Shown here piece by piece: positions 1 through 64,000 of a stretch of 64,000 nucleotides of DNA (the stretch's first letter is position 1; each line of letters starts with the position of its first letter). Under the pieces are notes generated by a model. That model made no database searches, was not told the DNA's origin, and saw only the letters and a program-made list of their open reading frames with translations. The translations under genes were made by a program, and so were the position numbers. Origin of the DNA: an uncultured Gemmatimonadales bacterium (GTDB lineage Bacteria > Gemmatimonadota > Gemmatimonadetes > Gemmatimonadales > GWC2-71-9); NCBI GenBank assembly GCA_963771275.1, contig CAVYSW010000003.1, forward strand, positions 1,600,001 through 1,664,000, read 5' to 3'.

Positions 1-417
1 GTCGTACGCGAAGCTGACGTACCCGTAAGGCCGCCGGCCCAGGTGGACGCCGTTGATCCAGGCGTCGCTGTTCATGTAGATCCCGTCGAACGCGAGCCAC
101 ACCTCGCGGCCGCGCGCGCCGGCGGGCAGGCGAAACGCCTTGCGGTACCACCCGATCCCTGACGGGAAGTACCCCACACGCCCGCCGCCGGGGGCGTCCT
201 GACGCGGCGTCCCCTCGATGCTCCAGTCGTGCGGCAGGTCCAGCCGCCGCCACGCGCGGTCGTCGAAGGTCGGCCGCTCGGCCCCGGCCTGGTCGCCGAG
301 GGTGAAGCGCCAGCCGGGATCCATGGAAAGGCGCTGCCGCTGACCCGCGGCGGGGCGCGCCGCCACCGACAGGGCCAGGCCGAGAGCGAGCACGGGTGCA
401 GCGCGGATCAGGCGCAT
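1..417 (-). CDS. Glycoside hydrolase family 2 (beta-galactosidase-like), N-terminal part; runs off the window edge
   Basis: Manual translation from ATG at 417 (AAGGA upstream): signal peptide MRLIRAAPVLALGLALSVAA, then WRF..DDRAWRRLDLPHDWSIE..GIGWYRKAF..FDGIYMNSDAWING.HLG.RPYGY, typical of the GH2 sugar-binding domain. Not in the ORF track. Confidence 0.9.
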   Translation of the reverse strand, partial: MRLIRAAPVLALGLALSVAARPAAGQRQRLSMDPGWRFTLGDQAGAERPTFDDRAWRRLDLPHDWSIEGTPRQDAPGGGRVGYFPSGIGWYRKAFRLPAGARGREVWLAFDGIYMNSDAWINGVHLGRRPYGYVSFAYD

Positions 418-503
418 CGTTCGGTTCCTTGGTACCGGCAACGCCGGTACATTAGGGCGAGCGCGGGCGAAACCGCAAGAACGACGGGCGGAGGAGGCTC
501 GAG

Positions 504-1868
504 ATGCGCAAAGGTCTCGCGGCAGTGGCGGCGTGTGTGTGGTTGGTCGCCGGGTACCCCACGACCCGGCCAGCGTCGGCCCAAGCGTCCGCGGGCGCGC
601 TGGCACCGGACACGTCGTGGGTCGCCCGCAGCGCGCTCTATGAGGTGTTTGTTCGCGACTTTTCGCCGACGGGCGATTTCCGGGGCGTGACGCAGGGGCT
701 GGACCGCATCGAAACGGCGGGCGCGAACGTCGTGTGGCTGATGCCGATCTTCCCGGTCGGGGTCGTGAACCGGAAGGGCCCGCTTGGGTCGCCGTACTCG
801 GTGCGCGACTACCGCGCAGTCGATTCCGCGTACGGCACCGCCGCGGACTTCCGGGCGCTCGTCCAAGCCGTGCACGCCCGTGGGATGAAGCTGATTCTCG
901 GCTGGGTGCCGAATCACACCTCGTGGGACAATGTCTGGGTCCGGGAGCATCCCGACTTCTACGTCCGCGACGAGCGCGGCGCGTTGACCGTGCCGCGCGA
1001 CGACCAGGGCAAGCTGACCGACTGGACGGACGTCGCGCAGCTCGACTACCGGAATCCCGCGCTGCGCCGCGCGATGATCGCCGCCATGCGCTATTGGCTG
1101 GAGGCGTTTGGCATCGACGGCTTCCGGATGGACGTCGCCGGCTTCGTCCCCGACGACTTCTGGCGCGAGGCCGTGCCGGCGCTGCGCTCCGCCGTCCCCC
1201 GGCCGATCCTGCTGCTCGCGGAATGGGGCGATCTCAAGATGCACCGGCTCGGCTTCGATCTCACGTACGCGTGGGACTCGTACCGCCGCCTCAAGGCGGT
1301 GTGGGCAGGCGCGCCGGCAGACACGTTCGTCCGGAGCGAGCTCGTGGACATGCGGGCGATGCCCCCCGGCGGCATGCGGCTGCGCTTCACCACGAACCAC
1401 GACGAGACGGCGTGGGACAAGCCGCCGGTCACGCTCTTCGGTGGTGCCGCGGGCGCGCGCGCGGCGTACGTCGCCATGGCGCTGCTGCCGGGCCGACCGC
1501 TGCTCTACAACGGGCAGGAGGTCGAGAGCCCGCAGCAGCTCGGCCTGTTCGTGCGGGACTCGATCGTGTGGACGCAGCCCCACGCGGACTCGGCGCGCGC
1601 CTTCTATCAGCGGGTTCTGCACCTGGCGCGCACGGATCCGGTGTTCATCGCGGGCGACCTCCGTGCGGTCGGGACCAGCGCCCCCAACGATGTGATCGCC
1701 TATCGGCGGGGCAACAGGATCGTGCTCGTGAACCCCCGATCGCGCGAGGTGCGCGTCGTCGTCACGGGTTTCGACGTGAATGACGCGCGGGATCTGCTGT
1801 CGGACCGTGTGCAGCGGGGCGACACCGTCGCGCTCCCGGGCTACGGCGCGATGGTGCTCCGTCGCTGA
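504..1868 (+). CDS. Secreted GH13 alpha-amylase family protein
   Basis: GGAGG RBS, signal peptide, YEVFVRDF, WLMPI, VPNHT, GFRMDVA (nucleophile D), LAEW (acid/base E), NHDE. Confidence 0.93.
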   Translation: MRKGLAAVAACVWLVAGYPTTRPASAQASAGALAPDTSWVARSALYEVFVRDFSPTGDFRGVTQGLDRIETAGANVVWLMPIFPVGVVNRKGPLGSPYSVRDYRAVDSAYGTAADFRALVQAVHARGMKLILGWVPNHTSWDNVWVREHPDFYVRDERGALTVPRDDQGKLTDWTDVAQLDYRNPALRRAMIAAMRYWLEAFGIDGFRMDVAGFVPDDFWREAVPALRSAVPRPILLLAEWGDLKMHRLGFDLTYAWDSYRRLKAVWAGAPADTFVRSELVDMRAMPPGGMRLRFTTNHDETAWDKPPVTLFGGAAGARAAYVAMALLPGRPLLYNGQEVESPQQLGLFVRDSIVWTQPHADSARAFYQRVLHLARTDPVFIAGDLRAVGTSAPNDVIAYRRGNRIVLVNPRSREVRVVVTGFDVNDARDLLSDRVQRGDTVALPGYGAMVLRR

Positions 1869-2068
1869 TGCACCGCGGAGCACGCCGAACACGCAGAGAC
1901 GGCTCTTGCTGCCGTTGAAGACGTTGTCTTCCTCCGTGTTCTCCGCGATCTCTGCGGTATCACAGTGCGTCGCTGATGCACCGCGGAGCACGCTGAGCAC
2001 GCAGAGACGGCTGTTGCTGCCGTTGAAGACGTTGTCTTCCTCCGCGTTCTCCGCGATCTCTGGGTATC
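1860..2068. repeat. Tandem duplication (period 108 bp) of a palindromic REP-like element between convergent genes
   Basis: 1860-1961 and 1968-2068 are near-identical. Each has arms accgcggag-cacgc(c/t)ga(a/g)-cacgcagag ... ctccg(t/c)gtt-ctccgcgat-ctctg(c)ggt. Confidence 0.9.
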
Positions 2069-2086
2069 GGATTCCGTCCGGCTGCG

Positions 2087-3766
2087 CTATTGCCGGACGA
2101 GGTCGAGCACCAGACTCTCCCTCGAACTGATCTCGCCGGCAACCGGCACGTAGCGCTGGATACGCCCGTCCTCGCCGACGGTGAGCGGCGCGCCGTCCGG
2201 GCCGCCGAGCAAGTTGCGCGGCGCGTACGTGCCGGCCGGCAGCACGCCCTCCGCCGAGCCGACCGAGACGCCGGAGGCCGGCTCGGGGCCGAGGTTCGCG
2301 ACCACGAGCACGCTGTGGTCGCCCGCGCGGCGGAGGTAGGCGGCGACCTGCGAGCTGCCGGTCGAGAGCGGCACCAGCCTGCCCGTCGCCAGGGCCTCGT
2401 GCTCGCTGCGCAGGTGGATCAGGCGGCGGTAGAGGTTGAGCAACGAGCCGGCATCGGCGTCCTGCGCCTCCACCGTGGTGGTGAGCGAGTCAGGCTGGGG
2501 ACCCGCCCACGGCGTGCCGGACGTGAAGCCCCCGCCGGGACGCGGGGCCCATTGCATCGGGGTCCTGAGCCGCGGATCGGGCTTGCCCCCCGTCATCCCG
2601 ATCTCTTCGCCGTAGTAGACGAACGGCAGGCCGGGCAGCGTGAGCAGCAGCGTTGCCGCCAGCCGCGCGCGGGAGATGTCCCCCCCGAGTGCGGTGAGTG
2701 TGCGGGTCCCGTCGTGATTGCTCAGGAACGGCGACCAGCGGTACGCCGGCAGCGTGTCCTGCAGCCGGAGGTAGCCGGGGAGCAGCCCGGCCGCGGAGCC
2801 GGTGCGGACCACCGACAGGAGCGAGTCGGACAGCTCGAAGGCGAAGTACGAGGTGAGCTGGTCGGGGTAGTAGGGGCGGAGCGCCGCGATATTGCCCCAT
2901 GCCTCGCCCACCGTGTAGGCGTCGGGCCTCACGCTCGCGACGTGCGCGGCGTACTCGTGCAGGAAGGCGTGCGTGCCGGCGCAGCTCATCTGGCAGTCCC
3001 CGTCCTCCACGAGGTACGGGACCGCGTCCAGGCGGAATCCGTCCACGCCCATCTCACGCAGCCAGTACGTGGCGATCTGCTTCGCTTCCTCCCGCACGGC
3101 GGCGGTGTGGTAGTCGAGGTCCGGCATGTCGGGCGAGAACACGCCGTAGTAGTACTCGCCGCGCACCGGGGAACGGCGCCAGGCTGGCTGGCCCCACGGG
3201 CCGTTGCCCAGCGGGGTCGGGGAGAACCGGTACCACGCGCGATAGGGCGACGTCGTGTCGCGCAGCGCCGCCTGGAAGTACGGGTGCTCGCTGGACGTGT
3301 GGTTCAGCACCATATCCACCAGCACGGAGATCCCGCGGCGATGGGCTTCCGCGACGAAGCGCTTGAAGTCCTCATTGGTGCCGTACGCCGGCTCCACGCG
3401 GTAGTAATCGCTGACGTCGTAGCCGTGGTAGCTGGGGGACGCGGCCACCGGCATGAGCCAGATGCAGGAGGCACCCAGGTCGCGCTGGGAGGTTGAATCC
3501 CCATCGTTGATGTAGTCGAGCTTGGCCGTGAGCCCGTTGAGGTCGCCGATCCCGTCGCCATCGCTGTCATAGAAGGAGCGCACGAAGATCTCGTAGCACA
3601 CCGCACCGTGCGTCCACGGGGGCGCAGTGGTGACGCCCGCAGCATGGGGTGGGGCGACGTGCTCGCCACAGAGAACACGGAGACCACAGAGGCTGTTCTC
3701 TGCGTTCTCTGCGGTAAGGACACCAGCCGCCACTACTGCGGACAGCGCCAGCCACGGCGATTTCAT
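2087..3766 (-). CDS. GH13 alpha-amylase / oligo-1,6-glucosidase-like protein, exported
   Basis: Real start is MKSPWL at 3766 (ATGA overlap with the GH97 stop, GGAGG upstream). Motifs YEIFVRSFYDSDGDGIGD, YHGYD, DMVLNHT, GFRLDA, VGEAW, SNHD, YYGEEIGM. Confidence 0.93.
   Translation of the reverse strand: MKSPWLALSAVVAAGVLTAENAENSLCGLRVLCGEHVAPPHAAGVTTAPPWTHGAVCYEIFVRSFYDSDGDGIGDLNGLTAKLDYINDGDSTSQRDLGASCIWLMPVAASPSYHGYDVSDYYRVEPAYGTNEDFKRFVAEAHRRGISVLVDMVLNHTSSEHPYFQAALRDTTSPYRAWYRFSPTPLGNGPWGQPAWRRSPVRGEYYYGVFSPDMPDLDYHTAAVREEAKQIATYWLREMGVDGFRLDAVPYLVEDGDCQMSCAGTHAFLHEYAAHVASVRPDAYTVGEAWGNIAALRPYYPDQLTSYFAFELSDSLLSVVRTGSAAGLLPGYLRLQDTLPAYRWSPFLSNHDGTRTLTALGGDISRARLAATLLLTLPGLPFVYYGEEIGMTGGKPDPRLRTPMQWAPRPGGGFTSGTPWAGPQPDSLTTTVEAQDADAGSLLNLYRRLIHLRSEHEALATGRLVPLSTGSSQVAAYLRRAGDHSVLVVANLGPEPASGVSVGSAEGVLPAGTYAPRNLLGGPDGAPLTVGEDGRIQRYVPVAGEISSRESLVLDLVRQ
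3665..3715. repeat. REP-like palindromic element inside the GH13 coding sequence (51 bp, in frame)
   Basis: gccacagag-aacacggag-accacagag-gctgtt-ctctgcgtt-ctctgcggt; same family as the copies at 1872, 1980 and 18364; read as TAENAENSLCGLRVLCG. Confidence 0.8.
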
Positions 3767-5835
3767 GGCTGTCCTCCCGCCGGCCGGATGCGGATGGCCT
3801 GTCCGCCGCCCGGTGCCAGCGCGATGTGGAGGGTGGAGCCCGCGTTCACGTCCTGGCGGCTGATGGCGACCGGGAACGGGTTGTCCCGCCAGTTCGCGCC
3901 GGGCCCGTCGGCGTAGATCTCGGCCACGTAGCGGGTTCCTCGGGTGAGGAACGACAGCGGCACGTCGAACGACCGCGGCTCCTCGTCGGTGATCGCGCCG
4001 AGGAACCACTCCGGGGAGCCGCGCTGCCTGCGGGCGACGATCACGTAGTCCCCGATCTTGCCCTTCAGTACCGCCGTCGTGTCCCAGTCGACCGCGACGT
4101 CGCGGATGAACTGGAAGGCGGGCTGACCCGCGTAGTTCTCCGGCAGGTCGGCCGCCATCTGCAGCGGAGAGTAGAGCACCACGTAGAGCGCGAGCTGTTT
4201 GGCGAGCGTCGTCCGGACGCGCGGCTCTTCCGGCGTGTGCGGCCGGCCCGTGCTCCGCTCGAGAATGTCGAAAATCCCCGGCGTGAAGTCCAGCGGCCCG
4301 GCCAGCAGCCGCGTGAAGAAGAGGATTGTCTCGTGCTCCGGGGGGTTGCCACCGTCGCCGCTCCAGGCGTTGTACTCCTGACCGCGGGCGCCCTCGCGGG
4401 TCATCATGTTCGGGTAGGTGCGGCGCTCGCCGGTATCGTGGATCGGCTCGTGCACGTCGAGCATGATGCCGTACCGGGCCGCGGTTTCGATCACGCGGCG
4501 GTAGTGCCGCACCATGAACTGCGACCAGTGCGAGTCGCCCTGCGCGGTCGTGTCCGTGACGTAGCCGGTCTTGACGGCGTCCACCCCCAACGACCGATAC
4601 AGCGCGAACGCGCTGTCCAGCTGGCGCTCGTAGTTCTCGATCCCCCCGGACGTCTCGTTGTGCACGATGAGCCGCACGCCCTTCTGCCGGGCGTACGCGG
4701 CGACTGCCGCGAGGTCGTAGTCGGGGTAGGGCCGCGTGAACGAGAACGCGTTCCGGTTCGCGATCCAGTCGCCGTCCCAGCCGACGTTCCATCCCTCGAC
4801 GAGCACGCCGCCGAACCCGTTCGCCGCCGCGAAGTCGATGTACCGCTTCGCATTGGCGGTCGTCGCTCCGTGCCTCGGTCCCGCGCTCCAGGTCATGACG
4901 CCGATGTGCATGCCCCACCAGATGCCCACGTACTTCATCGGGTGGATCCAGTCCGTCTTGGGCAGGGCGTTGGGCGGATTGAGGTTCAGGCCGAGCAGCG
5001 CGGGCGCCAGGTCCTCGGCGCGGTCGGCCAGCTGGATCGTGCGCCACGGCGTGACGAAGGGGGTGTGCCCGCGCACCTTGACGCCGTCGGCCCACGGCGC
5101 CAGCGCCGCCCGCAGGGTGCGGCCCTCCATCCGCGGCCCGGCGAGGTTCATCCGCGCGTAGTCCACCAGGTTCGCCTCGTGGATCACCAGGAAGGTGCGG
5201 CCGTCCGTGGTCTCCATGGTGAGCGGCGTCTGGACGCTGTCCAGCGTGCTCACCGGTGCGGACGAGAACAGCTCCTCGGAGCGGTCCATCCGCGGGCGGT
5301 CGGACGGGATCCACCAGGCGCGCGCGTTGTCCGCCAGGGCGAACTCGGTGAGCTCGTCGCTCAGCTCGAACGCGCCCAGGCCGGGCTGGTCGGGCACCTC
5401 GTACCGGAAGCCCACGCCGTCGTCGAACGCGCGCACGCGCACGGTGAATCGGCGGTTCGGGGCGGCGGTTTCCTCCACGGAGACGGCGAGCTCGTTGTGG
5501 TGGTCCCGCACCCGGACGACCTCGCCCCACGGCTGGGTCCACGTCGCGTCGTGCGCCTGCCTGGTGGTGTCCGTGATGCGCAGCCCGTCGCGCAGCGGGG
5601 GCGCGCCGCGGAATGCGAAGCCGAGCAGCGAGGGAAGGATCAGCCAGCGCCCGTCGCGCGCCAGGCTGTAGCTGAGCCGACCCTCGCGCACCGCGACGGC
5701 GACCCGATTCCGACCGTCCGGCGAGGTGACCAGCACGGAGTCCTGCGCGCCGAGTGGGCTCCCCAGAAGGGCTGCGAGAGCGAGCGCCGCCGCCCCTCGG
5801 AGGGTCCAGCGGGTGCGGGGCGAGTGCTTCGGCAT
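3763..5835 (-). CDS. susB: GH97 alpha-glucosidase (SusB-like)
   Basis: Start MPKHSP at 5835 with GGAGGAG RBS and signal peptide. Motifs SPDG, YVGIWW.MH, YIDFAA..G..GVLVEGWN.GW, HNETSG, VKTGYV, HEP, REGARGQEY, DFTPG, YSPLQMAAD. Confidence 0.93.
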   Translation of the reverse strand: MPKHSPRTRWTLRGAAALALAALLGSPLGAQDSVLVTSPDGRNRVAVAVREGRLSYSLARDGRWLILPSLLGFAFRGAPPLRDGLRITDTTRQAHDATWTQPWGEVVRVRDHHNELAVSVEETAAPNRRFTVRVRAFDDGVGFRYEVPDQPGLGAFELSDELTEFALADNARAWWIPSDRPRMDRSEELFSSAPVSTLDSVQTPLTMETTDGRTFLVIHEANLVDYARMNLAGPRMEGRTLRAALAPWADGVKVRGHTPFVTPWRTIQLADRAEDLAPALLGLNLNPPNALPKTDWIHPMKYVGIWWGMHIGVMTWSAGPRHGATTANAKRYIDFAAANGFGGVLVEGWNVGWDGDWIANRNAFSFTRPYPDYDLAAVAAYARQKGVRLIVHNETSGGIENYERQLDSAFALYRSLGVDAVKTGYVTDTTAQGDSHWSQFMVRHYRRVIETAARYGIMLDVHEPIHDTGERRTYPNMMTREGARGQEYNAWSGDGGNPPEHETILFFTRLLAGPLDFTPGIFDILERSTGRPHTPEEPRVRTTLAKQLALYVVLYSPLQMAADLPENYAGQPAFQFIRDVAVDWDTTAVLKGKIGDYVIVARRQRGSPEWFLGAITDEEPRSFDVPLSFLTRGTRYVAEIYADGPGANWRDNPFPVAISRQDVNAGSTLHIALAPGGGQAIRIRPAGGQP

Positions 5836-6059
5836 GCGGTTCTCCTCCTGGTGGTTCAGGGCCGGGTGAGGCAGGGCGGGTCCTTCATGGTGATGGGTTC
5901 TCACGCGAATGGCAACCGTGTCGCACCCGGGGCATGCGCCGATGGCCGACGGTGATGGGCGAGGGACGGTGCGGGCCGGTATCTTCCGCATGGGGAACAC
6001 GGCCTCGCGGGCCGGATCCGCGGTCCCGCAGTCGCGAGGCTTTGAGGAGGGATGATTCC

Positions 6060-6485
6060 ATGATGTCCCGAGCGCTTGGGCTGTTGCTCCTCCTCGGATG
6101 CGCGGGCGGCCGGGCTCCCGCCCCGGCGCCGGAGGCCCCGGCCGACACTGGACGTGTGGCCGCTGAGGAGGCCGGGTGGTGCGTGCGGCAGGCGGGGGTC
6201 ACGCTCCACGTGGAGAACCGGGGCTCAGCGGACGTGGAGATCACGTTCGGTGCCTACTGGACGCCGGGCCGCGCGGCCCCGGGTCTGTCGCGGACCACCT
6301 ATCGCGTCCCTCGGGCTTACCTGGCTGGCTACATAGGGCTGCGAATCCGGGGCGGACTCCGGCTGGGGCCGCGCCGGTGGATTCCCACTGAGTACGTGGT
6401 CTGCAACGATGCCACCCTGATCATCGGTGCCGAGCCGGGCCACAGCTTCTTCTACGGCGACCTCGTGGGGTTGGGGTGGCCCTGA
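6060..6485 (+). CDS. Hypothetical lipoprotein
   Basis: GAGGAGG RBS; MMSRALGLLLLLGC lipobox-like signal; small beta-rich domain. It lies antisense to the surrounding locus. Confidence 0.65.
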   Translation: MMSRALGLLLLLGCAGGRAPAPAPEAPADTGRVAAEEAGWCVRQAGVTLHVENRGSADVEITFGAYWTPGRAAPGLSRTTYRVPRAYLAGYIGLRIRGGLRLGPRRWIPTEYVVCNDATLIIGAEPGHSFFYGDLVGLGWP

Positions 6486-8035
6486 GCGCGGCCTGGTGAG
6501 GGAGGCAGCCGCGTGGCGGCATGGAGCGCCACGGCGCGCCGAGCCTCGAGATCCAGCTGCACTCGACCTGTCGAGTCCACCACGACGCTCCGGCCCACAC
6601 AGGCCCCGGCCTCGAGACCTCCGGTGAGCGCGTCACAGTAGGTACCGGGCGTGAGGCGGGTCGCGACGTCCACGGCGACCGTGGCGTCCTCCAGGTTGAT
6701 CGCGACGAACCCGAGATCGCCGCGCGAGAAGGCGACGGCGTTCGCGCCGTCGTCCCACCAGTCGGCGATCGGCGCGCCCGCGACGACGTGGCGGAATCTC
6801 ACCATGGCCGCTATCGCCGGATCGCGGTGCTCGCACACCCACTCCCCGATCGTTGCCGTCTCCAGGCTCGCGGCGCACGTGAGCGGCACCGCCCCACCGC
6901 CACCGGGCGGCGGGCCGGCGTCGCGCGAGGCCGGGCTGTCCCGATCGAACGCGTAGCTCGACATCACGATCGGGTACCCGTAGGGCTGCGCGAGCATCCA
7001 GACGTTGGCGAGACGGTAGGCGTCGCCGTCCAAGTACCAGATCCCCCCGCTCCGCTGGGTGTCGTGGTTCTCGAGGAAGACCACCGCCTTGTCCGCCGGC
7101 ATCAGTCCCCATGCCGCCTGGGAGAACTGCTTTCCGGGAGGACCGCCGGGGTCGAGGTCCGCGAGCTCCTGGCCGTCGGTGCCCAGGAACTTGTCGCCCA
7201 CCCCGCGGAACTTGAACTCGGTGAGGTCTGCGGCACCGCCCGAACCGTACGCCAGGCCGTAGTAGTCCGACGCGTGGACCGCTTCGCCCCCGTAGTCGAT
7301 CACCTCACCGAAGGAGTAGGGGAGCGGTAGCCCATCAGCGGCGAGCGACCGGTTCGCCAGCCCCAGAATGGAATCCAGCTCGACCGGTTGAATGTGTTTC
7401 GCCGCGTCGATGCGAAAGCCGGCCACGCCCAGCCGCGCGAGGCCCGCGAGGTAACCGGCGATCTTCTCCCGCACCGAGGCGAGACCGGTATTGAGGTCGG
7501 CCAGCCCGAACAACTCGCAATCCTGCACGTTCGCGGCGCTCTGATAGTCGTCGACCGTGCAGCCGGGGTGAAAGTCGCTCCGGGTGTACAACCGCGGGTA
7601 TTCGTACTTCGTGTACGCGGTGCCGGCGCTCCCCGTACCGGAGCCGGCGGTCATGTGGTTGATCACGGCGTCCACGTAGACGTCCACTCCCGCCGCGCGG
7701 CAGCGGCGCACCATGTCCTCGAACTCGGCCCGCGTACCGAACGTGGTCTGCCCGAGGTCGTAGCTCACCGCCTGATAGTGCTCCCACCAGGGCCTGCCGT
7801 TCACGACGGTGTGCTCCTGCGGCGGCGACACCAGCGCCGCGCGGTATCCGGCCGGGCCCAGCTCGCTCTCGCACTCAGCCGCCACGTCGGGCCAACTCCA
7901 CTGGAAGAGGCGCACGGCGACGTCGCCCGCCGCCATGTGGCCGCTGGGACGATAGGTGGGGTCGAGGGTCGGCCGGAGTGCAATGGGCGGCGTCGCCGGG
8001 CCGTCCGCGCACCCGGCCCAGGCCGCCGCAAGCAA
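6452..8035 (-). CDS. GH13 alpha-amylase of the actinobacterial/animal type, probable lipoprotein; exact start uncertain
   Basis: LFQWSW..VAAECE..LGPAG, SPPQEH, PWW..YQ.VSY, DAVINHM, GFRIDAAKHI, GEVI, ENHDT, CEHR, WWDDG..AVAFSRG; LAAAWAGC lipobox-like segment. Confidence 0.9.
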   Translation of the reverse strand: MLAAAWAGCADGPATPPIALRPTLDPTYRPSGHMAAGDVAVRLFQWSWPDVAAECESELGPAGYRAALVSPPQEHTVVNGRPWWEHYQAVSYDLGQTTFGTRAEFEDMVRRCRAAGVDVYVDAVINHMTAGSGTGSAGTAYTKYEYPRLYTRSDFHPGCTVDDYQSAANVQDCELFGLADLNTGLASVREKIAGYLAGLARLGVAGFRIDAAKHIQPVELDSILGLANRSLAADGLPLPYSFGEVIDYGGEAVHASDYYGLAYGSGGAADLTEFKFRGVGDKFLGTDGQELADLDPGGPPGKQFSQAAWGLMPADKAVVFLENHDTQRSGGIWYLDGDAYRLANVWMLAQPYGYPIVMSSYAFDRDSPASRDAGPPPGGGGAVPLTCAASLETATIGEWVCEHRDPAIAAMVRFRHVVAGAPIADWWDDGANAVAFSRGDLGFVAINLEDATVAVDVATRLTPGTYCDALTGGLEAGACVGRSVVVDSTGRVQLDLEARRAVALHAATRLPPSPGRAQGHPNPTRSP

Positions 8036-8159
8036 GAGGGCGGTCAGCGTGCGGGTCGCCGCGCGCGGCGCCTGGCGCCGCTGCGTCCTAAACGACGTGC
8101 AGCCCCGCCGCCGAAGCGGCGGAGCTGCAGCAGGGTGGAACGTCGTGGGAACGCCGGGC

Positions 8160-9740
8160 TCAGTAACCCGAATTCTGCGTCAGGTTCGGGTTGGCGATGA
8201 TCTCGTTCGCGGGCAGCGGGTAGAGGCTATCCCGCGCGGGCAAGGCGACCCCTCCCGGATCGTTGCCCTTCCAGGCCCAGACGTACGTGGCCCCGGTGAA
8301 CAGTCCAAAGCGGATCAGGTCGGCCCGGCGGCGTGTCTCGTACAGCAGCTCGCGCCCCCGTTCGGCAGAATCAGGAAGTCCAGCGTGAGCTCGGCGTCGG
8401 TGATGTCGCCGCTCGCGTCCCCGTACGCGCGCTGACGGAGCGCGTTGACGTAGGTCAGCGCCTGCGCCCGGCTGCCACCACCGCCACGGACCACGGCCTC
8501 GGCGTAGATCAGGTACGCCTCGCCCAGGCGGAAGATCGGGAAATCCGTGTCGACCATGCCAAGCTGCTGGCCATTGGTCCCGTCCGACTTCTTGTTCGTG
8601 AACTTGGGCGCGGCGATGCCGTTGGTGAAAGTGCCTTTGTCGATCACCGAATCCGTCTGACCGTCCGTCCAGAAGAACGCGGCCCGCCCGTCGAGCTCAG
8701 TGTCGAACTGGCGGTACGCCTGCTGCTTCAGGCGGTAGCCCCCCCAGCAGTAGTCGATGCCGTAGTCGGCTGACGACATGCTGCCGCCGCAGCCGGCGTG
8801 GATCAGGAACGTCATCCCGCCCCACGTCTGGGTGTGGTTGCCGTCCTGCAGGGCGGCGAAGATGATCTCGGGCGACAAGTTGTTGTCGGACGTGAAGTTG
8901 TTCCGGAAGACGGGATTCAGGCTGTACGTGCCCGAGCCGATGACGTCCTCCGCCGCGGTCACCGCGTCGGCCCAGTGCTCCGTGCCGGTGTAGACCTCCG
9001 CGTTCAGGTACAACTCGGCCAGCAGCATGTCCACGGCACCGGCCGTCGCGCGGCCGTAGGTGCTGGGCCCGGCCGTGGGCAGCTGGTCCCTGATGTCCTG
9101 GAGCTCGCTCACGACGAAGTCGAACAGCGCGGCCCGCGTGGCTCTGCTGCGGCGGCGTCGCGCCGAGCGGGTCCGCTTCGGTCACGAGCGGGATGTTCGC
9201 GAACAGATCAATCCCATGCCAGTAGCTCAAGGCCCTGAGAAACCGGGCCTCGGCACGGTACTGATGGACCTGGTCCGCGTAGTCGCTCTGTCCCCGCGCA
9301 TCGAGCGAGTCGTCCACGGTCTGGCGCAGGAACTCGTTCGCCAGCATGACCTGGTAGAAGACGCGGTAGTACATCGCGTTGACCATGCTGTTGTCCGCCC
9401 CCCAGAGCCCCGTGTTCAGATCGGGGAGACCGGGGTCGTTCCAGCCGATCACCGCCTCGTCCGTCGGCATCTCCTGGAGATACCAGTACAGTCTGAGGTA
9501 TTCTCCGAAGCCCTCGTCGATGCCGCTGATGTCCGGATTCCCGTCCGGCCCCCGTTGCCCGGTCACGATCAGCCCCGCGTAGATCCGCGCGAGGAACAGC
9601 TGATACGAGGCCGGATCGGTGAAGATGTTGGCTTCGGTCACCGTGCTCTTCGGAGCCACCGTGGGGTCCGTGCAGCCCGCCGCGGCCACGCACAGCAGGG
9701 CGGCGGCGACCGCGAACCCCTTCCACTTTCTGGTGTTCAT
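8160..9740 (-). CDS. susD: RagB/SusD family nutrient-binding outer-membrane lipoprotein, split by about 2 frameshifts (~9143, ~8366)
   Basis: MNTRKWKG..CVAAAGC lipobox, AEARFLRALSYW..DLF..IP, FPIFRLGEAYL.YAEA, ERGRELLYE..RR.DLIRFG, C-terminus NPNLTQNSGY* with stop at 8160. Confidence 0.88.
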
Positions 9741-9784
9741 TGTTCCGTCCCGTCTCAAGTGGTCGAGTCTCATGGTCGCAGCCC

Positions 9785-12700
9785 TCAGAACCGCACGCTC
9801 AGGCCACCCGTGAAGGTGCGCGAGCGGGGATAGATGTTGTTGTCGATGCCGTTCAGGCCGGCCGTCGGATCCACGCCGCTGTAGCCGGTGATGGTGAACG
9901 CGTTCTGCACGGTCCCGAAGAGACGCCACGGCTGGCCGCGATAGGTAAACGCGTACCCGATCGTGATGTTGTCCATCCGCAGGAACGACCCGTTCTCCAC
10001 GTAGTAGTCCGAGTAGTACTGCGGCACCACGAAGCCGGTCTCCAGCACCGACGCCTGCAGGTTGGCCGGCATGGCCGAGCCGGTGAGGTTCTGGTAGGCG
10101 CCCAGGCTGGACGCCACGTTGTTGTAGACGTGGTTCCCCAGGTACGCCCGCAGCGTGAAGCTCAGGTCGAAGTGGCCGTAGGTGAGATACGAAGAGTGGC
10201 TCAGGATCCACTTCGGCGCCGGGTCGTGGAACGGCCGGCGGTCGGAGTCGTTGATGACGCCGTCCCGTTCTGAAGAGGTCCGACAGTCAGGATCCGCCGG
10301 TGTGCAGGTGCTATCCAGGACGGTAAACTGGTCGACGTAGCTTCCCTCGATCGGCTTCCCGGTCACGGAATCGTACTGCTGCTGGTAGACGAAGAACGAG
10401 TTGATCGGCGAGCCCGGCAGGAGGACCTCGACGTTGTTCCCGACGCCGCCGGAGATGCCGCCGGTCAGGATCTTCGAGACGCTCCTGGCTGGGGTTGATG
10501 CTGAGCAGCTCGTTGGTGTTGTGGCTCACGTTGAAGTCGGCGGTCCAGCCCAGGCCACCCGTCCCGCTCTGCTTGATCAGGGCGCTGAGACTGAGCTCGA
10601 TGCCGCGGTTCCTCATGCTGCCGATGTTGGTCGTGACGTAGTTCGACAGGTTGGTGCCGGCGGCAACGGGCACCGTGAAGATCAGGTCCTTGGTGTTCTT
10701 GACGTACCACTCGATGGCGCCGCTGACCCGCTGGTTCATGAAGCCGTAGTCGAGCCCGACGTTGTAGGCGCTGGTCGCCTCCCAGTGGATGTTCGGGTCG
10801 ACGGCGCTCGGGCGGATGGTGTTGATGAACTGATCGCCGAACTGATACTGCGTCAGCGGGTCGCTGTAACGTGTACGTCGAGTACTGCAGGTAGTCGCCG
10901 AACGCCTGGTTGCCGGTCTTCGCCCACGAGGCCCGGAGCTTCAGGTCCGAGAGCGACGGCCCAGCTCCTGAACAACGACTCCTCCGAGAGCCGCCACGCG
11001 AGGGCCACCGAAGGGAAGGTGCCCCACTGGTTCCCCGCGCCGAAGCGCGACGAGCCGTCGCGACGGGCGGTCACCGCCAGAAGGTAGCGGTCGGCAATGT
11101 TGTAGTTGAGCCGTCCGAAGAAGGAGATCAGCTTGTAATCCGTGACGTCCTCTCTGGTCGCGACGTTGGCGGCCGTGACGATGCCGTCGGGGCCGAGCAG
11201 GTTGCTGCTGAGACCGCGGCGCGTCGTAGGTGAGCCAATCGTTGTGCTGCTGCGTGTACGAGTAGCCGCCCGTCAGTCGAGGTCGCCCGGCAGAGCCTTG
11301 AGGGGCGCGGCGTAGTTGAGGTACGTCTCGAGCACCGAGTTGGCCTCGGTGCCGTTCGAGAAGTTGAACTGGCCATGGAACTGCCGCACCTGGTTGGCCA
11401 GCGTGCTCGGGTTGAAGAACTGCCGCTCGGCCTTGCCGATGTCGTAGCCGAGGTTGACGTTGGCCTTCAACGCCTGCGACGAAGGGGCAGGCGTACTGGG
11501 CCTGCACGTTGCCGACGCTGCGGTAGGCCACGCCGGTGTTCGAGGCCAGGTTGAGGCTCGCCACCGGGTTGGACGGCGAAGCATTGGTCGTGTTCCAGTC
11601 CCAGTAGCCGGTCGCGCTGGTCGGATCCAGCACCGGCTGCGTCGGCGCCATCGCGGCGGCGTTGCCGAGCACGTCGGTCGGCGTGAACCCGTCGTTCGTG
11701 CGCGCGCCCTTCACGTTGAGCTTGATGTCCAGGTTGTCGTCGAAGAGGCGCTGCTCGTAGTTCACGCCCAGCGAGAGCCGCTGGGTATTGCTGGCCTTGA
11801 TGATGCCGCTCTGGTTGAGGTAGCCCACCGACAGGCGGTAGTTGTTGCTCTCGCCCGCGCCCGAGAGGGCCACGTTGTGCTCCTGGCCGAACGCGGTGCG
11901 GTCGATCTGACTGAACCAGTCGGTGTTCGGCGCCGAGCAACGAGTCGACCCTCGTGGGCGCGTACTGCTCACCGCCGAGTCGGAACTGCGCCGCGTTCAG
12001 CAGGCTGGGCAGCCGGTCACCGCCGAGGCGGATGTGCTGCCGGTGTAGTCGAGGTGCGGTCCGCCCCGCCCCCGCTTCGTCTGGATCAGCACCACGCCGT
12101 TGGCGGCGTTCGCGCCATAGATCGCCGCGGCCGAGGCGTCCTTGAGTACCGTGATGCTCTCGATGTCGTTGGGGTTGAGGAAGTTGAGCGCGTCCCGGCC
12201 GGCGCTGATGCCGCCGCCGGCGCCGGTGCTCACCGGCTGGCCATCAATGACGTAGAGCGGCTCGCTGCTGGCGTTGACGGAGGTCGCGCCGCGAATCCGG
12301 ATATTGAGGCCGCCACCGGGCTCGTTGTTGTCCACCACCTGCACGCCCGCGACCTTGGCCGCGATGAGCTGCTGCGGGCTGATGATGCGGCCGGTGTTGA
12401 ACTCCGCCCCCGTGACCTGCTTGACCGCGCCGGTGATCGTGCCCGCGGTCTGCTCGCCGTACCCGACGACCACGATGGCCGACAGGCCCACCGCCTGAGC
12501 GGTGAGGGCGAAATCGACGACGACCGCCTGGCCCGCCGCGACCGCGACGGACTGCTCGGCCGGCACATACCCGAGCATGCGTGCGCGCAGGGTGTAGGTG
12601 CCGGCGGGGACCTCGGTGATGAGGTAGCGGCCGGTCGTCTGCGTCCGCGTGGTGCGGCTCCCAAGGGTGATGGTGACGCCCGACAGCGGTTGCTGCGTCG

Positions 12701-12809
12701 CGTCGTCGATGACGCGGCCGCTCACGCTGCCGACGGGCTGTTGCGCTTGAAGCGGTGCCATCCAGAGCGCCGCCAGGAGCGCACCGAAGACGTACCGTGC
12801 TCGTTTCAT
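9785..12809 (-). CDS. susC: SusC/RagA TonB-dependent outer-membrane transporter, split by many frameshifts (sequencing error or pseudogene)
   Basis: Signal peptide and CarboxypepD_reg-like N-terminus, TonB box VVVGYG, plug motif PLYVIDG..LNPNDIESITVLKDASAAAIYG..AANGVVLI.TKRG, RRDGSSRFG, LKLRASW, ENGSFLRMDNITIGY, C-terminal YPRSRTFTGGLSVRF. Pieces lie in several frames. Confidence 0.88.
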
Positions 12810-13287
12810 ACGCGTCCTCTTGAGCTGTTTGAGCTGTGGGGGCTACAAGCACTCCGGCCGATCGCGGCTCCGGAGCGAAGGGAGCGCGCGCGTGGTGCGC
12901 ACGGATCGTCCGAACCAACGCGTCGCGTGCAGCAGGCGCCCGGGGGAATGCGCTCAACCGGGAGCCGGCTATCCTGCCCGTGCACCACGCGGTCGTGTGG
13001 ACAACCGGGCTGCTGTGCCAATGCCGTCCCGCCTGGGAAAAATGAACGCGGGCCCGATGATACCGTGTCTGAGCTAATGCTCCGGTGCGATCCTGTCAAC
13101 AAGCCGCGAAGAACCTTCGCCGCCGCTTCATCTTCCTTTCACACGCGCCCCGGCAGGTTTCCCGTCACCTCGCCGGCCCGATGACGGCTAACTCCCAGTC
13201 TTCGTTACAGATAGGGGCGCCGCCCGTGTTCGACGGTGCTCGACCTGCGGCTCCGGCGACTGACCCCTGACGACAGCGGGAGCGTGT

Positions 13288-14406
13288 ATGGCCAGGTATC
13301 GCATCGCGTGGTTGCCGGGAGATGGAGTGGGCGTGGACGTGCTCGCGGCCGCGAGGATCGTGCTCGACCGTCTCGCGCTCGATGCCGAGTACCCGCACGG
13401 CGACATCGGGTGGGAGTTCTGGTGCGCCGAGGGCGACGCGCTCCCGCCTCGCACGGTGGACCTGCTCGGCAATGTCGATGCCGCCCTGTTCGGCGCGATT
13501 ACCTCGAAGCCCGTGAAGGCCGCCGCCGCGGAGCTGTCGCCGGCGCTGCGCGACAAGGCGCTCACCTACCGCTCGCCGATCGTTCGTATGCGGCAGATGT
13601 TCGATCTCTACATCTGCCTCCGCCCGTGCACGGCCTATCCCGGCAACCCGCTCAACTTCAAGGAGGGGATCAACCTCGTCGTGTTCCGCGAGAACACCGA
13701 GGACCTCTACTCGGGGGTCGAGTTCGCGCCGGTGCCGCAGGAGCTGGCCGACACGCTGCAGCGCCTCGCCAAGCCGTTCGCCCCGTTCGCCAAGCTGCCG
13801 CTCGACCAGTACGCGATCTCGTGCAAGATCAACACACGCGCCGGCTCGGAGCGGATTGTCCGCGCGGCGTTCGAGTTCGCCCGCACGTTCAAGCGCCGCA
13901 AGGTGACCGTCGTCCACAAGGCCAACGTCGTGCGCGCCACCGACGGGCTGTTCTTCGAGGCCGCCAAGGCCGTGGCCCGGGATTACCCCGAGATCCAGCT
14001 CGACGACGCGAATATCGACGCCATGACGATGTGGCTGCTCAAGAACCCGTTCAATTATGACGTCCTCGTTGCGCCCAATCTCTACGGCGATATCATCTCC
14101 GATCTGTGCGCGCAGATGGTGGGAGGGCTGGGCTTCGGCTGCTCGGGCAACATCGGGGAGAAGCTCGCCGTGTTCGAGCCGACCCACGGCTCGGCCCCGA
14201 AATACGCCGGCCAGTACAAGGTGAACCCGATCGCCACGATCCTCGCCGTGAAGATGATGCTCGAGTGGCTGGGCGAGACGGACCGGGCGGCGACGCTCGA
14301 AGGGGCCGTCGCCGACGTGATTCGCGAGGGCAAGATCCGCACGTACGACATGGGCGGGAGCCACACGACGCTCGAGATGGGGCAAGCCATCGCCGCCAGG
14401 CTGTGA
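13288..14406 (+). CDS. Isocitrate/isopropylmalate/tartrate dehydrogenase family beta-decarboxylating dehydrogenase
   Basis: LPGDGVG, RENTEDLYSG, VHKANV, NLYGDIISD, FEPTHGSAPKYAG..NP.ATILA, TYDMGG. Confidence 0.93.
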   Translation: MARYRIAWLPGDGVGVDVLAAARIVLDRLALDAEYPHGDIGWEFWCAEGDALPPRTVDLLGNVDAALFGAITSKPVKAAAAELSPALRDKALTYRSPIVRMRQMFDLYICLRPCTAYPGNPLNFKEGINLVVFRENTEDLYSGVEFAPVPQELADTLQRLAKPFAPFAKLPLDQYAISCKINTRAGSERIVRAAFEFARTFKRRKVTVVHKANVVRATDGLFFEAAKAVARDYPEIQLDDANIDAMTMWLLKNPFNYDVLVAPNLYGDIISDLCAQMVGGLGFGCSGNIGEKLAVFEPTHGSAPKYAGQYKVNPIATILAVKMMLEWLGETDRAATLEGAVADVIREGKIRTYDMGGSHTTLEMGQAIAARL

Positions 14407-14422
14407 CGGCGGGGAGCTGCAG

Positions 14423-15334
14423 ATGAGGCGCATCACGATCCACGAGGTCGGGCCACGCGACGGTCTCCAGATGGAACAGCAGGCCGTCCCACTCGAGCTC
14501 AAGCTCGGGTGGATCCGCCGCCTGATGGACTGTGGGGTGGACATCATCCAGGTGGGCTCGTTCGTCCACCCGGAGAAAGTCCCCCAGATGGCGGACACGG
14601 ACGAGCTGTTCCGCCGGCTCACCGTGGACAAGCGGTCGCACGCGGTGCTCTCGGGACTCGTGCTCAACGAGAAGGGCCTCGCGCGCGGCTTGGCGTGCGG
14701 CGTCGAGCTGTTCTGCATGGGCGCCTCGGCCAGCGAGACCCACAGCCGCAAGAACAGCGGCATGGGCACCGAAGAGGCGACGCGCCGCATCATCGCCGCG
14801 GCGCGTGAGGCCGTGGCCGCCGGGAAGCGCGTGCAGGTCTCGGTCCAGTCGGCGTTCGGCTGCGGGTTCGATGGTGTGATCCCCGAGGAGCGCGTGCTCG
14901 GCATGGTCGGGGCGTACCTCGAGGCGGGGCTCCGCCAAATCAGCCTGGCGGACACCGCCGGGCACGCGCACCCCGCCCAAGTCACCCGCCTGTTCGGCGC
15001 GATCGCCCGGCTCGGCCCCGCCGTGGACCTGACCTGCCATTTCCACAACACGTACGGCCTCGGCATGGCCAACATCTTCGCCGCGCTCGCCGCCGGGGTC
15101 ACCTCGTTCGAGACCTCGTTCGCCGGACTGGGCGGCTGCCCGTTTACCAGGGTGGCAGCCGGCAACGTGGCCACCGAGGACTTCGTCCACGCGCTGCAGC
15201 GCTCGGGCGAGCGGCGCGACGTCGATCTCGACCGCCTGATCGGCGTGGCGCGCGACGTGGCGGCCCACTTGGGGCGCGAGATGCCGGGCTACGTCTACAG
15301 GGCGGGACCGATCCCCACCGAGGAGCCGGCATGA
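14423..15334 (+). CDS. HMG-CoA lyase family (DRE-TIM) acyl-CoA lyase
   Basis: EVGPRDGLQ, SFVHP..VPQMAD, LADT.G, HFHNTYG, GLGGCPF, GNVATED. Confidence 0.92.
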   Translation: MRRITIHEVGPRDGLQMEQQAVPLELKLGWIRRLMDCGVDIIQVGSFVHPEKVPQMADTDELFRRLTVDKRSHAVLSGLVLNEKGLARGLACGVELFCMGASASETHSRKNSGMGTEEATRRIIAAAREAVAAGKRVQVSVQSAFGCGFDGVIPEERVLGMVGAYLEAGLRQISLADTAGHAHPAQVTRLFGAIARLGPAVDLTCHFHNTYGLGMANIFAALAAGVTSFETSFAGLGGCPFTRVAAGNVATEDFVHALQRSGERRDVDLDRLIGVARDVAAHLGREMPGYVYRAGPIPTEEPA

Positions 15335-16530
15335 CGGCGGCGATCCTCGACGGCGTGCGGGTGCTGGACCTCACCAACGTGCTGGCCGGCCCGTTCGCCA
15401 CGCTCCACCTGGCGCTCCTTGGGGCGGAGGTCATCAAGGTCGAGAACCCGAAGGACGGCGACCTGGCGCGCAAGCTGGGCGTGCTCACCGCTCTCAACGA
15501 CCAGTTGATGGGCACGAGCTTCCTCGCCCAGAACGTGAACAAGAAGTCCATCACGCTCAACACCAAGGCACCCGAGGGCAAGGAGTTGTTCCGCAAGCTG
15601 GCGCGCACCGCGGACGTGCTGGTGGAGAACTTCCGCCCCGACGTGATGCAGCGGCTGGGACTCGGCTACGAGGCGCTCGCGACGATCAACCCGCGGCTCA
15701 TCTACTGCGCGATCTCCGGGTTCGGGCAGACCGGTCCCGACGCGTTCAAGCCGGCCTACGACCAGATCATCCAGGGCCTGAGCGGCGTGATGGCGATCAA
15801 CGGCGACGAGCGCCTGACCCCGTTGCGCGCGGGGTTCCCGCTGTGCGATACCGTGGGGGGCCTCAACGCGGCGTTCGCGGTGATGGCCGCGCTGTACCAT
15901 CGCGCGCGCACCGGCGAAGGCCAGTTCATCGACGTCGCCCTGCTCGATTCGATCATGCCGCTGATGGGCTGGGTCGCGGCCAACCTGCTGATCGGCAAGC
16001 AGCAGCCCGTGCTGATGGGGAACGACAATTTCACCGCGGCGCCCTCGGGCACGTTCCGCACGCAGGACGGGTACATCAACATCGCGGCCAACAAGCAGGA
16101 GCAGTGGGAGGCGCTGTGCGAGGTGCTCGGCATCGAGCCCCTCAAGTCCGATCCCCGCTTTCAGAAGCGGGACGTGCGCAAGCAGAACCGCAAGCTGCTG
16201 ACCCCGCTGCTGGAAGCGAAGCTCGCGGAGCGACGCACCGCGGAGTGGGTGGACCTGCTCAACGCCAAGGACGTGCCGAGCGGCGCGATCCTCAGCCTCG
16301 AGGAGGCGCTCGCCCAGCCCCAGGTCGTGCACCGCACCGTGCTGCACGACGTGCCGGTCGAGGGAATCGGGGTGCTGAAGCTGTTCGGCCTCACGGCCCG
16401 GTTCGACAGGACGCCGGGTCACATCGACGCGCCGCCGCCGCGCCTGTCCCAGCACACCGACGCGGTGCTCGGGAGTCTCGGCGTGACGCAGGACGAGCTG
16501 GGCGCCCTGAAGGCCAAGGGCGTGATCTGA
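15331..16530 (+). CDS. Class III (CaiB/BaiF) CoA-transferase
   Basis: GVRVLDLT.VLAGPF, LGAEVIKVE.P..GD, NKKSI.LN, DVLVENFRP, ISGFGQTGP, catalytic D in PLCD; ATGA overlap with the previous gene. Confidence 0.93.
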   Translation: MTAAILDGVRVLDLTNVLAGPFATLHLALLGAEVIKVENPKDGDLARKLGVLTALNDQLMGTSFLAQNVNKKSITLNTKAPEGKELFRKLARTADVLVENFRPDVMQRLGLGYEALATINPRLIYCAISGFGQTGPDAFKPAYDQIIQGLSGVMAINGDERLTPLRAGFPLCDTVGGLNAAFAVMAALYHRARTGEGQFIDVALLDSIMPLMGWVAANLLIGKQQPVLMGNDNFTAAPSGTFRTQDGYINIAANKQEQWEALCEVLGIEPLKSDPRFQKRDVRKQNRKLLTPLLEAKLAERRTAEWVDLLNAKDVPSGAILSLEEALAQPQVVHRTVLHDVPVEGIGVLKLFGLTARFDRTPGHIDAPPPRLSQHTDAVLGSLGVTQDELGALKAKGVI

Positions 16531-16549
16531 CGGAAGGGAGAGTCCGGTC

Positions 16550-17842
16550 ATGGGCATGACGGTGGTCCAGAAGATCCTCGCCCGCGCCTCCGGGCTGCCG
16601 GCGGTGCAGGTCGGCGACGTCGTGGAGCCCCGGGTGGATCTGGCCATGTCGCATGAAAACGCGGCGCTGGTCATCAACCAGTTCGCGGAGATCTACCAGG
16701 GCACGGCGCTCAAGCCCGTGATCTGGGATCCGGCGCGCGTCGCGGTGATCTTCGATCACCGCGTGCCAGCTGAGTCCCCCAAGACCGCGAGCAATCAGAA
16801 GAAGGTCCGCGAGTTCGTGGCGGCGCAGCTGATCCGCAAATTCCACGACATCCGGGGGGATGTCGGGGGGATCTGTCACCAAATCCTGCCGGAGAGCGGG
16901 TACGTTCGGCCCGGGGCGGTGGTGGTGGGAACCGACTCGCATACGACGAGCCACGGCGCGCTCGGCGCGTTCGCCTTCGGGATCGGTGCCACCGAGATGG
17001 CGAGCGTCTGGGCGCTGGGGACGGTGCTCAACGTCGAGGTGCCGGCGACGATCAAGGTGGTGGTGAAGGGGCGGTTCACGAAGCACGTCGGTCCCAAGGA
17101 CCTGATCCTCCACCTGATCGGCCGGCTCAGCGCCCAGGGTGCCAACTTCAAGGTGCTCGAGTTCCACGGCGACACGATCGACCGCATGTCCACGTCGGGA
17201 CGGCTGGTGCTGTGCAACATGGCGGTGGAGGCGGGGGCGACGGCGGGCATCGTCCCGGCGGATGCGGAAACTGCGCGCTACCTGCGCGACGAGGCCGGCG
17301 TGACGGATGGCCTCGAGCCGGTGCGGCCGGATCCCGACGCCCCCTACGACAGCGTGATCGACGTCCGGGTCTCGAAGCTGGAGCCCCAGATCGCCTGTCC
17401 GCACACGGTCGACAACGTGAAGCCGATTGCGGCCGTCGCGGGCAAGCGCATCCAGCAAGTCGTGATCGGCTCCTGCACCAACGGCCGGCTCGACGACCTC
17501 GCCGTCGCGGCCAAGATCATGAAGGGCCGGAAGGTGGCGCCCACCACGCGCATGCTGATCTTCCCGGCATCGAGCAGGATCTACCGGCAGGCGCTGGCGA
17601 AGGGCTACGTGCGCGCGTTCATGGAGGCGGGGGCGGTGGTGATGAACGCGGGATGCGGGCCGTGCCTCGGCGTGCACGAGGGGGCCCTCGGCGACGGCGA
17701 GACCGCGCTGTCCACCACGAACCGCAACTTCAAGGGCCGGATGGGGAACCCCAACTCGGAAGTCTATCTCTGCTCGCCGGCGGTGGCCGCGGCGTCGGCC
17801 TTGACTGGCGTGATCACCGATCCGCGGGAAGGGGCGCGGTGA
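16550..17842 (+). CDS. 3-isopropylmalate dehydratase/homoaconitase-type large subunit (short LeuC/HacA type)
   Basis: DH, GICHQ, DSHTT.HGA.GAFA.G.G, IGSCTNGR, GCGPC.G, STTNRNF.GRMG; three Fe-S Cys present. Confidence 0.93.
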   Translation: MGMTVVQKILARASGLPAVQVGDVVEPRVDLAMSHENAALVINQFAEIYQGTALKPVIWDPARVAVIFDHRVPAESPKTASNQKKVREFVAAQLIRKFHDIRGDVGGICHQILPESGYVRPGAVVVGTDSHTTSHGALGAFAFGIGATEMASVWALGTVLNVEVPATIKVVVKGRFTKHVGPKDLILHLIGRLSAQGANFKVLEFHGDTIDRMSTSGRLVLCNMAVEAGATAGIVPADAETARYLRDEAGVTDGLEPVRPDPDAPYDSVIDVRVSKLEPQIACPHTVDNVKPIAAVAGKRIQQVVIGSCTNGRLDDLAVAAKIMKGRKVAPTTRMLIFPASSRIYRQALAKGYVRAFMEAGAVVMNAGCGPCLGVHEGALGDGETALSTTNRNFKGRMGNPNSEVYLCSPAVAAASALTGVITDPREGAR

Positions 17843-17843
17843 C

Positions 17844-18335
17844 ATGGCGACGGTCGTCTACAAGGTCGGCGACGATATCTCGACCGACGTGATCTATCCC
17901 GGCCGCCACATGGCGACGGTGCTCCCCACCGAGACGCCACAGTTCGCCTTCGCGGACGACGCGGCGTTCAACGGCAGGCTGAAGGCCAAGCAGATTCCGC
18001 CGGGGAGCGTGGTGGTCGGCGGCCGCAACTTTGGCTGCGGGTCGTCGCGCGAGCAGGCGGTCTCGTGCATCAAGGGCCACGAGCTCGTGATCGTCGCGCC
18101 GGATTTTGCGCGGATCTTCCTGCAGAACGGCATCAACCTCGGTCTCCGCATGGTGACGTGCCCCACCATCGAGGCCGCGGAGGGAGACGAGCTGGACATC
18201 ACCGCCGACGCGGTCGTGAATCGCAGAACCGGCAAGCGGTTCGCGGTGGTCCCGCTGCCGCGCTCGCGTCAGGCGATCATCGATGCCGGTGGGCTGATTC
18301 CGTTCACGCGGCGGCGCCTGCTGGCGGCGAAATGA
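17844..18335 (+). CDS. 3-isopropylmalate dehydratase-type small subunit (LeuD/HacB type)
   Basis: DDISTD.IYP, NFGCGSSRE.A, FARIF..N.IN.GL. Confidence 0.92.
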   Translation: MATVVYKVGDDISTDVIYPGRHMATVLPTETPQFAFADDAAFNGRLKAKQIPPGSVVVGGRNFGCGSSREQAVSCIKGHELVIVAPDFARIFLQNGINLGLRMVTCPTIEAAEGDELDITADAVVNRRTGKRFAVVPLPRSRQAIIDAGGLIPFTRRRLLAAK

Positions 18336-18363
18336 ACGGCGCCGGCCGGCGCAGGCCTGGGCT

Positions 18364-18435
18364 ACCGCAGAGCACGCGGAGCACGCAGAAGGTACTGCTG
18401 GAAGGTCCGTCTGCGGTCTCTGCGAGCTCTGCGGT
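18364..18435. repeat. REP-like palindromic element between convergent genes
   Basis: accgcagag-cacgcggag-cacgcagaa ... gtctgcggt-ctctgcgag-ctctgcggt; the terminal 9-mers are perfect inverted repeats. Confidence 0.85.
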
Positions 18436-18468
18436 TCCTGTGTCACGGCGATGCCGCTCGAGCACTAG

Positions 18469-19473
18469 CTAGGGAACGGGGCGCGGGCCGGGACGTCGGT
18501 CGTGGAACGGCGCGGGTCGCCACCTGACGGGCGGGACCGCCGATCGCCGATCCAGCCGCCGCAGCCCCAGCGCGTCCGCGATCCGGAGGGCTTCGGCGAA
18601 CTCGTCGGGCCGGAGCCGGCGGTTCAGCTCGGCATAGCGGTCCGCCCCGACCTTCCCGGCGGGCCGGTACTGGTCCATCAGGTTGATGTAGGTGTCGGTG
18701 CCCAACTCCCGCGCCACCCACGCGAGGATCATCCGTGTCTCGTCGAGCGCGCCGGGCATCACCAGGTGGCGCAGCAGCACGCCCCGGGCCGCAACCCCAT
18801 CGGCCGTCACGCGCAGCCTGCCCACCTGCCGGTGCATTTCGCGAATCGCCACCCGCGCCACCTCCGGGTAGTCGTCGGCCTTGAGGTAGGCGCGGCTCCG
18901 CGCCGGCGACCAGCACTTGAAGTCCGGCATGTAGACGTCCACGATGCCGTCGAGCAGCGCAAGGCTCTGGGGCGCGTCGTACGCGCTCGTGTTGTAGACG
19001 ATCGGCAGATTCAGGCCACGGTCGATCGCGACGGCCAGCGCCTCGAGCAGCTGGGGCACGACGTGCTCGGGGGTCACGAGGTTGATGTTGTGGCAGCCTT
19101 GCTGCTGGAGATCGAGCATCATGGCCGCGAGCTCTGCGGGGGTCGAGCCGTCGGCCGTCTCGCGGGCCGGCACCGCCTGGCTGATGTCGAAGTTCTGGCA
19201 GAAGACGCAGCGCAGGTTGCAGTGCGTGAAGAAGATCGTCCCCGAGCCGTTCCAGCCGCGCAGGCAGTCTTCCTCGCCGAAGTGGGGGAAGAAGCTGCTG
19301 ACGACGGCGTAGCGCCCCGTCTTGCACGCCGACCAGCGGCCGTCGAGCCGGTTCACGCCGCAGGCGCGCGGGCACGCCCGGCACTCGGCGAGCGTGGCAA
19401 TCGCGCGCTGGGCGCGGGCCCGGACGACGTCCGGGGCAAGCTCGAGATAGGCTGGCAGGCGGCTTATGATCAT
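18469..19473 (-). CDS. Radical SAM protein, PflX-like uncharacterised Fe-S protein
   Basis: N-terminal C.ACPRACGVNR..C, HFGEE.CL.G..GSGTIFF, radical SAM motif CNLRCVFCQN, NINLVTP, DVYMPDFK, RHLVMP. Start MIISRL at 19473 with GGAGG RBS. Confidence 0.88.
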   Translation of the reverse strand: MIISRLPAYLELAPDVVRARAQRAIATLAECRACPRACGVNRLDGRWSACKTGRYAVVSSFFPHFGEEDCLRGWNGSGTIFFTHCNLRCVFCQNFDISQAVPARETADGSTPAELAAMMLDLQQQGCHNINLVTPEHVVPQLLEALAVAIDRGLNLPIVYNTSAYDAPQSLALLDGIVDVYMPDFKCWSPARSRAYLKADDYPEVARVAIREMHRQVGRLRVTADGVAARGVLLRHLVMPGALDETRMILAWVARELGTDTYINLMDQYRPAGKVGADRYAELNRRLRPDEFAEALRIADALGLRRLDRRSAVPPVRWRPAPFHDRRPGPRPVP

Positions 19474-19486
19474 CGGGCCCGGCCTC

Positions 19487-19524
19487 CAAAAAAAACCCGC
19501 CCGACCCCCAGCCGGTCGGGCGGG
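19487..19524 (-). terminator. Intrinsic terminator in the 5' leader of the radical SAM gene
   Basis: Minus strand CCCGCCCGACC-ggctggg-GGTCGGGCGGG followed by T8. It ends just before the RBS. Confidence 0.85.
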
Positions 19525-19574
19525 CACATCTTTACGGACCGGGTCGGCGACTGCGGGAGGACCTCCGTGTCCTA

Positions 19575-19604
19575 ATCGTACCAACCAACTAGAGCCGGAG
19601 GCAA
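19575..19604 (-). promoter_or_regulatory. Putative sigma70 promoter for the leader and radical SAM gene
   Basis: TTGCCT-18 nt-TACGAT with an extended -10 TGn. Confidence 0.5.
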
Positions 19605-19879
19605 AGGCCGCCTTGGTTCCCAAATCCGTGCATGCATCCTAGCCTCCGGAGAGTAAAGTTTCCGGGAAAGTTGTCTGAAGAAACGTCAGGATTGGCTCCC
19701 CCTTCGAGGGTGGCGGAAGCCCGACTGGCTTTGTCCCGATCAGCGGTGTAGCGTTCCATGGTTCGATCAGCCCACGCTCGCGCGTCGGGCCCCGGCGGAA
19801 GCGGCTCGCAAGTCACGATGAGCCAAGGCGTTGCCCAATCGGCCCTCCGCTGGTGTCCTCTCACCAATGGGTGGTGTCC

Positions 19880-20500
19880 ATGTCAAAGCCTCAGCAGATT
19901 CGTCCCGAAGAGTCCGCGCTCCTCCTCATCGACCTGGCCAACGACTTCGTCTACCCGGGAGGCGTCATTGCCGATGCGGGGGGGCCCGCCTACCGGCAGC
20001 GGGCGCAGGAGATCATCCCCCGCCTCAAGCGCCTTGTGGCCGCGGCACGGGCCTCCGGCGTCACCGTGGCGTACGCCACCGACGCGCACACCGCGGACGA
20101 CGCCGAGCTCGCGAAGTGGCCGCCCCACGCCATGAAGGGCACGCCCGACGCGGAGATCGTGCCCGACTTGGCCCCGCGCGGAGGTGATCTCGTCGTGGAG
20201 AAGCAGACCTACAGCCCGTTCGTCAGCAGCGACCTGGACGCGACGCTCCGCGCCCGAGGCATCCGCCGGCTCTATGTCGCGGGCCTCCACACCGACTGCT
20301 GCGCCCGGCATACCTCCGGCGACGCGTTCCAGCGGGGCTACGACCTCGTGTGGGTGACCGACGGGCTGCAGGCCTTCACGCAGGAGGCCCACGAAGCCGG
20401 ACTGGAGTACTTCCGCGCCTGGTATGCGTCCGATCCGGAGCGCCAGCTGCGCACGACGGACCAGCTCATGGCCGAGTGGAAGGCGGCCGCCGGGAAGTGA
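19880..20500 (+). CDS. Isochorismatase-family cysteine hydrolase (nicotinamidase-like)
   Basis: ALLLID..NDF, D.H, WPPH, K..YS.F, GLHTDCC (Asp-Lys-Cys triad). Confidence 0.9.
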   Translation: MSKPQQIRPEESALLLIDLANDFVYPGGVIADAGGPAYRQRAQEIIPRLKRLVAAARASGVTVAYATDAHTADDAELAKWPPHAMKGTPDAEIVPDLAPRGGDLVVEKQTYSPFVSSDLDATLRARGIRRLYVAGLHTDCCARHTSGDAFQRGYDLVWVTDGLQAFTQEAHEAGLEYFRAWYASDPERQLRTTDQLMAEWKAAAGK

Positions 20501-20521
20501 GGCAGGGACGCGCCCCGCGGA

Positions 20522-21676
20522 TCAGCGTTGGTCGCGGCGCGGCGCCTCGGTCTGCGCGCGGCCGAGTCCAGCCAGGCGACGCGCGAGCGAGCGGGCGTAG
20601 GAACCCTCGCCGAACGCCACGTCGGTGATGGCGTTCGCCAGGGCGCGGCCGAGGACGCGGTACGCAACCGCTTGGAGCGGCACCGGACCGTAGACGACGC
20701 GGGCGAGGATCCGCGCGGCCCGCAGGTCCGGGAGCACGTGTCGCCGCAGCGCGGCGTCGTAGGCCGGCCCCGCGCGTGCGGCGTCCAGCTGCGCGTCGAT
20801 CAGGGCCTGGGCCGCCAGGCGGCCACTCAGAGCGGCGTAGCTGATTCCCTCCGCCGTGAGGGGGTCGGCCAGGCCGGCGGCATCACCCACCACCATCACG
20901 CGGCCCCGCGTGAACGGTGGTCGCTCTGGCCGCAGCGGGATGACATACCCGTGGCGCACGGTGCCACGGGGCACGATTCCCAGGTGGTGGAGGTAGGCCT
21001 CGATCGCGGCCCCGAGCGCGACTTTGCCGCGCGCCGTGCTGAGCACGCCGATCGAGAGGTGATCGGTTTTGGGGAACACCCACGCGTATCCCCGCCGGGA
21101 GATCCCGAAATCCACTCGGGCGCACTCACCGAACCGCGCGAGCGTGGCACTGTCCACGTACGCCTCGATCTCGAGCGCCGGCGCCGCCCGTCGCCCCGCC
21201 GCCCAGCCCGCGGCGCCCGACACGGCTCCCGTCGCGCCGTCGGCCGCGATGACGGCGCTCGCGTCCAGTGGTCCGCGATCGGTTTCGAGGCGCACCTGAC
21301 CTGATTGGCGCACGACCGCGCCCGCCTTCCATGGGGCGAGCAGCTCCGCGCCGGCGTCGACCGCCGCCCGGGCCAGCAGCTGGTCGAGCGGCGCGCGGCG
21401 CGTCATGCGGATGATCGGGTCCGCGCGGCGGCAGACGAAGCTCCAGTCCTGTGGATGCAGGCCCACCGCGACGGCCCGGCACTCGTGCTCGACGACGGGA
21501 GCGATGTCGGCGGGGAGCCAGCGTATCGCGCGGGGCACGAGTCCGCCGCCGCAGGTCTTGTGGCGGGGCAGGGTCTCGCGCTCGACCAGAGCGACCCGGA
21601 CCCCTGCCCGCGCGAGATGGTACGCGGCGGTTGAGCCGGCAGGCCCGGTCCCGACGACCACGACGTCGTACCGCAA
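20522..21676 (-). CDS. Geranylgeranyl reductase family FAD-dependent oxidoreductase
   Basis: YDVVVVG.GPAG, PR.K.CGGG, ADGA, GYAWVFPK, GDAAG..DPLTAEGI. Confidence 0.9.
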   Translation of the reverse strand: MRYDVVVVGTGPAGSTAAYHLARAGVRVALVERETLPRHKTCGGGLVPRAIRWLPADIAPVVEHECRAVAVGLHPQDWSFVCRRADPIIRMTRRAPLDQLLARAAVDAGAELLAPWKAGAVVRQSGQVRLETDRGPLDASAVIAADGATGAVSGAAGWAAGRRAAPALEIEAYVDSATLARFGECARVDFGISRRGYAWVFPKTDHLSIGVLSTARGKVALGAAIEAYLHHLGIVPRGTVRHGYVIPLRPERPPFTRGRVMVVGDAAGLADPLTAEGISYAALSGRLAAQALIDAQLDAARAGPAYDAALRRHVLPDLRAARILARVVYGPVPLQAVAYRVLGRALANAITDVAFGEGSYARSLARRLAGLGRAQTEAPRRDQR

Positions 21677-21682
21677 GGGAGC

Positions 21683-24121
21683 TCAGTCCGGGGGGTGTGC
21701 GGGTGGTGCGGGGGAGCTGAGCTCCCGCCGGAGCTCGGCCAGCTCGACGAGCCGCCGGGCGACGGCAGCACCGACGCTCCCATCCGGGTAGCTCCCGTCG
21801 GCGGCGCGCGCGCCTGCCGGCAGGCCCGTGAGGATCTCGAGACCTTCGTCGACCGTGGCGATCGGGAACACGTGGAACCGGCCCGCGGCGACGGCCTCCA
21901 CGACATCCCGTCGCAGCATCAGGTTGCGGACGTTCGACTGGGGTATGATGACCCCCTGCCGTCCCGTGAGTCCCCGCACGCCACAGGCGTCGAAGAACCC
22001 TTCGATCTTCTCGTTCACGCCGCCGATTGCCTGCACGTCGCCGTGCTGATTGATCGACCCGGTCACGGCCACCGCCTGGCTCAGCGGCACGTCGGCGATC
22101 GCCGACAGCAGGGCAAACAGCTCCGCGGCCGAGGCCGAGTCGCCCTCCACGCCACCGTACGACTGCTCGAACACGAGCGTCGCGGAGAGCGAGAGCGGGT
22201 GATCGGGCGCGAACCGCGCGCCGAGGAACCCGCCGAGAATCAGCACCCCCTTCGAGTGGATCGGACCGCCCAGCTCCACTTCGCGCTCGATGTCGAGCAC
22301 CTCGCCTTCACCGATCCGGACCCGCGCGGTGATCCGGGTGGGGTGGCCGAACGTGAACGTGCCGTAGGACGCGACCACCAGCCCGTTCAGCTGCCCGATC
22401 CGCGCTCCGTCGGTGTCGATCAGCAGGGTGCCGCGCTCCAGGGCCTCGAGGTATCGCTGGCGCGGGCGGTCGGCCCGGGCGATCGGCGCCGTGATCGCGC
22501 GCTCCGCATCGTCGGCCTGCACGACCGCGTGCCCCGCTTCGGACGCCCAGTGGTTCGCCTCGCGGAGCAGGTCCATCACGATCGCGATCCGTGCCGAGAG
22601 CTTCCCCTGGTCCTCCACGAGCCGGCCACTGTGCTCCATGACCCGCGCGACGGCGGAACGGTGCAGCGGCCGGAGCTTCTCCTGGCGGCACACCGTGGCG
22701 AGGAGGCAGGCGTACTGCCTGATCTGCCCCCCGTGCGCCTCCATCGTCTCGTCGAAATCCGCGGCGACCTTGAAATGCTCCGGGAAATCCGGGTCGAGCG
22801 TGTGAACGAGGTAGTACAGTGATGGATCGCCCATCAGGATCACCTGGGCGGCGAGCGGGACGGGCTCGGGCTCCAGCGACACGGTCGTCGCGAAGCCGGA
22901 CGCTTCCGCGGGGGGCTCGATCCGCACCTGGCAGGCCGCGAGCGCACGCTTCAGCGCGTCCCACGCGTACGGGTTCCGCAACAGGCGGTGCATGTCGAGC
23001 AGCAGGTAGCCGCCGTTGGCGCGATGCAGCGCCCCGCCCTTGATCAGGGTGTGGTCCGTGACCAGGGCGCCGAATTCCGCCGTGTGCTCGATCCGGCCGA
23101 CGAGGTTCTCGTACGTCGGGTTATCCTCGTAGATCACCGGCGCGCCCGACTGCCCCGTGTTGTCCACCACCACGTTGACGTGATACAGCCGCCGCATCGC
23201 GGCCGGGTCGGGGCGCCCGGCCGCCTCCAGCCTGGTCGCCGGTGGTCCCTCGCCGCCGCCCGCGACCTCGCGCGCGTGTTCGACGACGTGGCGCTGGACC
23301 GCGTCGAGGTGCTGCTGGACGTCCGCCAGGTCGCGGTACTTCTCCCGCACCTCGCCCAGAGGGTGCTCCACCGCGAGCGCGGCGGTCTCGCGGCGCAGGG
23401 CGCGCTGCCGCTCGCGCCGCTCCCGGTTCCAGCGCGGCACCTGCCGCAGCGTCTGCTGCACCTCGGCCTGGAGGCCCGCGACCGCCGCGTCGAACCGCGC
23501 GCGCTCCTCCGCCGGCAGGTGCTCGAACTGGTCTTCCGTGAGGACTTCCTCTCCCTTGAGCGGCGCGAACGTGAGGCCGGTGGGCGTGCGGAGCAGCGCG
23601 AGGCCAGCGCCCCGGGCCCGGTCCCCAATCTCGCCGAGCCGCTGCTCGGGCCGCTGCTTGAACTCGTCCTCAATCACCTGGCGCCGCCGCTGGTACTCGT
23701 CCGCGTCGAAGGCGGCCGCGATCACGCTCTGCAGATCCTCGGCGAGCCGCTCCAGATCGCGACGCAGCTCGGTGCTGCGCCCGGCCGGCACCCGCAGCAC
23801 CTTCGGTTGCTGCGGCTCGTCGAAGTTGTGGAGGTAGCACAGGTCCGCGGGAGTCGGCTGCTGGCGGGCCAGCGCTGCGAGATACTGGTGCAGGAACGAG
23901 CGCTTGCCGGTCCCCGGCAGGCCGAACGCGAAAATGTTGAACCCCTGCCGGCGGATCCCGGTGCCGAACGCCACGGCCGCCGCGGCTCGGGGCTGTCCGA
24001 CGATGCCGAACACGTCCTCGAGCTCGTCGGTCGTCTCGAACGGAGGCAATTCCTGTTCGTAGTGACGGACGAGGGCCTCGGGTGGGAGCTCCCCGGGGTA
24101 CAGCGGTGGTCGAGCGCTCAT
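21683..24121 (-). CDS. Lon-like (S16, LonC/YcbZ-type) protease with AAA+ domain
   Basis: GQPRA, G.PGTGK, NPTY.NL.GRIE, GALHRANGGYL, IHSKG, FEQSY..VEGDSAS (catalytic Ser), IGGVNEKIEGF (catalytic Lys). Confidence 0.92.
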   Translation of the reverse strand: MSARPPLYPGELPPEALVRHYEQELPPFETTDELEDVFGIVGQPRAAAAVAFGTGIRRQGFNIFAFGLPGTGKRSFLHQYLAALARQQPTPADLCYLHNFDEPQQPKVLRVPAGRSTELRRDLERLAEDLQSVIAAAFDADEYQRRRQVIEDEFKQRPEQRLGEIGDRARGAGLALLRTPTGLTFAPLKGEEVLTEDQFEHLPAEERARFDAAVAGLQAEVQQTLRQVPRWNRERRERQRALRRETAALAVEHPLGEVREKYRDLADVQQHLDAVQRHVVEHAREVAGGGEGPPATRLEAAGRPDPAAMRRLYHVNVVVDNTGQSGAPVIYEDNPTYENLVGRIEHTAEFGALVTDHTLIKGGALHRANGGYLLLDMHRLLRNPYAWDALKRALAACQVRIEPPAEASGFATTVSLEPEPVPLAAQVILMGDPSLYYLVHTLDPDFPEHFKVAADFDETMEAHGGQIRQYACLLATVCRQEKLRPLHRSAVARVMEHSGRLVEDQGKLSARIAIVMDLLREANHWASEAGHAVVQADDAERAITAPIARADRPRQRYLEALERGTLLIDTDGARIGQLNGLVVASYGTFTFGHPTRITARVRIGEGEVLDIEREVELGGPIHSKGVLILGGFLGARFAPDHPLSLSATLVFEQSYGGVEGDSASAAELFALLSAIADVPLSQAVAVTGSINQHGDVQAIGGVNEKIEGFFDACGVRGLTGRQGVIIPQSNVRNLMLRRDVVEAVAAGRFHVFPIATVDEGLEILTGLPAGARAADGSYPDGSVGAAVARRLVELAELRRELSSPAPPAHPPD

Positions 24122-24167
24122 GGTCGGGCCCTCCTGCCGCTTCCCGCGGCGCAGTCGTGCATCGAGC

Positions 24168-27149
24168 TCACGCGGGCGCCATCCCCGGCTTGTAGATCGC
24201 GCCGCGTCCGTCCCGACCGCCCATGACCACGACGACCGGCTGGTCGAACCGGAGATGGCGCACGAACCCCAGCTCGCCCTGCGACGGCTGGGTAGCGACC
24301 CAGTCCCAGTCCACGAACCCCTCCCCCACCTCCGCGTTCACGGTGAAATAGCCGACCTGGAACGAGGTGAGATTCTGGAAGAAGTGACTTCCCTGGGACG
24401 GGGTCACCCGGAAGTCGCGAAACCCGGTTTCGACGATCACGCGCGCGCCCGAGATCTCGTCCCAGGTGACCGGGATCCCCAGCCACGGATCCGTGGACCC
24501 CCAGCGTCCCACGCCGATCAGGGCGTAGGGGCGCCGCTCGGCGGAGAGCGTCGCGTTGAAGCGGGCGATCTCCTGTGCCGCGACCCGGCTCTGGGAGCGG
24601 TCGAACCGATGGAAGTCCACCACCACCACGTCGTGAATGTCTGTCACACGACCCTGGCCCAGGGCGCACGGGCTGAAGCAGATCAGGTGATCCCGGCGGC
24701 CCTCCTCGAGCGAGGGCCCGTCGCTCTCCCGCAACAGCACGAGCGGCCGCATCTGGAGGAAGCCGAACTCGTGGACGCCCGTCTCGCCGCCGAGCCGGAC
24801 GGCGAACTCGATCTCGGCCTCGCGGTTCATGCCCCGGCTCCCGACTTCCAGCAGGAGCGCGAGGATGTCGGCGAGCGGAAACAGGCCATGCTTCAGCACC
24901 GGGGCGAACGTGACGAGCCGGATGCCGCGCCGGCCAAGGCCGTCGTACACGGCGTGGTTTTCGGCGGAGTAGGTGGAGCCCAGGGCGGCCAGCGTCCCGT
25001 CGGCCTCGGCGGTGGCGAGGGCGAAGCGTCGCTCCCGCATCGCCTCCTCGGGGTCGAGGTCCGGCTCCGCCGGACCGAGCTCGAGCGCCCAGAACTCGCG
25101 CTGCGAGTTGGCGACGACGTCTTCCGCCGACGAGAAATTGAGGATCTGCTGCGGAAAGCGCGGGCAGAAGCTGAGGCACGGCTCGCCCTCGACGACCGTC
25201 CGCCCCATGCCGAGGGCCACCGCCGCCACGCCGTCCTGCGCGCGGAGCGGCGGGACCGGATAGAAGTTGTGCGAGCGCGCCACCCCCGAGAAATCCGGGT
25301 AGTAACGGCCGCCGTGCGGGGCGCCCACCACCTTCTGGAGGATTACCGCCATCTTCTCCTCCTCGAGCCGGTAGGGCGTCGCGTGCAGGTAGGCCTTGGC
25401 GTGGCGGCTGAAGGTCGAGGCGTACACGCGCTTCACGGCCTGCGTCAGCTGGGCCAGCCGCTCCCGCTCGTCGGGGTGGCGGTTGGGCAGCATATACGTG
25501 CTGTAGACGCCGGTGAGCGGCAGGTACTGCGAGTCCTCCAGCAGGCTCGAGGACCGTACGGCCAGCGGCCACCGCACCGCGTCGAGGAAGCCGGCCAGGT
25601 CGGCGACCACGTCGTCGGGCAGGGGCGCCGCGAGGAACCGCGCCAGGAGCTCCGCGTCGTCGGTGTCGCCCAGCGCCAGAGCGAGCAGGTCGTTCGCCGC
25701 GAGGAACCGGTCGAAGCAGTCCGTGGCGAGCACGACGGCGGGCGGCACCGCGACGTGCACACCCGGGAAGTGGCGGCCTACGCCGTGGTAGGCGAGCAGG
25801 TAGCGGACGAATGCCAGGCCGCGGGCCTTGCCGCCGAGCGACCCGCCCCCGATGCGCGCGAAGAAGCTCCCCGCGCCGTCGAACGACTCGCGGTCGAAAT
25901 CCGCCACGAGCGTCTCGCTCTGCCCGCGGCGGTACTCCGCGATCGCGTCGATCAGGTTGCGGCGCAGGTCCTCGAGCGTGGGGAAGTCGGAAACCTTGCG
26001 CGGCCTGAGCCGGTCGGCGAGGGCGAACTCGGTGCGTGCCGTGAGCCAGTTGGAGAAGTGGTTGCGCTCGCCGTGGAACGCCAGGCTCTCGACGGGGACC
26101 GTGTGGAGCAGGGCCTCGAGGGTCTTGAGGTCGCCAGCCCGTCCGACCTCTTTGCCGTCGGGCGTGCGGAAGATGAAGTCGCCGAAGGCGAAGTGCTCGA
26201 TCATGAACTGGCGCAGGTCGCCGAGCAGCGTGTCGGAGTACTTGCGTAGGAACTCGGCGCCCACGGCACGGGCCCCGGGTGCGAACTCGCTGCGGCTGGA
26301 CTGCAGCAGGATCGGCAGGTCCGGCACCGCCGCGCGCGCCATGCGCGCGAGGTCGAAGCCCGCCTCACGGGACGGCGTCCCCCCGCGCGGGAACTCGACG
26401 TCCGAGATCAGGCCCTGCAGGTACGGGCGGTACCGCGTGAACAGCTCCCAGGCCTCCTCGAAGGTGGTCGCGAGCAGGATCTTGGGACGCGCCCGCATCC
26501 GCACCAGCTTGTGCGAGAGATTGACGCCTTCGCTGATCAGCCGGTGCGACTGGCTGATCAGCTCCGTGTAGATCGTCGGCAGGAACGACGAGTAGTAGCG
26601 GACGTTGTCCTCGACGACCAGGATCACGGGCACGCCCACGATCGCCGTGTCGTGGGCCACGTTGCGCCGGTCCTCCAGGCACTTCACGATCGCGACCAGG
26701 ATCCGCGCGTTGCCCTGCCACAGGAAGATGCGCTCGATGTCGGCGATGTCGTGCCGGGCCATGAACTCCTTGCGCTCGTTGTTGTCGAACGCGAGGACCA
26801 CGACGGGCACGTCCAGCCCGGCGGCCTTCACGGCCCGCGCCAGCTGCGTGGCGTCCATGTCGCCGGGGTTCGGCGCCGTGATGATGAGGTTGAAGCGCCG
26901 GTCGGCTCGGGCCATCGCCAGGGCCTCGGCGCCGCTCGCCACGTGCGTCAGGCCGGGCGTGTGGTGCAGCGACAGCTCGAGGAACTCGTCCAGGATCAGC
27001 TCGTTCAACCGGCCGTCTTCCTGCAGCGTGAACGAGTCGTACAGGCTCGCGACGAGCAGGATGTCCTGGACCCGGAACGGCATGAGGTTCTGAAACGCCT
27101 GGTAGGGATTGCTCACGTACTGGGCGAAGCGCCCGGGCTGGCTCGTCAT
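24168..27149 (-). CDS. Receiver-domain protein fused to a PEP synthase/PPDK-type ATP-grasp domain
   Basis: REC-like segments (ILLVAS.YD, ILVVEDN, LISDVEFP), then GGKARGL, LAVRSSSLLEDS, KRVYAS, MAVILQ, SGVARS, G.G.TVVEG, IEFA, LQMRP. No pyruvate-binding TIM barrel is visible. Confidence 0.88.
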   Translation of the reverse strand: MTSQPGRFAQYVSNPYQAFQNLMPFRVQDILLVASLYDSFTLQEDGRLNELILDEFLELSLHHTPGLTHVASGAEALAMARADRRFNLIITAPNPGDMDATQLARAVKAAGLDVPVVVLAFDNNERKEFMARHDIADIERIFLWQGNARILVAIVKCLEDRRNVAHDTAIVGVPVILVVEDNVRYYSSFLPTIYTELISQSHRLISEGVNLSHKLVRMRARPKILLATTFEEAWELFTRYRPYLQGLISDVEFPRGGTPSREAGFDLARMARAAVPDLPILLQSSRSEFAPGARAVGAEFLRKYSDTLLGDLRQFMIEHFAFGDFIFRTPDGKEVGRAGDLKTLEALLHTVPVESLAFHGERNHFSNWLTARTEFALADRLRPRKVSDFPTLEDLRRNLIDAIAEYRRGQSETLVADFDRESFDGAGSFFARIGGGSLGGKARGLAFVRYLLAYHGVGRHFPGVHVAVPPAVVLATDCFDRFLAANDLLALALGDTDDAELLARFLAAPLPDDVVADLAGFLDAVRWPLAVRSSSLLEDSQYLPLTGVYSTYMLPNRHPDERERLAQLTQAVKRVYASTFSRHAKAYLHATPYRLEEEKMAVILQKVVGAPHGGRYYPDFSGVARSHNFYPVPPLRAQDGVAAVALGMGRTVVEGEPCLSFCPRFPQQILNFSSAEDVVANSQREFWALELGPAEPDLDPEEAMRERRFALATAEADGTLAALGSTYSAENHAVYDGLGRRGIRLVTFAPVLKHGLFPLADILALLLEVGSRGMNREAEIEFAVRLGGETGVHEFGFLQMRPLVLLRESDGPSLEEGRRDHLICFSPCALGQGRVTDIHDVVVVDFHRFDRSQSRVAAQEIARFNATLSAERRPYALIGVGRWGSTDPWLGIPVTWDEISGARVIVETGFRDFRVTPSQGSHFFQNLTSFQVGYFTVNAEVGEGFVDWDWVATQPSQGELGFVRHLRFDQPVVVVMGGRDGRGAIYKPGMAPA

Positions 27150-27221
27150 CGACGCTCCCCGAGGAACGGCAGCGCGGGGTGGACGAGTCCACCCCGCGCT
27201 GTTGTTGGCGACGTCACGGCC

Positions 27222-28820
<1,599 letters not shown>

Positions 28821-28825
28821 TCAGC

Positions 28826-29896
28826 TCAGCGACCGAGTGAGTAGGTCAGGGCGCTGGTCAGCAGCCAGTCGTGCTTCTTGGCGTCCCCCGGCGGGTTGTT
28901 GTTGACCTCGTTGCGCGAGGCCACCCGGAAGCCCAGTCCCTTCACGATCGTCGTGGTGAGGCTCGAGGTGGAGAGGATGCGGTAGTCCCGGAAATTCTCG
29001 GTGCTCGGGGCCCAGTCGAACGTCCACTGGAAGTCGATCGGGCCGAGCTTCTGGGCGAGCGCGGTGCCGGCCGCCACGATCGGCGTGGTGCTCACCGAGT
29101 CCGGCGCGTGGAAGTTCTCGCGCCGGTAGCCGGCGGACAGCGACACTCGGAAGTCCGTGGCCGCACTGGCGAACACCTGATACCCGAGTCCGCCGTTGTA
29201 GGCGGACCGCAGATCGAGGTTCTGCAGCGTATCGCGCTCTTGGGTCGTTGCCGCGAACGCGAACACGCGGCCGCTGAAGAAGAGGTCGATCCGGCCGTTG
29301 CCGTAGAGCTTCGCGACGGTCTGCACGAGCGCCGAGTCCGGCCACGGCGTGGCGCGTTGCTGGGCGATCCCGAACCCGAGCTGGATCCGGTCCTTTGGCG
29401 TGCGGCGCTCCAGGCCGATGTCCCCGGTGAGGCCGCGGGAGCTCCCATTCCCCGTCTTGGCGGAGAAGCCGAAGCCGACGGTCGCGCTCCAGAACCGGGT
29501 GAACGGGCTGAAGTAGCCGATCCGGACGGGCCGCAGAGCGTCGAGCCGGTTCGGGTCCCCGACGGCCGCGAGATCCGCCGGCGTGATCGTGCGGGTCCGG
29601 CCGTCCGCGCCGGTCAGCTGGAGCCGATCCCCCGCCGCCGTCACGGTCCCGGCGAGGATCGCGCCGTCGACGAGGCGGACGCCGACGGGCGCGGAGGTGA
29701 CGTAGGCCGCGACGTCCCCTCCCGCGATCTTGAGCTCGCCCCCCGCATGCCTGAACACCCACGTGCCGCCCGTGATGGCGACGAGCTTGCCGGTCAGCTG
29801 ATCACCGTTCTTGAGCGTCAGCGTCTCCTGCGCCGCGGCCGCCGACGCCAGGAACAGGGCCGCGACGACCGCAAGCGCCCGGATCTTCGTCGTCAT
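28826..29896 (-). CDS. DUF481/YdiY-family outer-membrane beta-barrel protein
   Basis: Signal peptide, N-terminal L.LKNGD.L.G, then W...G.S..TGN, ERD...LDLR...G.GY and amphipathic strands ending L.Y.L. Confidence 0.75.
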   Translation of the reverse strand: MTTKIRALAVVAALFLASAAAAQETLTLKNGDQLTGKLVAITGGTWVFRHAGGELKIAGGDVAAYVTSAPVGVRLVDGAILAGTVTAAGDRLQLTGADGRTRTITPADLAAVGDPNRLDALRPVRIGYFSPFTRFWSATVGFGFSAKTGNGSSRGLTGDIGLERRTPKDRIQLGFGIAQQRATPWPDSALVQTVAKLYGNGRIDLFFSGRVFAFAATTQERDTLQNLDLRSAYNGGLGYQVFASAATDFRVSLSAGYRRENFHAPDSVSTTPIVAAGTALAQKLGPIDFQWTFDWAPSTENFRDYRILSTSSLTTTIVKGLGFRVASRNEVNNNPPGDAKKHDWLLTSALTYSLGR

Positions 29897-29908
29897 GCGC
29901 GGCCGGTC

Positions 29909-30796
29909 CTACGACCGGACTACGATGAGGTACTTCGACGGCGTCCAGAACTCCCACGGCGACATGATCCGCAGCTCCCCGCGCACCTTGCCGTCCTTGT
30001 CGGGCGGCTCGGCCAGGAACTCCGTGTTCTGGCGTGACACGACCTTGTACGCCCCGGTCGAGTCCGGCAGCGGAATCTCGGTCATGGTGCGGAGGTCGAT
30101 GGCCGTGAAATCCGCCGGCTTGAGGTCCGTCGCCGGCACGAGCGTCTTGCCGCGCTTGCCGAAGATGAACAGGACGCGGCTGCCGCCCACTTCGGTCACC
30201 ACGCCCCGCTCGAGCAGCTCCTGCTTCGTGCCGATGACGTAGTACGCCGTGTTCTGCGCCTCGACCAGCTGCTCCACGGTGTCGGTGAGCGCCGCCTTGT
30301 CGGTCGCGAGCTGCACGTTCTCCGACTGCAGCGCCTCCACCCGCGCCGTCAGCACACCGATCGTCGTCTTCTGGTTCTCGATCGTCGTCTGCAAGTCGGC
30401 GATCGTCGCCTCGAACTGCACGCGGGCGCTGTCCGACGCCCGGGTCAGCGAGCGGATGCGCCGCTGACTCTCCTTGAGGCGCTCTTCGGCCTGCGCGATG
30501 CGCGTGGTCACGTCCCCGACCATGGCCCGCAGGCTGTCGCGGCTCGCGGCGATGGGGGATTCGGCCGCCGCGCCGACCTTGGCGAGGCGCTCCCGGTCCG
30601 CGACGGTGACCAGCTGGGCGCTGATCTCGCTCATCAGGCGTGCGTTCTCCGCCACCTGGCTGAGCAGGCTGTCCTTCTCGGCCGACACCGACTGGAGCTG
30701 CGCGAGCTGAGCCTGCACTTCGGGGCTGGGGCCGCGGTTGCACGATGCCACCGCGAGCGCAACGAGCGCGGCGGTCCCGATTCCTATCCTGCGCAT
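29909..30796 (-). CDS. Coiled-coil lipoprotein resembling the Bacteroidota Cbp1-like family
   Basis: LAVASC lipobox, long heptad region, C-terminal NTAYYVIGTKQEL..GV..GG, F.AID.R..EIP, L.I..P..FW..SKYLIV. Family recognised from memory. Confidence 0.7.
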   Translation of the reverse strand: MRRIGIGTAALVALAVASCNRGPSPEVQAQLAQLQSVSAEKDSLLSQVAENARLMSEISAQLVTVADRERLAKVGAAAESPIAASRDSLRAMVGDVTTRIAQAEERLKESQRRIRSLTRASDSARVQFEATIADLQTTIENQKTTIGVLTARVEALQSENVQLATDKAALTDTVEQLVEAQNTAYYVIGTKQELLERGVVTEVGGSRVLFIFGKRGKTLVPATDLKPADFTAIDLRTMTEIPLPDSTGAYKVVSRQNTEFLAEPPDKDGKVRGELRIMSPWEFWTPSKYLIVVRS

Positions 30797-30816
30797 GGGT
30801 CCTCCCGGTTGATGCG

Positions 30817-31068
30817 TCATGATTCCACCTTCTCGACGACGATGCGGAGATCCGCGGCGAGCGCAGCCAGCGCGCCGAGCGCGGCCCACACCGGGGCGAG
30901 CACCGCGCCCACGACCCCGAGCGTCAACGGGACCTCGAGCAGTGTCCGTCCCTCGTCATTCTTGATGATGATCCGCCGGACGTTGCCCTGGTGAATGATC
31001 TCCTTGATCTTGGCGACGAGGTTCTCGCCGCGCACCCGGAACTCGGAGGTCTCGACGCGCTCGGCCAT
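30817..31068 (-). CDS. DUF4342 domain protein
   Basis: LVAKIKEIIHQGNVRRIIIK..G.TLLEVPLT.G plus a hydrophobic tail; AAGGAG RBS. Confidence 0.85.
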   Translation of the reverse strand: MAERVETSEFRVRGENLVAKIKEIIHQGNVRRIIIKNDEGRTLLEVPLTLGVVGAVLAPVWAALGALAALAADLRIVVEKVES

Positions 31069-31156
31069 ATGGGCTCCTTTCCGACCCGGGCGCCCTGCCC
31101 GGACGCGGTGCAGTCTAGCGCGGCCGCACGCCGAATTCAAACCGCCCGCCGAACGG

Positions 31157-31600
31157 ATGGCGCTAACTCGGGACCAAGGGCTAGTTTACGGTGGCGTCGG
31201 GAACTTCGCAGACACCCCAGGGGGCCGTTTGGCTGCTCGCAGGGGTCTGAACCCCATCTACCTGCAGGACCTCGCGGAATCCGGTGGCGAGCCCCTCGTC
31301 CGGGACATCGTTCGGACGTTTCTCGACACCGTCCCCCCCCGCGCGGCGTCGCTGCGCGCGGCCCTGGGAGGGGGTGACGCTGCCGCGGCGGGCCGCGCCG
31401 CCCACTCGATCGTCTCCTCGGCTGCCATGGTGGGCCTGATCGAGGTCCAGGAAGCCGCGCGCGCCATCGAGCTGCTGGCCGCGCAGGGCGGGCCGGTGCC
31501 TCCTGGGCTGATCGGCGTCTTGGACCGGTCCCTGGCGGAGGCCCCGGCGCTGCTCGCTGACGCGATGCGTACGGCCCTCGAGGGAACCGAGGCCGGATGA
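31157..31600 (+). CDS. Hpt (histidine phosphotransfer) domain protein; start uncertain
   Basis: L..L...GG..LV..IV..FL..., AAHSIVSSAAMVG (degenerate AHxLKGS), helical; ATGA overlap with the receiver gene. Confidence 0.75.
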   Translation: MALTRDQGLVYGGVGNFADTPGGRLAARRGLNPIYLQDLAESGGEPLVRDIVRTFLDTVPPRAASLRAALGGGDAAAAGRAAHSIVSSAAMVGLIEVQEAARAIELLAAQGGPVPPGLIGVLDRSLAEAPALLADAMRTALEGTEAG

Positions 31601-32016
31601 CCATGGACACCCGCGCCCGCGGCCCCCATGTGGTGCTCGTGGCCGAAGACGATCCGGTGACCACGAAGGTGCTGCTCCACCGGCTCTCTAACGAGCACGG
31701 CCTGCGCGTGGTGCATGCCGACGACGGGACCGCGGCGCTGGAGCTCGCCGAGCGCGAAGCGCTCGACGCCGCCATCCTCGACATCCGGCTCCCCGGCCTC
31801 GACGGACTGGGTGTCCTGGCGCGCCTGCGCGAGATGCCCCGCTATGAGCGGCTCCCGATCCTCATGCTCACCTCACTCGGCTCCGAGAGCGACGTGCTGC
31901 GCGGGTTCGAGCTCGGAGCCGACGACTATGTGGTCAAGCCATTCTCCCCAGCCGAGCTGATCGCGCGGGTCCGGCGGCTGCTCGCGCGCGGCGAGACGGA
32001 CCACGGGACGGCATGA
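31597..32016 (+). CDS. Single-domain response regulator (REC)
   Basis: VLVAEDD, ILDIRLPG.DG, ILMLTS, GADDYVVKPF. Confidence 0.93.
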   Translation: MTMDTRARGPHVVLVAEDDPVTTKVLLHRLSNEHGLRVVHADDGTAALELAEREALDAAILDIRLPGLDGLGVLARLREMPRYERLPILMLTSLGSESDVLRGFELGADDYVVKPFSPAELIARVRRLLARGETDHGTA

Positions 32017-33080
32017 CCGGACTGCCGCTGCCCCTGCCGTTTGGTGATCGGGTCTTCTGGCTCCTCAGCCTTTCCATCGTGCTCGTGGCGCTGTGTGCCG
32101 TCGGGATGATCGCCACGGCGCTGGTGCTCCGCTGGCGCAACAACCGCACCGCACGCCGGTGGACCGCGCGCGAGGCGGTCTGGGACCCCGTGATGCTCGA
32201 CGTGCTCGAAGGCGTCCGGCCACCGGAGGAGCTGACCGGCCTCGTCCGGCAGACTGATCGCCGCCACTTCGTGACCTATCTGCTGCGCTACGCGCGGACG
32301 GTGCGGGGCGGGGGCCGAGCGATCGTGCAGGGTCTCGCGCGGCCGCACCTGCCGCTGGTGGCGGCGGAGTGCGCGCACCGGCGGGCGGAGCGTCGGGCCC
32401 TCGCGGTGCAGATCCTCGGCGAGCTCGGTCCCCACGAGTACCGCGAGCAGATCGCCGGCGCGCTCGACGACTCGGCGCCGCTCGTCACGGTCATCGCCGC
32501 CGGCGCCATCGCCCGCGACTACTCACCGCACGACGTTCGCCACCTGCTCGAACGGGTCGGCCAGCTCGAGCTGTGGACGGTCCGGTTTCTCGTCTCGCTG
32601 TTGCAGCGCATGGGGCCGCAGTCGGCGTGGGCGTTCCGCGAGGTCCTGGGAGACGCGACCCGCCCCGACCGGCTCCGCGCGATCGCGGGCCACGTGCTCG
32701 CCCAGTTCAACGACTTGCCGTCCGGCGACCTCGCGGCCGGCGTGCTCGAGACGTCGCGCGATCCCGACCTCCAGGTCGCCGCGCTGCGGGTGCTGGAGCA
32801 CGTGGGGACGGCCGAACACCTGGGGATCGTGCGCGCGCTGGCGCGCGACCCGGAGCCGGCGGTGCGCGGCAACGCGATCCGGGTGCTGGCCGCGGTGGGT
32901 GGGGACGCGGAGGTGCCGACGATCCGCGAGGCGCTCGACGACGAGTCGCATTGGGTCGCGATCCACGCGGTCGGTGCCCTCAAGCGGCTGGGACGCGCCG
33001 ACCTGCTGCGCACGCTGGTGGAGACCGGGCACCGCTGGTCGATGGCCGTCCACGAGGTCTTCCTTCCCGGGACCGCATGA
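32013..33080 (+). CDS. Membrane-anchored HEAT repeat protein
   Basis: N-terminal TM helix; repeated R..A...LG, L.D....V...A units. Confidence 0.8.
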   Translation: MTGLPLPLPFGDRVFWLLSLSIVLVALCAVGMIATALVLRWRNNRTARRWTAREAVWDPVMLDVLEGVRPPEELTGLVRQTDRRHFVTYLLRYARTVRGGGRAIVQGLARPHLPLVAAECAHRRAERRALAVQILGELGPHEYREQIAGALDDSAPLVTVIAAGAIARDYSPHDVRHLLERVGQLELWTVRFLVSLLQRMGPQSAWAFREVLGDATRPDRLRAIAGHVLAQFNDLPSGDLAAGVLETSRDPDLQVAALRVLEHVGTAEHLGIVRALARDPEPAVRGNAIRVLAAVGGDAEVPTIREALDDESHWVAIHAVGALKRLGRADLLRTLVETGHRWSMAVHEVFLPGTA

Positions 33081-34534
33081 TGGTCCCGTGGCTGTGGCGG
33101 GGCCTCTGGCTCTTGAACGCCGTCGTCCTCGCCTACTTCGTGCTGCTCAACACGATCTACCTGCTCACCAGCCTGGTCGCCTTCAAGTCGCTGCGGCGCT
33201 ACGTGCATCGCCTGCGCTCGCTCGACGTCGAGGAGCTGATCGGCTCGGGAGCGGCTCCGGCGATCACGCTGGTCGTGCCGGCCTACGGCGAAGAGGCGAC
33301 CTGCGTCGAGGCGACCCAGGCCCTGCTGACGCTGCGCTACTCGGAGTATGACGTGGTCGTCGTGAACGACGGCTCACCCGACCGCACGCTCGCGGTGCTG
33401 ACGGAGGCGTTCGAGCTCGTGCCGGCCGCGCGCCTGCCGTCGGCCGCCATCCCGACCGCCCGGGTGCGCCAGATGTACCGCAGTCGGCGTCACGCGAACC
33501 TCTGGGTCGTGGACAAGGAGAACGGCGGGAAGTCCGACGCCCTCAACGCCGGCCTCAACGCCTGCCGCACGCCCCTGTTCTGCGTCATCGACGCCGACAG
33601 CATCCTCGAGCCCGACGCCCTGATGCGCGTGACCCGGCCGTTCCTCGAGGATGAGCGCACCGTTGCGGTGGGCGGGATCATCCGCATTGCCAACGGCTCC
33701 ACGATCGCGGGCGGCCGGGTGCGCGACGTGCGGCTGCCGCACAGCCTGCTCGCGCGGCTCCAGGTGCTCGAGTACCTTCGGGCCTTCCTGTCGGCCCGGG
33801 TCGCCTGGGCGGAGCTGAACGCGACCCTGATCATCTCCGGCGCGTTCGGGCTGTTCAAGCGGGGCATCGTGGTCGAAGCGGGCGGCTTCGCGACGGACAC
33901 GGTGGGCGAGGACATGGAGCTGGTGGTGCGCCTGCACCGCCACTGCCGCGAGCGGGGCATCCCCTACCGCATCACGTTCGTGCCGGATCCCGTCGCGTGG
34001 ACCGAGTGCCCCGAGACGCTCGGCGCGCTCTCGCGGCAGCGGGACCGCTGGCAGCGCGGGCTGGCGGAGTCGCTCGTGCGGCACCGCCGCATGCTGTTCA
34101 ACCCCCGGTTCGGCGCGGTGGGGCTGCTCGCCTACCCGTACTTCTTCTTCCTCGAGATGCTCGGCCCGGTGGTCGAGATCGTGGGCTACGTCGCCTTCGC
34201 GGCGGTCCTGGTGCTCGGGCAGTGGTCGGCGGCGTACCTCATGGCCTTCCTCTCCCTGGCCGTCTTCTTCGGCATTGCCCTCTCGGCGGCCGCCATCGGC
34301 CTGGAGGAGCTCACGTTCCGCCGCTACTCGCGGTGGGCCGACCTGCGGCAACTCTTCTGGCTCGCGATTCTGGAGAACGCGGGCTACCGTCAGCTCACCG
34401 TCTGGTGGCGGGTGCGGGGGCTGTTGTCGAGCGTGTTCCGGGTGCGCCGCTGGGGACACCAGAAGCGCAAGGGCTTCGCCCAACGCCCGCCGCCGGCCGG
34501 CCCGCCGCCCGCCGCGGGGCCGGTGGGGCGCTAG
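33077..34534 (+). CDS. Processive glycosyltransferase family 2 (PgaC/IcaA/NodC-like)
   Basis: N-terminal TM, VPAY.EE, NDGS.D, NGGKSDALN.G, IDADS, SGAFGLF, GEDMEL, QRDRW (QxxRW), C-terminal TMs. Confidence 0.92.
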   Translation: MMVPWLWRGLWLLNAVVLAYFVLLNTIYLLTSLVAFKSLRRYVHRLRSLDVEELIGSGAAPAITLVVPAYGEEATCVEATQALLTLRYSEYDVVVVNDGSPDRTLAVLTEAFELVPAARLPSAAIPTARVRQMYRSRRHANLWVVDKENGGKSDALNAGLNACRTPLFCVIDADSILEPDALMRVTRPFLEDERTVAVGGIIRIANGSTIAGGRVRDVRLPHSLLARLQVLEYLRAFLSARVAWAELNATLIISGAFGLFKRGIVVEAGGFATDTVGEDMELVVRLHRHCRERGIPYRITFVPDPVAWTECPETLGALSRQRDRWQRGLAESLVRHRRMLFNPRFGAVGLLAYPYFFFLEMLGPVVEIVGYVAFAAVLVLGQWSAAYLMAFLSLAVFFGIALSAAAIGLEELTFRRYSRWADLRQLFWLAILENAGYRQLTVWWRVRGLLSSVFRVRRWGHQKRKGFAQRPPPAGPPPAAGPVGR

Positions 34535-34621
34535 CCCGGGTCGGGGGACGGCGCCCTCCTTGCCGCGCGGTGGGCGCCGGGGTATCAGGGAACGCATTCA
34601 CCATTTCGGCAGGAGCTGATC

Positions 34622-34837
34622 ATGGAGCTCGAGCGCGAGAGCCACTCGCTGGATCCGGTGCGTCAGGCGCTGCAGGAATTCGAGGAGGCGGTTGTCGCCC
34701 GCGAGCACCGCTCCCTCGTCGAGAGCAAGGTCATGAAGCAGCAGGCCGCCGACCGCGCGCGCGCGCGCGTGATCGACGAAATCATGCAGCTGGTGCGGCG
34801 GACGATTGCCGAGCGGGAGGGGAAGGGAAGGGCCTAG
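34622..34837 (+). CDS. Small helical hypothetical protein
   Basis: AGGAG RBS, GC3-biased codons, 71 aa. Confidence 0.6.
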
Positions 34838-35055
34838 CTCTTGTGGCGGAACGTGATGCGACCGCGGCTCAAATCGTAGGGGGACACCTCGACGGTGACG
34901 CGATCGCCCTGGAGCACGCGGATCCGGAAGCGACGCATCTTGCCCGCGATCGTGGCCAGGACCGTATGACCGTTCTCGAGCTCGACCCGAAAGGTCGCGT
35001 TCGGGAGCACCTCCTTGACGGTTCCCTCTAGGACGATCGACTCTTCTTTGGACAT
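34834..35055 (-). CDS. infA: Translation initiation factor IF-1
   Basis: [34 protein letters not shown]...IR.L.GD.V.VE.SPYDL.RGRITFR. Confidence 0.98.
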
Positions 35056-35191
35056 ACCACTCCGGGGCTCGACAGGGCAGCGGCAAACATAGCCTACAAT
35101 CGGGGTTCCCGCCCGCCACGAAACCCCGCAGCGCGTCGGGCCGCCCCAAGCGGATCGGGACGGCCCGACGCATCTCCGTAATCCGGCGCGA

Positions 35192-35404
35192 TCAGCCGCC
35201 CAGCTTCACGACGTTCTGCGCCGCCGGGCCTTTCTCGCCCTGGACGATCTCGAACTCGACGCGCTCGCCCTCGGCCAGGGTCTTGAAGCCCTGCATCTGA
35301 ATGGCGGTGTGATGGACGAAGCAGTCCTTCTCCCCGCTATCCGGCGTGATGAACCCGAAGCCCTTGGCGTCGTTGAACCACTTTACTTTCCCGGTGGTAC
35401 GCAT
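35192..35404 (-). CDS. cspA: Cold-shock protein
   Basis: GKVKWFN..KGFGFI (RNP1), D.FVH (RNP2), GFKTL.EG..VEFEI..G.KGP.A.NV. Confidence 0.97.
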
Positions 35405-35525
35405 GACCGTACTCCCTACCTCTGGTTGTGTCGTTCGTCGGAGACGGCAGTGCCGTACCTACCGACTACTTGGCGCGTGCGCGGCCGTTGCCCCCGCGGA
35501 AGGCTGTCGCTGTGCGACGGCGTAA

Positions 35526-35554
35526 AGGGTAGTGCGCGGGCCGTCATCTGTCAA
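35526..35554 (-). promoter_or_regulatory. Sigma70 promoter of csp, implying a 5' UTR of about 115 nt
   Basis: TTGACA (35554-35549), 17-nt spacer, TACCCT (35531-35526). Confidence 0.7.
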
Positions 35555-35603
35555 AGCCCTGCGGAGCAATGGGTTGACGCGGCCCGGGGGCGCGTCGGCC
35601 GGG

Positions 35604-36359
35604 TCAATTGAGCTTGCTGAACCGGTCGAGAAACGCGCGCTCGTCGGGCGTGAGGCTCGCCAGGCCGGTCCCGGAGATCTTGTCGAGAATCCGGTTCAGC
35701 TCCTCCTGGTTCAGCGGATGGAGCTCCTCGCCCCGGATCGCCCGCCACCGGCTCAGGTCCTGCACGTCCGCCGACCGCTTCTGAACCGGTGCGGCCCGCC
35801 TCTGGAACCGGGCCGCCGCGGAGTTGGCTTCGGCGAGCTTCAGGAAGAGGAACCCCCCAACGAACCCGCCAAGGTGCGCGAAATGCGCGACGCCGCCGCC
35901 CCGGGTCACGGCGCCGAACACCGAGATCACCGTGAAGCCGGCCACGAGCAGCCACATCTCGACGGGCAGCACGCCCCAGATGTAGACCTTCTCGCGTGGC
36001 CAGTACCGCGCGAACCCGTAGAGCACGCCGAAGATTGCCCCCGACGCCCCCACGACGAGCGCGTTGGGCGTCATCACGGAGGCGACCGCGCCCATCAGCC
36101 CGCTGGTGAAATAGAGGCCCAGGAAGCGTCCACTCCCGAGCCGGGCCTCGAGCCGCGGCCCGAAGAAGAACAGGCCCACCATGTTGAACAGCAGGTGCAG
36201 AAAGCCCGCATGGATGAACATGTACGTGACCGGCGTCCACGGCCGGGTCAGCACGCCGGCGGGCCAGAGGCCCAGGATCCGCTCGGTCCCGGGTACGGTG
36301 CTGGTGAGCAGGAACATCGCCGCGTTGGCGAAGATCAGGCGGGTGACCCAGGGTGTCAT
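35604..36359 (-). CDS. Rhomboid family intramembrane serine protease
   Basis: PW..VTYMF.H..FLH..FNM, GASG (catalytic Ser), AHFAHLGG (catalytic His), C-terminal soluble domain ILDKI...G..SLT..E..FL. Confidence 0.93.
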   Translation of the reverse strand: MTPWVTRLIFANAAMFLLTSTVPGTERILGLWPAGVLTRPWTPVTYMFIHAGFLHLLFNMVGLFFFGPRLEARLGSGRFLGLYFTSGLMGAVASVMTPNALVVGASGAIFGVLYGFARYWPREKVYIWGVLPVEMWLLVAGFTVISVFGAVTRGGGVAHFAHLGGFVGGFLFLKLAEANSAAARFQRRAAPVQKRSADVQDLSRWRAIRGEELHPLNQEELNRILDKISGTGLASLTPDERAFLDRFSKLN

Positions 36360-36439
36360 AAGCCCGTAGTTTAGGGGGTCCGTGCCGGCGCGTGAACCCT
36401 TGACCGCCGGCTCGGCTCCCTCACTGTCCTGGAGGCACC

Positions 36440-36895
36440 ATGCGGCTGACGGCATCGGCGGTGCTCGGATTGGCGCTGCTCACGGCGTGCGCGCGGTTGA
36501 CGTTCCAGCATCCGACGGCCGCGCTGGTCGCCATCGAGCTGACCGGCGTGGGACTGCAGGGTGGGGCCCTGACCCTGCAGCTCGACGTGCACAACCCCAA
36601 CGCCTTCGACCTGCGAACGACCAGGATCGCGGTCGGGCTCGACCTCGACGGGACGCACTTCGGGGACCTGGACCTCGCGCGCGACATTGCGCTGCCCGCC
36701 GGTCGGACGAGTCGCGTGGAGCTGCCGCTCAGCTTCGTGTGGAGCGGTGTCGGAGCCGGTGCCCGCGCCATGCTGGGCCGGGGTGCGGTCCGCTATGATC
36801 TCACCGGCCGCCTGTTCGTCCAGACGCCGATCGGCGAGCGCGCCGTCGGCGTCCGGGTGGGTGGGGACGTGACGCTCAGGGACCTCGTGCCGTAG
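36440..36895 (+). CDS. LEA type 2 (WHy domain) lipoprotein
   Basis: LLTAC lipobox, L.V.NPN.F.L motif. Confidence 0.85.
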   Translation: MRLTASAVLGLALLTACARLTFQHPTAALVAIELTGVGLQGGALTLQLDVHNPNAFDLRTTRIAVGLDLDGTHFGDLDLARDIALPAGRTSRVELPLSFVWSGVGAGARAMLGRGAVRYDLTGRLFVQTPIGERAVGVRVGGDVTLRDLVP

Positions 36896-37460
36896 CGAGT
36901 CGCGCGACCTCCGCGTGGCGAAAGCACCGCACCAGGTGGTCGTTCACCAGCCCCGCCGCCTGCATGTATGCGTAGCAGATCGTCGAGCCCACGAAGCGGA
37001 AGCCCAGCTCCCGCAGGGCCCGGCTCATCCGGTCGGAGTCGGTGGAGGTCGCCGGAATCTGCCGCAGCGCCTTGCGGACGGGCTGTCGGGGCGCGCCGCC
37101 CACGAAGCTCCAGATGAAGGCGTCGAACGAGCCGTATCGCCGCTGGACGGCGAGGAACGCGCGCGCATTCCCGATCGTGGCCGCGATCTTCTGCTGATTG
37201 CGCACGATGCCCGCATCGGCCATCAGCCGGGCCACCGAGCGCCGGTGGTAGCGGGCGACGCGGCGCGGGTCGAACCCGTCGAACGCGCGGCGGAACCGCT
37301 CCCGCTTGTTGAGGATAGTGGACCAGCTGAGCCCCGCCTGGAACGCGTCGAGCACGAGAAACTCGAAGTGCCGGCGGTCGTCGTGCAGCGGCACGCCCCA
37401 CTCCTCGTCGTGATACGCGCGCATCAGATCGCTGGACTCGCACCACTCGCATCGCTGCAT
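36876..37460 (-). CDS. tag: DNA-3-methyladenine glycosylase I
   Basis: RC.W, YHDEEWG.P, FQAGLSW.TIL.KR, GI.RN..KI, GFRFVGSTICYAYMQA.G.VNDH...C. Confidence 0.96.
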   Translation of the reverse strand: MQRCEWCESSDLMRAYHDEEWGVPLHDDRRHFEFLVLDAFQAGLSWSTILNKRERFRRAFDGFDPRRVARYHRRSVARLMADAGIVRNQQKIAATIGNARAFLAVQRRYGSFDAFIWSFVGGAPRQPVRKALRQIPATSTDSDRMSRALRELGFRFVGSTICYAYMQAAGLVNDHLVRCFRHAEVARLATARGP

Positions 37461-37636
37461 CGGCGTCCCTCCCGGCGCGCGGCGCGCGGCTGGTCACGCC
37501 GCCGTTGTGACGGTATTCTATCAGCCGGTCTCCGCGACGGCATCGGCACCCGAACCCGCTCGTCCCGTTCTGCCGCCACGCGCCGGGAGTCGCCGTTTGT
37601 GCCAACCGGTCCTCGTACCTCCTTCGGGGTGATGCC

Positions 37637-39517
37637 ATGACGCCCGTCCCGCTCCTCCTCGCCGCAGCGCTGCAGGTGGCGATGCAGCAGGTCCAGGACA
37701 GCTCGCCGTTCCGCCCGCTCGCGCTCCCGACGCCGACCGCGGTCCGCGCGGCCGACGGCCGCCCCGGACCCGGCTACTGGCAGCAGCGCGTCGATTACAC
37801 GATCAGCGCGCGCCTCGACCCCGACCGCCAGCTGCTCAGCGGCCGCGAGACGATCCGCTACGTGAACCGCTCACTCCAGGACCTCGGGTACCTGTGGCTG
37901 TTCCTCGACCAGAACATCTGCGCACCGACCAGCGTGGCCAGCCAGCTGAACCAGCCGCCACTCGTGTTCCAGGACGACGTGTTCGATTTCTCCTGCCTCG
38001 GCTTCGCCGGCGGTGTCACGCTGGACTACGTCCGCGACGCCGGCCGCGAGTTGCCCTACACGGTGCACGGCACCACCATGCGGATCGAGCTGGCCGAGCC
38101 GCTCAAGCCCGGCGCGACCATCCGGCTCGACATCGGCTGGCAGTTCCCGGTGCCGGCGTACGGTGCGGGCCGCATGGGACGGGACGGCACGCTGTACGAG
38201 ATCGCCCAATGGTACCCGCGGGTGGCGGTGTTCGACGACGTGCGCGGGTGGAACAGCGATCCGTACATCGGGGCAGGAGAGTTCTACCTCGAGTACGGCA
38301 GCTTCGACGTCGCGCTGACGTTGCCGGCGAGCTACGTGGTCGCGGCGACCGGCGTGCTGCAGAATCCCTCCGACGTGCTCACCGCGGCCCAGCGCGAGCG
38401 CCTCGCGCGCGCGGCCCGGTCGGCGACGCCGGTGGCGGTGATCGCGGCGGCGGAGGCCGGCCAGCGGGCCAGCCGGCCGACGACGACCGGCACGCTCACC
38501 TGGCGGTTCGTGGCCGACAGCGTGCGCGATTTCGCGTTCGCCGCGGCGCCCAACCTGCGGTGGGACGCGACCAGCTGGCACGGCGTCCTCATCCAGACGT
38601 TCTATCGCCCGCAGGCCAAGCTCTGGGAAGAGGCCATCCGCATGGCCGAGCACACGATCCGGCACTTCAGCGAGCGCCTGTATCCCTATCCGTATCCCCA
38701 GGCGAGCACGATCGAGGGGCCGATCGCCGGCATGGAATACCCGATGCTCACGTTCGTGCCGGCGGGCGCGACCCGCGAGGACCTGCACTGGACCCTGATG
38801 CACGAGTTCGGCCACGAGTGGTACCCGATGATCGTGGGCTCGAACGAGCGGCTGTACCCCTGGATGGACGAGGGCTTCAACACGTTCATCGACATCGAGG
38901 CCACCGAGGACTATTTCACAGGCACGGCGTACGCCGACACGATCGGCCAGATGCCGCTCCACTTCTACCGGCAGCATGCCGTGCCGGGACACGAGCAGCC
39001 GCTCAGCACCAGACCCGTCGAGTCGCGCGACCTGTTCTGGACGGGGTACTACAAGCCGGCCCTGATGCTGCAGCTGCTCCGCTTCGAGGTGCTGGGCAAG
39101 GAGCGGTTCGACCGCGCGTTCCGCGCCTACACCGACGCCTGGGCGTTCAAGCACCCGGCGCCGGCCGACTTCTTCCGCATGATGCGCAACGAGACAGGCG
39201 TCGACCTCGACTGGTTCTGGCGCGGCTGGATCTACACCACCGGCCGGCTCGATCAGGCGGTGGATTCGGTCACCGCAGGGCAGGATGGCGTCGCGATCCA
39301 TCTCTCCGACCGCGGCACGATGGTGATGCCGGCCGAGCTCGCCCTCACGTTCCCCGGCGGGCGCACCGAAGTCGTGAAGCTGCCGGTCGACATGTGGAAC
39401 CCCGGCCGGCGGTTCACCTATCGCTATCGGGGCAAGGACGTACCCGCGGCCGTGCAGCTCGATCCGCGCGGCGTGCTGCCCGACGTCGACCGCGCGAACG
39501 ACCGCTGGCCGCGCTGA
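37637..39517 (+). CDS. M1 family aminopeptidase, exported
   Basis: YWQQ.VDY, AQWYPR, GEFYLEYG, GMEYPM, HEFGH + WMDEG zinc motif, Y.KP. Confidence 0.92.
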   Translation: MTPVPLLLAAALQVAMQQVQDSSPFRPLALPTPTAVRAADGRPGPGYWQQRVDYTISARLDPDRQLLSGRETIRYVNRSLQDLGYLWLFLDQNICAPTSVASQLNQPPLVFQDDVFDFSCLGFAGGVTLDYVRDAGRELPYTVHGTTMRIELAEPLKPGATIRLDIGWQFPVPAYGAGRMGRDGTLYEIAQWYPRVAVFDDVRGWNSDPYIGAGEFYLEYGSFDVALTLPASYVVAATGVLQNPSDVLTAAQRERLARAARSATPVAVIAAAEAGQRASRPTTTGTLTWRFVADSVRDFAFAAAPNLRWDATSWHGVLIQTFYRPQAKLWEEAIRMAEHTIRHFSERLYPYPYPQASTIEGPIAGMEYPMLTFVPAGATREDLHWTLMHEFGHEWYPMIVGSNERLYPWMDEGFNTFIDIEATEDYFTGTAYADTIGQMPLHFYRQHAVPGHEQPLSTRPVESRDLFWTGYYKPALMLQLLRFEVLGKERFDRAFRAYTDAWAFKHPAPADFFRMMRNETGVDLDWFWRGWIYTTGRLDQAVDSVTAGQDGVAIHLSDRGTMVMPAELALTFPGGRTEVVKLPVDMWNPGRRFTYRYRGKDVPAAVQLDPRGVLPDVDRANDRWPR

Positions 39518-39538
39518 CCGGTCAGCGGACCGGCCCGC

Positions 39539-40528
39539 TCAAGCCGGAGTGCGCGCGGCCGCCGCGAGGCGCCGCACGATGTCGCCGGCCGGCAGGATCT
39601 CGTGGATGCCAGCGACGCTCTTGCCCGCCTGCCAATAGTCGCGCACCCCGCGCTCGTCGAGCGACGCGCGCTTGAGCTGCCAGAGGGAGCGCAGCGCGTA
39701 GACGGTGCGCATCCAGTGCTTGGTGCGCCGATGCCGCAGCATCCAGCGCGCGATGGGGCCTGCCGTGAGGCCCATGCGCTCGATGAACGGCGTCCGGATC
39801 ACCGCGACCGGGACGCCCGTGATCCGCTCGGTGAGGACGATGTCCTGTTCGCGCGCCCGGACGATGGCCTCCTTGTACGCGGCGCTCGCACGGCATTCCG
39901 GCGTCGCGATGAAGCGCGTGCCGAGCTGCGCGCCGGCGTAGCCCAGTCGGAGGGCGGCGACGAACCCCGGAGCGTCGGCGATCCCGCCGGCACAGACCAA
40001 CGGCACGCCCAGGTTTCCCAGCTCGTCCATCAGGGCCTCGGCGCTGTTCGGCCCCGCGTGGCCGCCGGCCCGGCAGTTCACGGCGATCAGGCCGTCCACC
40101 CCGCCGTCCAGCGCCTTGAGCGCCCACTTGCGCTCGGTGACGTCGTGGTACACCACGCCGCCGGCCGACGCCACGAGCGTGACCACCCACCGCGGATTGC
40201 CGAGTGACGTGACGAAGAAGCGCACGCCCTCTTCCAGGGCGATCGTGACCCAGCGCTCCATCCGTTCGCGGTACGCGCGCGACGCCTGCTCGATCAGGGC
40301 GTTCATCCCGATCGGTTTCGCCGTGAGCCGCCGGATGAGGCGCAGACCCTCGCGATAGTCGTGACCGTGCACGTACGTGAGCGAGATCGGCTGCACGATG
40401 CCGATCCCGCCGGCCTCCGAGACCGCGGCGACCAGCTCGGGATTGCTGCAGGGGTACATCGCGCCGCAGATGAGCGGCACCTCAATGCCGACGCGGCGCG
40501 TGAGCGGCGTGTCGAGCGACGTCGTCAT
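39539..40528 (-). CDS. Nitronate monooxygenase / FabK-like flavin oxidoreductase
   Basis: P.I.G.M, ELVAAVS.AGG.G, AGGH.G, AGGI.D, G..GAQ.GTRF.A..E, W.AG.S. Confidence 0.88.
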   Translation of the reverse strand: MTTSLDTPLTRRVGIEVPLICGAMYPCSNPELVAAVSEAGGIGIVQPISLTYVHGHDYREGLRLIRRLTAKPIGMNALIEQASRAYRERMERWVTIALEEGVRFFVTSLGNPRWVVTLVASAGGVVYHDVTERKWALKALDGGVDGLIAVNCRAGGHAGPNSAEALMDELGNLGVPLVCAGGIADAPGFVAALRLGYAGAQLGTRFIATPECRASAAYKEAIVRAREQDIVLTERITGVPVAVIRTPFIERMGLTAGPIARWMLRHRRTKHWMRTVYALRSLWQLKRASLDERGVRDYWQAGKSVAGIHEILPAGDIVRRLAAAARTPA

Positions 40529-40557
40529 TGGCGCAACGCGCGCCGGCCGCGACGCGC

Positions 40558-41028
40558 CTAGCGACCGGGCGGGCCGGTGCAGCCCTCCCGGCGGCGGGTG
40601 TCCGCGATCTGGATGATCCGCCAGCCGTCGTCCATGCGGGCCAGCAGGAAGGCGTCCACGCCGCAGTGGGTGAGGGTGCCGTCCGCGTAGAACGCATACG
40701 GGGTCCAGACGGCGGCGAGATCACCGTCGATCCGGACCTCCGGATCCCAGAACTGTTCGTCCAGGTGGGCGGTCGCGCCCGCGACGCCGGCGATGAAGCG
40801 CGCGACCGGCACGGCGCGCACGACGACGTGCCCCTGCTGGTCACGTGCCGGTCCCGACAGGATGGCCTCCGGATGGAGCACCGCGTGGAGCGCCACGGTG
40901 TCCTTCGCCCGCATCGCGTCGAACAGGCGTTGCACGACCGCGATGACGTCGGCCGTCGCGTCCTGGGCGGGGAGCCGGGCCGGCGCCAGGCCGGCCAGCA
41001 GCATCAGGGTCACGGCGCCGGGCTTCAC
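40558..41028 (-). CDS. Exported NTF2/SnoaL-like protein
   Basis: GTG start overlapping the M16 stop, signal peptide, LFDAMR..D, IDG..A.VW.PY.F..DG...HCGVDAF.L.....GWRI...DT. Confidence 0.82.
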   Translation of the reverse strand: MKPGAVTLMLLAGLAPARLPAQDATADVIAVVQRLFDAMRAKDTVALHAVLHPEAILSGPARDQQGHVVVRAVPVARFIAGVAGATAHLDEQFWDPEVRIDGDLAAVWTPYAFYADGTLTHCGVDAFLLARMDDGWRIIQIADTRRREGCTGPPGR

Positions 41029-44000
41029 TGGCTTCCCCCCTGCTTGGCCTCCTCCGGCAGCAGCGTCACCTGCACGTAGTTGTCGAGCCGGAGGTAGCGC
41101 CGCGCCGCGTCCCGGATGGTCGCGGCCGTGAGGCCGCCGATCAGCTGATCGGCGGTCAGGATGGTGCGCGGATCGACGCTCCAGCGCTGGGCCGCCACGA
41201 GCTGGCCGAGCCAGTAGGCGTTCTGCTTCAGGCTGGTCTCCCGCGTGCGCAGCTGGGTCTCCATGACTTTGTGCACGATGGAATCGGACGGGCCCGCGCT
41301 CTGGAACGCCCGCAGCGTCGTGAACGTGCTGTCCACCAGCTCGTCGATGCGGGCGGGATCGGCGCCGAACCCGATGGAGACGCTGTACGTCGTGTCGGGG
41401 GCAATCGCGCTCGAGCCGCTGACGCCCACCCCATACACGCCGCCCAGGTCCTCCCGGAGGACCTCCCGCAGCCGGATGCTCAGGGCGTCCGCCAAGGCGC
41501 GCAGCGCGTAGCGGGCCTCCCGGCTGTCCTGGAACGGCCCGGTGAAGACGAGCTGCGTCCGCGCCTTGGGCTCCACCCCCTTGTGGACGACCTTGCGGAC
41601 GATCCCTGCGGGCGGCGGGATGTTGAGGTCGCGCCACGTCTCGTGCCGCCGGATCGACGGCAGGCCGCCGAGGTACTCCTCGACCAGCGGCCGGATGGCG
41701 GCGAGATCGATGTTGCCCACGAAGTAGAACGTGAAGTCGCTCGCGTCGGCGAACCGGTCGCGGTAGAACGCCATGGCGCTGCCGAGATCCACTTCCTGCA
41801 CGACGGCCGGCGTGAGGGGGCGCTCCCGGGGATTGCCCTGGGCGAGCGTCACCTGCAGCGTATCCTGGAAGTTCGCCTCCGGACTCGCCCCGCGGTTGGC
41901 CACGAACGCGAGCAGCCGCTGACGCAGCGACCCGAATGCGGCGCTGTCCAGTCGGGGTGCGGTCACGTACAGGTACGCCAGCTGGAACAGCGTCTCGATG
42001 TCCTTGGGGGAGGCGCTGCCGCGCAGCCCCTCCTCGGTGTCGTCGATCGAGGGGCCGACCCGGACGGCCTTGCCCGCCAGCACCTTCTGCAGGTCGACGG
42101 CGCTGAACGTCCCGACGCCCGACACGCCCACGATGCTGGACGCCAGCTCCGCCGACATGTACCGGTCGTCGGGGATCAGCGACGTGCCGCCGGGGCTCAC
42201 GGCCTGCATCAGCACCTCGTCGTCCTTGAAGTCGGTCGGCTTGAGCACGACCCGAACACCGTTGGCCAGCGTCCACTCGGTCACCCCGAGCTCCGGGATG
42301 GTCCGCTCCGCGACGATCGAGGAAGGCGTCGGCGCCACCGGCACCAGCGGCGCCTGCCCCAGGGTATCGGCGTAGGCCGCGATCTGCTTTCCCGCCACCT
42401 GGCCGAACACCGTGCTCAGCTCCGCCTCCGTGGGGACCGGCACGGCCGGCTTCTCGGGCGCGCTCACCAGCACCACCCGGTTCGCCGGGGTGATCCACGC
42501 GCGCGCGATACGGTTGACGTCGTCGAGCGTGATGCCCGGCAGGAACTCCCGCGCGAGAGCCAGCTCGGTCGTGATCCCCGGGATCGGTTCCTGCTCCAGG
42601 AAGTTGCGCCCGTACTCGTCGGCGTAGGTGCCCGATTCCGTCTTGGCGCGCTCGGCATAGGCCTGCTCCAGGCCGCGCAGCCTGCGCGCCTTCTCGCGCT
42701 CGAGCTCGGCGGGGGTGAACCCGAACCGCGCGACCCGCTCCGCCTCGGTGAGCAGCGCGTCGAGGCCCCGCACGGTGCCGCCGTCGCGCACCGCGGCTCC
42801 GAGCGAGAACACCTCTTTGGCGCCGATGAAGCGCCCCTGGCCCGCGCCCGCGCCGAGGACCGGCGGATCGGCCTTCTGGGACAGCTCGAAGAACCGGGCG
42901 TTCAGCATCGCGCTGAACAAGTCCTCGACGATGCCCTGCCGGTAGGCGCCAACCGTGGAGTGGTCCCGGAGGGCCTGCTTGTACAGCACGCTCACGCTGG
43001 TGTTGGTGGCCTCCTTGTCGCTCGCGATGGCGAACAGCGGCTCCGCGTGATCGGGCACGTCGATCGTCGGCCGCGGCCGCTCCGGCGACGGATTGCGCAG
43101 CGGCGCAAACCGCTCCCGGATCAGGGCTTCGATGGCCTTGGGATCGAAGTCCCCCACCGCGATCACCGCCATCATGTCGGGCCGGTACCAGTCCCGATAG
43201 AACCGCTTCAGCACCTCATGGCGGAACGTCCGGAGGATGTCGGGCTTCCCGATCGGCAGGCGCTCGGCGTATTTCGACCCCTGGAAGATGACCGGCAGCT
43301 GCTTGTCCAGCATGCGGGAGCCCGCTCCGCGTCCCAGACGCCACTCCTCGATGATGACGCCGCGCTCCTTGTCGGTCTCGACCGAATCGAACGTCACGCC
43401 GTCGGCCCAGTCCTCGAGGATCTGGAACGCCGTCTGCACGACGGACGCCGTGTCGGTCGGGATCTGCAGCATGTACACCGTCTCGTCGAAGCTCGTGTAG
43501 GCATTCACCTCCGGCCCGAACTTCATGCCGACCGACTCCAGGTAGTTCACCAGCTGCTGCTTCGCGAAGTGCCGGGTGCCGTTGAACGCCATGTGCTCGA
43601 CGAAGTGGGCCAGACCCTGCTGGTCATCGTCCTCGAGCACGGAGCCGGCGTGGACCACGAGCCGGAGCTCCGCACGGTGCTCGGGCTTGGCATTGGCGCG
43701 CACGTAGTAGCGCAGGCCGTTCGGCAACGTGCCGACGGTGACCTGCGAGTCCACCGGCAGCGGCTGGGCCGGCCGGTCCTGGGCGCCGAGCGCGGCGGGC
43801 AGGCCGAGCAGCAGCAGCACCGCGAGCGAGTGCTTGAAGCGGTCGAGATCGCGCCGCTGCTTCTTGGTGGGCCGGCCCTTGCCGTCGTAGAACGCGGTGG
43901 GCTGGGATCGCAGCTGGAGGGCCAGGGCCTCCCGGGCGCGCTTCGCCATCGGATCCTCCTCATACAGGGTGGCCGCGACCTTCGCGGGGCCGCGGTGCTC

Positions 44001-44213
44001 GGAGAGCAGCAACACCTTGAGCTTGTACTCGAACGGCCCGGCCCGGATCCGGATCCGGTCGCCGGTGTGCACATGCCGGGCGCGCTTCGCGCGCTCACCG
44101 TTCACGTCCACGCGGCCACCATCCAGCGCCGCCGCCGCGAGCGCGCGCGTCTTGAAGAAGCGCGCAGCCCAGAGCCATTTGTCGAGCCGGATCGGCGCGG
44201 CGTCGTCGGGCAA
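41025..44213 (-). CDS. In-frame fusion: Hsp15/HslR S4 RNA-binding domain + signal-like helix + M16B zinc peptidase (PqqL-like)
   Basis: GAGGAG-8 nt-TTG start. RLDKWLWAARFFKTR..A...GRV.VNG..AK, RGPA..A..LYEE, GRPTKKQRR, then LAVLLLLGLPAALGA-QD, LPNGLRYY, GLAHFVEHMAFNG, NAYTSFDETVY, LREVLRE..G.VY. Confidence 0.85.
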   Translation of the reverse strand: MPDDAAPIRLDKWLWAARFFKTRALAAAALDGGRVDVNGERAKRARHVHTGDRIRIRAGPFEYKLKVLLLSEHRGPAKVAATLYEEDPMAKRAREALALQLRSQPTAFYDGKGRPTKKQRRDLDRFKHSLAVLLLLGLPAALGAQDRPAQPLPVDSQVTVGTLPNGLRYYVRANAKPEHRAELRLVVHAGSVLEDDDQQGLAHFVEHMAFNGTRHFAKQQLVNYLESVGMKFGPEVNAYTSFDETVYMLQIPTDTASVVQTAFQILEDWADGVTFDSVETDKERGVIIEEWRLGRGAGSRMLDKQLPVIFQGSKYAERLPIGKPDILRTFRHEVLKRFYRDWYRPDMMAVIAVGDFDPKAIEALIRERFAPLRNPSPERPRPTIDVPDHAEPLFAIASDKEATNTSVSVLYKQALRDHSTVGAYRQGIVEDLFSAMLNARFFELSQKADPPVLGAGAGQGRFIGAKEVFSLGAAVRDGGTVRGLDALLTEAERVARFGFTPAELEREKARRLRGLEQAYAERAKTESGTYADEYGRNFLEQEPIPGITTELALAREFLPGITLDDVNRIARAWITPANRVVLVSAPEKPAVPVPTEAELSTVFGQVAGKQIAAYADTLGQAPLVPVAPTPSSIVAERTIPELGVTEWTLANGVRVVLKPTDFKDDEVLMQAVSPGGTSLIPDDRYMSAELASSIVGVSGVGTFSAVDLQKVLAGKAVRVGPSIDDTEEGLRGSASPKDIETLFQLAYLYVTAPRLDSAAFGSLRQRLLAFVANRGASPEANFQDTLQVTLAQGNPRERPLTPAVVQEVDLGSAMAFYRDRFADASDFTFYFVGNIDLAAIRPLVEEYLGGLPSIRRHETWRDLNIPPPAGIVRKVVHKGVEPKARTQLVFTGPFQDSREARYALRALADALSIRLREVLREDLGGVYGVGVSGSSAIAPDTTYSVSIGFGADPARIDELVDSTFTTLRAFQSAGPSDSIVHKVMETQLRTRETSLKQNAYWLGQLVAAQRWSVDPRTILTADQLIGGLTAATIRDAARRYLRLDNYVQVTLLPEEAKQGGSQ

Positions 44214-44318
44214 TGCCGGCACTCCTCGCGTACTGGGGTCGAGACGTCCTCGCCACCGCCTAAGGTCGCGTGGCCCGGCGCCGTCCGCAACCGGGGACCG
44301 CGCGGTAAGTTCCCCGCC

Positions 44319-45176
44319 ATGACCGTCGCCTTGGCAACCTGCGCCGCCCTGCCGGGCCTCGCGAGCGACGACCGGAGTCTCCTCGGCGCGTTGCGGGCGC
44401 TGGGGGTGGCGGCGGAGCCCGCCGTGTGGGAGGACCAGCTCTACGACTGGGCCGGCCTCCGCCTGTGCGTCATTCGGTCCGCGTGGGACTACGCGTATCG
44501 GCGGCCGGCGTTCGTGGCGTGGAGCCGGCGCGTCGCCGCGGTCACGACCCTGTGGAACCCGGCCCCGATCGTCGAGTGGAACACGCACAAGCGCTACCTC
44601 GTGGACCTGGCGGCTCGTGGCGTCCCCGCCGTTCCGACGATCGTGCTCCCGGCCGGCTCCGCCCCGCGGCTGTCGGAGGTCGTGGCCGGCCGGGGGTGGG
44701 ACGCGGTGATCCTCAAGGCGGCCGTCGCCCAGACCGGCCGGCACCTGCTGCGGGTCGACTCCACGGAGCGGCCCCGCGGCCAGGCGCACCTCGATCGCCT
44801 GCTGCCCCACGAAGACCTGCTGGTGCAGCCATTCCTGCCCCGCGTGACCGACGCGGGGGAGGTTTCGCTCGTGTTCATCGACGGCGCGTTCTCGCACGCG
44901 GTCCGAAAGCGTCCCGCCGCGGGGGATTTCCGGGTGCACGACGATTACGGCGGGAGTGTCGCCGCCGTCGAGCCGGCGTCGGCCGAGCGCGCGGTCGCGG
45001 AGGCCGCCATCGCCGCCGCCGGGACGCCGCTGCTGTACGCCCGCGTCGACCTCGTGCCGGGGCCCGCCGGACCGGTCGTCATGGAGCTGGAGCTGGTGGA
45101 GCCGGACCTGTTCCTGGGCTACGCGCCCGGCGCCGCAGAGCGGCTGGCGCGGGCGATCGTGGCGCGGCTGGGCTGA
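44319..45176 (+). CDS. RimK-like ATP-grasp protein
   Basis: IRS.WDY, WN..K.YL, VPT, VQPF, GE.SL.F..G.FSHAV.K, DFRV, YARVD, MELEL.EP.LF. Confidence 0.85.
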   Translation: MTVALATCAALPGLASDDRSLLGALRALGVAAEPAVWEDQLYDWAGLRLCVIRSAWDYAYRRPAFVAWSRRVAAVTTLWNPAPIVEWNTHKRYLVDLAARGVPAVPTIVLPAGSAPRLSEVVAGRGWDAVILKAAVAQTGRHLLRVDSTERPRGQAHLDRLLPHEDLLVQPFLPRVTDAGEVSLVFIDGAFSHAVRKRPAAGDFRVHDDYGGSVAAVEPASAERAVAEAAIAAAGTPLLYARVDLVPGPAGPVVMELELVEPDLFLGYAPGAAERLARAIVARLG

Positions 45177-45198
45177 GGGGGCGCCGCCGGCGCGGCGA

Positions 45199-45819
45199 CT
45201 ACGCCGACACCACCGGGTTCCGCAGCACCCCGACCCCGGGGATCTCCACCTCCACCAGGTCGCCGGCGACGAGTGGGCCCACGCCTTCCGGCGTCCCGGT
45301 CGCCACCAGGTCGCCGGGCTCGAGCGTCATCACGTGCGAGATGTAGGCGAGCAGCTGCGGCACGGCGAAGATCATGTCCGCCGCCCGGCCACGTTGCCGC
45401 TCCTGGCCGTTGACGCGCCCGATCACCTCGAGCGTCGAGAGGTCGAAATCGTCGGGGACCGTCCGGGGCAGACCGACCGGGCAGAACGTGTCGAACCCCT
45501 TGGCGCGTGTCCACTGCCCGTCGGGCTTCTGGAGGTCGCGCGCGGTGACGTCGTTGAGGCAGGCGATGCCAGCCACGGCGCGCCGGGCCGTCGCCTCGTC
45601 CGCCCGGCACAGCCGCGCCCCGAGCACGATGCCGATTTCCGCCTCGTGCTCCACCTGCCGCGACGCGGCCGGCAGCACGATCGGCTCCCCGTCGCCGATC
45701 ACGGCGGAGGGCGGCTTGAGGAACAGCAGCGGGCGCTCCGGCACCGGATTGCCCAGCTCGCGCGCGTGCGCCGCGTAGTTCCGCCCCACACAGACGATCT
45801 TCCCCGGTCGTAACGCCAT
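45199..45819 (-). CDS. Fumarylacetoacetate hydrolase family protein
   Basis: KIVCVGRNY..H, FLKP, EHEAE, NDVTARD.Q, W..AKGFDTFCP.G, TLEPGD...TGTP.GVG. Confidence 0.93.
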   Translation of the reverse strand: MALRPGKIVCVGRNYAAHARELGNPVPERPLLFLKPPSAVIGDGEPIVLPAASRQVEHEAEIGIVLGARLCRADEATARRAVAGIACLNDVTARDLQKPDGQWTRAKGFDTFCPVGLPRTVPDDFDLSTLEVIGRVNGQERQRGRAADMIFAVPQLLAYISHVMTLEPGDLVATGTPEGVGPLVAGDLVEVEIPGVGVLRNPVVSA

Positions 45820-45911
45820 GCCGCCTCCGTGTGGGCACAAAGATACCCGCCTCGCTGTTGGAGGTGGAAAGCCTGCGTATGTTTGAATGCCTGTGAGGAG
45901 GAGGGATCCCC

Positions 45912-46541
45912 GTGAGGCGGCTCGTGATCGCTCTGGCGCTCGTGACCGCGGCATGCGCCGCGCGCCCCGACGCGCGGTCGAGCGCCGGCGACGACAACCC
46001 GCTCGGCCTGCGCGGTCGGGTGCTGGCCGAGCCGCTCGCCAAGCCGGCGTTCGTGCTGACGGATACCGGTCATCGCCCGTTCGACTTCCGGCGCCAGACC
46101 GACGGCTACCTCACCCTGCTGTTCTTCGGTTACACGTACTGCCCGGACGTCTGCCCGGTGCACATGGCGAACCTCGGCGCGGTGATCGCCCAGCTCGCGC
46201 CCTCCCTGGCGGATCGGATCCGCGTGGTCTTCGTCACGACCGATCCGGCGCGCGATACGCCGGAGCGGCTGCGGCAGTGGCTCGACAACTTCGACCGGCG
46301 GTTCATCGGCCTGACGGGCGATACGGCGCAGATCGCGGCCGCCGAGCGCGCGGTGGGGCTGCCGGCCGCGGAGATCGGGCCGCGCGACAGCACGGGCGCG
46401 TACGAAGTCGGACACTCCGCCGTGGTGGTCGCGTTCACCCCCGACAACCTGGCCCACGTGCTCTACCCGTTTGGCATCCGCCAGGCGGACTGGGCCAATG
46501 ACCTTCCCAAGCTCCTCACGATCGCATGGCCCGGATCCTGA
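45912..46541 (+). CDS. SCO1/SenC copper chaperone lipoprotein
   Basis: VTAAC lipobox, FFGYT.CPDVCP, T.DP.RDT, Y.V.HS. Confidence 0.93.
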   Translation: MRRLVIALALVTAACAARPDARSSAGDDNPLGLRGRVLAEPLAKPAFVLTDTGHRPFDFRRQTDGYLTLLFFGYTYCPDVCPVHMANLGAVIAQLAPSLADRIRVVFVTTDPARDTPERLRQWLDNFDRRFIGLTGDTAQIAAAERAVGLPAAEIGPRDSTGAYEVGHSAVVVAFTPDNLAHVLYPFGIRQADWANDLPKLLTIAWPGS

Positions 46542-47017
46542 TCGTTCCACTCGCCGTGGGGGTGGCCGTGGCGGCCGCGGCGTGCCGCCGGGCGCCGGAG
46601 GGAAGAGCGGGAGAGCGGGACGGAGCCCTCACGATCGCGGACGCCTATGCGGCGGAGCCCGTGAGCGATGAGGCGGCGGTGGTCTACCTCACCATCCGGA
46701 ACGGCACGAGCGCCGCCGACACCCTGGTAGCTGCGGCGACCCCGATCGCGGCGACCGCCGGGGTCCACCACCAGATGGCCATGGGCGCGATGACCCACAT
46801 GGAACCCGCCGGGCCCGTCCCAGTGCCGGCCGGTGGGGAGCTGCGGCTCGAGCCGGGCGGGACGCACCTCATGCTGGAGCGGCTGACGGCGCGGCCGCGG
46901 GTCGGGGACACGATTGACGTGACGCTCACATTCAGCCGCGCCGGCCCGATCCGCGTGCGTGTTCCGGTGATCGCGTATGCCGAGGTCACCGACCGGGCGG
47001 CGCACCCGGTCCATTAG
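46526..47017 (+). CDS. Copper chaperone PCu(A)C
   Basis: Lipobox, Y.TI.N..D.L, H...M...HM, L.PGG.HLML. Confidence 0.9.
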   Translation: MARILIVPLAVGVAVAAAACRRAPEGRAGERDGALTIADAYAAEPVSDEAAVVYLTIRNGTSAADTLVAAATPIAATAGVHHQMAMGAMTHMEPAGPVPVPAGGELRLEPGGTHLMLERLTARPRVGDTIDVTLTFSRAGPIRVRVPVIAYAEVTDRAAHPVH

Positions 47018-47020
47018 ACG

Positions 47021-47860
47021 ATGACCTGGTGGTGCGCGGCGCGGGGTCTCCCCTGGACCTGGGAGTGGCAGGCCTTCCCCGGCGTGTGGCTGTTCGTCGC
47101 GTCGCTCGGCGCGACCTACGTCTGGGCCCTGCGGCGGCTGCCACCGGCCCGGTTCGCCGGCGACGACCGGCCGACCACCCGGCGAGAGATCGCGCTGTTC
47201 CTCCTCGGGTTGCTCGCGTTGTGGGTCGCGGCCGACTGGCCGGTGGGGCTGCTCGCGGCGGGGTACCTGTTGAGTGCCCGGACCGTCCAGTATCTGCTGT
47301 TCGTTCTCGTGGCGCCGCCCCTCATGCTGCTCGGCATGCCGCGATGGCTGCTGCGCCGCTTGACGCGGCCGCGCGCCGCGTTCCGCCTCGCGCGGGTCCT
47401 GACCCGACCGCTGGTCCCGCTCGTGATCTACAACGTCGTCCTGGTGGCGATGCACCTGCCGCCGGTCGTCGAGAGCGTCAGCGGCTCCCAGCTGGCCTCG
47501 TTTGGCCTCGACACGGTGGCGATCCTCTCTGGATTCGTCTTCTGGTGGCCGGCGCTCGCCCGGCTGCCCGAGCTTACGCCGATGGGCTACCCCGGCCGGA
47601 TCGGCTACCTGTTGCTCAGCGTGTTCGTGCCCACCGTGCCCGCGGCGTTCTTTACCTACTCACGGTACCCCATCTACGGCCTTTACGAGCTCGCGCCCCG
47701 TGTCGGCCATCTCGGAGCGGCGCTCGACCAGCAGCTGGCCGGGCTGATGATGAAGACGGTGGGCGGCGCAATCCTGTTCACCACGATGTCCGTGATGTTC
47801 TTCCGTTGGCACCGCACGGAGGCGGCGGCGGAACCGGCCGGCCCCGCCGCGCCGGCCTGA
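47021..47860 (+). CDS. ctaG: caa3-type cytochrome c oxidase assembly factor CtaG
   Basis: Multi-TM protein; S..VQ...L..VAPPL.LLG.P, H.P, FWWP, DQQLAGL.M; sits after SCO and PCuAC. Confidence 0.8.
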   Translation: MTWWCAARGLPWTWEWQAFPGVWLFVASLGATYVWALRRLPPARFAGDDRPTTRREIALFLLGLLALWVAADWPVGLLAAGYLLSARTVQYLLFVLVAPPLMLLGMPRWLLRRLTRPRAAFRLARVLTRPLVPLVIYNVVLVAMHLPPVVESVSGSQLASFGLDTVAILSGFVFWWPALARLPELTPMGYPGRIGYLLLSVFVPTVPAAFFTYSRYPIYGLYELAPRVGHLGAALDQQLAGLMMKTVGGAILFTTMSVMFFRWHRTEAAAEPAGPAAPA

Positions 47861-47983
47861 CGGCCCCGAGCAGGTCACACTCGAGGGTGGGGACACGGGT
47901 GGGCGACCTCCCTGGCGGAGCCGCCCGGCGGGGGTTATTAGGGAAAGGCCACGCGCTCCGGACCCGAAAGGCGGCCGACCCCG

Positions 47984-49174
47984 GTGCCGTCCACCCCCAG
48001 CGCCCGCGTCCCCGCGGCGGTTCGTGCGAGGGCGCGGCGAGCCGTTTTGCCGGCGCCGGCCCTTGCCCTGCTCGCCGTCCTCGGTGGCGGTTGCGATGAC
48101 GGCGTGGAGGTCGAGGCCCGTGAGGTCAGCGTGCGCGCCGGCCAGGACATCTCGCTCCTGCTGCGCGTTCCCCCCGCACCCGCCCAGGCGAATCCCGCGG
48201 CCGCCGCGCTGAACGCACCCGGACACAGCGACGTCGTGGTGCGGCTCGCCGGCACGCAGACGGGCAGTCGCAAGCTCGTTGTCGACGAGGGGTCGGCCAA
48301 GGTGCGGCTGCAGGCGCCCGGCGCGACGGCAACCGGGGCCGCGGCGTCCCCCACGTTCGCGCGCGCACCGGGCGAGCGACCGCTCGTCGCGGTCTTCCGG
48401 CGATCCGGCGGTGGCTCCGGATGCCGTGACTATGAGGCCCTCGCGTTCGTCGATCGGTTCCCGCTCGCTGCAGGCGACGTCTGCCTTGACGGGGCGGCGG
48501 CGTTCGGTGCAGATCGCAAGGCCGAGCCGCTGACGGCGTCCGCCTGGGCCACCGCGGCCACCGCTAACGCGGTCGTGCCACCGGTCGTGATTCAGGTGCG
48601 GATCGTCGGCGGCGACAGCCGATCGGAGGCCTGGTGGGCGCTCGCGCGGCGCCAGTTGGGGGTGAATCGGATCGGCGCAGACCTCGCTGCCGTGCCGGAC
48701 GGCGAAAGCCTTCCCGGTGACGTGTCGGAGTCCGCCGTGGCCGGGTGCGCGTCACTTGACCATGACTGGCGACCCAGGGCGCCCGCCGTCATCACCATCG
48801 CGTTCGTGCGGGAGCTGACGGCCGGCAGCGGTATGTCGGAAATCGGTGGGGAGTGGTGTGCGGGAGACTCGGTCGCGATCGTGAGCCTGAACAAGGGTCT
48901 TCCCGAGACGCTGCTGCATGAGCTGGGCCACGCCTTGGGGTTGTGCCACCCGGGTGATGGGGTCGATGGACGCGTCACGAACCTGATGTACGACCTGCCG
49001 GACCTTGATCAACCGGCCCCCCGGCGCTGGCTCACCGTCGGGCAGGCCTATCGCGCCAATTTCAGCCCCTCGTCGATGTTGCGGGCTGTGCGCGATGGGG
49101 TGTCGCCCGACCCGGTGCGGTGTCGCTGCGATCTGTGCCCGAGCGACGCCCTCGACCTCCGGAGAGGGAAGTAG
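47984..49174 (+). CDS. Putative lipoprotein with metzincin zinc-metalloprotease motif
   Basis: LAVLGGGC lipobox-like; HELGHALGLCH (HExxHxxGxxH) at 48917-48949 followed by an NLM Met-turn; Cys-rich C-terminus CRCDLC. Confidence 0.72.
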   Translation: MPSTPSARVPAAVRARARRAVLPAPALALLAVLGGGCDDGVEVEAREVSVRAGQDISLLLRVPPAPAQANPAAAALNAPGHSDVVVRLAGTQTGSRKLVVDEGSAKVRLQAPGATATGAAASPTFARAPGERPLVAVFRRSGGGSGCRDYEALAFVDRFPLAAGDVCLDGAAAFGADRKAEPLTASAWATAATANAVVPPVVIQVRIVGGDSRSEAWWALARRQLGVNRIGADLAAVPDGESLPGDVSESAVAGCASLDHDWRPRAPAVITIAFVRELTAGSGMSEIGGEWCAGDSVAIVSLNKGLPETLLHELGHALGLCHPGDGVDGRVTNLMYDLPDLDQPAPRRWLTVGQAYRANFSPSSMLRAVRDGVSPDPVRCRCDLCPSDALDLRRGK

Positions 49175-49177
49175 CCG

Positions 49178-50521
49178 ATGCTGGGCAAGCTGCTGGCGCT
49201 GCTGGCGGTGCTCCTGGTGGCTGGCGCCATCGCGCTGGCCATCGTCCTCCCGCGCCGCGCCCGGTCGGCCGCCGTCCACGCCTGGCTGGTGTGCGGCGAC
49301 TGCCAGGAGGACGAGCTCGCGCGCGTGCTCCGGTACGGCGGCAAGGTCGTGGATCCGCTGCGCGATGCGCTGCTCGACGGGCCGTCGCCGGCGCGCCGGC
49401 GAGCGATCGCGGCGCAGAGCGCCCAGGCCTACGTGGGCCGGTCCCCTGCGCAGGTCGGCGAGAACGTCGCGCACGACGTGGCCAACTACGTCGCCCTCTA
49501 CCAGGTGCGGGCGATTCACGCCCTGGCGGCCCTGGCGGACAGCGGCATCGCGAGCGCGGCCGCCGCACTGACGGCGTGTTGGGACAGCACCCAGGCGGGG
49601 CGTCGCACGTACCGGCCGGACGTGTGGCGCCGTCTCGAAGTGGCCGCGACGCTGGCGGGCGCCGGACCACTGGGACGCGGAGGCTCCTCCGACACGGCGG
49701 CGTTCGGGCAGACCGTCACGGTGCCGCGAACGGCGCCGCCGGCCTGGGGTCCGGCGACTGCTCTCTCCCTGGTCGGATCGCCGTTCGCGGACGACCTGGT
49801 TGTGTTCCGATCGCCCGACACGCTCCGCTTCCTCGCGATCGGGTGGGTCGGGCGACAGCTCGTCCGCATCGTGCCGGCGCCCCGGGCCACTCCCGAGTGG
49901 CGAGCGCTGTCCATCGGCCGCATGCGGTATCGGATGCGCACGCCGGCGGACGCCGAGACCATCGCCTTGCGCGACAGTGCGCCCCGGTTCGCCGCGCTGA
50001 GGCGGGGCACGGACTTTCATCGCGTCGCGTCCGGACACGGGGCGACCACGCTGGCGGACCTCGACTGGTCGGGAGCCGGCTCGGTGTGGCCGGAATGGCG
50101 GTCTTGCGCCCAGCCCGATTCTCTGGAGCGGTGGGGATCGCCTTCGGCCACGCGGGTCCTCGGGCGCGTCCTGTCCGCCGGAACGCCGCTGGGGAGGGCC
50201 ACGGTGGCGGTGGTAGGAACTGCGCTCAGCGCGATGACCGACTCGCTTGGGCGGTTCGCCCTCACCGTGCCGTTCACTGGGCCCAACGCAGTGGCTCTCG
50301 CCGTCAGCGCCGTGGGTCATGAGACCCTGAGGTTCCGGGCGCACGTCGGCGTGGGGGACGGCTACGAGGCGCGTCTCGCCCGCACGGGGCGGCCTGACGT
50401 CGCCGGCGTGACCCTGCCGAGCGGGCCGCTGGTCACGTGCGTGTTCCTCGCGGCCCGCGTGGATTCCACCCCGGCCGGCGCCGAGCCGGTCGTGGCCCGG
50501 CTTCGTCTGCGCTGGCCGTGA
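49178..50521 (+). CDS. Membrane-anchored hypothetical protein (CxxC, HEAT-like helices, carboxypeptidase-regulatory-like beta domain)
   Basis: N-terminal TM; WLVCGDC; G.V...GTPL..ATV.V.GT....TDS.GRF.L...L.VS.VG.E. Confidence 0.7.
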   Translation: MLGKLLALLAVLLVAGAIALAIVLPRRARSAAVHAWLVCGDCQEDELARVLRYGGKVVDPLRDALLDGPSPARRRAIAAQSAQAYVGRSPAQVGENVAHDVANYVALYQVRAIHALAALADSGIASAAAALTACWDSTQAGRRTYRPDVWRRLEVAATLAGAGPLGRGGSSDTAAFGQTVTVPRTAPPAWGPATALSLVGSPFADDLVVFRSPDTLRFLAIGWVGRQLVRIVPAPRATPEWRALSIGRMRYRMRTPADAETIALRDSAPRFAALRRGTDFHRVASGHGATTLADLDWSGAGSVWPEWRSCAQPDSLERWGSPSATRVLGRVLSAGTPLGRATVAVVGTALSAMTDSLGRFALTVPFTGPNAVALAVSAVGHETLRFRAHVGVGDGYEARLARTGRPDVAGVTLPSGPLVTCVFLAARVDSTPAGAEPVVARLRLRWP

Positions 50522-53397
50522 GCCCGACCGGAAGCGCCCCGCTCGGGCCGCGCCCGCTGTCGGTCGAGCGGCTGCGCGAGTGCCTGGCGCCGCGCTACGA
50601 GGTCGAGCAGGAAATCGGTCGCGGCGGGAACGCCGTGGTCTACCGGGCCCGCGACGTGGAGCACGGGCGGGCGGTGGCCGTGAAGGTCGTGCGCGACGAG
50701 ATCGCCGTGCTGCTCGGGGTCGACCGGTTCCTCCGGGAAGTGCAGATCGAGGCGCAGCTCCAGCACCCGCACATCCTGCCGCTGTACGACTCCGGCCGCG
50801 TGGACGGCCGCCCCTACTACGTGACGCCGTATGCGGCGGAGGGCTCGCTGCGCGACTGCCTCCGGCGCGAGAAGCAGCTCCCGCTGGACGACGCCGTGCG
50901 CATCGTGGAGCAGATGGCCGACGCGCTGGCGCACGCCCACGCGCGTGGCGTCGTGCATCGCGACGTGAAGCCCGAGAACATCCTGTTCACCGCCGGCCAC
51001 GCGGTGCTCGCCGACTTCGGCCTCGCCCGCGCCATCACCGTGGCGGCGGGCGAGCGCATCACCCAGAGCGGGATCGCGGTGGGCACGCCGAGCTACATGA
51101 GCCCGGAGCAGGCGGCGGCCGACGGCGCCGTGGACGCGCGCAGCGACCTCTACGCGCTCGGCTGCGTGCTGTACGAGATGCTCGCCGGCAGCCCGGCGTT
51201 CGACGGCGCCACCGCGCAGGCGATCCTCGCGCGCCAGCTGTACGATCAGCCGCCGTCGCTCGCGATTCTGCGACCCAAGCTCCCGGCCGGCGTCTTCCGG
51301 TTTCTCGAGCGGGCGCTGGAGAAGACGCCGGCGGACCGGTGGCAGAGCGCGGCCGATTTCTCGGTCGCGCTCGCCGCCGCGGTCCGCACCCCGGGGCTTG
51401 CCGCTCAGGCCGCCGCACGCCGTCGCCGCCGGATCGTGCTCGCCGCGGCGGCGGTGGTCGCGACGGCCGCGCTCGTCGTCTGGTGGCCGTTCGCACCCCC
51501 GACCCTGGAGCGGGACCGCGTCGTGGTCTTCCCGTTTACGGAGCGCGGCGTACCGGTGGCGCAGGCCGGCCTCGGCGCGGAAGTCGCCTTGGGCATCCTC
51601 CGGTCGCTGGAGCACGCCGAGGTCATGACCTCGCTCGACGGCTGGGACCGGCTCGACGAGCGCGAGCGGGCCGATCCGGACCGCGTGACGGCTCGGCGCG
51701 CGCGGGCCATCGCGCGGGATCGCCGCGCGCGTCACTACATCACGGGCGTCGTGGAAGGAGGGGTGGATTCGGTGGCGGTCTCGGTGCGGCTGTACGACGC
51801 CGCGGCCGATACCCTCGTGCGACAGGCGAGCGCCAGTGCGCCGGCCAGCGCGGCCGCCGCGGGCCAGGTGGGAGAGACGGCGCTCAAGGGCGTGCTCCCG
51901 GCGCTGCTCGATCCCGGGTCGGCGACCGACATCGGGGTGCTCGGCCAGAGCCAGTCCGCGGCCGTGGCGCTGTGGCTCCACGGCGAGCGCGCGTACCGGT
52001 CTTCCCGCTTTCGGGACGCGCTCGCCGCCTTCAGCCGCGCCGTCGCGCTCGACTCCTCGCTTGGCGTCGCTGCGGTGCGCGGCGCCCAGGCGGCGGCATG
52101 GGTGGGGCAGTGGGGGCGTGCGGACACGCTGCTCGACTACGGATTGGCGCGGGAGCCAACGCTGCCGGAGCAGTACCGCCTGCTGGCGCACGGGCTCCGG
52201 TACTACTTCGACGGCCGGCCCGACTCGGCGGCGTCCTGGCTGACCCGCCTCACGCAGCGACGACCGGAGTGGGCCGACGGCCGGATGGCGCTCGGCGAGG
52301 TGTTCTATCATCTGGGGGCGTCCGTGCTGGGAGGCGACTCGCTCGCCGCCATCGAGTTCCGCGCGGCCCTGGCTGCCGACCCGCGGTTCACCCCCGCGCT
52401 CCGCCACGTGACGGAGCTGGCGATTCGGGCCGATCGGCCCGACAGCGCCCGCAAGCTGCTCACCCGCTACCGGAAGGTCGAGCCGGACAGCTCCGTCGTG
52501 CTGCCCATCGAGTTGATGCTCGCGTGTGTCACCCACGGGCCGGGCAGCGAATGGCAGATGGCAGCAGCGCGGGATCCCGGCGCGGTGATGAACGCCGGGC
52601 TCCAGCTTGCCGGGCGCGGGGCGCACCCCGCGTGCGCGGAGGCGGCGTTCCGCGCCCTGCTCGCGGCGCCCGACGCGGATGAGCGCACGCGATGGGGCGG
52701 GCTGATCGGGCTCCAGACGCTGCTGGTGGCCACCGGCCGGCCGCGCGAAGCCCGGGCGCTGCTCGACTCGGCGGTGCAGGCCGGCGACAGCGACGCGCTG
52801 TCGTACTACGTGATCGGCGCCCTGGCCGGCGCGCCGATGGAGCAGGGCGTGCGGCAGCTCGAGGCCCTCGTGCGGGAGGCGTTCCAGGACGACTACCGCC
52901 GCATCGTGGGCGCACGCTACGTGTGGCTGCTCGGCGTCTGGTACGCGCACACCGGCGACGCGACGCGGCTGCTGCGCGCGCTCGCGGCGATCGACGAGAA
53001 GGTGGCGCAGCATCACGCGCCGGTCGACTCGAATCTCGCGGCGGCGCTCCGCGCCCACCTGGCGCTGGTGCGGCGGGACACCACGGAGGCGCTGCGGCGG
53101 TTCCGCGCCCTGTCCGTGGTGGGGCCGCGCGAGACGTTCGCCTGGAGCCCCGCCGACCCGCTCGCGGTGGAGCGCATCCGGCTCACCGAGCTGCAGCTTG
53201 CGACTGGTGCGTTTCGGGAAGCCCTGCGCACCGCGAGCTACCTCGACGATCCCGAGCCCGTCGTCTATCTCGAGTTCCTCCCGATGAGCCTGGCCCTGCG
53301 TCTCGCAGCGGCACGGCGTCTGGGGGACCGCCGTCTGGAGCGCCAGCTGGAGCGGCGGCTGGCGGCGCTCGGGCGCGCCGAGCCGAATCGGCACTGA
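50518..53397 (+). CDS. Transmembrane Hanks-type Ser/Thr protein kinase with extracytoplasmic TolB-N/TPR-like region
   Basis: GTGA overlap start; GRGG.AVVY, VAVKV, HRDVKPEN, DFG, GTP.YMSPE, DLYALG; TM RRRRRIVLAAAAVVATAALVVWW; VVVFPF then helical repeats. Confidence 0.93.
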   Translation: MSPTGSAPLGPRPLSVERLRECLAPRYEVEQEIGRGGNAVVYRARDVEHGRAVAVKVVRDEIAVLLGVDRFLREVQIEAQLQHPHILPLYDSGRVDGRPYYVTPYAAEGSLRDCLRREKQLPLDDAVRIVEQMADALAHAHARGVVHRDVKPENILFTAGHAVLADFGLARAITVAAGERITQSGIAVGTPSYMSPEQAAADGAVDARSDLYALGCVLYEMLAGSPAFDGATAQAILARQLYDQPPSLAILRPKLPAGVFRFLERALEKTPADRWQSAADFSVALAAAVRTPGLAAQAAARRRRRIVLAAAAVVATAALVVWWPFAPPTLERDRVVVFPFTERGVPVAQAGLGAEVALGILRSLEHAEVMTSLDGWDRLDERERADPDRVTARRARAIARDRRARHYITGVVEGGVDSVAVSVRLYDAAADTLVRQASASAPASAAAAGQVGETALKGVLPALLDPGSATDIGVLGQSQSAAVALWLHGERAYRSSRFRDALAAFSRAVALDSSLGVAAVRGAQAAAWVGQWGRADTLLDYGLAREPTLPEQYRLLAHGLRYYFDGRPDSAASWLTRLTQRRPEWADGRMALGEVFYHLGASVLGGDSLAAIEFRAALAADPRFTPALRHVTELAIRADRPDSARKLLTRYRKVEPDSSVVLPIELMLACVTHGPGSEWQMAAARDPGAVMNAGLQLAGRGAHPACAEAAFRALLAAPDADERTRWGGLIGLQTLLVATGRPREARALLDSAVQAGDSDALSYYVIGALAGAPMEQGVRQLEALVREAFQDDYRRIVGARYVWLLGVWYAHTGDATRLLRALAAIDEKVAQHHAPVDSNLAAALRAHLALVRRDTTEALRRFRALSVVGPRETFAWSPADPLAVERIRLTELQLATGAFREALRTASYLDDPEPVVYLEFLPMSLALRLAAARRLGDRRLERQLERRLAALGRAEPNRH

Positions 53398-53418
53398 GTC
53401 CACTCGTGAGGAGGAGCC

Positions 53419-53682
53419 ATGAACGCAACCAGCAACGGAGTGAGCAAGACGCTCTTCTGGATCGTCGCCGCGGTGGTGTTCCTGATCGAGCTGCTGCTGC
53501 TGTGGCAGGTCAACCAGCTGACGAAGTACACACAGAAGCTCGACGGCTGGCTGCGGAGCACCATGCAGGTGTGCGAGGTCGTCGCCCCGAACACGATCCA
53601 GTGCAAGAAGCTGGGTGACGCGATCGGCGGTGCGGAGGGGATCCAGCCGCCGCCGAAGTGCTCGTGGGGCAAGTGTCAGTAG
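53419..53682 (+). CDS. Small single-pass membrane protein with 4-Cys C-terminal peptide
   Basis: Strong GAGGAGGAG RBS; TM LFWIVAAVVFLIELLLLW; tail CEVVAPNTIQC...GIQPPPKCSWGKCQ. Confidence 0.8.
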   Translation: MNATSNGVSKTLFWIVAAVVFLIELLLLWQVNQLTKYTQKLDGWLRSTMQVCEVVAPNTIQCKKLGDAIGGAEGIQPPPKCSWGKCQ

Positions 53683-53811
53683 CGGCAGGCCCCCGCTGAA
53701 GCGGGCGGGGCGACCGAATCGCGTGCCGGTCGCCCCGTCAGGGGGCCCGCCATCGGTCACCGTCGGATCGTCTGCGGCGCTTCCCACGGCCGCGCGATCG
53801 TGCTGCGCAGA

Positions 53812-53839
53812 TTGACGCAACAGGGCCACCGCGTACCTT
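53812..53839 (+). promoter_or_regulatory. Possible sigma70 promoter
   Basis: TTGACG-16 nt-TACCTT, about 50 nt upstream of the 53889 ORF. Confidence 0.4.
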
Positions 53840-53888
53840 ATTACTCGGTGCAGATGCCAAGGGGTTTTCGCGGCTGGAGGATGAGCAC

Positions 53889-54416
53889 ATGATGCGTCAT
53901 GCGCTGTTGATCGGGTTGACGGGCGTCGCGCTCGCCGCGTGCGGGCAGCAGATGACGCCGCGGGACCGGGCAGTCGACGAGCAACTCGTGCGGGATCGCG
54001 CCACGGCGTGGGCGCGGACCTTCAGCAACCGCCAACGGGACTCCCTCGCCACGTTCTACCAGCAGACCCCCGAGTTCACGTTCGCCTGGCCCGACGGGCG
54101 CCGAACGAGCGGCTGGGAGGAGGAGTCCAAGGCCCAACAGGACTTCTTTGCCACCGTCACGCAGACCAACCTGGTGCTCCAGGACGTGAAGGTCGAGATC
54201 CTCACCCCGGCGCTGGCGCTCGTCACGTTCCGCCACACGGCGGATTTCATCGTCGGCGGGAGCGGTGGGAATCCCGCGCGCAACTACTTCACGGGCCTCG
54301 GGACGATGCTGTGGACGAAGCCGGATGCCAGGGGGGTCTGGATGGTCCACGCCGGACAGCTCTCGACGACGCCGGCTCCGGCGGCCGCCGCCCCGGCGGG
54401 GCGCCGCCGCGGATGA
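53889..54416 (+). CDS. NTF2/SnoaL-like lipoprotein
   Basis: GGAGG RBS, LAAC lipobox, W...F...D..A.FY, L.P..ALV, T.LW.K...W..VH...S. Confidence 0.8.
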   Translation: MMRHALLIGLTGVALAACGQQMTPRDRAVDEQLVRDRATAWARTFSNRQRDSLATFYQQTPEFTFAWPDGRRTSGWEEESKAQQDFFATVTQTNLVLQDVKVEILTPALALVTFRHTADFIVGGSGGNPARNYFTGLGTMLWTKPDARGVWMVHAGQLSTTPAPAAAAPAGRRRG

Positions 54417-54544
54417 CGTGCTCGGGGTGACGGACCCGGCGGTCCGTCGCCCGGTGCAGGGCCGGGGCGACAGCCGGCAACCGGCGGCTTGTGCGCAGCG
54501 GCACAACGTCGTATCGTAACGAAACTTCCAAGGGAGCCCAGCGG

Positions 54545-55657
54545 ATGCCGGACCCCTTCCTCAATCCTGAGGATGTCGCTGAGCAGGCCCATCAACTCTA
54601 TAACGAAGGACAGTACGACGAGGCGGTCGCGGTTCTCCGCGAGGGCCTGCTGGCGTTCCCCTATGCGGCGGAGCTGCACGTCGGCTTGGCGTACGCGCAC
54701 CTGGCACGGGAAGAGTACGCCTGGGCGCACCGCGCCTTCCGCGAAGCCCTCGCCATCAACGCGGAACACGAGGACGCCCTGGTCGGGCTGGGTGAAACCC
54801 TGCTCAAGATCGGCCATCCCGCGCGCGCCCTGGAGTGTTTCGAGCGGATGCTCGTCCTCGGCTTCCAGGACGATCACGATCTCGTGTTGCAGGCGGGCCG
54901 CGCCTTGTTCCGCGAAGGCGCGGTCGCGGCCGCGCGCCGCTTCTTCGAGGTGGCGGGCAACGCGCACCCGGATTCGTCCGAAGCGCGGGCGTGCCTCGGG
55001 TACGCCGAGCACCGGCTCGGCAACGAGGACGTCGCGGTGCGCTCGCTGCGCCGGGCGCTCGAGCTCGATCAACACCACCTCGAGGCGCGCATCTATCTCG
55101 GCAACCTGCTGTACGACCGGGGGGAATTCGAAGCGGCGCTGTATCATTTCGAGCAGACCCAGCCCGACGACCACGTCGACGAGCTGGCGGTGTGGCGGCT
55201 GATCGAGCTCAAGAAGTCGATCTACCGGCTGGTGCCTAACGACCCGGAGCTGGCGCCGTGGACCGAGCGCCTCGCGGAGCTGGCCGAGCAGGGCGACGCG
55301 ATCGATCAGTTGTTCGCCGAGATCGAGGCGACGCAGGCCGACGGCACCGTGCGGGATCCGCTGCAGCTGGAGCTGTTCAGCACGCTGCTGCTCGAGATGG
55401 AGGGGATGCACCGGCGCGCGTCCTCGGTGTCGCATCGGGTGACCACCCGGGGAGGCACCAGCTATTCCGGCACGTGGGAGGAGATCGTGCTGCAGATGCG
55501 GGCGGACGACCGGAGCTGGGGAGCGGGGTCGCTGCTCGACTACATGGAGCATGTCGCCCGCCGGCACGCCGCCGACGGCATCGCCATTTCGGCGACGGAT
55601 GCCGAGGCGTTCGTGCTGGGGAGCGCGGCGGCCGGGCTGCTCAAGATCATTTGTTGA
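54545..55657 (+). CDS. Tetratricopeptide repeat protein
   Basis: Repeated A...LG..........A...F..AL..P/D units; GGGAG RBS before MPDPF. Confidence 0.85.
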   Translation: MPDPFLNPEDVAEQAHQLYNEGQYDEAVAVLREGLLAFPYAAELHVGLAYAHLAREEYAWAHRAFREALAINAEHEDALVGLGETLLKIGHPARALECFERMLVLGFQDDHDLVLQAGRALFREGAVAAARRFFEVAGNAHPDSSEARACLGYAEHRLGNEDVAVRSLRRALELDQHHLEARIYLGNLLYDRGEFEAALYHFEQTQPDDHVDELAVWRLIELKKSIYRLVPNDPELAPWTERLAELAEQGDAIDQLFAEIEATQADGTVRDPLQLELFSTLLLEMEGMHRRASSVSHRVTTRGGTSYSGTWEEIVLQMRADDRSWGAGSLLDYMEHVARRHAADGIAISATDAEAFVLGSAAAGLLKIIC

Positions 55658-55740
55658 ACTGCTGTCCTCGTCCGCCGCGCACGCCTCGCCGGGGCGCCAG
55701 GCTCTGACCCGTCCCTGCTATCTCCGCTTCATCCGCCACC

Positions 55741-58332
55741 ATGCGCTGGACCGATTCGGTCGTCCGCGAAGTCTTGCCCACGGGGCTAACGCTGCTGGCA
55801 CAGCGGGATGCCTCCGTGCCCGTGGTCGCGGTCGTCACGCACGTCAAGGCCGGCTACTTCGACGAGCCTGACGAGTGGGTGGGCATCGCCCACGTGCTCG
55901 AGCACATGATGTTCAAGGGAACCCCGCGGCACGGTCCGGGCCGGCTCGCGCACGAGACCCAGCTGCTCGGCGGCTACCTGAACGCCAGCACGATCTACGA
56001 CAAGACGGTGTTCTACAGCACGGTGCCGTCCACCGCCGACGGGCTTGCACGGGTGCTCGCGCTCCAGGCGGACGCCCTGATGCACGCCGCGCTCGACCCG
56101 GACGAGCTCGCGCGCGAGCTCGAGGTGATCGTCCAGGAGGCGAAGCGCAAGCTGGACTCGCCGGGCGCCGTAACCGCCGAAACCCTGTACGAGCTGCTGT
56201 TCACCGTCCATCGCATGCGCCGCTGGCGGATCGGCACGGAGACCGGCCTGCGGCGTCTCGGCGCCGCCGACGTGCGGGCCTACTACGAGACCCGCTACAC
56301 CCCGGCGCGGGTCATCGTCGCCCTGACGGGCGACCTCGACCCGGACCGCGCGCTCGCCCACGCCCGTGACCTCTATGGCGAGTGGCGACGCCCCCCGGCG
56401 CCGGTACCGGGCTCGCCACCGGAGCCTCCCGGCCGCCGCGCCCGGCTCAAGGTGCTGCGCGGCGACGTGGAGCGACCGCTCGCGGCGATCGGGTGGCGGA
56501 CCGTGGGGCCCCGCCATCCCGATGCCCCCGCGCTCGACGTGGCCGCGGAGATCCTCGGAGCGGGTCAGGGCTCGTGGCTCGCGCAGGCCGTCCGCCGCCC
56601 GGGCCTCGCCAGTGCCGTCGGGAGCACGCATTACTCGGTGGGCGACGTCGGCGTGTTCGACATCTCACTCGCGGGCGAGGCCGCGACGCTGCGCGCCGCA
56701 CTGGCGCGGGCGCTGACGCTCGCGGACCGGCTGGCCGACGCCGGACCGGACCCCGCGCAGCTGGCACGCGTCCGGGCGTTGCTCGCGGCGCACTGGGCGC
56801 GACGCTTCGAGTCGGCCGACGGCCGCGCCGCCACGCTCGCGGAGTGCGAGGCGCTGGGGGACTACGCGCTGGCGGATGACTACCCCGAGCGGGTGCTGGC
56901 GGCCGGCGCGGAAGCCGTGCGGGACGCGGCGCGGCGCTACCTGGCCGGAGACGCCGCGTGCGCGGCGGTCTATCTGCCGGGTGATGCCGCCGTGGAGCTG
57001 GCCGAAGCGGCCTGGCCGCCGGGCGAAGACGGACTCGCGGCGCCCGGGACGGTCCCCGTACGCCTGGCCCGCCCGCCCGCCGCGCCGCCGCCGGGATCGG
57101 CCGAGCTGCCCGGCGACATTACCGTGCTCAGCGTGCCGGGCGCCGACGTGCTGGCGCGCCCGCGCCGCGGCCTGGGTCTGGTATCCGTGGGCGTGTACTT
57201 CCCGGGCGTGACGGTGCAGGAGACCGCGGCCAACGCCGGCATCACGCGGCTGCTGGCGCGGAGCGCGCTGCGCGGCGCCGCCGGTCTCGACGCCGACCAG
57301 CTCGCGGTCGCGGCGGAGTCGCTGGGCGGTTCCATCGCCCCAATGGTGGGCGCGGAGACGGTGGGGTGGGCCATGAGCGTTCGCGCGGCGGCGGCGGGAG
57401 AGGCCCTGCAGTTGCTCCGCCTCGTCGCGGGCGAGGCGACACTCGAGCCCGAGGCGGTCGCCGTCGAGCGGACCCTGCAGGTGAACGACGCGGCCCGCGC
57501 CCGGGACGACATGTTCCAGTACCCGCTGCAACAGGCCCTGTGGGGCGCGTTCCCGGGACACCCGTACGGGCTGCCATCCCTGGGCGAGCCGGACGTCGTG
57601 CGGGAGATCGGCACGGCCGACGTGCGCGCGTGGCACGGGCGTGTGGCGCGCACCCGCGCGATCGTGACGGTCGTCGGCGATCTCGACCGCGACCGGCTGC
57701 TCGAAGCGGGGGCGGTGTTCGGGGACTGGCCGGGCCGCCTGCCGGGTGCGGCGGTCGACACGCCTGTCTGGGGCGCCAGCCGCGCGGTCGAGCGACGCGA
57801 GAAGGCGCAGACGGCGCTTGCCATGGCGTTCGCCGCTCCCGGCGCGACCGCGCCCGAGCGGTTCACGCTGTACGTGCTGGCGGCGCTGCTCAGCGGGCTC
57901 GCCGGACGCCTGTTCGACGAGCTGCGCGAGCGGCGGGCGCTGGCATACACCGTCCAGGCCGCGCCGTGGCTGCGGCAGCGCGCGGGGGCGATGCTCGTCT
58001 ACGTTGCCACCGCCCCGGAGCGTGAGGCCGAGGCCCGGGACGCCCTGCTCGAGGAGCTGACGCGCGTCGCGCGGGAGCCGATCGGGGACGCCGAGCTGGA
58101 ACGGGCGCGACGCTACGCGGCCGGCCTGGTGGCGATCCGCCGGCAGCTCGCCGGAGCCGTGGCCACCGAGCTCGTGAGCGGGTGGGTCAACGGCACGCTC
58201 GACGCGTTCGAGGCGGAGGCCGCGCGCCGCCGCGCGGTGACCGCCGAGCAGCTCGCCGACGCCGCGCGCCGCGTGTTCGAGCCCGACCGCCGCACCGAGT
58301 TCGTGCTGCGCGGCAGCGGGATGAGCCGCTAG
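55741..58332 (+). CDS. M16 (insulinase/pitrilysin family) zinc peptidase, cytoplasmic
   Basis: LPTGL, G...E.....GIAHVLEHMMFKGT, NAST..D.T, RLFDELRE...LAY; no signal peptide. Confidence 0.92.
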   Translation: MRWTDSVVREVLPTGLTLLAQRDASVPVVAVVTHVKAGYFDEPDEWVGIAHVLEHMMFKGTPRHGPGRLAHETQLLGGYLNASTIYDKTVFYSTVPSTADGLARVLALQADALMHAALDPDELARELEVIVQEAKRKLDSPGAVTAETLYELLFTVHRMRRWRIGTETGLRRLGAADVRAYYETRYTPARVIVALTGDLDPDRALAHARDLYGEWRRPPAPVPGSPPEPPGRRARLKVLRGDVERPLAAIGWRTVGPRHPDAPALDVAAEILGAGQGSWLAQAVRRPGLASAVGSTHYSVGDVGVFDISLAGEAATLRAALARALTLADRLADAGPDPAQLARVRALLAAHWARRFESADGRAATLAECEALGDYALADDYPERVLAAGAEAVRDAARRYLAGDAACAAVYLPGDAAVELAEAAWPPGEDGLAAPGTVPVRLARPPAAPPPGSAELPGDITVLSVPGADVLARPRRGLGLVSVGVYFPGVTVQETAANAGITRLLARSALRGAAGLDADQLAVAAESLGGSIAPMVGAETVGWAMSVRAAAAGEALQLLRLVAGEATLEPEAVAVERTLQVNDAARARDDMFQYPLQQALWGAFPGHPYGLPSLGEPDVVREIGTADVRAWHGRVARTRAIVTVVGDLDRDRLLEAGAVFGDWPGRLPGAAVDTPVWGASRAVERREKAQTALAMAFAAPGATAPERFTLYVLAALLSGLAGRLFDELRERRALAYTVQAAPWLRQRAGAMLVYVATAPEREAEARDALLEELTRVAREPIGDAELERARRYAAGLVAIRRQLAGAVATELVSGWVNGTLDAFEAEAARRRAVTAEQLADAARRVFEPDRRTEFVLRGSGMSR

Positions 58333-58389
58333 CACGCCCGCGGACGACCGCGCGCTTCCGGGGCGCACGGGCCGCTATGTTGGGGGAGG

Positions 58390-58848
58390 CTAGAACATCG
58401 ACATCGCGAGAAACGAGCGCAGATTCTCGTTCGTGACCCGCAGCCGGCTCGAGAGCAGGCGGACCACGGCCCAGAGCACCTTGTACGCGATGTCGCGGTT
58501 GAAGTCGAGCAGAATCTCGAAATCCGATCGGGTGATGGTGATGAGCGTCGAGTCCGTGTTCGCGATCGCGTCGGTGGACCGCTCCGAGCGGTCGAACACC
58601 GACATCTCGCCGAAACACGCCCCCCGCTTCAGCACCGTGAGGGCCTCCTCGCCCGAGCCGGGAATCTGCCGGGAGATCCGCACCTCGCCCTGCGAGATCA
58701 GATACAGGCGGTTGCCCGGCTCACCCTCCTTGAAGATCGTCTGCCCGAACTTGAACTGCTGCTCCTTGCAGATCTCGGCGACGTGCACCAGCTCCCCGTC
58801 GGTGAGATCGGTGAAGATGGCGGCGTGGCGAAGCAGGGCGGGGTCCAT
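58390..58848 (-). CDS. Stand-alone cyclic nucleotide-binding domain protein
   Basis: IF..L, IFKEGEPG..LY.I..G.V, G..FGEMS.FD...RS..A.A; no HTH. Confidence 0.9.
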   Translation of the reverse strand: MDPALLRHAAIFTDLTDGELVHVAEICKEQQFKFGQTIFKEGEPGNRLYLISQGEVRISRQIPGSGEEALTVLKRGACFGEMSVFDRSERSTDAIANTDSTLITITRSDFEILLDFNRDIAYKVLWAVVRLLSSRLRVTNENLRSFLAMSMF

Positions 58849-58883
58849 GCAGCCTCCCGACCGCAGTCGGACGCAGAAGAACG

Positions 58884-59441
58884 ATGCAAGCTACCGTTCA
58901 CGATAGGGGGCGGCAAGCGAGCCGGGCACTGGCGGGCCCCGACGTGCTGAGCCTCGCCCGGATCCCGCTCGCGGTGGCGTTCATCGCGGTGGGCGACACG
59001 TGGTTGCGTCCGGCGGTGCTCGCGGTGGCCGTGCTGACCGACCTGCTGGACGGCTTCCTGGCGCGTCGCGTCGGCCCCTCCCGGCTGGGCGTCGCGCTCG
59101 ACCCCGTGGCCGACAAGCTGTTCATGGCCGCCGCGTTCTGGGTCGTGCTGCGCAGCGGGCTATTGCATCCGCTCGAGGTCGCGGGCGTGCTGTTGCGGGA
59201 CATCATCGCCTTCCTGGCGTATCTCGCGATGGTCGTGCGGGGCCGCCCCACCACGCTGCCGGCGCGGGCGGGTGGCAAGGCCGTGACGGTGGCGCAGGTC
59301 CTCACCCTCATCGCGTTCCTGGCGGAGTCCGACCTGCTGCGGCCGCTCGCGTGGGCGACGGCCGCCGTGTCGGTGTACGCGATCTGGGACTACACGCGCG
59401 TCGGGCTCGCCGGGCGGGACGACGCGGCGCACAAGGAGTAG
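58884..59441 (+). CDS. CDP-alcohol phosphatidyltransferase (PgsA-like)
   Basis: TD.LDG.LARR...S.LG..LDP.ADK signature. Confidence 0.9.
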   Translation: MQATVHDRGRQASRALAGPDVLSLARIPLAVAFIAVGDTWLRPAVLAVAVLTDLLDGFLARRVGPSRLGVALDPVADKLFMAAAFWVVLRSGLLHPLEVAGVLLRDIIAFLAYLAMVVRGRPTTLPARAGGKAVTVAQVLTLIAFLAESDLLRPLAWATAAVSVYAIWDYTRVGLAGRDDAAHKE

Positions 59442-59443
59442 CC

Positions 59444-59860
59444 ATGGGGTCCGATCGAGCCGTCCAGCTGACCTGGCTGGGTACAGGCATGCAGTTCTCG
59501 GGTGCCGGCACCGAGCCGGCGACGCCACCGATGGTGATCGACGGGGACGGGGCGGCGGGACCCAGCCCGATGCTGGCGCTGCTGCTCGCCGCCGGTGGCT
59601 GCACCGGCGCGGACGTCGTGTCGATCCTCGCGAAGATGCAGGTCCACCTGCGGCGCTGCGACATCGCGGTGTCGGGCACGCGGCGGGACGAGCACCCCCG
59701 CCGGTACGTCGCCGTCCGCCTCCGCTTCACGCTCGCGGGCGACGGCCTCGATCGGCCCAGGGCCGAGCGCGCGGTGTCGCTCTCGCTCACGAAATACTGC
59801 TCGGTCCTGCACTCGCTCGCGCCGGACGTCGCCATCGAGCACGAGATCGTGCTTGCGTAG
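59444..59860 (+). CDS. OsmC family protein
   Basis: AAGGAG RBS; GPSPM..LL...GGCT..DV..IL.K, A.RAV.LS..KYCSV..SL. Confidence 0.9.
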   Translation: MGSDRAVQLTWLGTGMQFSGAGTEPATPPMVIDGDGAAGPSPMLALLLAAGGCTGADVVSILAKMQVHLRRCDIAVSGTRRDEHPRRYVAVRLRFTLAGDGLDRPRAERAVSLSLTKYCSVLHSLAPDVAIEHEIVLA

Positions 59861-60311
59861 GGGCCACCTGGCGTTGCTGGTCGGCCTGGTGTTCCCCGCG
59901 CCGGTCAGCGCGCAGCGCGGTCACGACCTCCAGCTGCACGCCATCGGGTTGGTCGGGGGGCGGGAGCTCGTGGGGGTCGGAGGGGGGGCGGGCCTGCGAT
60001 TCGGCAGGGGGCTGCGCGCGGCGCTCGTCGTGAGCGGGGGATGGCTGGAGCCGGGGCGCGCGGGGGGGCGGGCGGAGCTGCTGGCGACCTTCCACCTCGC
60101 GCCGTTCCGCCGCGCGGGCTCGACGGTGTACGGTGGTGGCGGCGTCGCGGCGCTCGCCGCTGATTCCCTGCGCGGCTACCTCGTGCTCCTGATCGGACTC
60201 GAAGCCCGACCGGCCGCCGGCGGCGGGTGGTTTGCCGAGGCCGGCATCGGCGGGGGCGTGCGCCTCGCCCTCGGGTACCGGGCGATCAGCTATGCCGCAC
60301 GACGGCGCTGA
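59853..60311 (+). CDS. Hypothetical exported protein, possible small beta-barrel
   Basis: TTG start overlapping the OsmC stop, signal peptide ending VSA-Q, Gly-rich amphipathic strands (YGGGG, WFAE.G.G...LGY). Confidence 0.55.
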   Translation: MRRGHLALLVGLVFPAPVSAQRGHDLQLHAIGLVGGRELVGVGGGAGLRFGRGLRAALVVSGGWLEPGRAGGRAELLATFHLAPFRRAGSTVYGGGGVAALAADSLRGYLVLLIGLEARPAAGGGWFAEAGIGGGVRLALGYRAISYAARRR

Positions 60312-60313
60312 CG

Positions 60314-60354
60314 CAAAAGCAAACGGGGACCGGAGCGCAGCGCGCTCCCGCCCC
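60314..60354 (-). terminator. Probable intrinsic terminator of the 60378-60653 gene
   Basis: Minus strand GGGGCGGGAGCGC-gct-GCGCTCCGGTCCCC followed by GTTTGCTTTTG. Confidence 0.5.
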
Positions 60355-60377
60355 CATCCGAACCCCCTGCGGAACGG

Positions 60378-60653
60378 CTACTGGCTCGCGAGAACCGTCT
60401 CGCTTCGCTGGATCACCGGCTGGCAATACCGCTCGCCCAAGCGTCGCAGCTCGACGAGCTCCGTCGGCGTGAGTCCCTCGTAGCGCTCGGCGAGGTACTC
60501 CATCGTATCATCAAACCACTCCTTCTGATCTTCCACCGCCGCCTCCAGCACCCCGCAGCGAAGGATGTGGCTGAACAGTTCGTCCCGCGCCTGATCGAAC
60601 ACGCGATTGGGGGTCGTCGGTTCCCGACGCTTCGGTGCCTTCCCTTTGCCCAT
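60378..60653 (-). CDS. Small hypothetical protein
   Basis: MGKGKAPKRR..ARDELFSHI.RCGVL.A...W..DT..Y..ERY; AGGAG upstream; coding-like composition. Confidence 0.7.
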   Translation of the reverse strand: MGKGKAPKRREPTTPNRVFDQARDELFSHILRCGVLEAAVEDQKEWFDDTMEYLAERYEGLTPTELVELRRLGERYCQPVIQRSETVLASQ

Positions 60654-60773
60654 GCCGCTGGAACTCCTGTCGCCTGAATGTGATAGAACGGTGCGAAAGG
60701 TAAGGGGTGCGGCCGGTCCGCGCAAACCGGTTAGATTCCGCCCTGCGCGTCGCTCACGAAGCCGGGAAACGAT

Positions 60774-61067
60774 ATGCCTGAGCCCACCTACGGTCCCGAG
60801 CGGGCACGACGGCTCGTGGAGCTGCTGCGGACGCTGGCGGTGCGGATCATCGAGCTGGACGACGCCGCCCTGCTCGCCGCCGGCCCGGCCCTGCTCAAGC
60901 TGCTCGGTGACGCACGCAGCGAGCTGTTTCACTACGAAGTGCGCAGCACGTACGACACGCCCGAGATCGCCGAGAGCCGGCGCATCGTGCGCGAGGCGCA
61001 GCTCGGCGACGCACTACGTGACGACCCGGACGAGGGGGACGCCCGATGGCGGGAGAGCAACGGATGA
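60774..61067 (+). CDS. Small hypothetical protein
   Basis: Helical 97 aa; ATGA overlap with the DsbA-like gene. Confidence 0.65.
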   Translation: MPEPTYGPERARRLVELLRTLAVRIIELDDAALLAAGPALLKLLGDARSELFHYEVRSTYDTPEIAESRRIVREAQLGDALRDDPDEGDARWRESNG

Positions 61068-61714
61068 AGCGGTTCTACGTGGCACTCGCGGTGATCGCGG
61101 TGATCGGCGTGGCGGCGCTGCTGATGGCCCGGAAACGGAGCAGCGACGGCACCCAGGTCCTGGCCTCGGTCGCCGCCGACTCGACCGTGTTTCCGGGGCA
61201 CGTGCTCGGCAGTGACACCGCACCGGTCACGATCGTCGAATACGCCGACTTCCAGTGTCCGGCGTGCGGCAAGTTCGCGGTGCTCACGGAGCCCGACGTG
61301 CGGACGCGCCTGGTGAACACGGGGCGGGTGCGCTGGATCTTCCGCGATTTCCCGCTCGACGGACATCCCAACTCCATGCCGGCGCACCTCGCGGCCGCCT
61401 GCGCGGGGGAACAGGGCAAGTTCTTCCAGATGCACGACGAGCTGTACTTCAACCAGGGGCGCTGGGCCCTCGAAGCCCGACCGCAGCGCCAGTTTCGCGC
61501 CTACGCCCGGGCGATCGGCCTCGACCTGAGCCGCTACGACGACTGTGTCGCCTCCAAGCGGTACCTGGGCCGCCTGACCGCGATGAAAGACAATGCGCTG
61601 AGCCGCGGCATCAACGAGACGCCCACCTTCGAGATCGACAACCGGCGCATGTCGGGCTACATCGACTACGACAGCCTGAAGGCGCTCGTCGATCGGGCGG
61701 CGGGCAGCCGGTGA
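61064..61714 (+). CDS. DsbA/BdbD-like thiol-disulfide oxidoreductase
   Basis: N-terminal anchor, G...APVTIVEYADFQCPAC, RDFPL, EQGKF..MHD.L, TPTF (cis-Pro). Confidence 0.92.
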   Translation: MKRFYVALAVIAVIGVAALLMARKRSSDGTQVLASVAADSTVFPGHVLGSDTAPVTIVEYADFQCPACGKFAVLTEPDVRTRLVNTGRVRWIFRDFPLDGHPNSMPAHLAAACAGEQGKFFQMHDELYFNQGRWALEARPQRQFRAYARAIGLDLSRYDDCVASKRYLGRLTAMKDNALSRGINETPTFEIDNRRMSGYIDYDSLKALVDRAAGSR

Positions 61715-62145
61715 CCCATCGCATGATCGCGGCGACACTCGCCCTCGTGGGCCTGTTCGTCGCGCTGTATCTGTGGCTCTGGAAGATCGGCGTCCTCGGA
61801 GTGCTCGCCTGCGGGGACGGCGGGTGCGAAACCGTCCAGCTGAGCGCCTACGCCGACCTGTTCGGGATTCCCGTCGCGCTCTACGGCGTGGTCGGCTATC
61901 TCGCCCTGCTGAGCGTCGGGCTCGCGGGGGTGCAGGGCCCGCTGGCCACCCGGCGCGGGCCGACCACCGCGCTCGTGCTGCTCGCGGGTGTCGGGGTGGC
62001 CTTCAGCGGCTACCTCACCTACCTGGAAGCCGCGGTGATTCACGCGTGGTGCCGCTGGTGCGTGGTGTCGGCCGCGATCGTCACCGCCATCTTCGGGGTC
62101 GCCGTCGCGGGGTGGCTCGGTCAGCGGCGTGGGGCCGGCCACTGA
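61711..62145 (+). CDS. Vitamin K epoxide reductase (VKOR) family protein
   Basis: GTGA overlap; C....C..V..S.YA..FG.PVA..G, S.YL.Y.E..VI.AWC.WC. Confidence 0.92.
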   Translation: MTHRMIAATLALVGLFVALYLWLWKIGVLGVLACGDGGCETVQLSAYADLFGIPVALYGVVGYLALLSVGLAGVQGPLATRRGPTTALVLLAGVGVAFSGYLTYLEAAVIHAWCRWCVVSAAIVTAIFGVAVAGWLGQRRGAGH

Positions 62146-62253
62146 CGCGGCGCGCGTCGCGGACCGGGCGCCCCGGGGTGAGCCGCGATGCGTATATTCC
62201 CCGGCGAAAACGGGGCAGTCGGCTGACGCCAGCGACGCGGTGACGGGAATCTC

Positions 62254-62622
62254 ATGAAAGACGGCGGTGCCAAGCGGCGCGTGTTGTTTGTCGAGGACGA
62301 AGCGGGTCTGCGACAGGCATATCGGCGGTATTTCGGGGGCCGGTTCGATGCGGCGTTCGCCGCCAGCGGCGGCGAGGCGCGTGTGCTCGTGCGGGAGTTC
62401 GCTCCGGACCTCGTGGTGTTGGATCTGCGCCTGCCCGACGGCGACGGCATGGACCTGCTGCGGGATCTGCGCGGGCTGCGCCCCGACCTCCGCGTCGTGA
62501 TCACCACGTCGTACGCCAGCATGCAGCCGCTATTCGAGATGCTCGGCATCGCGCACAGCGGCTACCTCGTGAAGCCCTTCTCCCTGAGCGACCTCGGCGC
62601 GCAGATCGATGCCGCCTTCTGA
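62254..62622 (+). CDS. Single-domain response regulator (REC)
   Basis: VLFVEDE, PDLVVLDLRLPDGDG, VITTSY, YLVKPF. Confidence 0.9.
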   Translation: MKDGGAKRRVLFVEDEAGLRQAYRRYFGGRFDAAFAASGGEARVLVREFAPDLVVLDLRLPDGDGMDLLRDLRGLRPDLRVVITTSYASMQPLFEMLGIAHSGYLVKPFSLSDLGAQIDAAF

Positions 62623-63280
62623 TCCCGTCATCATCGCGACGGGGCTGTCCCGCCGGTTCGCCTACCGGCCGGTGCTGGTGGACGTCTCGCTGGAAGTGCG
62701 GCGCGGGGAGGCGCTCCTGCTCGTCGGCCCCAACGGCGCCGGCAAGACCACCCTGCTCCGAGTCCTGGCGGGACTGCTCCGGCCCACGGCCGGCCACGTG
62801 GAGCGCCGCGCGCCCATCGGGATGGTGGCGCACGAGCCGATGCTCTATCCCGCGCTCACCGCGCGTGAGAATCTCCGCTTCTTCGCCCGCCTCCACGGCG
62901 TGGACACGGCCCGCGTCGCCGAGCTGCTCGAGCAGGTCGACCTGACGCACCGGGCACACGATCGGATCGGCACGTTCAGCCGCGGCATGCTGCAGCGCAT
63001 GGCGATCGCGCGGGCCCTCGTGCACGAGCCCGCCCTGCTGCTGTTCGACGAGCCGCTGAGCGGCCTGGACGCCGCCGCGTCGCGCGCGCTGGTGGCGCTG
63101 CTGGCCGAGCTGCGCGACCGGGGGACGGCCATGATCCTGGTGAGCCACCAGCTCGAGTTGCTGCGCGGCGTGGGGACCCATATCGTCCACATGGCGGGCG
63201 GCCGCCTCGGCCCGGTTGACCCGCTCGACGGCCGCGATCCGGTGGCCCTGTTCACGGCGCTGATGCGCGCGGCGAGCTGA
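62609..63280 (+). CDS. ccmA: Heme exporter ABC ATPase CcmA
   Basis: GPNGAGKTT, FSRGM.QR signature, LLFDEP, H-loop SH; adjacent to ccmB. Confidence 0.88.
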   Translation: MPPSDPVIIATGLSRRFAYRPVLVDVSLEVRRGEALLLVGPNGAGKTTLLRVLAGLLRPTAGHVERRAPIGMVAHEPMLYPALTARENLRFFARLHGVDTARVAELLEQVDLTHRAHDRIGTFSRGMLQRMAIARALVHEPALLLFDEPLSGLDAAASRALVALLAELRDRGTAMILVSHQLELLRGVGTHIVHMAGGRLGPVDPLDGRDPVALFTALMRAAS

Positions 63281-63283
63281 GCC

Positions 63284-63964
63284 GTGGGCGCCGTGCTGCG
63301 GGCGGCCTGGCTCATCGCGATCAAGGATATCGCGATCGAGTGGCGCACCAAGACGGCGTTCGCGTCGGGACTCGTGTTTGCCGTGCTCGTGCTGGCCGTG
63401 CTGTTCTTCTCGCGCGATCCCACCGTCGTGTCGTCGCACGACATCGCCCCTGGCGCCCTGTGGGTCACGTTCACCTTCGCGGCGATGCTTGGCCTGAACC
63501 GCGCGTTCCTGCTGGAGCAGGAGCTGCGCGGGCTCGACGGTATCCTGTTGAGCCCCGCGCCCCGCAGCGCGATCTTCTGGGGGAAGTTCGGCGGGAACCT
63601 GGCGTTCGTCGGGCTGATCGAGGCGGTCAGCATCCTGCTGTTCGTGCCGTTCTACGACGTGCCGATCTGGCTGCGCTTCGGCGAGCTGCTGCTGGTGATC
63701 GCGATGACCACGGTGGCCTTCGTGGCGGTGGGTACCCTGCTCAGCGCGATGGTCGTGCGGACCCGCTACGCGGAGCTGATGCTGCCGCTGCTGCTGCTGC
63801 CGTTCCTCGTGCCGCCCCTGGTGGGCGGCGTGCAGCTCACCGCCGGGTTGCTCGACGGGCGCCCCTTGAGTGCCCTCTCGGGCTGGCTTAAGTTGATCGG
63901 CGCCTTCGACGTGGCCTTCGTCACGCTCGCCGCGCTCCTCTTTCAGGTGGTTTTGGACGAATGA
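63284..63964 (+). CDS. ccmB: Heme exporter permease CcmB
   Basis: KD..IE.R, G.LW..F.FA..LGL.R.F..E, GK...N, LLP.L.LP..VP; multi-TM. Confidence 0.88.
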   Translation: MGAVLRAAWLIAIKDIAIEWRTKTAFASGLVFAVLVLAVLFFSRDPTVVSSHDIAPGALWVTFTFAAMLGLNRAFLLEQELRGLDGILLSPAPRSAIFWGKFGGNLAFVGLIEAVSILLFVPFYDVPIWLRFGELLLVIAMTTVAFVAVGTLLSAMVVRTRYAELMLPLLLLPFLVPPLVGGVQLTAGLLDGRPLSALSGWLKLIGAFDVAFVTLAALLFQVVLDE

Positions 63965-64000
63965 CCCTGCAGGACCGGGCGGTCCGGCTCGCCGGCGTGG
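63961..64000 (+). CDS. Start of next gene, probably CcmC (truncated by window)
   Basis: ATGA overlap with ccmB; identity inferred only from gene order. Confidence 0.45.
   Translation, partial: MTLQDRAVRLAGV

Follow-up and report, generated by a model that had tools for sequence, protein, structure and literature searches.

The window, a stretch of 64,000 nucleotides from an uncultured Gemmatimonadales bacterium, contains on its minus strand a genuine single gene that encodes Hsp15 (HslR) and a PqqL-like M16 peptidase with a signal-peptide-like segment between them (Table 1). Direct reading of the sequence confirmed that the frame is open from 44939 down to the stop codon at 41025-41027, and that a complete Hsp15 (aa 1-128) runs into the 918-residue peptidase within it, as the first-pass annotation had described. 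The TTG codon at 44213-44211 is likely the start codon; relatives at 90-94% identity (P0003) have their called start at the matching position.

Table 1. Features of the fused gene and its surroundings (positions in the 64,000-nucleotide window)
Feature	Positions	Strand	Basis or remark
Fused gene: Hsp15 + internal signal peptide + PqqL-like M16 peptidase	41025..44213	-	1062 codons + stop; Pfam S4 + Peptidase_M16 + Peptidase_M16_C
AGGAG, 8 nt 5' of the TTG start (44211-44213)	44222..44226	-	Sequence read directly
Hsp15 (HslR) module, aa 1-128	43830..44213	-	1dm9 and NF007673 alignments; ends at most 4 residues short of the E. coli C-terminus
S4 RNA-binding domain, Pfam PF01479	44052..44189	-	39 bits
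Candidate internal start: AGGAGG 43960-43955, 5 nt, ATG codon 89 at 43949-43947	43947..43960	-	In frame
KKQRR core of the basic Hsp15 C-terminal helix, doubling as positively charged n-region	43851..43865	-	In 37/37 fused proteins
Putative internal signal peptide, h- and c-regions, S129-A144 = SLAVLLLLGLPAALGA	43782..43829	-	16 uncharged residues, ending LGA
Predicted signal peptidase I site, A144/Q145	43782-43784 / 43779-43781	-	LGA|QD; cleavage inferred
PqqL-like M16 zinc peptidase, predicted mature periplasmic form (aa 145-1062), one chain of four domains	41028..43781	-	918 residues
HFVEH = HxxEH motif, aa 203-207	43593..43607	-	Sequence read directly

The N-terminal module was found to align with E. 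coli Hsp15 (1dm9) from query residue 5 to 128 and chain residue 6 to 129 of 133, with an E value of 6.8e-27, and its match to the Pfam S4 model lies well above the cut-off of 22.8 bits. The similarity spans the whole of Hsp15, including the long basic C-terminal helix (1dm9; positions 6-130 of 133 in the NF007673 profile). The module scored 92.9 and 97.8 bits, below the NF007673 equivalog cut-off of 148 bits; because only one of seven NF007673 matches in control genomes exceeded this value, the cut-off is tuned to enterobacteria. The combination of an S4 domain and a long basic C-terminal helix is that of E. coli Hsp15 (1dm9; ribosome complexes 8ap4 and 30qz), with 124 residues aligned. Unlike the E. 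coli protein, the module is not a stand-alone form of about 130 aa with a free C-terminus: the gene has no stop at this point, the frame runs on, and a hydrophobic export signal followed by a protease of predicted export stands in place of the last four residues. The fused module is the sole Hsp15 match in this genome. No RqcH-type NFACT_N match above cut-off was found in the genome, and E. coli is likewise without an RqcH partner.

The C-terminal part matches Peptidase_M16 (PF00675, 101 bits) and Peptidase_M16_C (PF05193, 127 bits), and carries HFVEH, which we take to be the zinc-binding, catalytic HxxEH motif of family M16. Its alignment with E. coli PqqL (6ofs_A; 287 bits, E 2.6e-84) runs from query residue 6 to 902 and chain residue 3 to 900, and both are single-chain four-domain M16 peptidases aligned end to end. 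A structural match far closer than PqqL, at 616 bits, is 9ldy_A, an unpublished PDB entry for which a literature search found no describing paper. According to PMC6793856, E. coli PqqL is periplasmic, belongs to protease-associated import systems and has its signal peptide cleaved in vivo. In the present protein, in contrast, the signal is internal, behind Hsp15, and the adjoining TonB-dependent receptor of the PqqL import systems is absent, because the four flanking genes encode ATP-grasp, FAA hydrolase, DUF4440 and NMO proteins.

The segment between the two parts was compared in 37 fused proteins. Its uncharged length is 16.2 ± 0.7 residues (15-18), preceded by a basic KKQRR…K/R stretch. Position -1 is Ala in 36 proteins and Gly in one, position -3 is Leu in 21, Ala in 14, Val in one and Ser in one, position -6 is Pro in 33, and position +1 is Gln in all 37. 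A Sec signal has a basic n-region, an h-region of some 7-15 residues and a c-region whose -1 and -3 residues are small. These features are present here, but in an internal position, the segment beginning at residue 129 of the precursor or at residue 41 of a product made from codon 89. Stand-alone orthologues of the peptidase start with M-R/K...h-region...A-x-A|Q, that is, with ordinary N-terminal signals homologous to the internal one, and their uncharged run (16.6 ± 2.5) matches that of the fused proteins. Since these orthologues have their own M-R/K n-region before the same h-region, the earlier proposal that the basic Hsp15 tail supplies the n-region is borne out. The cleavage call was based on the -3/-1 rule and segment length. 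Because the segment fits a cleavable Sec signal in all 37 fused proteins, both in length and at positions -6, -3, -1 and +1, splitting of the polyprotein by signal peptidase, as first suggested, remains the best inference, and the best reading of the product is a putative N-in/C-out precursor that would be cut by signal peptidase I. The frequent Leu at -3 is a counterpoint to this reading, being tolerated by signal peptidase but not preferred. The genome contains two signal peptidase I genes and Peptidase_M50 genes, and no SppA (Peptidase_S49) was found in it at 96.7% completeness. The -3/-1 rule, and the cutting of membrane-spanning signal peptides by RseP, are described in PMC9360617.

In a family sample of 401 genomes from 78 genera, the junction was found to be open in all seven genomes of genus g1, to which the present genome belongs, and all three of a second genus, g53, and in none of the remaining 391, where Hsp15 is stand-alone. 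The S4 + M16 architecture envisaged for related genomes also recurs in public protein data from JGI, ENA, NCBI and Logan (36 clusters, 63-94% identity). Of 80 metagenome loci encoding M16 relatives, 2 have it as well. The junction region 43780-43860 is crossed without indels by contigs from runs of two other studies, one spanning 43516-43975 with 0 differences and the other spanning 43697-44400 with 4 substitutions and 0 gaps, so the misassembly that the first-pass annotation had kept as an alternative does not hold. Neither does a recent deletion joining two neighbours, since the fusion is shared by two genera at dS about 1 and the two genes are not neighbours in the relatives examined. A FastTree phylogeny of the M16 part (107 rows) placed all 35 fused rows in one 38-row clade with support of 94. 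A stand-alone protein, P0041, is nested inside this clade.

Selection was estimated from 11 loci (55 pairs) with dS about 1; across the junction, nucleotide divergence corresponds to dS of about 0.7-1. The dN/dS values were 0.18 for the S4 part (aa 9-88), 0.21 for the Hsp15 tail and 0.21 for the M16 part, indicating that both halves are under purifying selection; residues 9-88 are translatable solely as part of the fusion. The hydrophobic segment gave 0.58, its core drifting while -1 and +1 stay. These comparisons show a real gene fusion that arose once and has been maintained by selection within a clade of uncultured Gemmatimonadota. Comparison of fused and stand-alone sequences also shows its origin: the 3' end of the sole hslR came to run in frame into a gene for a PqqL-like M16 peptidase. 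The two genes meet within the peptidase's Sec signal, where its n-region gives way to its h-region, and the basic Hsp15 C-terminal helix …KKQRRDLDRFKH now serves as n-region.

The best explanation, which we regard as reasonably probable, is a selected fusion of single origin encoding an N-in/C-out precursor from which a signal peptidase I cut would free the protease. Translation from TTG 44213 would yield a 1062-residue precursor, whose Hsp15 part would fold in the cytoplasm. The hydrophobic segment (about 10 residues) with its P-x-x-[A/L]-x-A|Q end would engage Sec as an N-in/C-out internal signal, and the M16 part would be translocated. Cutting after A144 would release a periplasmic protease with an N-terminal Gln, and leave Hsp15 in the inner membrane with a 16-residue hydrophobic C-terminal stub. 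The stubbed Hsp15 may then stay in the membrane or, in the most speculative step, be freed by a site-2 protease. According to PMC8144685 and PMC9360617, the type II regulators RseA and FecR undergo a site-1 cut and then cleavage by RseP. The cut Hsp15 would resemble them as an N-in membrane protein with nearly no periplasmic stub, a potential substrate of an RseP-type site-2 protease, and enzymes of this type, whose Peptidase_M50 family is represented here, also cut leftover signal peptides. Unlike RseA and FecR, the fused Hsp15 has no anti-sigma function, and its site-2 processing is a proposal. A preprint (bioRxiv 10.64898/2026.04.23.720132) reports that the C-terminal helix of Hsp15 enters the mRNA channel of the 30S E site and that ribosome dwell time is lengthened when a HaloTag is added at the C-terminus, from which it can be argued that the Hsp15 tail must be freed. 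After cleavage, Hsp15 would keep a hydrophobic tail on the very helix that, according to the preprint, must act freely.

Besides the main start, a candidate internal start lies at codon 89, a new feature that the first-pass annotation missed. Its statement that no ATG or RBS precedes the hydrophobic segment stands for the last 39 codons, but fails at codon 89, where AGGAGG-N5-ATG is present. In all 12 distinct fused-clade loci, this codon is ATG (8) or GTG (4), and AGGAGG lies 5 nt upstream in 11 of them. Met or Val was found at position 89 in 33 of 37 fused proteins versus 1 of 70 stand-alone Hsp15 representatives. It is the sole M/V-mixed column among 420, and all four of its Val codons are GTG, whereas none of eight invariant Val columns is all-GTG. 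Position 89 is also the called start of an S4-less paralogue (7 members), which keeps the 40-residue tail at 50-65% identity to the fused tails, compared with 59-67% for the protease domain. The codon-89 product would have a leader of 56 residues, the first 40 from the Hsp15 tail. The SD-like AGGAGG is, however, largely forced by conserved Glu-Glu-Asp codons, and counts across sequences overstate the case because of shared ancestry. Genome-wide, 2406 AGGAGG sites are followed by just 36-59 ATGs at spacings 4-6, a weak SD-to-ATG signal; AGGAGG-N5-ATG occurs at 40 sites, 33 of them with a downstream frame of at least 100 aa, and 8 of these 33 lie deep inside open frames. Met or Val at 89 could be a lineage-specific residue. 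The four fused proteins lacking it sit in early-diverging fused lineages, where the branching order is unsettled: neither P0034 nor P0037 has a start codon there or next to it, and in P0035 and P0038 a Val occurs one residue further on. Use of an internal start had been named earlier as a finding that would speak against the polyprotein. A conserved candidate does exist, but the S4 part upstream of it is stop-free with dN/dS of 0.18, so the fused product must still be made. In the clade crown, this genome included, the codon-89 start probably also lets the protease be made alone, an estimate that stands close to even.

A further step is to read the locus as one gene with two starts serving both sides of the membrane, an unlikely extension. 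Hsp15 would be born as an N-in membrane protein, its release or activity would depend on Sec, signal peptidase I and a site-2 protease, and its helix would have been co-opted as a long basic leader for the protease, produced separately from codon 89. Retention of the 40-residue tail by the S4-less paralogue points that way. Because Hsp15 activity or release would depend on Sec processing, ribosome rescue would take place at the secretion machinery or be gated by it.

The segment might instead be a permanent type II anchor, giving one bitopic protein with Hsp15 in the cytoplasm and the M16 part tethered in the periplasm. We consider this rather doubtful. The segment follows a folded domain of 128 residues and a strongly basic stretch, which favors an N-in orientation; the prevalent Leu at -3 is suboptimal for signal peptidase, and the preprint (bioRxiv 10.64898/2026.04.23.720132) expects a membrane-associated fraction of Hsp15 substrates. 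However, the uncharged segment has just 15-18 residues, and Pro at -6 in 33 of 37 proteins reduces its core to roughly 10, which is not enough to span the membrane stably. The fixation of -1 (A/G) and +1 (Q) in all 37 proteins while the core drifts is something that an anchor does not need, and the stand-alone orthologues have an identical site. Judging from the same preprint, a permanent tether on the C-terminal helix should also hinder Hsp15 release.

It is quite improbable that the protease is made essentially from codon 89 alone, with the full-length protein a minor by-product that is not productively exported, and Hsp15 either cytoplasmic with a large useless appendage or quickly degraded. 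The conserved ATG/GTG with AGGAGG 5 nt upstream is consistent with this, as is the weak TTG of the main start with AGGAG at 8 nt, and the S4-less paralogue shows that the tail and signal leader can head the protease alone. Yet the early-diverging P0034, P0037, P0035 and P0038 indicate that the fusion arose and persisted without the codon-89 start, and the constraint on the S4 part of the sole Hsp15 indicates that the full-length product matters. Moreover, with its Leu-rich segment exposed, a protein of 1062 residues in the cytoplasm would be at risk of aggregation, and a stop should by now have been reinstated by selection.

Functional coupling was the idea of the first-pass annotation: tethered Hsp15 would rescue translocon-stalled ribosomes while the periplasmic protease degrades aborted secretory chains, the two sharing substrates. 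Both genera have retained the fusion as their sole Hsp15, and the preprint (bioRxiv 10.64898/2026.04.23.720132) reports a slow membrane-associated Hsp15 state, attributed to 50S subunits with membrane-inserted nascent chains. Beyond the fusion itself, however, the proposal found no support, and we hold it to be very unlikely. Hsp15 adjoins this M16 family in none of 78 other metagenome loci and in none of 34 genomes outside genus g1, the genes lying in separate places, so the two families are unassociated outside the fused clade (391 of 401 genomes have stand-alone Hsp15). The S4-less paralogue and the nested stand-alone protease also do without Hsp15. Lastly, an artefact confined to one genome, whether misassembly, sequencing frameshift or very recent deletion, was for practical purposes ruled out by 10 independent assemblies of two genera, 36 clusters from four sources, the gap-free contigs and the divergence across the junction.

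On the preferred reading of a cleaved N-in/C-out precursor, a Gemmatimonadota lineage has permanently joined its only ribosome-rescue Hsp15 to a zinc protease of predicted export by way of the protease's own export signal. To our knowledge, very few natural bacterial proteins have a folded cytoplasmic domain ahead of a cleavable export signal. The FbcH cytochrome b-c1 polyprotein of Bradyrhizobium japonicum also has a signal-peptide-like segment in mid-chain, which directs export of what lies downstream and at which the precursor is believed to be cut. FbcH, however, comprises two subunits of one membrane complex, whereas here a cytoplasmic ribosome factor is joined to an unrelated enzyme that would be soluble and periplasmic. 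With its helix welded to a membrane-inserting segment, the sole Hsp15 would either be freed by processing or work tethered. The dozens of junction variants over two genera form a comparative data set for the requirements of internal signals, and the codon-89 start, if used, would add a further case of two differently destined proteins in one frame. Public annotations call the fused proteins just 'insulinase family protein' or 'zinc protease'; because these labels name the protease alone, the Hsp15 of these genomes is unannotated. Bacteria of this Gemmatimonadota lineage inhabit soil and sediment.

In the window, an open minus-strand frame extends from 44939 down to a stop codon at 41025-41027, and encodes Hsp15 (residues 1-128), a hydrophobic segment (S129-A144) and a PqqL-like M16 peptidase (residues 145-1062). 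The first-pass annotation, which placed these three parts in one frame, described them correctly. Pfam S4 was detected within residues 1-128 (39 bits), and these residues were aligned to residues 6-129 of the 133 of E. coli Hsp15 (1dm9; E 6.8e-27). The NCBIfam Hsp15 equivalog profile was covered at positions 6-130 of 133, with a score of 92.9 bits lying under the cut-off of 148 bits. E. coli Hsp15 terminates with RFKHGDSE, whereas the fused frame continues with SLAVLLLLGLPAALGA, followed by QD. The downstream part is a 918-residue peptidase containing Peptidase_M16, Peptidase_M16_C and HFVEH. PqqL (6ofs) was aligned with it end to end (287 bits), but the unpublished PDB entry 9ldy_A, a 916-residue chain named 'Peptidase, M16 family', is far closer (616 bits); a literature search found no paper mentioning the 9LDY structure. 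A consensus scan of 40900-44450 yielded no promoter and no terminator, and is uninformative in this GC-rich genome.

Features of the fused gene and its flanks in window coordinates
Feature	Position	Strand	Remark
FAA hydrolase gene			Upstream flank; conserved in genus
ATP-grasp gene	44319-45176	divergent	Upstream flank; conserved in genus
Likely start of fused gene, TTG	44213-44211	-	AGGAG 8 nt upstream; relatives at 90-94% identity called from same position
Candidate in-frame start, G-AGGAGG-ATCCG-ATG	43960-43947	-	40 codons ahead of hydrophobic segment
DUF4440/SnoaL-like gene	40558-41004	-	Downstream; begins 20 nt past fused-gene stop
NMO gene			Downstream flank

The fusion is genuine and conserved; it joins two known families via a retained export signal and has so far gone unremarked. 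A query of 218 residues spanning the join was matched without a stop codon in 7 of 7 genomes of the genus, g1 (70-81% identity outside the genome carrying the window). Outside the genus (34 genomes), the match to Hsp15 stops around residue 128, and any protease orthologue detected is encoded elsewhere. Across 78 genera of the family, represented by 401 sampled genomes, a spanning match was observed in two genera only, g1 (7/7) and a second genus, g53 (3/3), the best E-values of the remaining genomes being typical of Hsp15 alone. A search of a collection of 5.8 billion proteins, confined to those of 584-1859 aa, returned 36 clusters covering 96-100% of the query at 63-94% identity. These proteins have ~1050-1070 aa, contain S4 and M16 domains and come from JGI, ENA, NCBI and Logan; NCBI names one cluster merely 'insulinase family protein [Gemmatimonadota bacterium]'. 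The architecture that the first-pass annotation had proposed seeking in relatives is thus found in both genera and in public clusters. Contigs assembled from the runs of two other studies bridge the junction without an indel (X1 may represent the source sample). Together, the genomes, clusters and indel-free contigs rule out a misassembly or recent deletion.

Among 80 metagenome loci encoding protease relatives, Hsp15 was found in frame in two, and no Hsp15 motif was found within the locus in the other 78. None of the best 150 matches in a library of 50%-identity representatives spans both halves, a result uninformative on independent fusions elsewhere; fused proteins seem to be hidden there under stand-alone representatives. 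A literature search found no paper on Hsp15/HslR fused to M16 or insulinase, no bacterial match for 'internal signal peptide' with polyprotein and no entry on fbcH.

With its core of some 10 residues, its helix breaker and a site resembling A-x-A, the segment at the junction is consistent with a cleavable Sec signal and shorter than expected of a membrane anchor; the -3/-1 rule for signal peptidase sites is described in PMC9360617. Conservation in this segment is position-specific. The uncharged segment has a length of 16.2 ± 0.7 residues (15-18) across 37 fused proteins. At position -1, A is found in 36 of them and G in the remaining one; at -3, L (21) and A (14) predominate over V (1) and S (1). 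P occupies position -6 in 33, and every one of the 37 has Q at +1, while the sequence of the hydrophobic core varies freely. The uncharged run of stand-alone proteins was 16.6 ± 2.5 residues, a measurement in which five fused proteins were misfiled as stand-alone. Stand-alone protease orthologues open with ordinary signals, such as MRSIRRALALLVLLHAPAAA preceding QA in the related genome G010, and the closest stand-alone Hsp15 proteins terminate 4-6 residues past the R-F/W-K motif. Comparison of these ends indicates that the join replaced no more than a few C-terminal residues of Hsp15 and the signal's n-region. The genome encodes two tandem signal peptidase I genes (G000:C3:1048223-1049523, minus strand; 144.6 and 131.6 bits) and several Peptidase_M50 (S2P) genes, and no match to Peptidase_S49 (SppA) was found in it.

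Two other readings of the segment were rejected. Export by Tat is disfavored since the RR of KKQRRDL lacks the hydrophobic residues that come after it in the Tat consensus, and the core is Leu-rich. In-frame GTG, TTG and ATG codons inside the segment are unlikely to serve as starts: they vary in position by genome, with none in the fusion genome G005; they have no Shine-Dalgarno sequence upstream, and the product would be without an n-region.

The fusion is old and has a single origin. The M16 parts of 35 fused, 2 N-truncated and 70 stand-alone rows were used for a FastTree phylogeny, after removal of 14 short rows. One clade of 38 rows (support 94) takes in all fused rows, both N-truncated forms and one stand-alone protein, P0041. 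Both halves of the fused protein are under selection. By the Nei-Gojobori method, with 55 pairs of 11 fused loci at a dS of about 1 and therefore near saturation, dN/dS was 0.18 for residues 9-88 (S4 and α4, translated solely within the fusion), 0.21 for the Hsp15 tail, 0.58 for the hydrophobic segment and 0.21 for M16. Earlier values from the genus only, with coarser segments, were 0.21 for Hsp15 residues 9-128, 0.51 for the h/c segment and 0.27 for the N-terminal part of M16. The fused gene is the sole Hsp15 match in its genome (96.7% complete), in which no NFACT_N (RqcH) match above the cut-off was found. Among the nine other fusion genomes, extra Hsp15 pieces were observed in two: G005 (contamination 4%) has a stand-alone Hsp15, 54% identical, on a small contig (G005:C522:854-1234), and G002 has a 40-residue Hsp15-like fragment at a contig end (G002:C127:2-121). 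Contamination, a mixture of strains or genuine second copies could account for these pieces.

The candidate second start at codon 89 was unexpected. M (21) and V (12) make up most of this column in fused proteins, the others having S (2) or A (2). The 70 stand-alone Hsp15 representatives mostly carry E or A there, with a single V and not one M. All of these counts come from sequences that share ancestry. At the DNA level, the codon is ATG in 8 and GTG in 4 of 12 distinct fused-clade loci (L005 and L066, identical over 1150 nt, being counted once), AGGAGG lies 5 nt ahead in 11 of the 12, and no start codon occupies the position in 13 stand-alone loci. It is the sole M/V-mixed column in the first 420. 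Its Val codons are GTG in 4 of 4 cases, a uniformity seen in 0 of 8 invariant Val columns; the adjoining invariant Glu is always GAG, as in just 3 of 14 invariant Glu columns. However, AGGAGG is largely imposed here by conserved Glu-Glu-Asp codons. The genome contains 2406 AGGAGG sites with just a slight excess of ATG at spacings 4-6 (36, 40 and 59), which suggests that few of its genes are preceded by a strong Shine-Dalgarno sequence. Of 40 AGGAGG-N5-ATG sites, 33 precede an open frame of 100 aa or more; of these 33, 8 are located deep inside open frames. The chance that the codon-89 start is used is judged to be roughly even. Neither M nor V occurs at codon 89 in P0037 or in the P0034/35/38 group, four fused proteins from early-diverging lineages of the fused clade, although the basal branching order in FastTree is uncertain; the start was therefore probably acquired after the fusion.

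The g53 genome G064 contains a second copy (L128; G064:C7:25400-31000, open from locus base 1930) that lacks the S4 core, some 43 residues, and retains the Hsp15 tail, signal peptide and M16 domain. NCBI and other callers begin this protein (P0039, 971 aa, 7 members) exactly at an ATG aligned with codon 89 of the window gene, although recognizable Hsp15 remnants persist upstream of it. Its 40-residue tail is 50-65% identical to fused tails, and its M16 domain 59-67%. PF28601 is listed for fused proteins and probably covers the Hsp15 tail, because it is also present in both N-truncated forms. P0041 (941 aa), a protein of the JGI and Logan sets, opens with the ordinary signal MTRRVRDKQALQPRVLILLAAFGVPAAAEG preceding QD; its position inside the fused clade may reflect secondary fission, transfer or a gene-call effect. 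The start of P0040 (958 aa) lies within the Hsp15 tail, and this protein too may result from fission, transfer or gene calling.

The fused gene is not a new kind of system, and its mechanism is clearly testable. The internal signal would target the precursor to Sec, with Hsp15 remaining inside, signal peptidase I would cleave after A144, and the M16 protease would act in the periplasm, as PqqL does; PMC6793856 reports in vivo cleavage of the PqqL signal. More speculatively, the Hsp15 fragment, by then an N-in protein without a periplasmic stub, could be released by S2P. RseP is reported to cleave membrane-spanning signal peptides (PMC9360617; PMC8144685). In a 2026 preprint (10.64898/2026.04.23.720132), the C-terminal helix of Hsp15 enters the 30S E-site mRNA channel and a C-terminal HaloTag prolongs ribosome dwell time, which argues that the tail must be freed. 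The same preprint expects a membrane-associated fraction of Hsp15 substrates, leaving room for a tethered role. The coupling of translocon-side rescue to periplasmic degradation suggested by the first-pass annotation is conceivable; however, nothing beyond the fusion links the two families in the 34 outside genomes, 78 metagenome loci and 401-genome sample, and the S4-less paralogue and P0041 are cases in which the protease does without Hsp15.

Comparison of flanking genes found none shared between the fused locus and stand-alone loci in other genera. Conservation of the two upstream genes is confined to the genus, except for a 36% ATP-grasp match beside the Hsp15 gene of G028, and DUF4440 and NMO were not found downstream of 8 outgroup M16 genes. 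In the outgroup genome G037, Hsp15 and an M16 orthologue lie on one contig and strand about 7.5 kb apart (G037:C83:1114-1482 and 9019-9237), with the protease upstream of Hsp15, opposite to the fusion. The related genome G001 (L043) has a 70%-identical DUF4440/SnoaL-like copy immediately after the fused gene, and an NMO gene takes this place in G004. The DUF4440/SnoaL-like protein of the window has its own short hydrophobic N-terminus, ending in PA before QD.

Follow-up and report, generated by a model that had tools for sequence, protein, structure and literature searches.

The window analyzed here, a 64,000-nucleotide stretch from an uncultured Gemmatimonadales bacterium, harbors a cassette of four consecutive genes, g1 to g4 (Table 1). 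The junctions are 3 nt between g1 and g2, a 4-nt GTGA overlap between g2 and g3 (-4), and 21 nt between g3 and g4; the initial annotation had described four same-strand genes with exactly these junctions, and the coordinates, junctions, and motifs were all found to agree. A GC-rich stem-loop 3' of g4, with a folding energy of -51.5 kcal/mol (z -3.64; none of 200 shuffles folded equally well), is probably the end of the operon. Consensus scans of the locus returned 0 promoters and 0 T-tailed terminators, which is expected because the DNA is 72% GC. The flanking order FAA-SCO1-PCuAC-CtaG ... SnoaL-TPR-M16 is kept in two genomes of the same genus, in which the cassette slot holds different kinase genes, encoded on the opposite strand; the cassette thus lies between housekeeping genes, as first noted, in a slot that is filled differently elsewhere. 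A link to copper through the upstream SCO1/PCuAC/CtaG genes was considered and dropped because this adjacency is local, no counterpart being present in any of 18 related loci. The downstream SnoaL and TPR genes likewise had no counterpart in these loci.

Table 1. Coordinates of the four cassette genes and their features in the window.
Feature	Position	Strand	Detail	Basis
g1	47984-49174	+	396 aa	ORF list
g1 HExxHxxGxxH	48917-48949	+	HELGHALGLCH, residues 312-322	Motif read
g1 Met-turn	48986-48988	+	NLM(335)Y, Met335	Motif read
g2	49178-50521	+	447 aa	ORF list
g2 CxxC	49292-49303	+	C39/C42	Invariant in relatives
g3	50518-53397	+	959 aa; GTG start at 50518	ORF list
g3 kinase domain	50596-51345	+		Pkinase PF00069, E 3.3e-48
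g3 TM helix	~51430-51486	+	~residues 305-323	Hydrophobic helix, RRRRR before it
g3 predicted periplasmic ectodomain with TPRs	51538-53394	+		Profile vs TPR proteins
Shine-Dalgarno-like sequence 5' of g4	53408-53416	+	GAGGAGGAG	Read off sequence
g4	53419-53682	+	87 aa	ORF list
GC-rich stem-loop 3' of g4 stop codon	53684-53751	+		Folding vs shuffles

The zinc site of g1, H312-E-L-G-H316-A-L-G-L-C-H322, satisfies the extended metzincin motif. Among 43 sequences of the family, the H, E, and H of the zinc motif are invariant, as is the Met of N-x-M (43/43; M85 of alignment A6), which corresponds to Met335 of g1; in most relatives the third His is placed 5 residues further on, in a nearly invariant GH(T/S) motif. 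The family also has four invariant Cys residues, and its metzincin domain was found in 1200 cluster representatives at E<=1e-10. The AF2 model of g1 had a pLDDT of 72.6, and most of its catalytic part exceeded 85. Foldseek searches with this model returned 26 matches at E<=1e-3 (probability 0.97-1.0), including ADAMTS1/4/5 and fragilysin; the best were ADAMTS1, archaemetzincin, ADAM33, ADAMTS5, and adamalysins, all with a probability of 1.0, and the TM-scores of the top ten on the target were 0.37-0.53. Searching the family profile against the PDB gave a snake-venom metalloproteinase and ADAMTS-5 as the best matches (E 4e-4). Pfam assigned to g1 only a sub-threshold M66 match (18.8 vs a cut-off of 20.6 bits), and a protease-family match was absent from all 14 Gemmatimonadota relatives in the Pfam search; Reprolysin_3 was passed by a single relative (locus L085, 27.5 vs 22.4 bits), the others being below the cut-off. 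By its modeled fold, g1 is an ADAM/adamalysin-like metzincin, which is predicted to be exported. It had been annotated as a metzincin lipoprotein; the zinc motif and Met-turn are indeed present, but the N-terminus ends in LAVLGGGC, a lipobox-like sequence that departs from the canonical [LVI][ASTVI][GAS]C.

The product of g2 begins with a single N-terminal hydrophobic helix, followed by W36-L-V-C39-G-D-C42, and its CxxC (C16/C19 in alignment numbering) was invariant in 19 family sequences. An N-terminal all-helical, HEAT-like domain that includes the CxxC precedes a beta-sandwich region, the latter matched by Pfam CarboxypepD_reg at residues 327-396 with 28.3 bits, under the 32.3-bit cut-off. 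This is in agreement with the earlier description of a TM protein with WLVCGDC and a beta-sandwich. The AF2 model contained seven helices with a pLDDT of 93.5. The family profile matched alphaRep/PBS-HEAT proteins over one repeat only (profile positions 88-125), and the Pfam HEAT matches in the relatives were sub-threshold. In structure comparisons of the model, Foldseek against the PDB gave nothing at E<=1e-3, and the best VIA-align match, a tepsin VHS/ENTH-like domain with Z 8.3, was within the background for helical proteins; the best score in the ESM Atlas, 0.85, is a lead only. A word-based protein search with g2 matched g2 itself alone. The g2 relatives are mostly putative lipoproteins, with N-termini ending in LAAC, VVGC, LLAC, and similar sequences; the g2 of the window has no such Cys after its hydrophobic helix. 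From these features, g2 is predicted to be a membrane-anchored periplasmic protein.

The kinase encoded by g3 has a complete set of Hanks motifs (GRGGNAVV at 34, VAVK at 53-56, HRDVKPEN at 147, and DFG at 166), and its cytoplasmic part consists of the catalytic domain alone, with no further domain. As a single sequence, the ectodomain scored just under the Pfam cut-off for TPR_19 (24.5 vs 25 bits); a profile built from 27 ectodomains matched consensus TPR proteins with E values of 7.5e-42 to 1e-12 over profile positions ~150-320. Two Cys residues are invariant in the ectodomain family. The Pkinase and TPR profile matches and the hydrophobic helix bear out the original reading of g3 as an intact Hanks kinase with a TM segment and a large TPR-like ectodomain.

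The small protein g4, correctly recognized at the outset as a Cys-rich single-pass protein, has a TM helix at residues 11-29, a Trp-containing helix, Cys residues at 52, 62, 81, and 86, and a C-terminal tail ...GIQPPPKCSWGKCQ. Its GC content by codon position is 0.55/0.41/0.93. The residues flanking the TM helix show little charge bias (N-flank +2, C-flank +1). The protein is one of 28 counterparts picked by their position at the cassette loci. Every one of them had the Trp helix and, at the C-terminus, a polyproline tail rich in Gly; the Cys pair was present in 19/28, and the best-conserved part was the extreme C-terminus. A Thr-Pro-Pro-Pro string opens the tail in 9/28, and a tenth (L040) has Thr-Pro-Lys. 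The N-termini are of several types: lipoprotein signals (9/28), prepilin-type signals (2/28), and TM helices (7/28), so that 18/28 carry an export or anchor signal; the other 10 have a basic, Lys/Arg-rich N-terminus with no hydrophobic segment and no export signal. The protein of L053 has two hydrophobic segments. The lipoprotein and prepilin signals, which add up to 11/28, speak for an outward-facing small protein, as do the invariant Cys pairs that are found in the protease, in g2, and in the TPR ectodomain alike. The prepilin motif was observed in two counterparts (L083, TIGR02532 with 17.2 vs 16.3 bits; L055, GITPIE). A type IV pilin-like identity of g4 was rejected, as the G-F/I-T-L/P-I-E motif is absent from the protein of the window. 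A word-based search with the small-protein alignment identified four proteins, all unnamed.

Synteny was evaluated in 38 non-redundant Gemmatimonadota loci, the search for related loci making use of degenerate DNA patterns built on WLxCxEC. In all 38 loci, the metzincin gene lay next to the CxxC gene, and the cognate ectodomain kinase (E<1e-50) was present in 30 of them. Among these 30, the small polyproline-tailed protein was found in 28, both misses being at contig ends; in metagenomes, it was present in 5/5 kinase-bearing loci with the slot intact. The co-occurrence in related genomes that the initial annotation had proposed as a check was therefore observed. Five gene orders were found among the cassette loci, indicating that the linkage has been kept through rearrangement, and the GTGA/ATGA stop/start overlaps were conserved in one related genome (G056). 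In the genome of the window, all four families are single-copy; the protease, CxxC, and small-protein families each gave one match, at the cassette. The same genome has 49 Pkinase matches, and the g3 ectodomain has one weak paralogue there (E 5.8e-7); a small Pro-tailed ORF lies downstream of 2/49 kinases, namely g4 and one unrelated 158-aa protein. The cassette is rare, occurring in 16/401 genomes of the phylum sample, and was not found in six genomes of the same genus. The protease, CxxC domain, and small protein of the cassette all fell below the curated Pfam/NCBIfam cut-offs, and three families that no Pfam/NCBIfam model names are defined by the cassette. The arrangement is far beyond chance. 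The metzincin and the CxxC protein form an obligate side-by-side pair, which is found in several phyla. In Gemmatimonadales, the pair is accompanied by a dedicated receptor kinase, whose ectodomain family is restricted to the cassette, and by the small protein. The repeated co-occurrence of the four genes across related genomes suggests a single signaling unit of the cell envelope that has not been described before, patchily distributed in Gemmatimonadales.

In other phyla and in metagenomes, the pair also occurs without the kinase or the small protein, and its neighbors there include cyclases, a histidine kinase with a response regulator, ECF sigma factors, CHAT proteins, and other TPR kinases. 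For example, an ECF sigma factor adjoins the pair at L085 and L105, a HisKA_3 kinase with a LuxR regulator at L058, L068, L136, and L152, a sigma-54 activator at L108, and a BlaI/BlaR1-like pair at L132. By raw count, 9/20 annotated metagenome loci had no signaling neighbor of the pair. The transcription-regulator neighbors in other phyla fit a regulated output as well as an input.

The interpretation we favor, tentatively and at somewhat less than an even chance, is that of an envelope-signaling cassette in which the protease pair gates a TPR receptor kinase and its tailed small-protein partner. All four proteins would operate on the periplasmic side of the membrane. The small protein, in most cases tethered to the membrane, may be the partner of the kinase TPR ectodomain through its C-terminal tail, and the protease pair, by cleaving either the small protein or the ectodomain, would set whether the kinase signals; the CxxC may make the activity of the protease dependent on redox or metal state. 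The small proteins that have no export signal (10/28) are a poor fit to a purely periplasmic partner. A broader proposal, which we regard as unlikely, is that the pair constitutes a portable periplasmic proteolytic input module that different phyla have wired to different outputs (Ser/Thr kinase, nucleotide cyclase, histidine kinase, ECF sigma factor, or CHAT protease). In Gemmatimonadales, it would be combined with a membrane-tethered, polyproline-tailed ligand read by the TPR receptor kinase. Such a system would parallel, in bacteria, the ADAM-type shedding of ligands that act on a receptor kinase, and a cysteine switch acting in trans might gate it. If the pair serves as an input, its occurrence beside many kinds of signaling proteins would mark it as a new modular element of signal transduction in bacteria.

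Control could also run in the opposite direction, the pair being a regulated effector (e.g., an envelope or extracellular protease with a chaperone or inhibitor) whose production or activity is controlled by the neighboring kinase, cyclase, two-component system, or sigma factor, with the small protein as protease substrate, inhibitor, or anchor. Local regulators usually control adjacent genes, and outside Gemmatimonadota the neighbors are often transcription regulators (ECF sigma, HisKA_3 with LuxR, sigma-54 activator, BlaI/BlaR1-like), which lends this possibility some weight; it is nevertheless rather doubtful, as in Gemmatimonadales the kinase belongs to the same translationally coupled operon and its ectodomain family is confined to the cassette, and a Ser/Thr kinase or cyclase exerts no direct control of transcription. 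That the four genes are unrelated and simply share a variable slot in a genome rich in kinases is extremely improbable: the slot does vary within the genus and the genome has 49 kinases, but the synteny tallies and the conserved stop/start overlaps contradict such a reading.

The initial annotation had put forward a pro-ligand scheme in which the protease releases a disulfide-bonded peptide sensed by the kinase ectodomain; in its full form, g1 would shed a diffusible C-terminal peptide of g4 that the TPR ectodomain senses as an autocrine or quorum signal. The co-occurrence of the genes (28/30 loci) and the lipoprotein or prepilin signals of 11/28 small proteins uphold part of it, and it is also favored by a small protein encoded beside a TPR receptor and best conserved at its extreme C-terminus, by the dedicated ADAM-like protease in the operon, and by the precedent of RRNPP TPR receptors, described as reading protease-matured peptides from an adjacent gene (PMC10075063, PMC11343458). 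The scheme as a whole is improbable, however: in other phyla the pair exists without peptide or kinase, so that shedding this peptide is not its dedicated role; the small proteins retain what looks like a folded core, with the conserved Trp helix and Cys residues, and not just a mature-peptide end; an export signal is lacking in 10/28; and no cleavage site can be seen in them. The basic N-termini without a hydrophobic segment in those 10, the Thr-Pro-Pro-Pro at the start of the tail in 9/28, and the two hydrophobic segments of the L053 protein, which would return its C-terminus to the cytoplasm, could instead be explained if the small protein acted in the cytoplasm as a substrate, pseudosubstrate, or adaptor of the kinase domain, with only an indirect link to the protease pair. 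This is quite improbable, given that lipoprotein or prepilin signals place the same domain outside in 11/28, that 19/28 have the Cys pair, and that the catalytic domain is the only one that the kinase has in the cytoplasm.

Under the favored interpretation of a protease-gated receptor kinase, the cassette can be compared with known systems. A literature search for the four-gene layout returned nothing pertinent besides work on RRNPP systems and on PknS. In the RRNPP(A) systems of Firmicutes (Rap-Phr, PlcR-PapR, and NprR-NprX), a TPR receptor is described beside a small gene, the product of which is exported and then matured by extracellular proteases (PMC10075063, PMC11343458, PMC9765709). An adjacent small gene is also present in 28/30 cassette loci, but only 18/28 of its products have an export or anchor signal. 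The cassette differs in that its protease is encoded in the operon, its host belongs to Gemmatimonadota, and its small protein retains a folded-looking core as well as a membrane anchor; moreover, RRNPP receptors are cytoplasmic and need re-import of the peptide, whereas the TPR region of the cassette is the predicted periplasmic part of a membrane kinase. In RRNPP propeptides, the signaling part is often at the C-terminal end. Membership of the cassette in RRNPP was rejected, as its TPR region follows the RRRRR-preceded TM helix and would lie outside the cell, on a kinase.

PknS of Xanthomonas citri is reported to be a Hanks kinase that crosses the membrane with one TM helix and requires its periplasmic TPR region for signaling, with its ligand unknown, and to work with the ECF sigma factor EcfK (PMC13147305). 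The same architecture is predicted for g3, from a cytoplasmic kinase domain through a single TM helix to periplasmic TPRs; the passages of the report that describe PknS mention no protease, CxxC/HEAT protein, or small Pro-tailed protein (PMC13147305). Compared with PknS, the ectodomain of g3 is ~620 aa long and has an extra N-terminal domain. Few ligands and modes of activation are known for bacterial receptor Ser/Thr kinases with ectodomains other than PASTA, PknS being an example. The cassette provides a candidate partner set for one such ectodomain, comprising the protease, the CxxC/HEAT protein, and the small tailed protein.

The analogy with animal ADAM shedding was already drawn in the initial annotation. 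In the animal system of ADAM sheddase, membrane-anchored EGF-family ligand, and receptor kinase, comparable elements would be the adamalysin-type fold, a small protein tethered to the membrane, and a receptor kinase with one membrane pass. However, homology stops at the protease and kinase folds, the bacterial pair also occurs with non-kinase transducers, and cleavage in the cassette is only putative. Regulated-proteolysis sensors use DegS, PrsW, or M56 proteases, and the cassette protease is an M12B-like metzincin; no anti-sigma factor was identified here. With the anti-sigma site-1 proteases and BlaR1/BlaI, the cassette nevertheless shares a predicted extracytoplasmic protease coupled to a membrane transducer, and the pair adjoins ECF sigma and BlaR1/BlaI-like genes at some loci.

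The reading of ORFs in the window (72% G+C) reproduced exactly the positions of the four genes proposed in the initial annotation, which are separated by 3 nt (g1/g2), a 4-nt GTGA overlap (g2/g3), and 21 nt (g3/g4). The motifs ascribed to them were likewise found. The metzincin protease g1 contains HELGHALGLCH with NLM downstream, g2 carries WLVCGDC after a hydrophobic N-terminus along with a sub-threshold match to CarboxypepD_reg (28.3 vs. a cut-off of 32.3 bits), and the Hanks kinase encoded by g3 is intact (Pkinase, E 3.3e-48), with the Gly-loop, VAVK, HRD, and DFG all present. The 620-aa C-terminal part of g3 is predicted to face outwards, since RRRRR precedes the TM helix. Several signs showed that g4, encoding a small protein, is a real gene: its G+C by codon position is 0.55/0.41/0.93, GAGGAGGAG lies directly ahead of it, a hairpin (−51.5 kcal/mol, z −3.64) is located 3′ of it, and the protein is already present, without a name, in public annotation.

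Features of the window and of related loci in other genomes or metagenomes (L-numbers)
Locus	Positions	Strand	Feature
Window	47984-49174	+	g1, ORF
Window	49178-50521	+	g2, ORF
Window	50518-53397	+	g3, ORF, GTG start
Window	53419-53682	+	g4, ORF
Window	47861-53888		CtaG/SnoaL-like slot
L102	2746-6224		CtaG/SnoaL-like slot
L103	2853-6563		CtaG/SnoaL-like slot
Window's genome	C10:319957-331385		Clustered Pkinase-domain matches
L051	4895-5191		Small protein, Lpp/OprI-like start
L054	4691-4987		Small protein, Lpp/OprI-like start
L057	8539-11372		Broken cassette kinase
L075	8482-11624		Broken cassette kinase
L115	3672-4223		Tat-signal protein
L143	7815-8339		Tat-signal protein
L114	2177-3244		Tat-signal protein
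L121	5827-6783		Tat-signal protein
L082	7498-7665	+	~55-aa ORF
L091	5862-6101	+	~55-aa ORF
L091	1117-1389	+	Small ORF 5′ of cyclase gene
L095	2707-2979	+	Small ORF 5′ of cyclase gene

Single-protein searches of 60 relatives gave next to no matches except L017, a 3.5-kb contig encoding a metzincin, a protein with WLLCDDC, and a kinase sharing the g3 ectodomain, with the gene order and overlapping stop/start codons of the window. Within the order, a two-sequence profile had matches in 22 of 401 genomes; in a phylum-wide sample of 401 genomes, a CxxC-domain profile (19 sequences) matched 16, with a single copy in each. None of the conclusions depends on the unpublished genome G020. Scanning species-representative genomes with a degenerate DNA pattern for the CxxC motif identified 40 loci; 34 encode the CxxC domain (seven duplicating loci already found and eight from records titled as other phyla), and six were chance matches. 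The linkage of the four genes (the cassette) is conserved. Among 38 non-redundant Gemmatimonadota loci, window included, the metzincin gene adjoins the CxxC gene in all 38, a kinase with the g3-type ectodomain (E<1e-50) is present in 30, and any kinase domain lies within 400 nt in 34. The small protein was found in 28 of the 30 loci with the cognate kinase, the two misses (L017 and L060) being truncated by a contig end just where the gene is expected. The co-occurrence of the four genes elsewhere was thus borne out by the survey. The remaining eight loci, which lack the cognate kinase, comprise short contigs or pairs at a contig end (L043, L073, and L086), kinases split over frames (L045, L057, and L075), and kinases with a different ectodomain (L071 and L093). 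The breaks in L057 and L075, across several reading frames, represent frameshifts or assembly errors. The gene orders observed were protease-CxxC-kinase-small, kinase-small-protease-CxxC, CxxC-protease-kinase-small, protease-CxxC-small with a divergent kinase, and a convergent form.

The small protein was first noticed as a high-GC3 ORF 27–44 nt 3′ of the kinase stop codon at four loci; more counterparts were obtained by profile, and nine were added by looking next to the cassette for ORFs with a Pro-rich C-terminus, giving a total of 28. All 28 have at least one Trp within the last 60 residues, 19 have at least two Cys in the same stretch, and 23 have an aromatic residue among the last six. 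In 17 of the 19 proteins not found by the Pro-rich tail criterion, the last 15 residues include a Gly-rich stretch and then PPP or PPxPP. The N-terminus is a lipoprotein signal in nine, a prepilin-type signal in two (L083 passes TIGR02532), a TM helix in seven including g4, and Lys/Arg-rich without a hydrophobic segment in ten. In the window's genome, g4 was the only match to the profile, and a small high-GC3 Pro-tailed ORF was located downstream of 2 of 49 kinase genes (g4 and an unrelated 158-aa protein); these two genome-wide controls support the specificity of the small protein. In metagenomes, a small Pro-tailed protein was present in all five kinase-bearing loci with an intact slot. The small proteins of L051 and L054 start like Lpp/OprI alanine-zipper lipoproteins (NF040598, sub-threshold, 23.2 vs. 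43 bits), followed by a Trp helix and a PPPPF end.

No Pfam or NCBIfam family reached its cut-off for g1 and 14 relatives. Alignment of 43 metzincin sequences showed invariant H, E, H, Met-turn Met, GQ, and a C-terminal C...CP motif, and the profile was closest to snake-venom metalloproteinases and ADAMTS-5 (E 4e-4). The protease fold is evident from the AF2 model of g1 (pLDDT 72.6), which resembles the catalytic domains of ADAM, ADAMTS, adamalysin, archaemetzincin, and fragilysin. A search of 1.84 billion clusters at E<=1e-10 puts the family at 1200 representatives. Proteins of 670–920 aa with two matched stretches make up the majority of the metzincin domain's best relatives (P0002–P0039), which suggests that the catalytic domain is duplicated in some members of the family. 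The conserved part of g2 is a 140-residue all-helical domain (model pLDDT 93.5) with the invariant CxxC between helices 1 and 2; one repeat resembles PBS/alphaRep HEAT repeats, and structure searches with the domain gave no convincing relative. The g3 ectodomain contains TPRs and two invariant Cys. It is confined to the cassette, with a single weak paralogue in a 3.86-Mb genome harboring 49 Pkinase-domain matches, several of them clustered; the PTS1 receptor was among the weak matches of its profile. Export signals or invariant Cys pairs are present in all parts of the cassette.

In other phyla, where the CxxC/HEAT domain constitutes the entire protein (170–210 aa), the metzincin and CxxC genes are adjacent in 8/8 loci, and the cognate kinase and small protein were found in 0/8. 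Their neighbors are a ~790-aa membrane adenylate/guanylate cyclase (L082, L091, L095, and L096), a HisKA_3 kinase with a LuxR-type regulator (L058 and L068), and an ECF sigma factor (L085); no signalling neighbor was found in L089. A second CxxC pattern scan, this time in metagenomes, yielded 52 loci. The CxxC domain is encoded at every one of them and adjoined by a metzincin at 46; five of the other six have a contig end <500 nt from the expected side, and in L146 no metzincin is encoded in the 4 kb upstream. Among 20 metagenome loci with sufficient flank, a signalling or regulatory protein was located within 3.8 kb in 11 and in none of the other nine, a raw, uncontrolled count in which related organisms are possibly counted repeatedly. 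These proteins are an ECF sigma factor (L105), a sigma-54 activator (L108), CHAT proteins (L114, L121, and L142), TPR Ser/Thr kinases of a different kind (L115 and L143), a cyclase (L126), a BlaR1/BlaI-like pair (L132), and a HisKA_3 kinase with a LuxR regulator (L136 and L152). In some of these loci, other exported proteins with Tat signals lie between the transducer and metzincin genes, of 174–183 aa with a DIHVEC end beside the TPR kinase (L115 and L143) and of 318–355 aa with a CPPA(W/S)I end beside the CHAT protein (L114 and L121). Directly 3′ of the CxxC/HEAT gene, the Myxococcota-type L082 and L091 have a conserved ~55-aa ORF carrying ICGWC...CPSC, zinc-ribbon-like. The small ORF just 5′ of the membrane cyclase gene in L091 and L095 has a signal-like helix ending AGDCD(C) and could represent the small protein's lineage-specific counterpart.

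Extended or C-terminal peptides are common ligands of TPR domains. We tentatively propose, at somewhat below even confidence, that the tethered small protein would be the partner of the ectodomain through its C-terminal tail and that cleavage by the protease pair would determine the kinase's state; speculatively, the CxxC could serve as a redox or metal switch. The main rival, which casts the protease pair as the regulated output, appears unlikely. The release of a diffusible peptide, as in the pro-ligand, sheddase, and receptor-kinase system of the initial annotation, is improbable. A cytoplasmic role for the small protein is slightly less probable still. The ten signal-less small proteins are at odds with a purely periplasmic partner. 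Leaderless signalling peptides occur in RRNPP systems, according to the accessible part of PMC10518010. The cassette can be likened to an inside-out version of an RRNPP receptor/propeptide pair or to ADAM shedding onto a receptor kinase, though it belongs to neither class. Among described kinases, the closest in architecture is PknS of Xanthomonas citri, whose periplasmic TPR region is required for signalling and whose signal is given as unknown in the accessible part of the report (PMC13147305). No description of the four-gene layout was found in the literature searched, and reports elsewhere are possible.

The cassette in the window is flanked upstream by SCO1, PCuAC, and CtaG and downstream by a SnoaL-like protein, a TPR protein, and an M16 peptidase. 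The slot varies within the genus, and the cassette is a species-specific occupant of it, since two same-genus sister genomes (L102 and L103) keep the same flanks and in its place carry different Ser/Thr kinase genes, oriented on the opposite strand.
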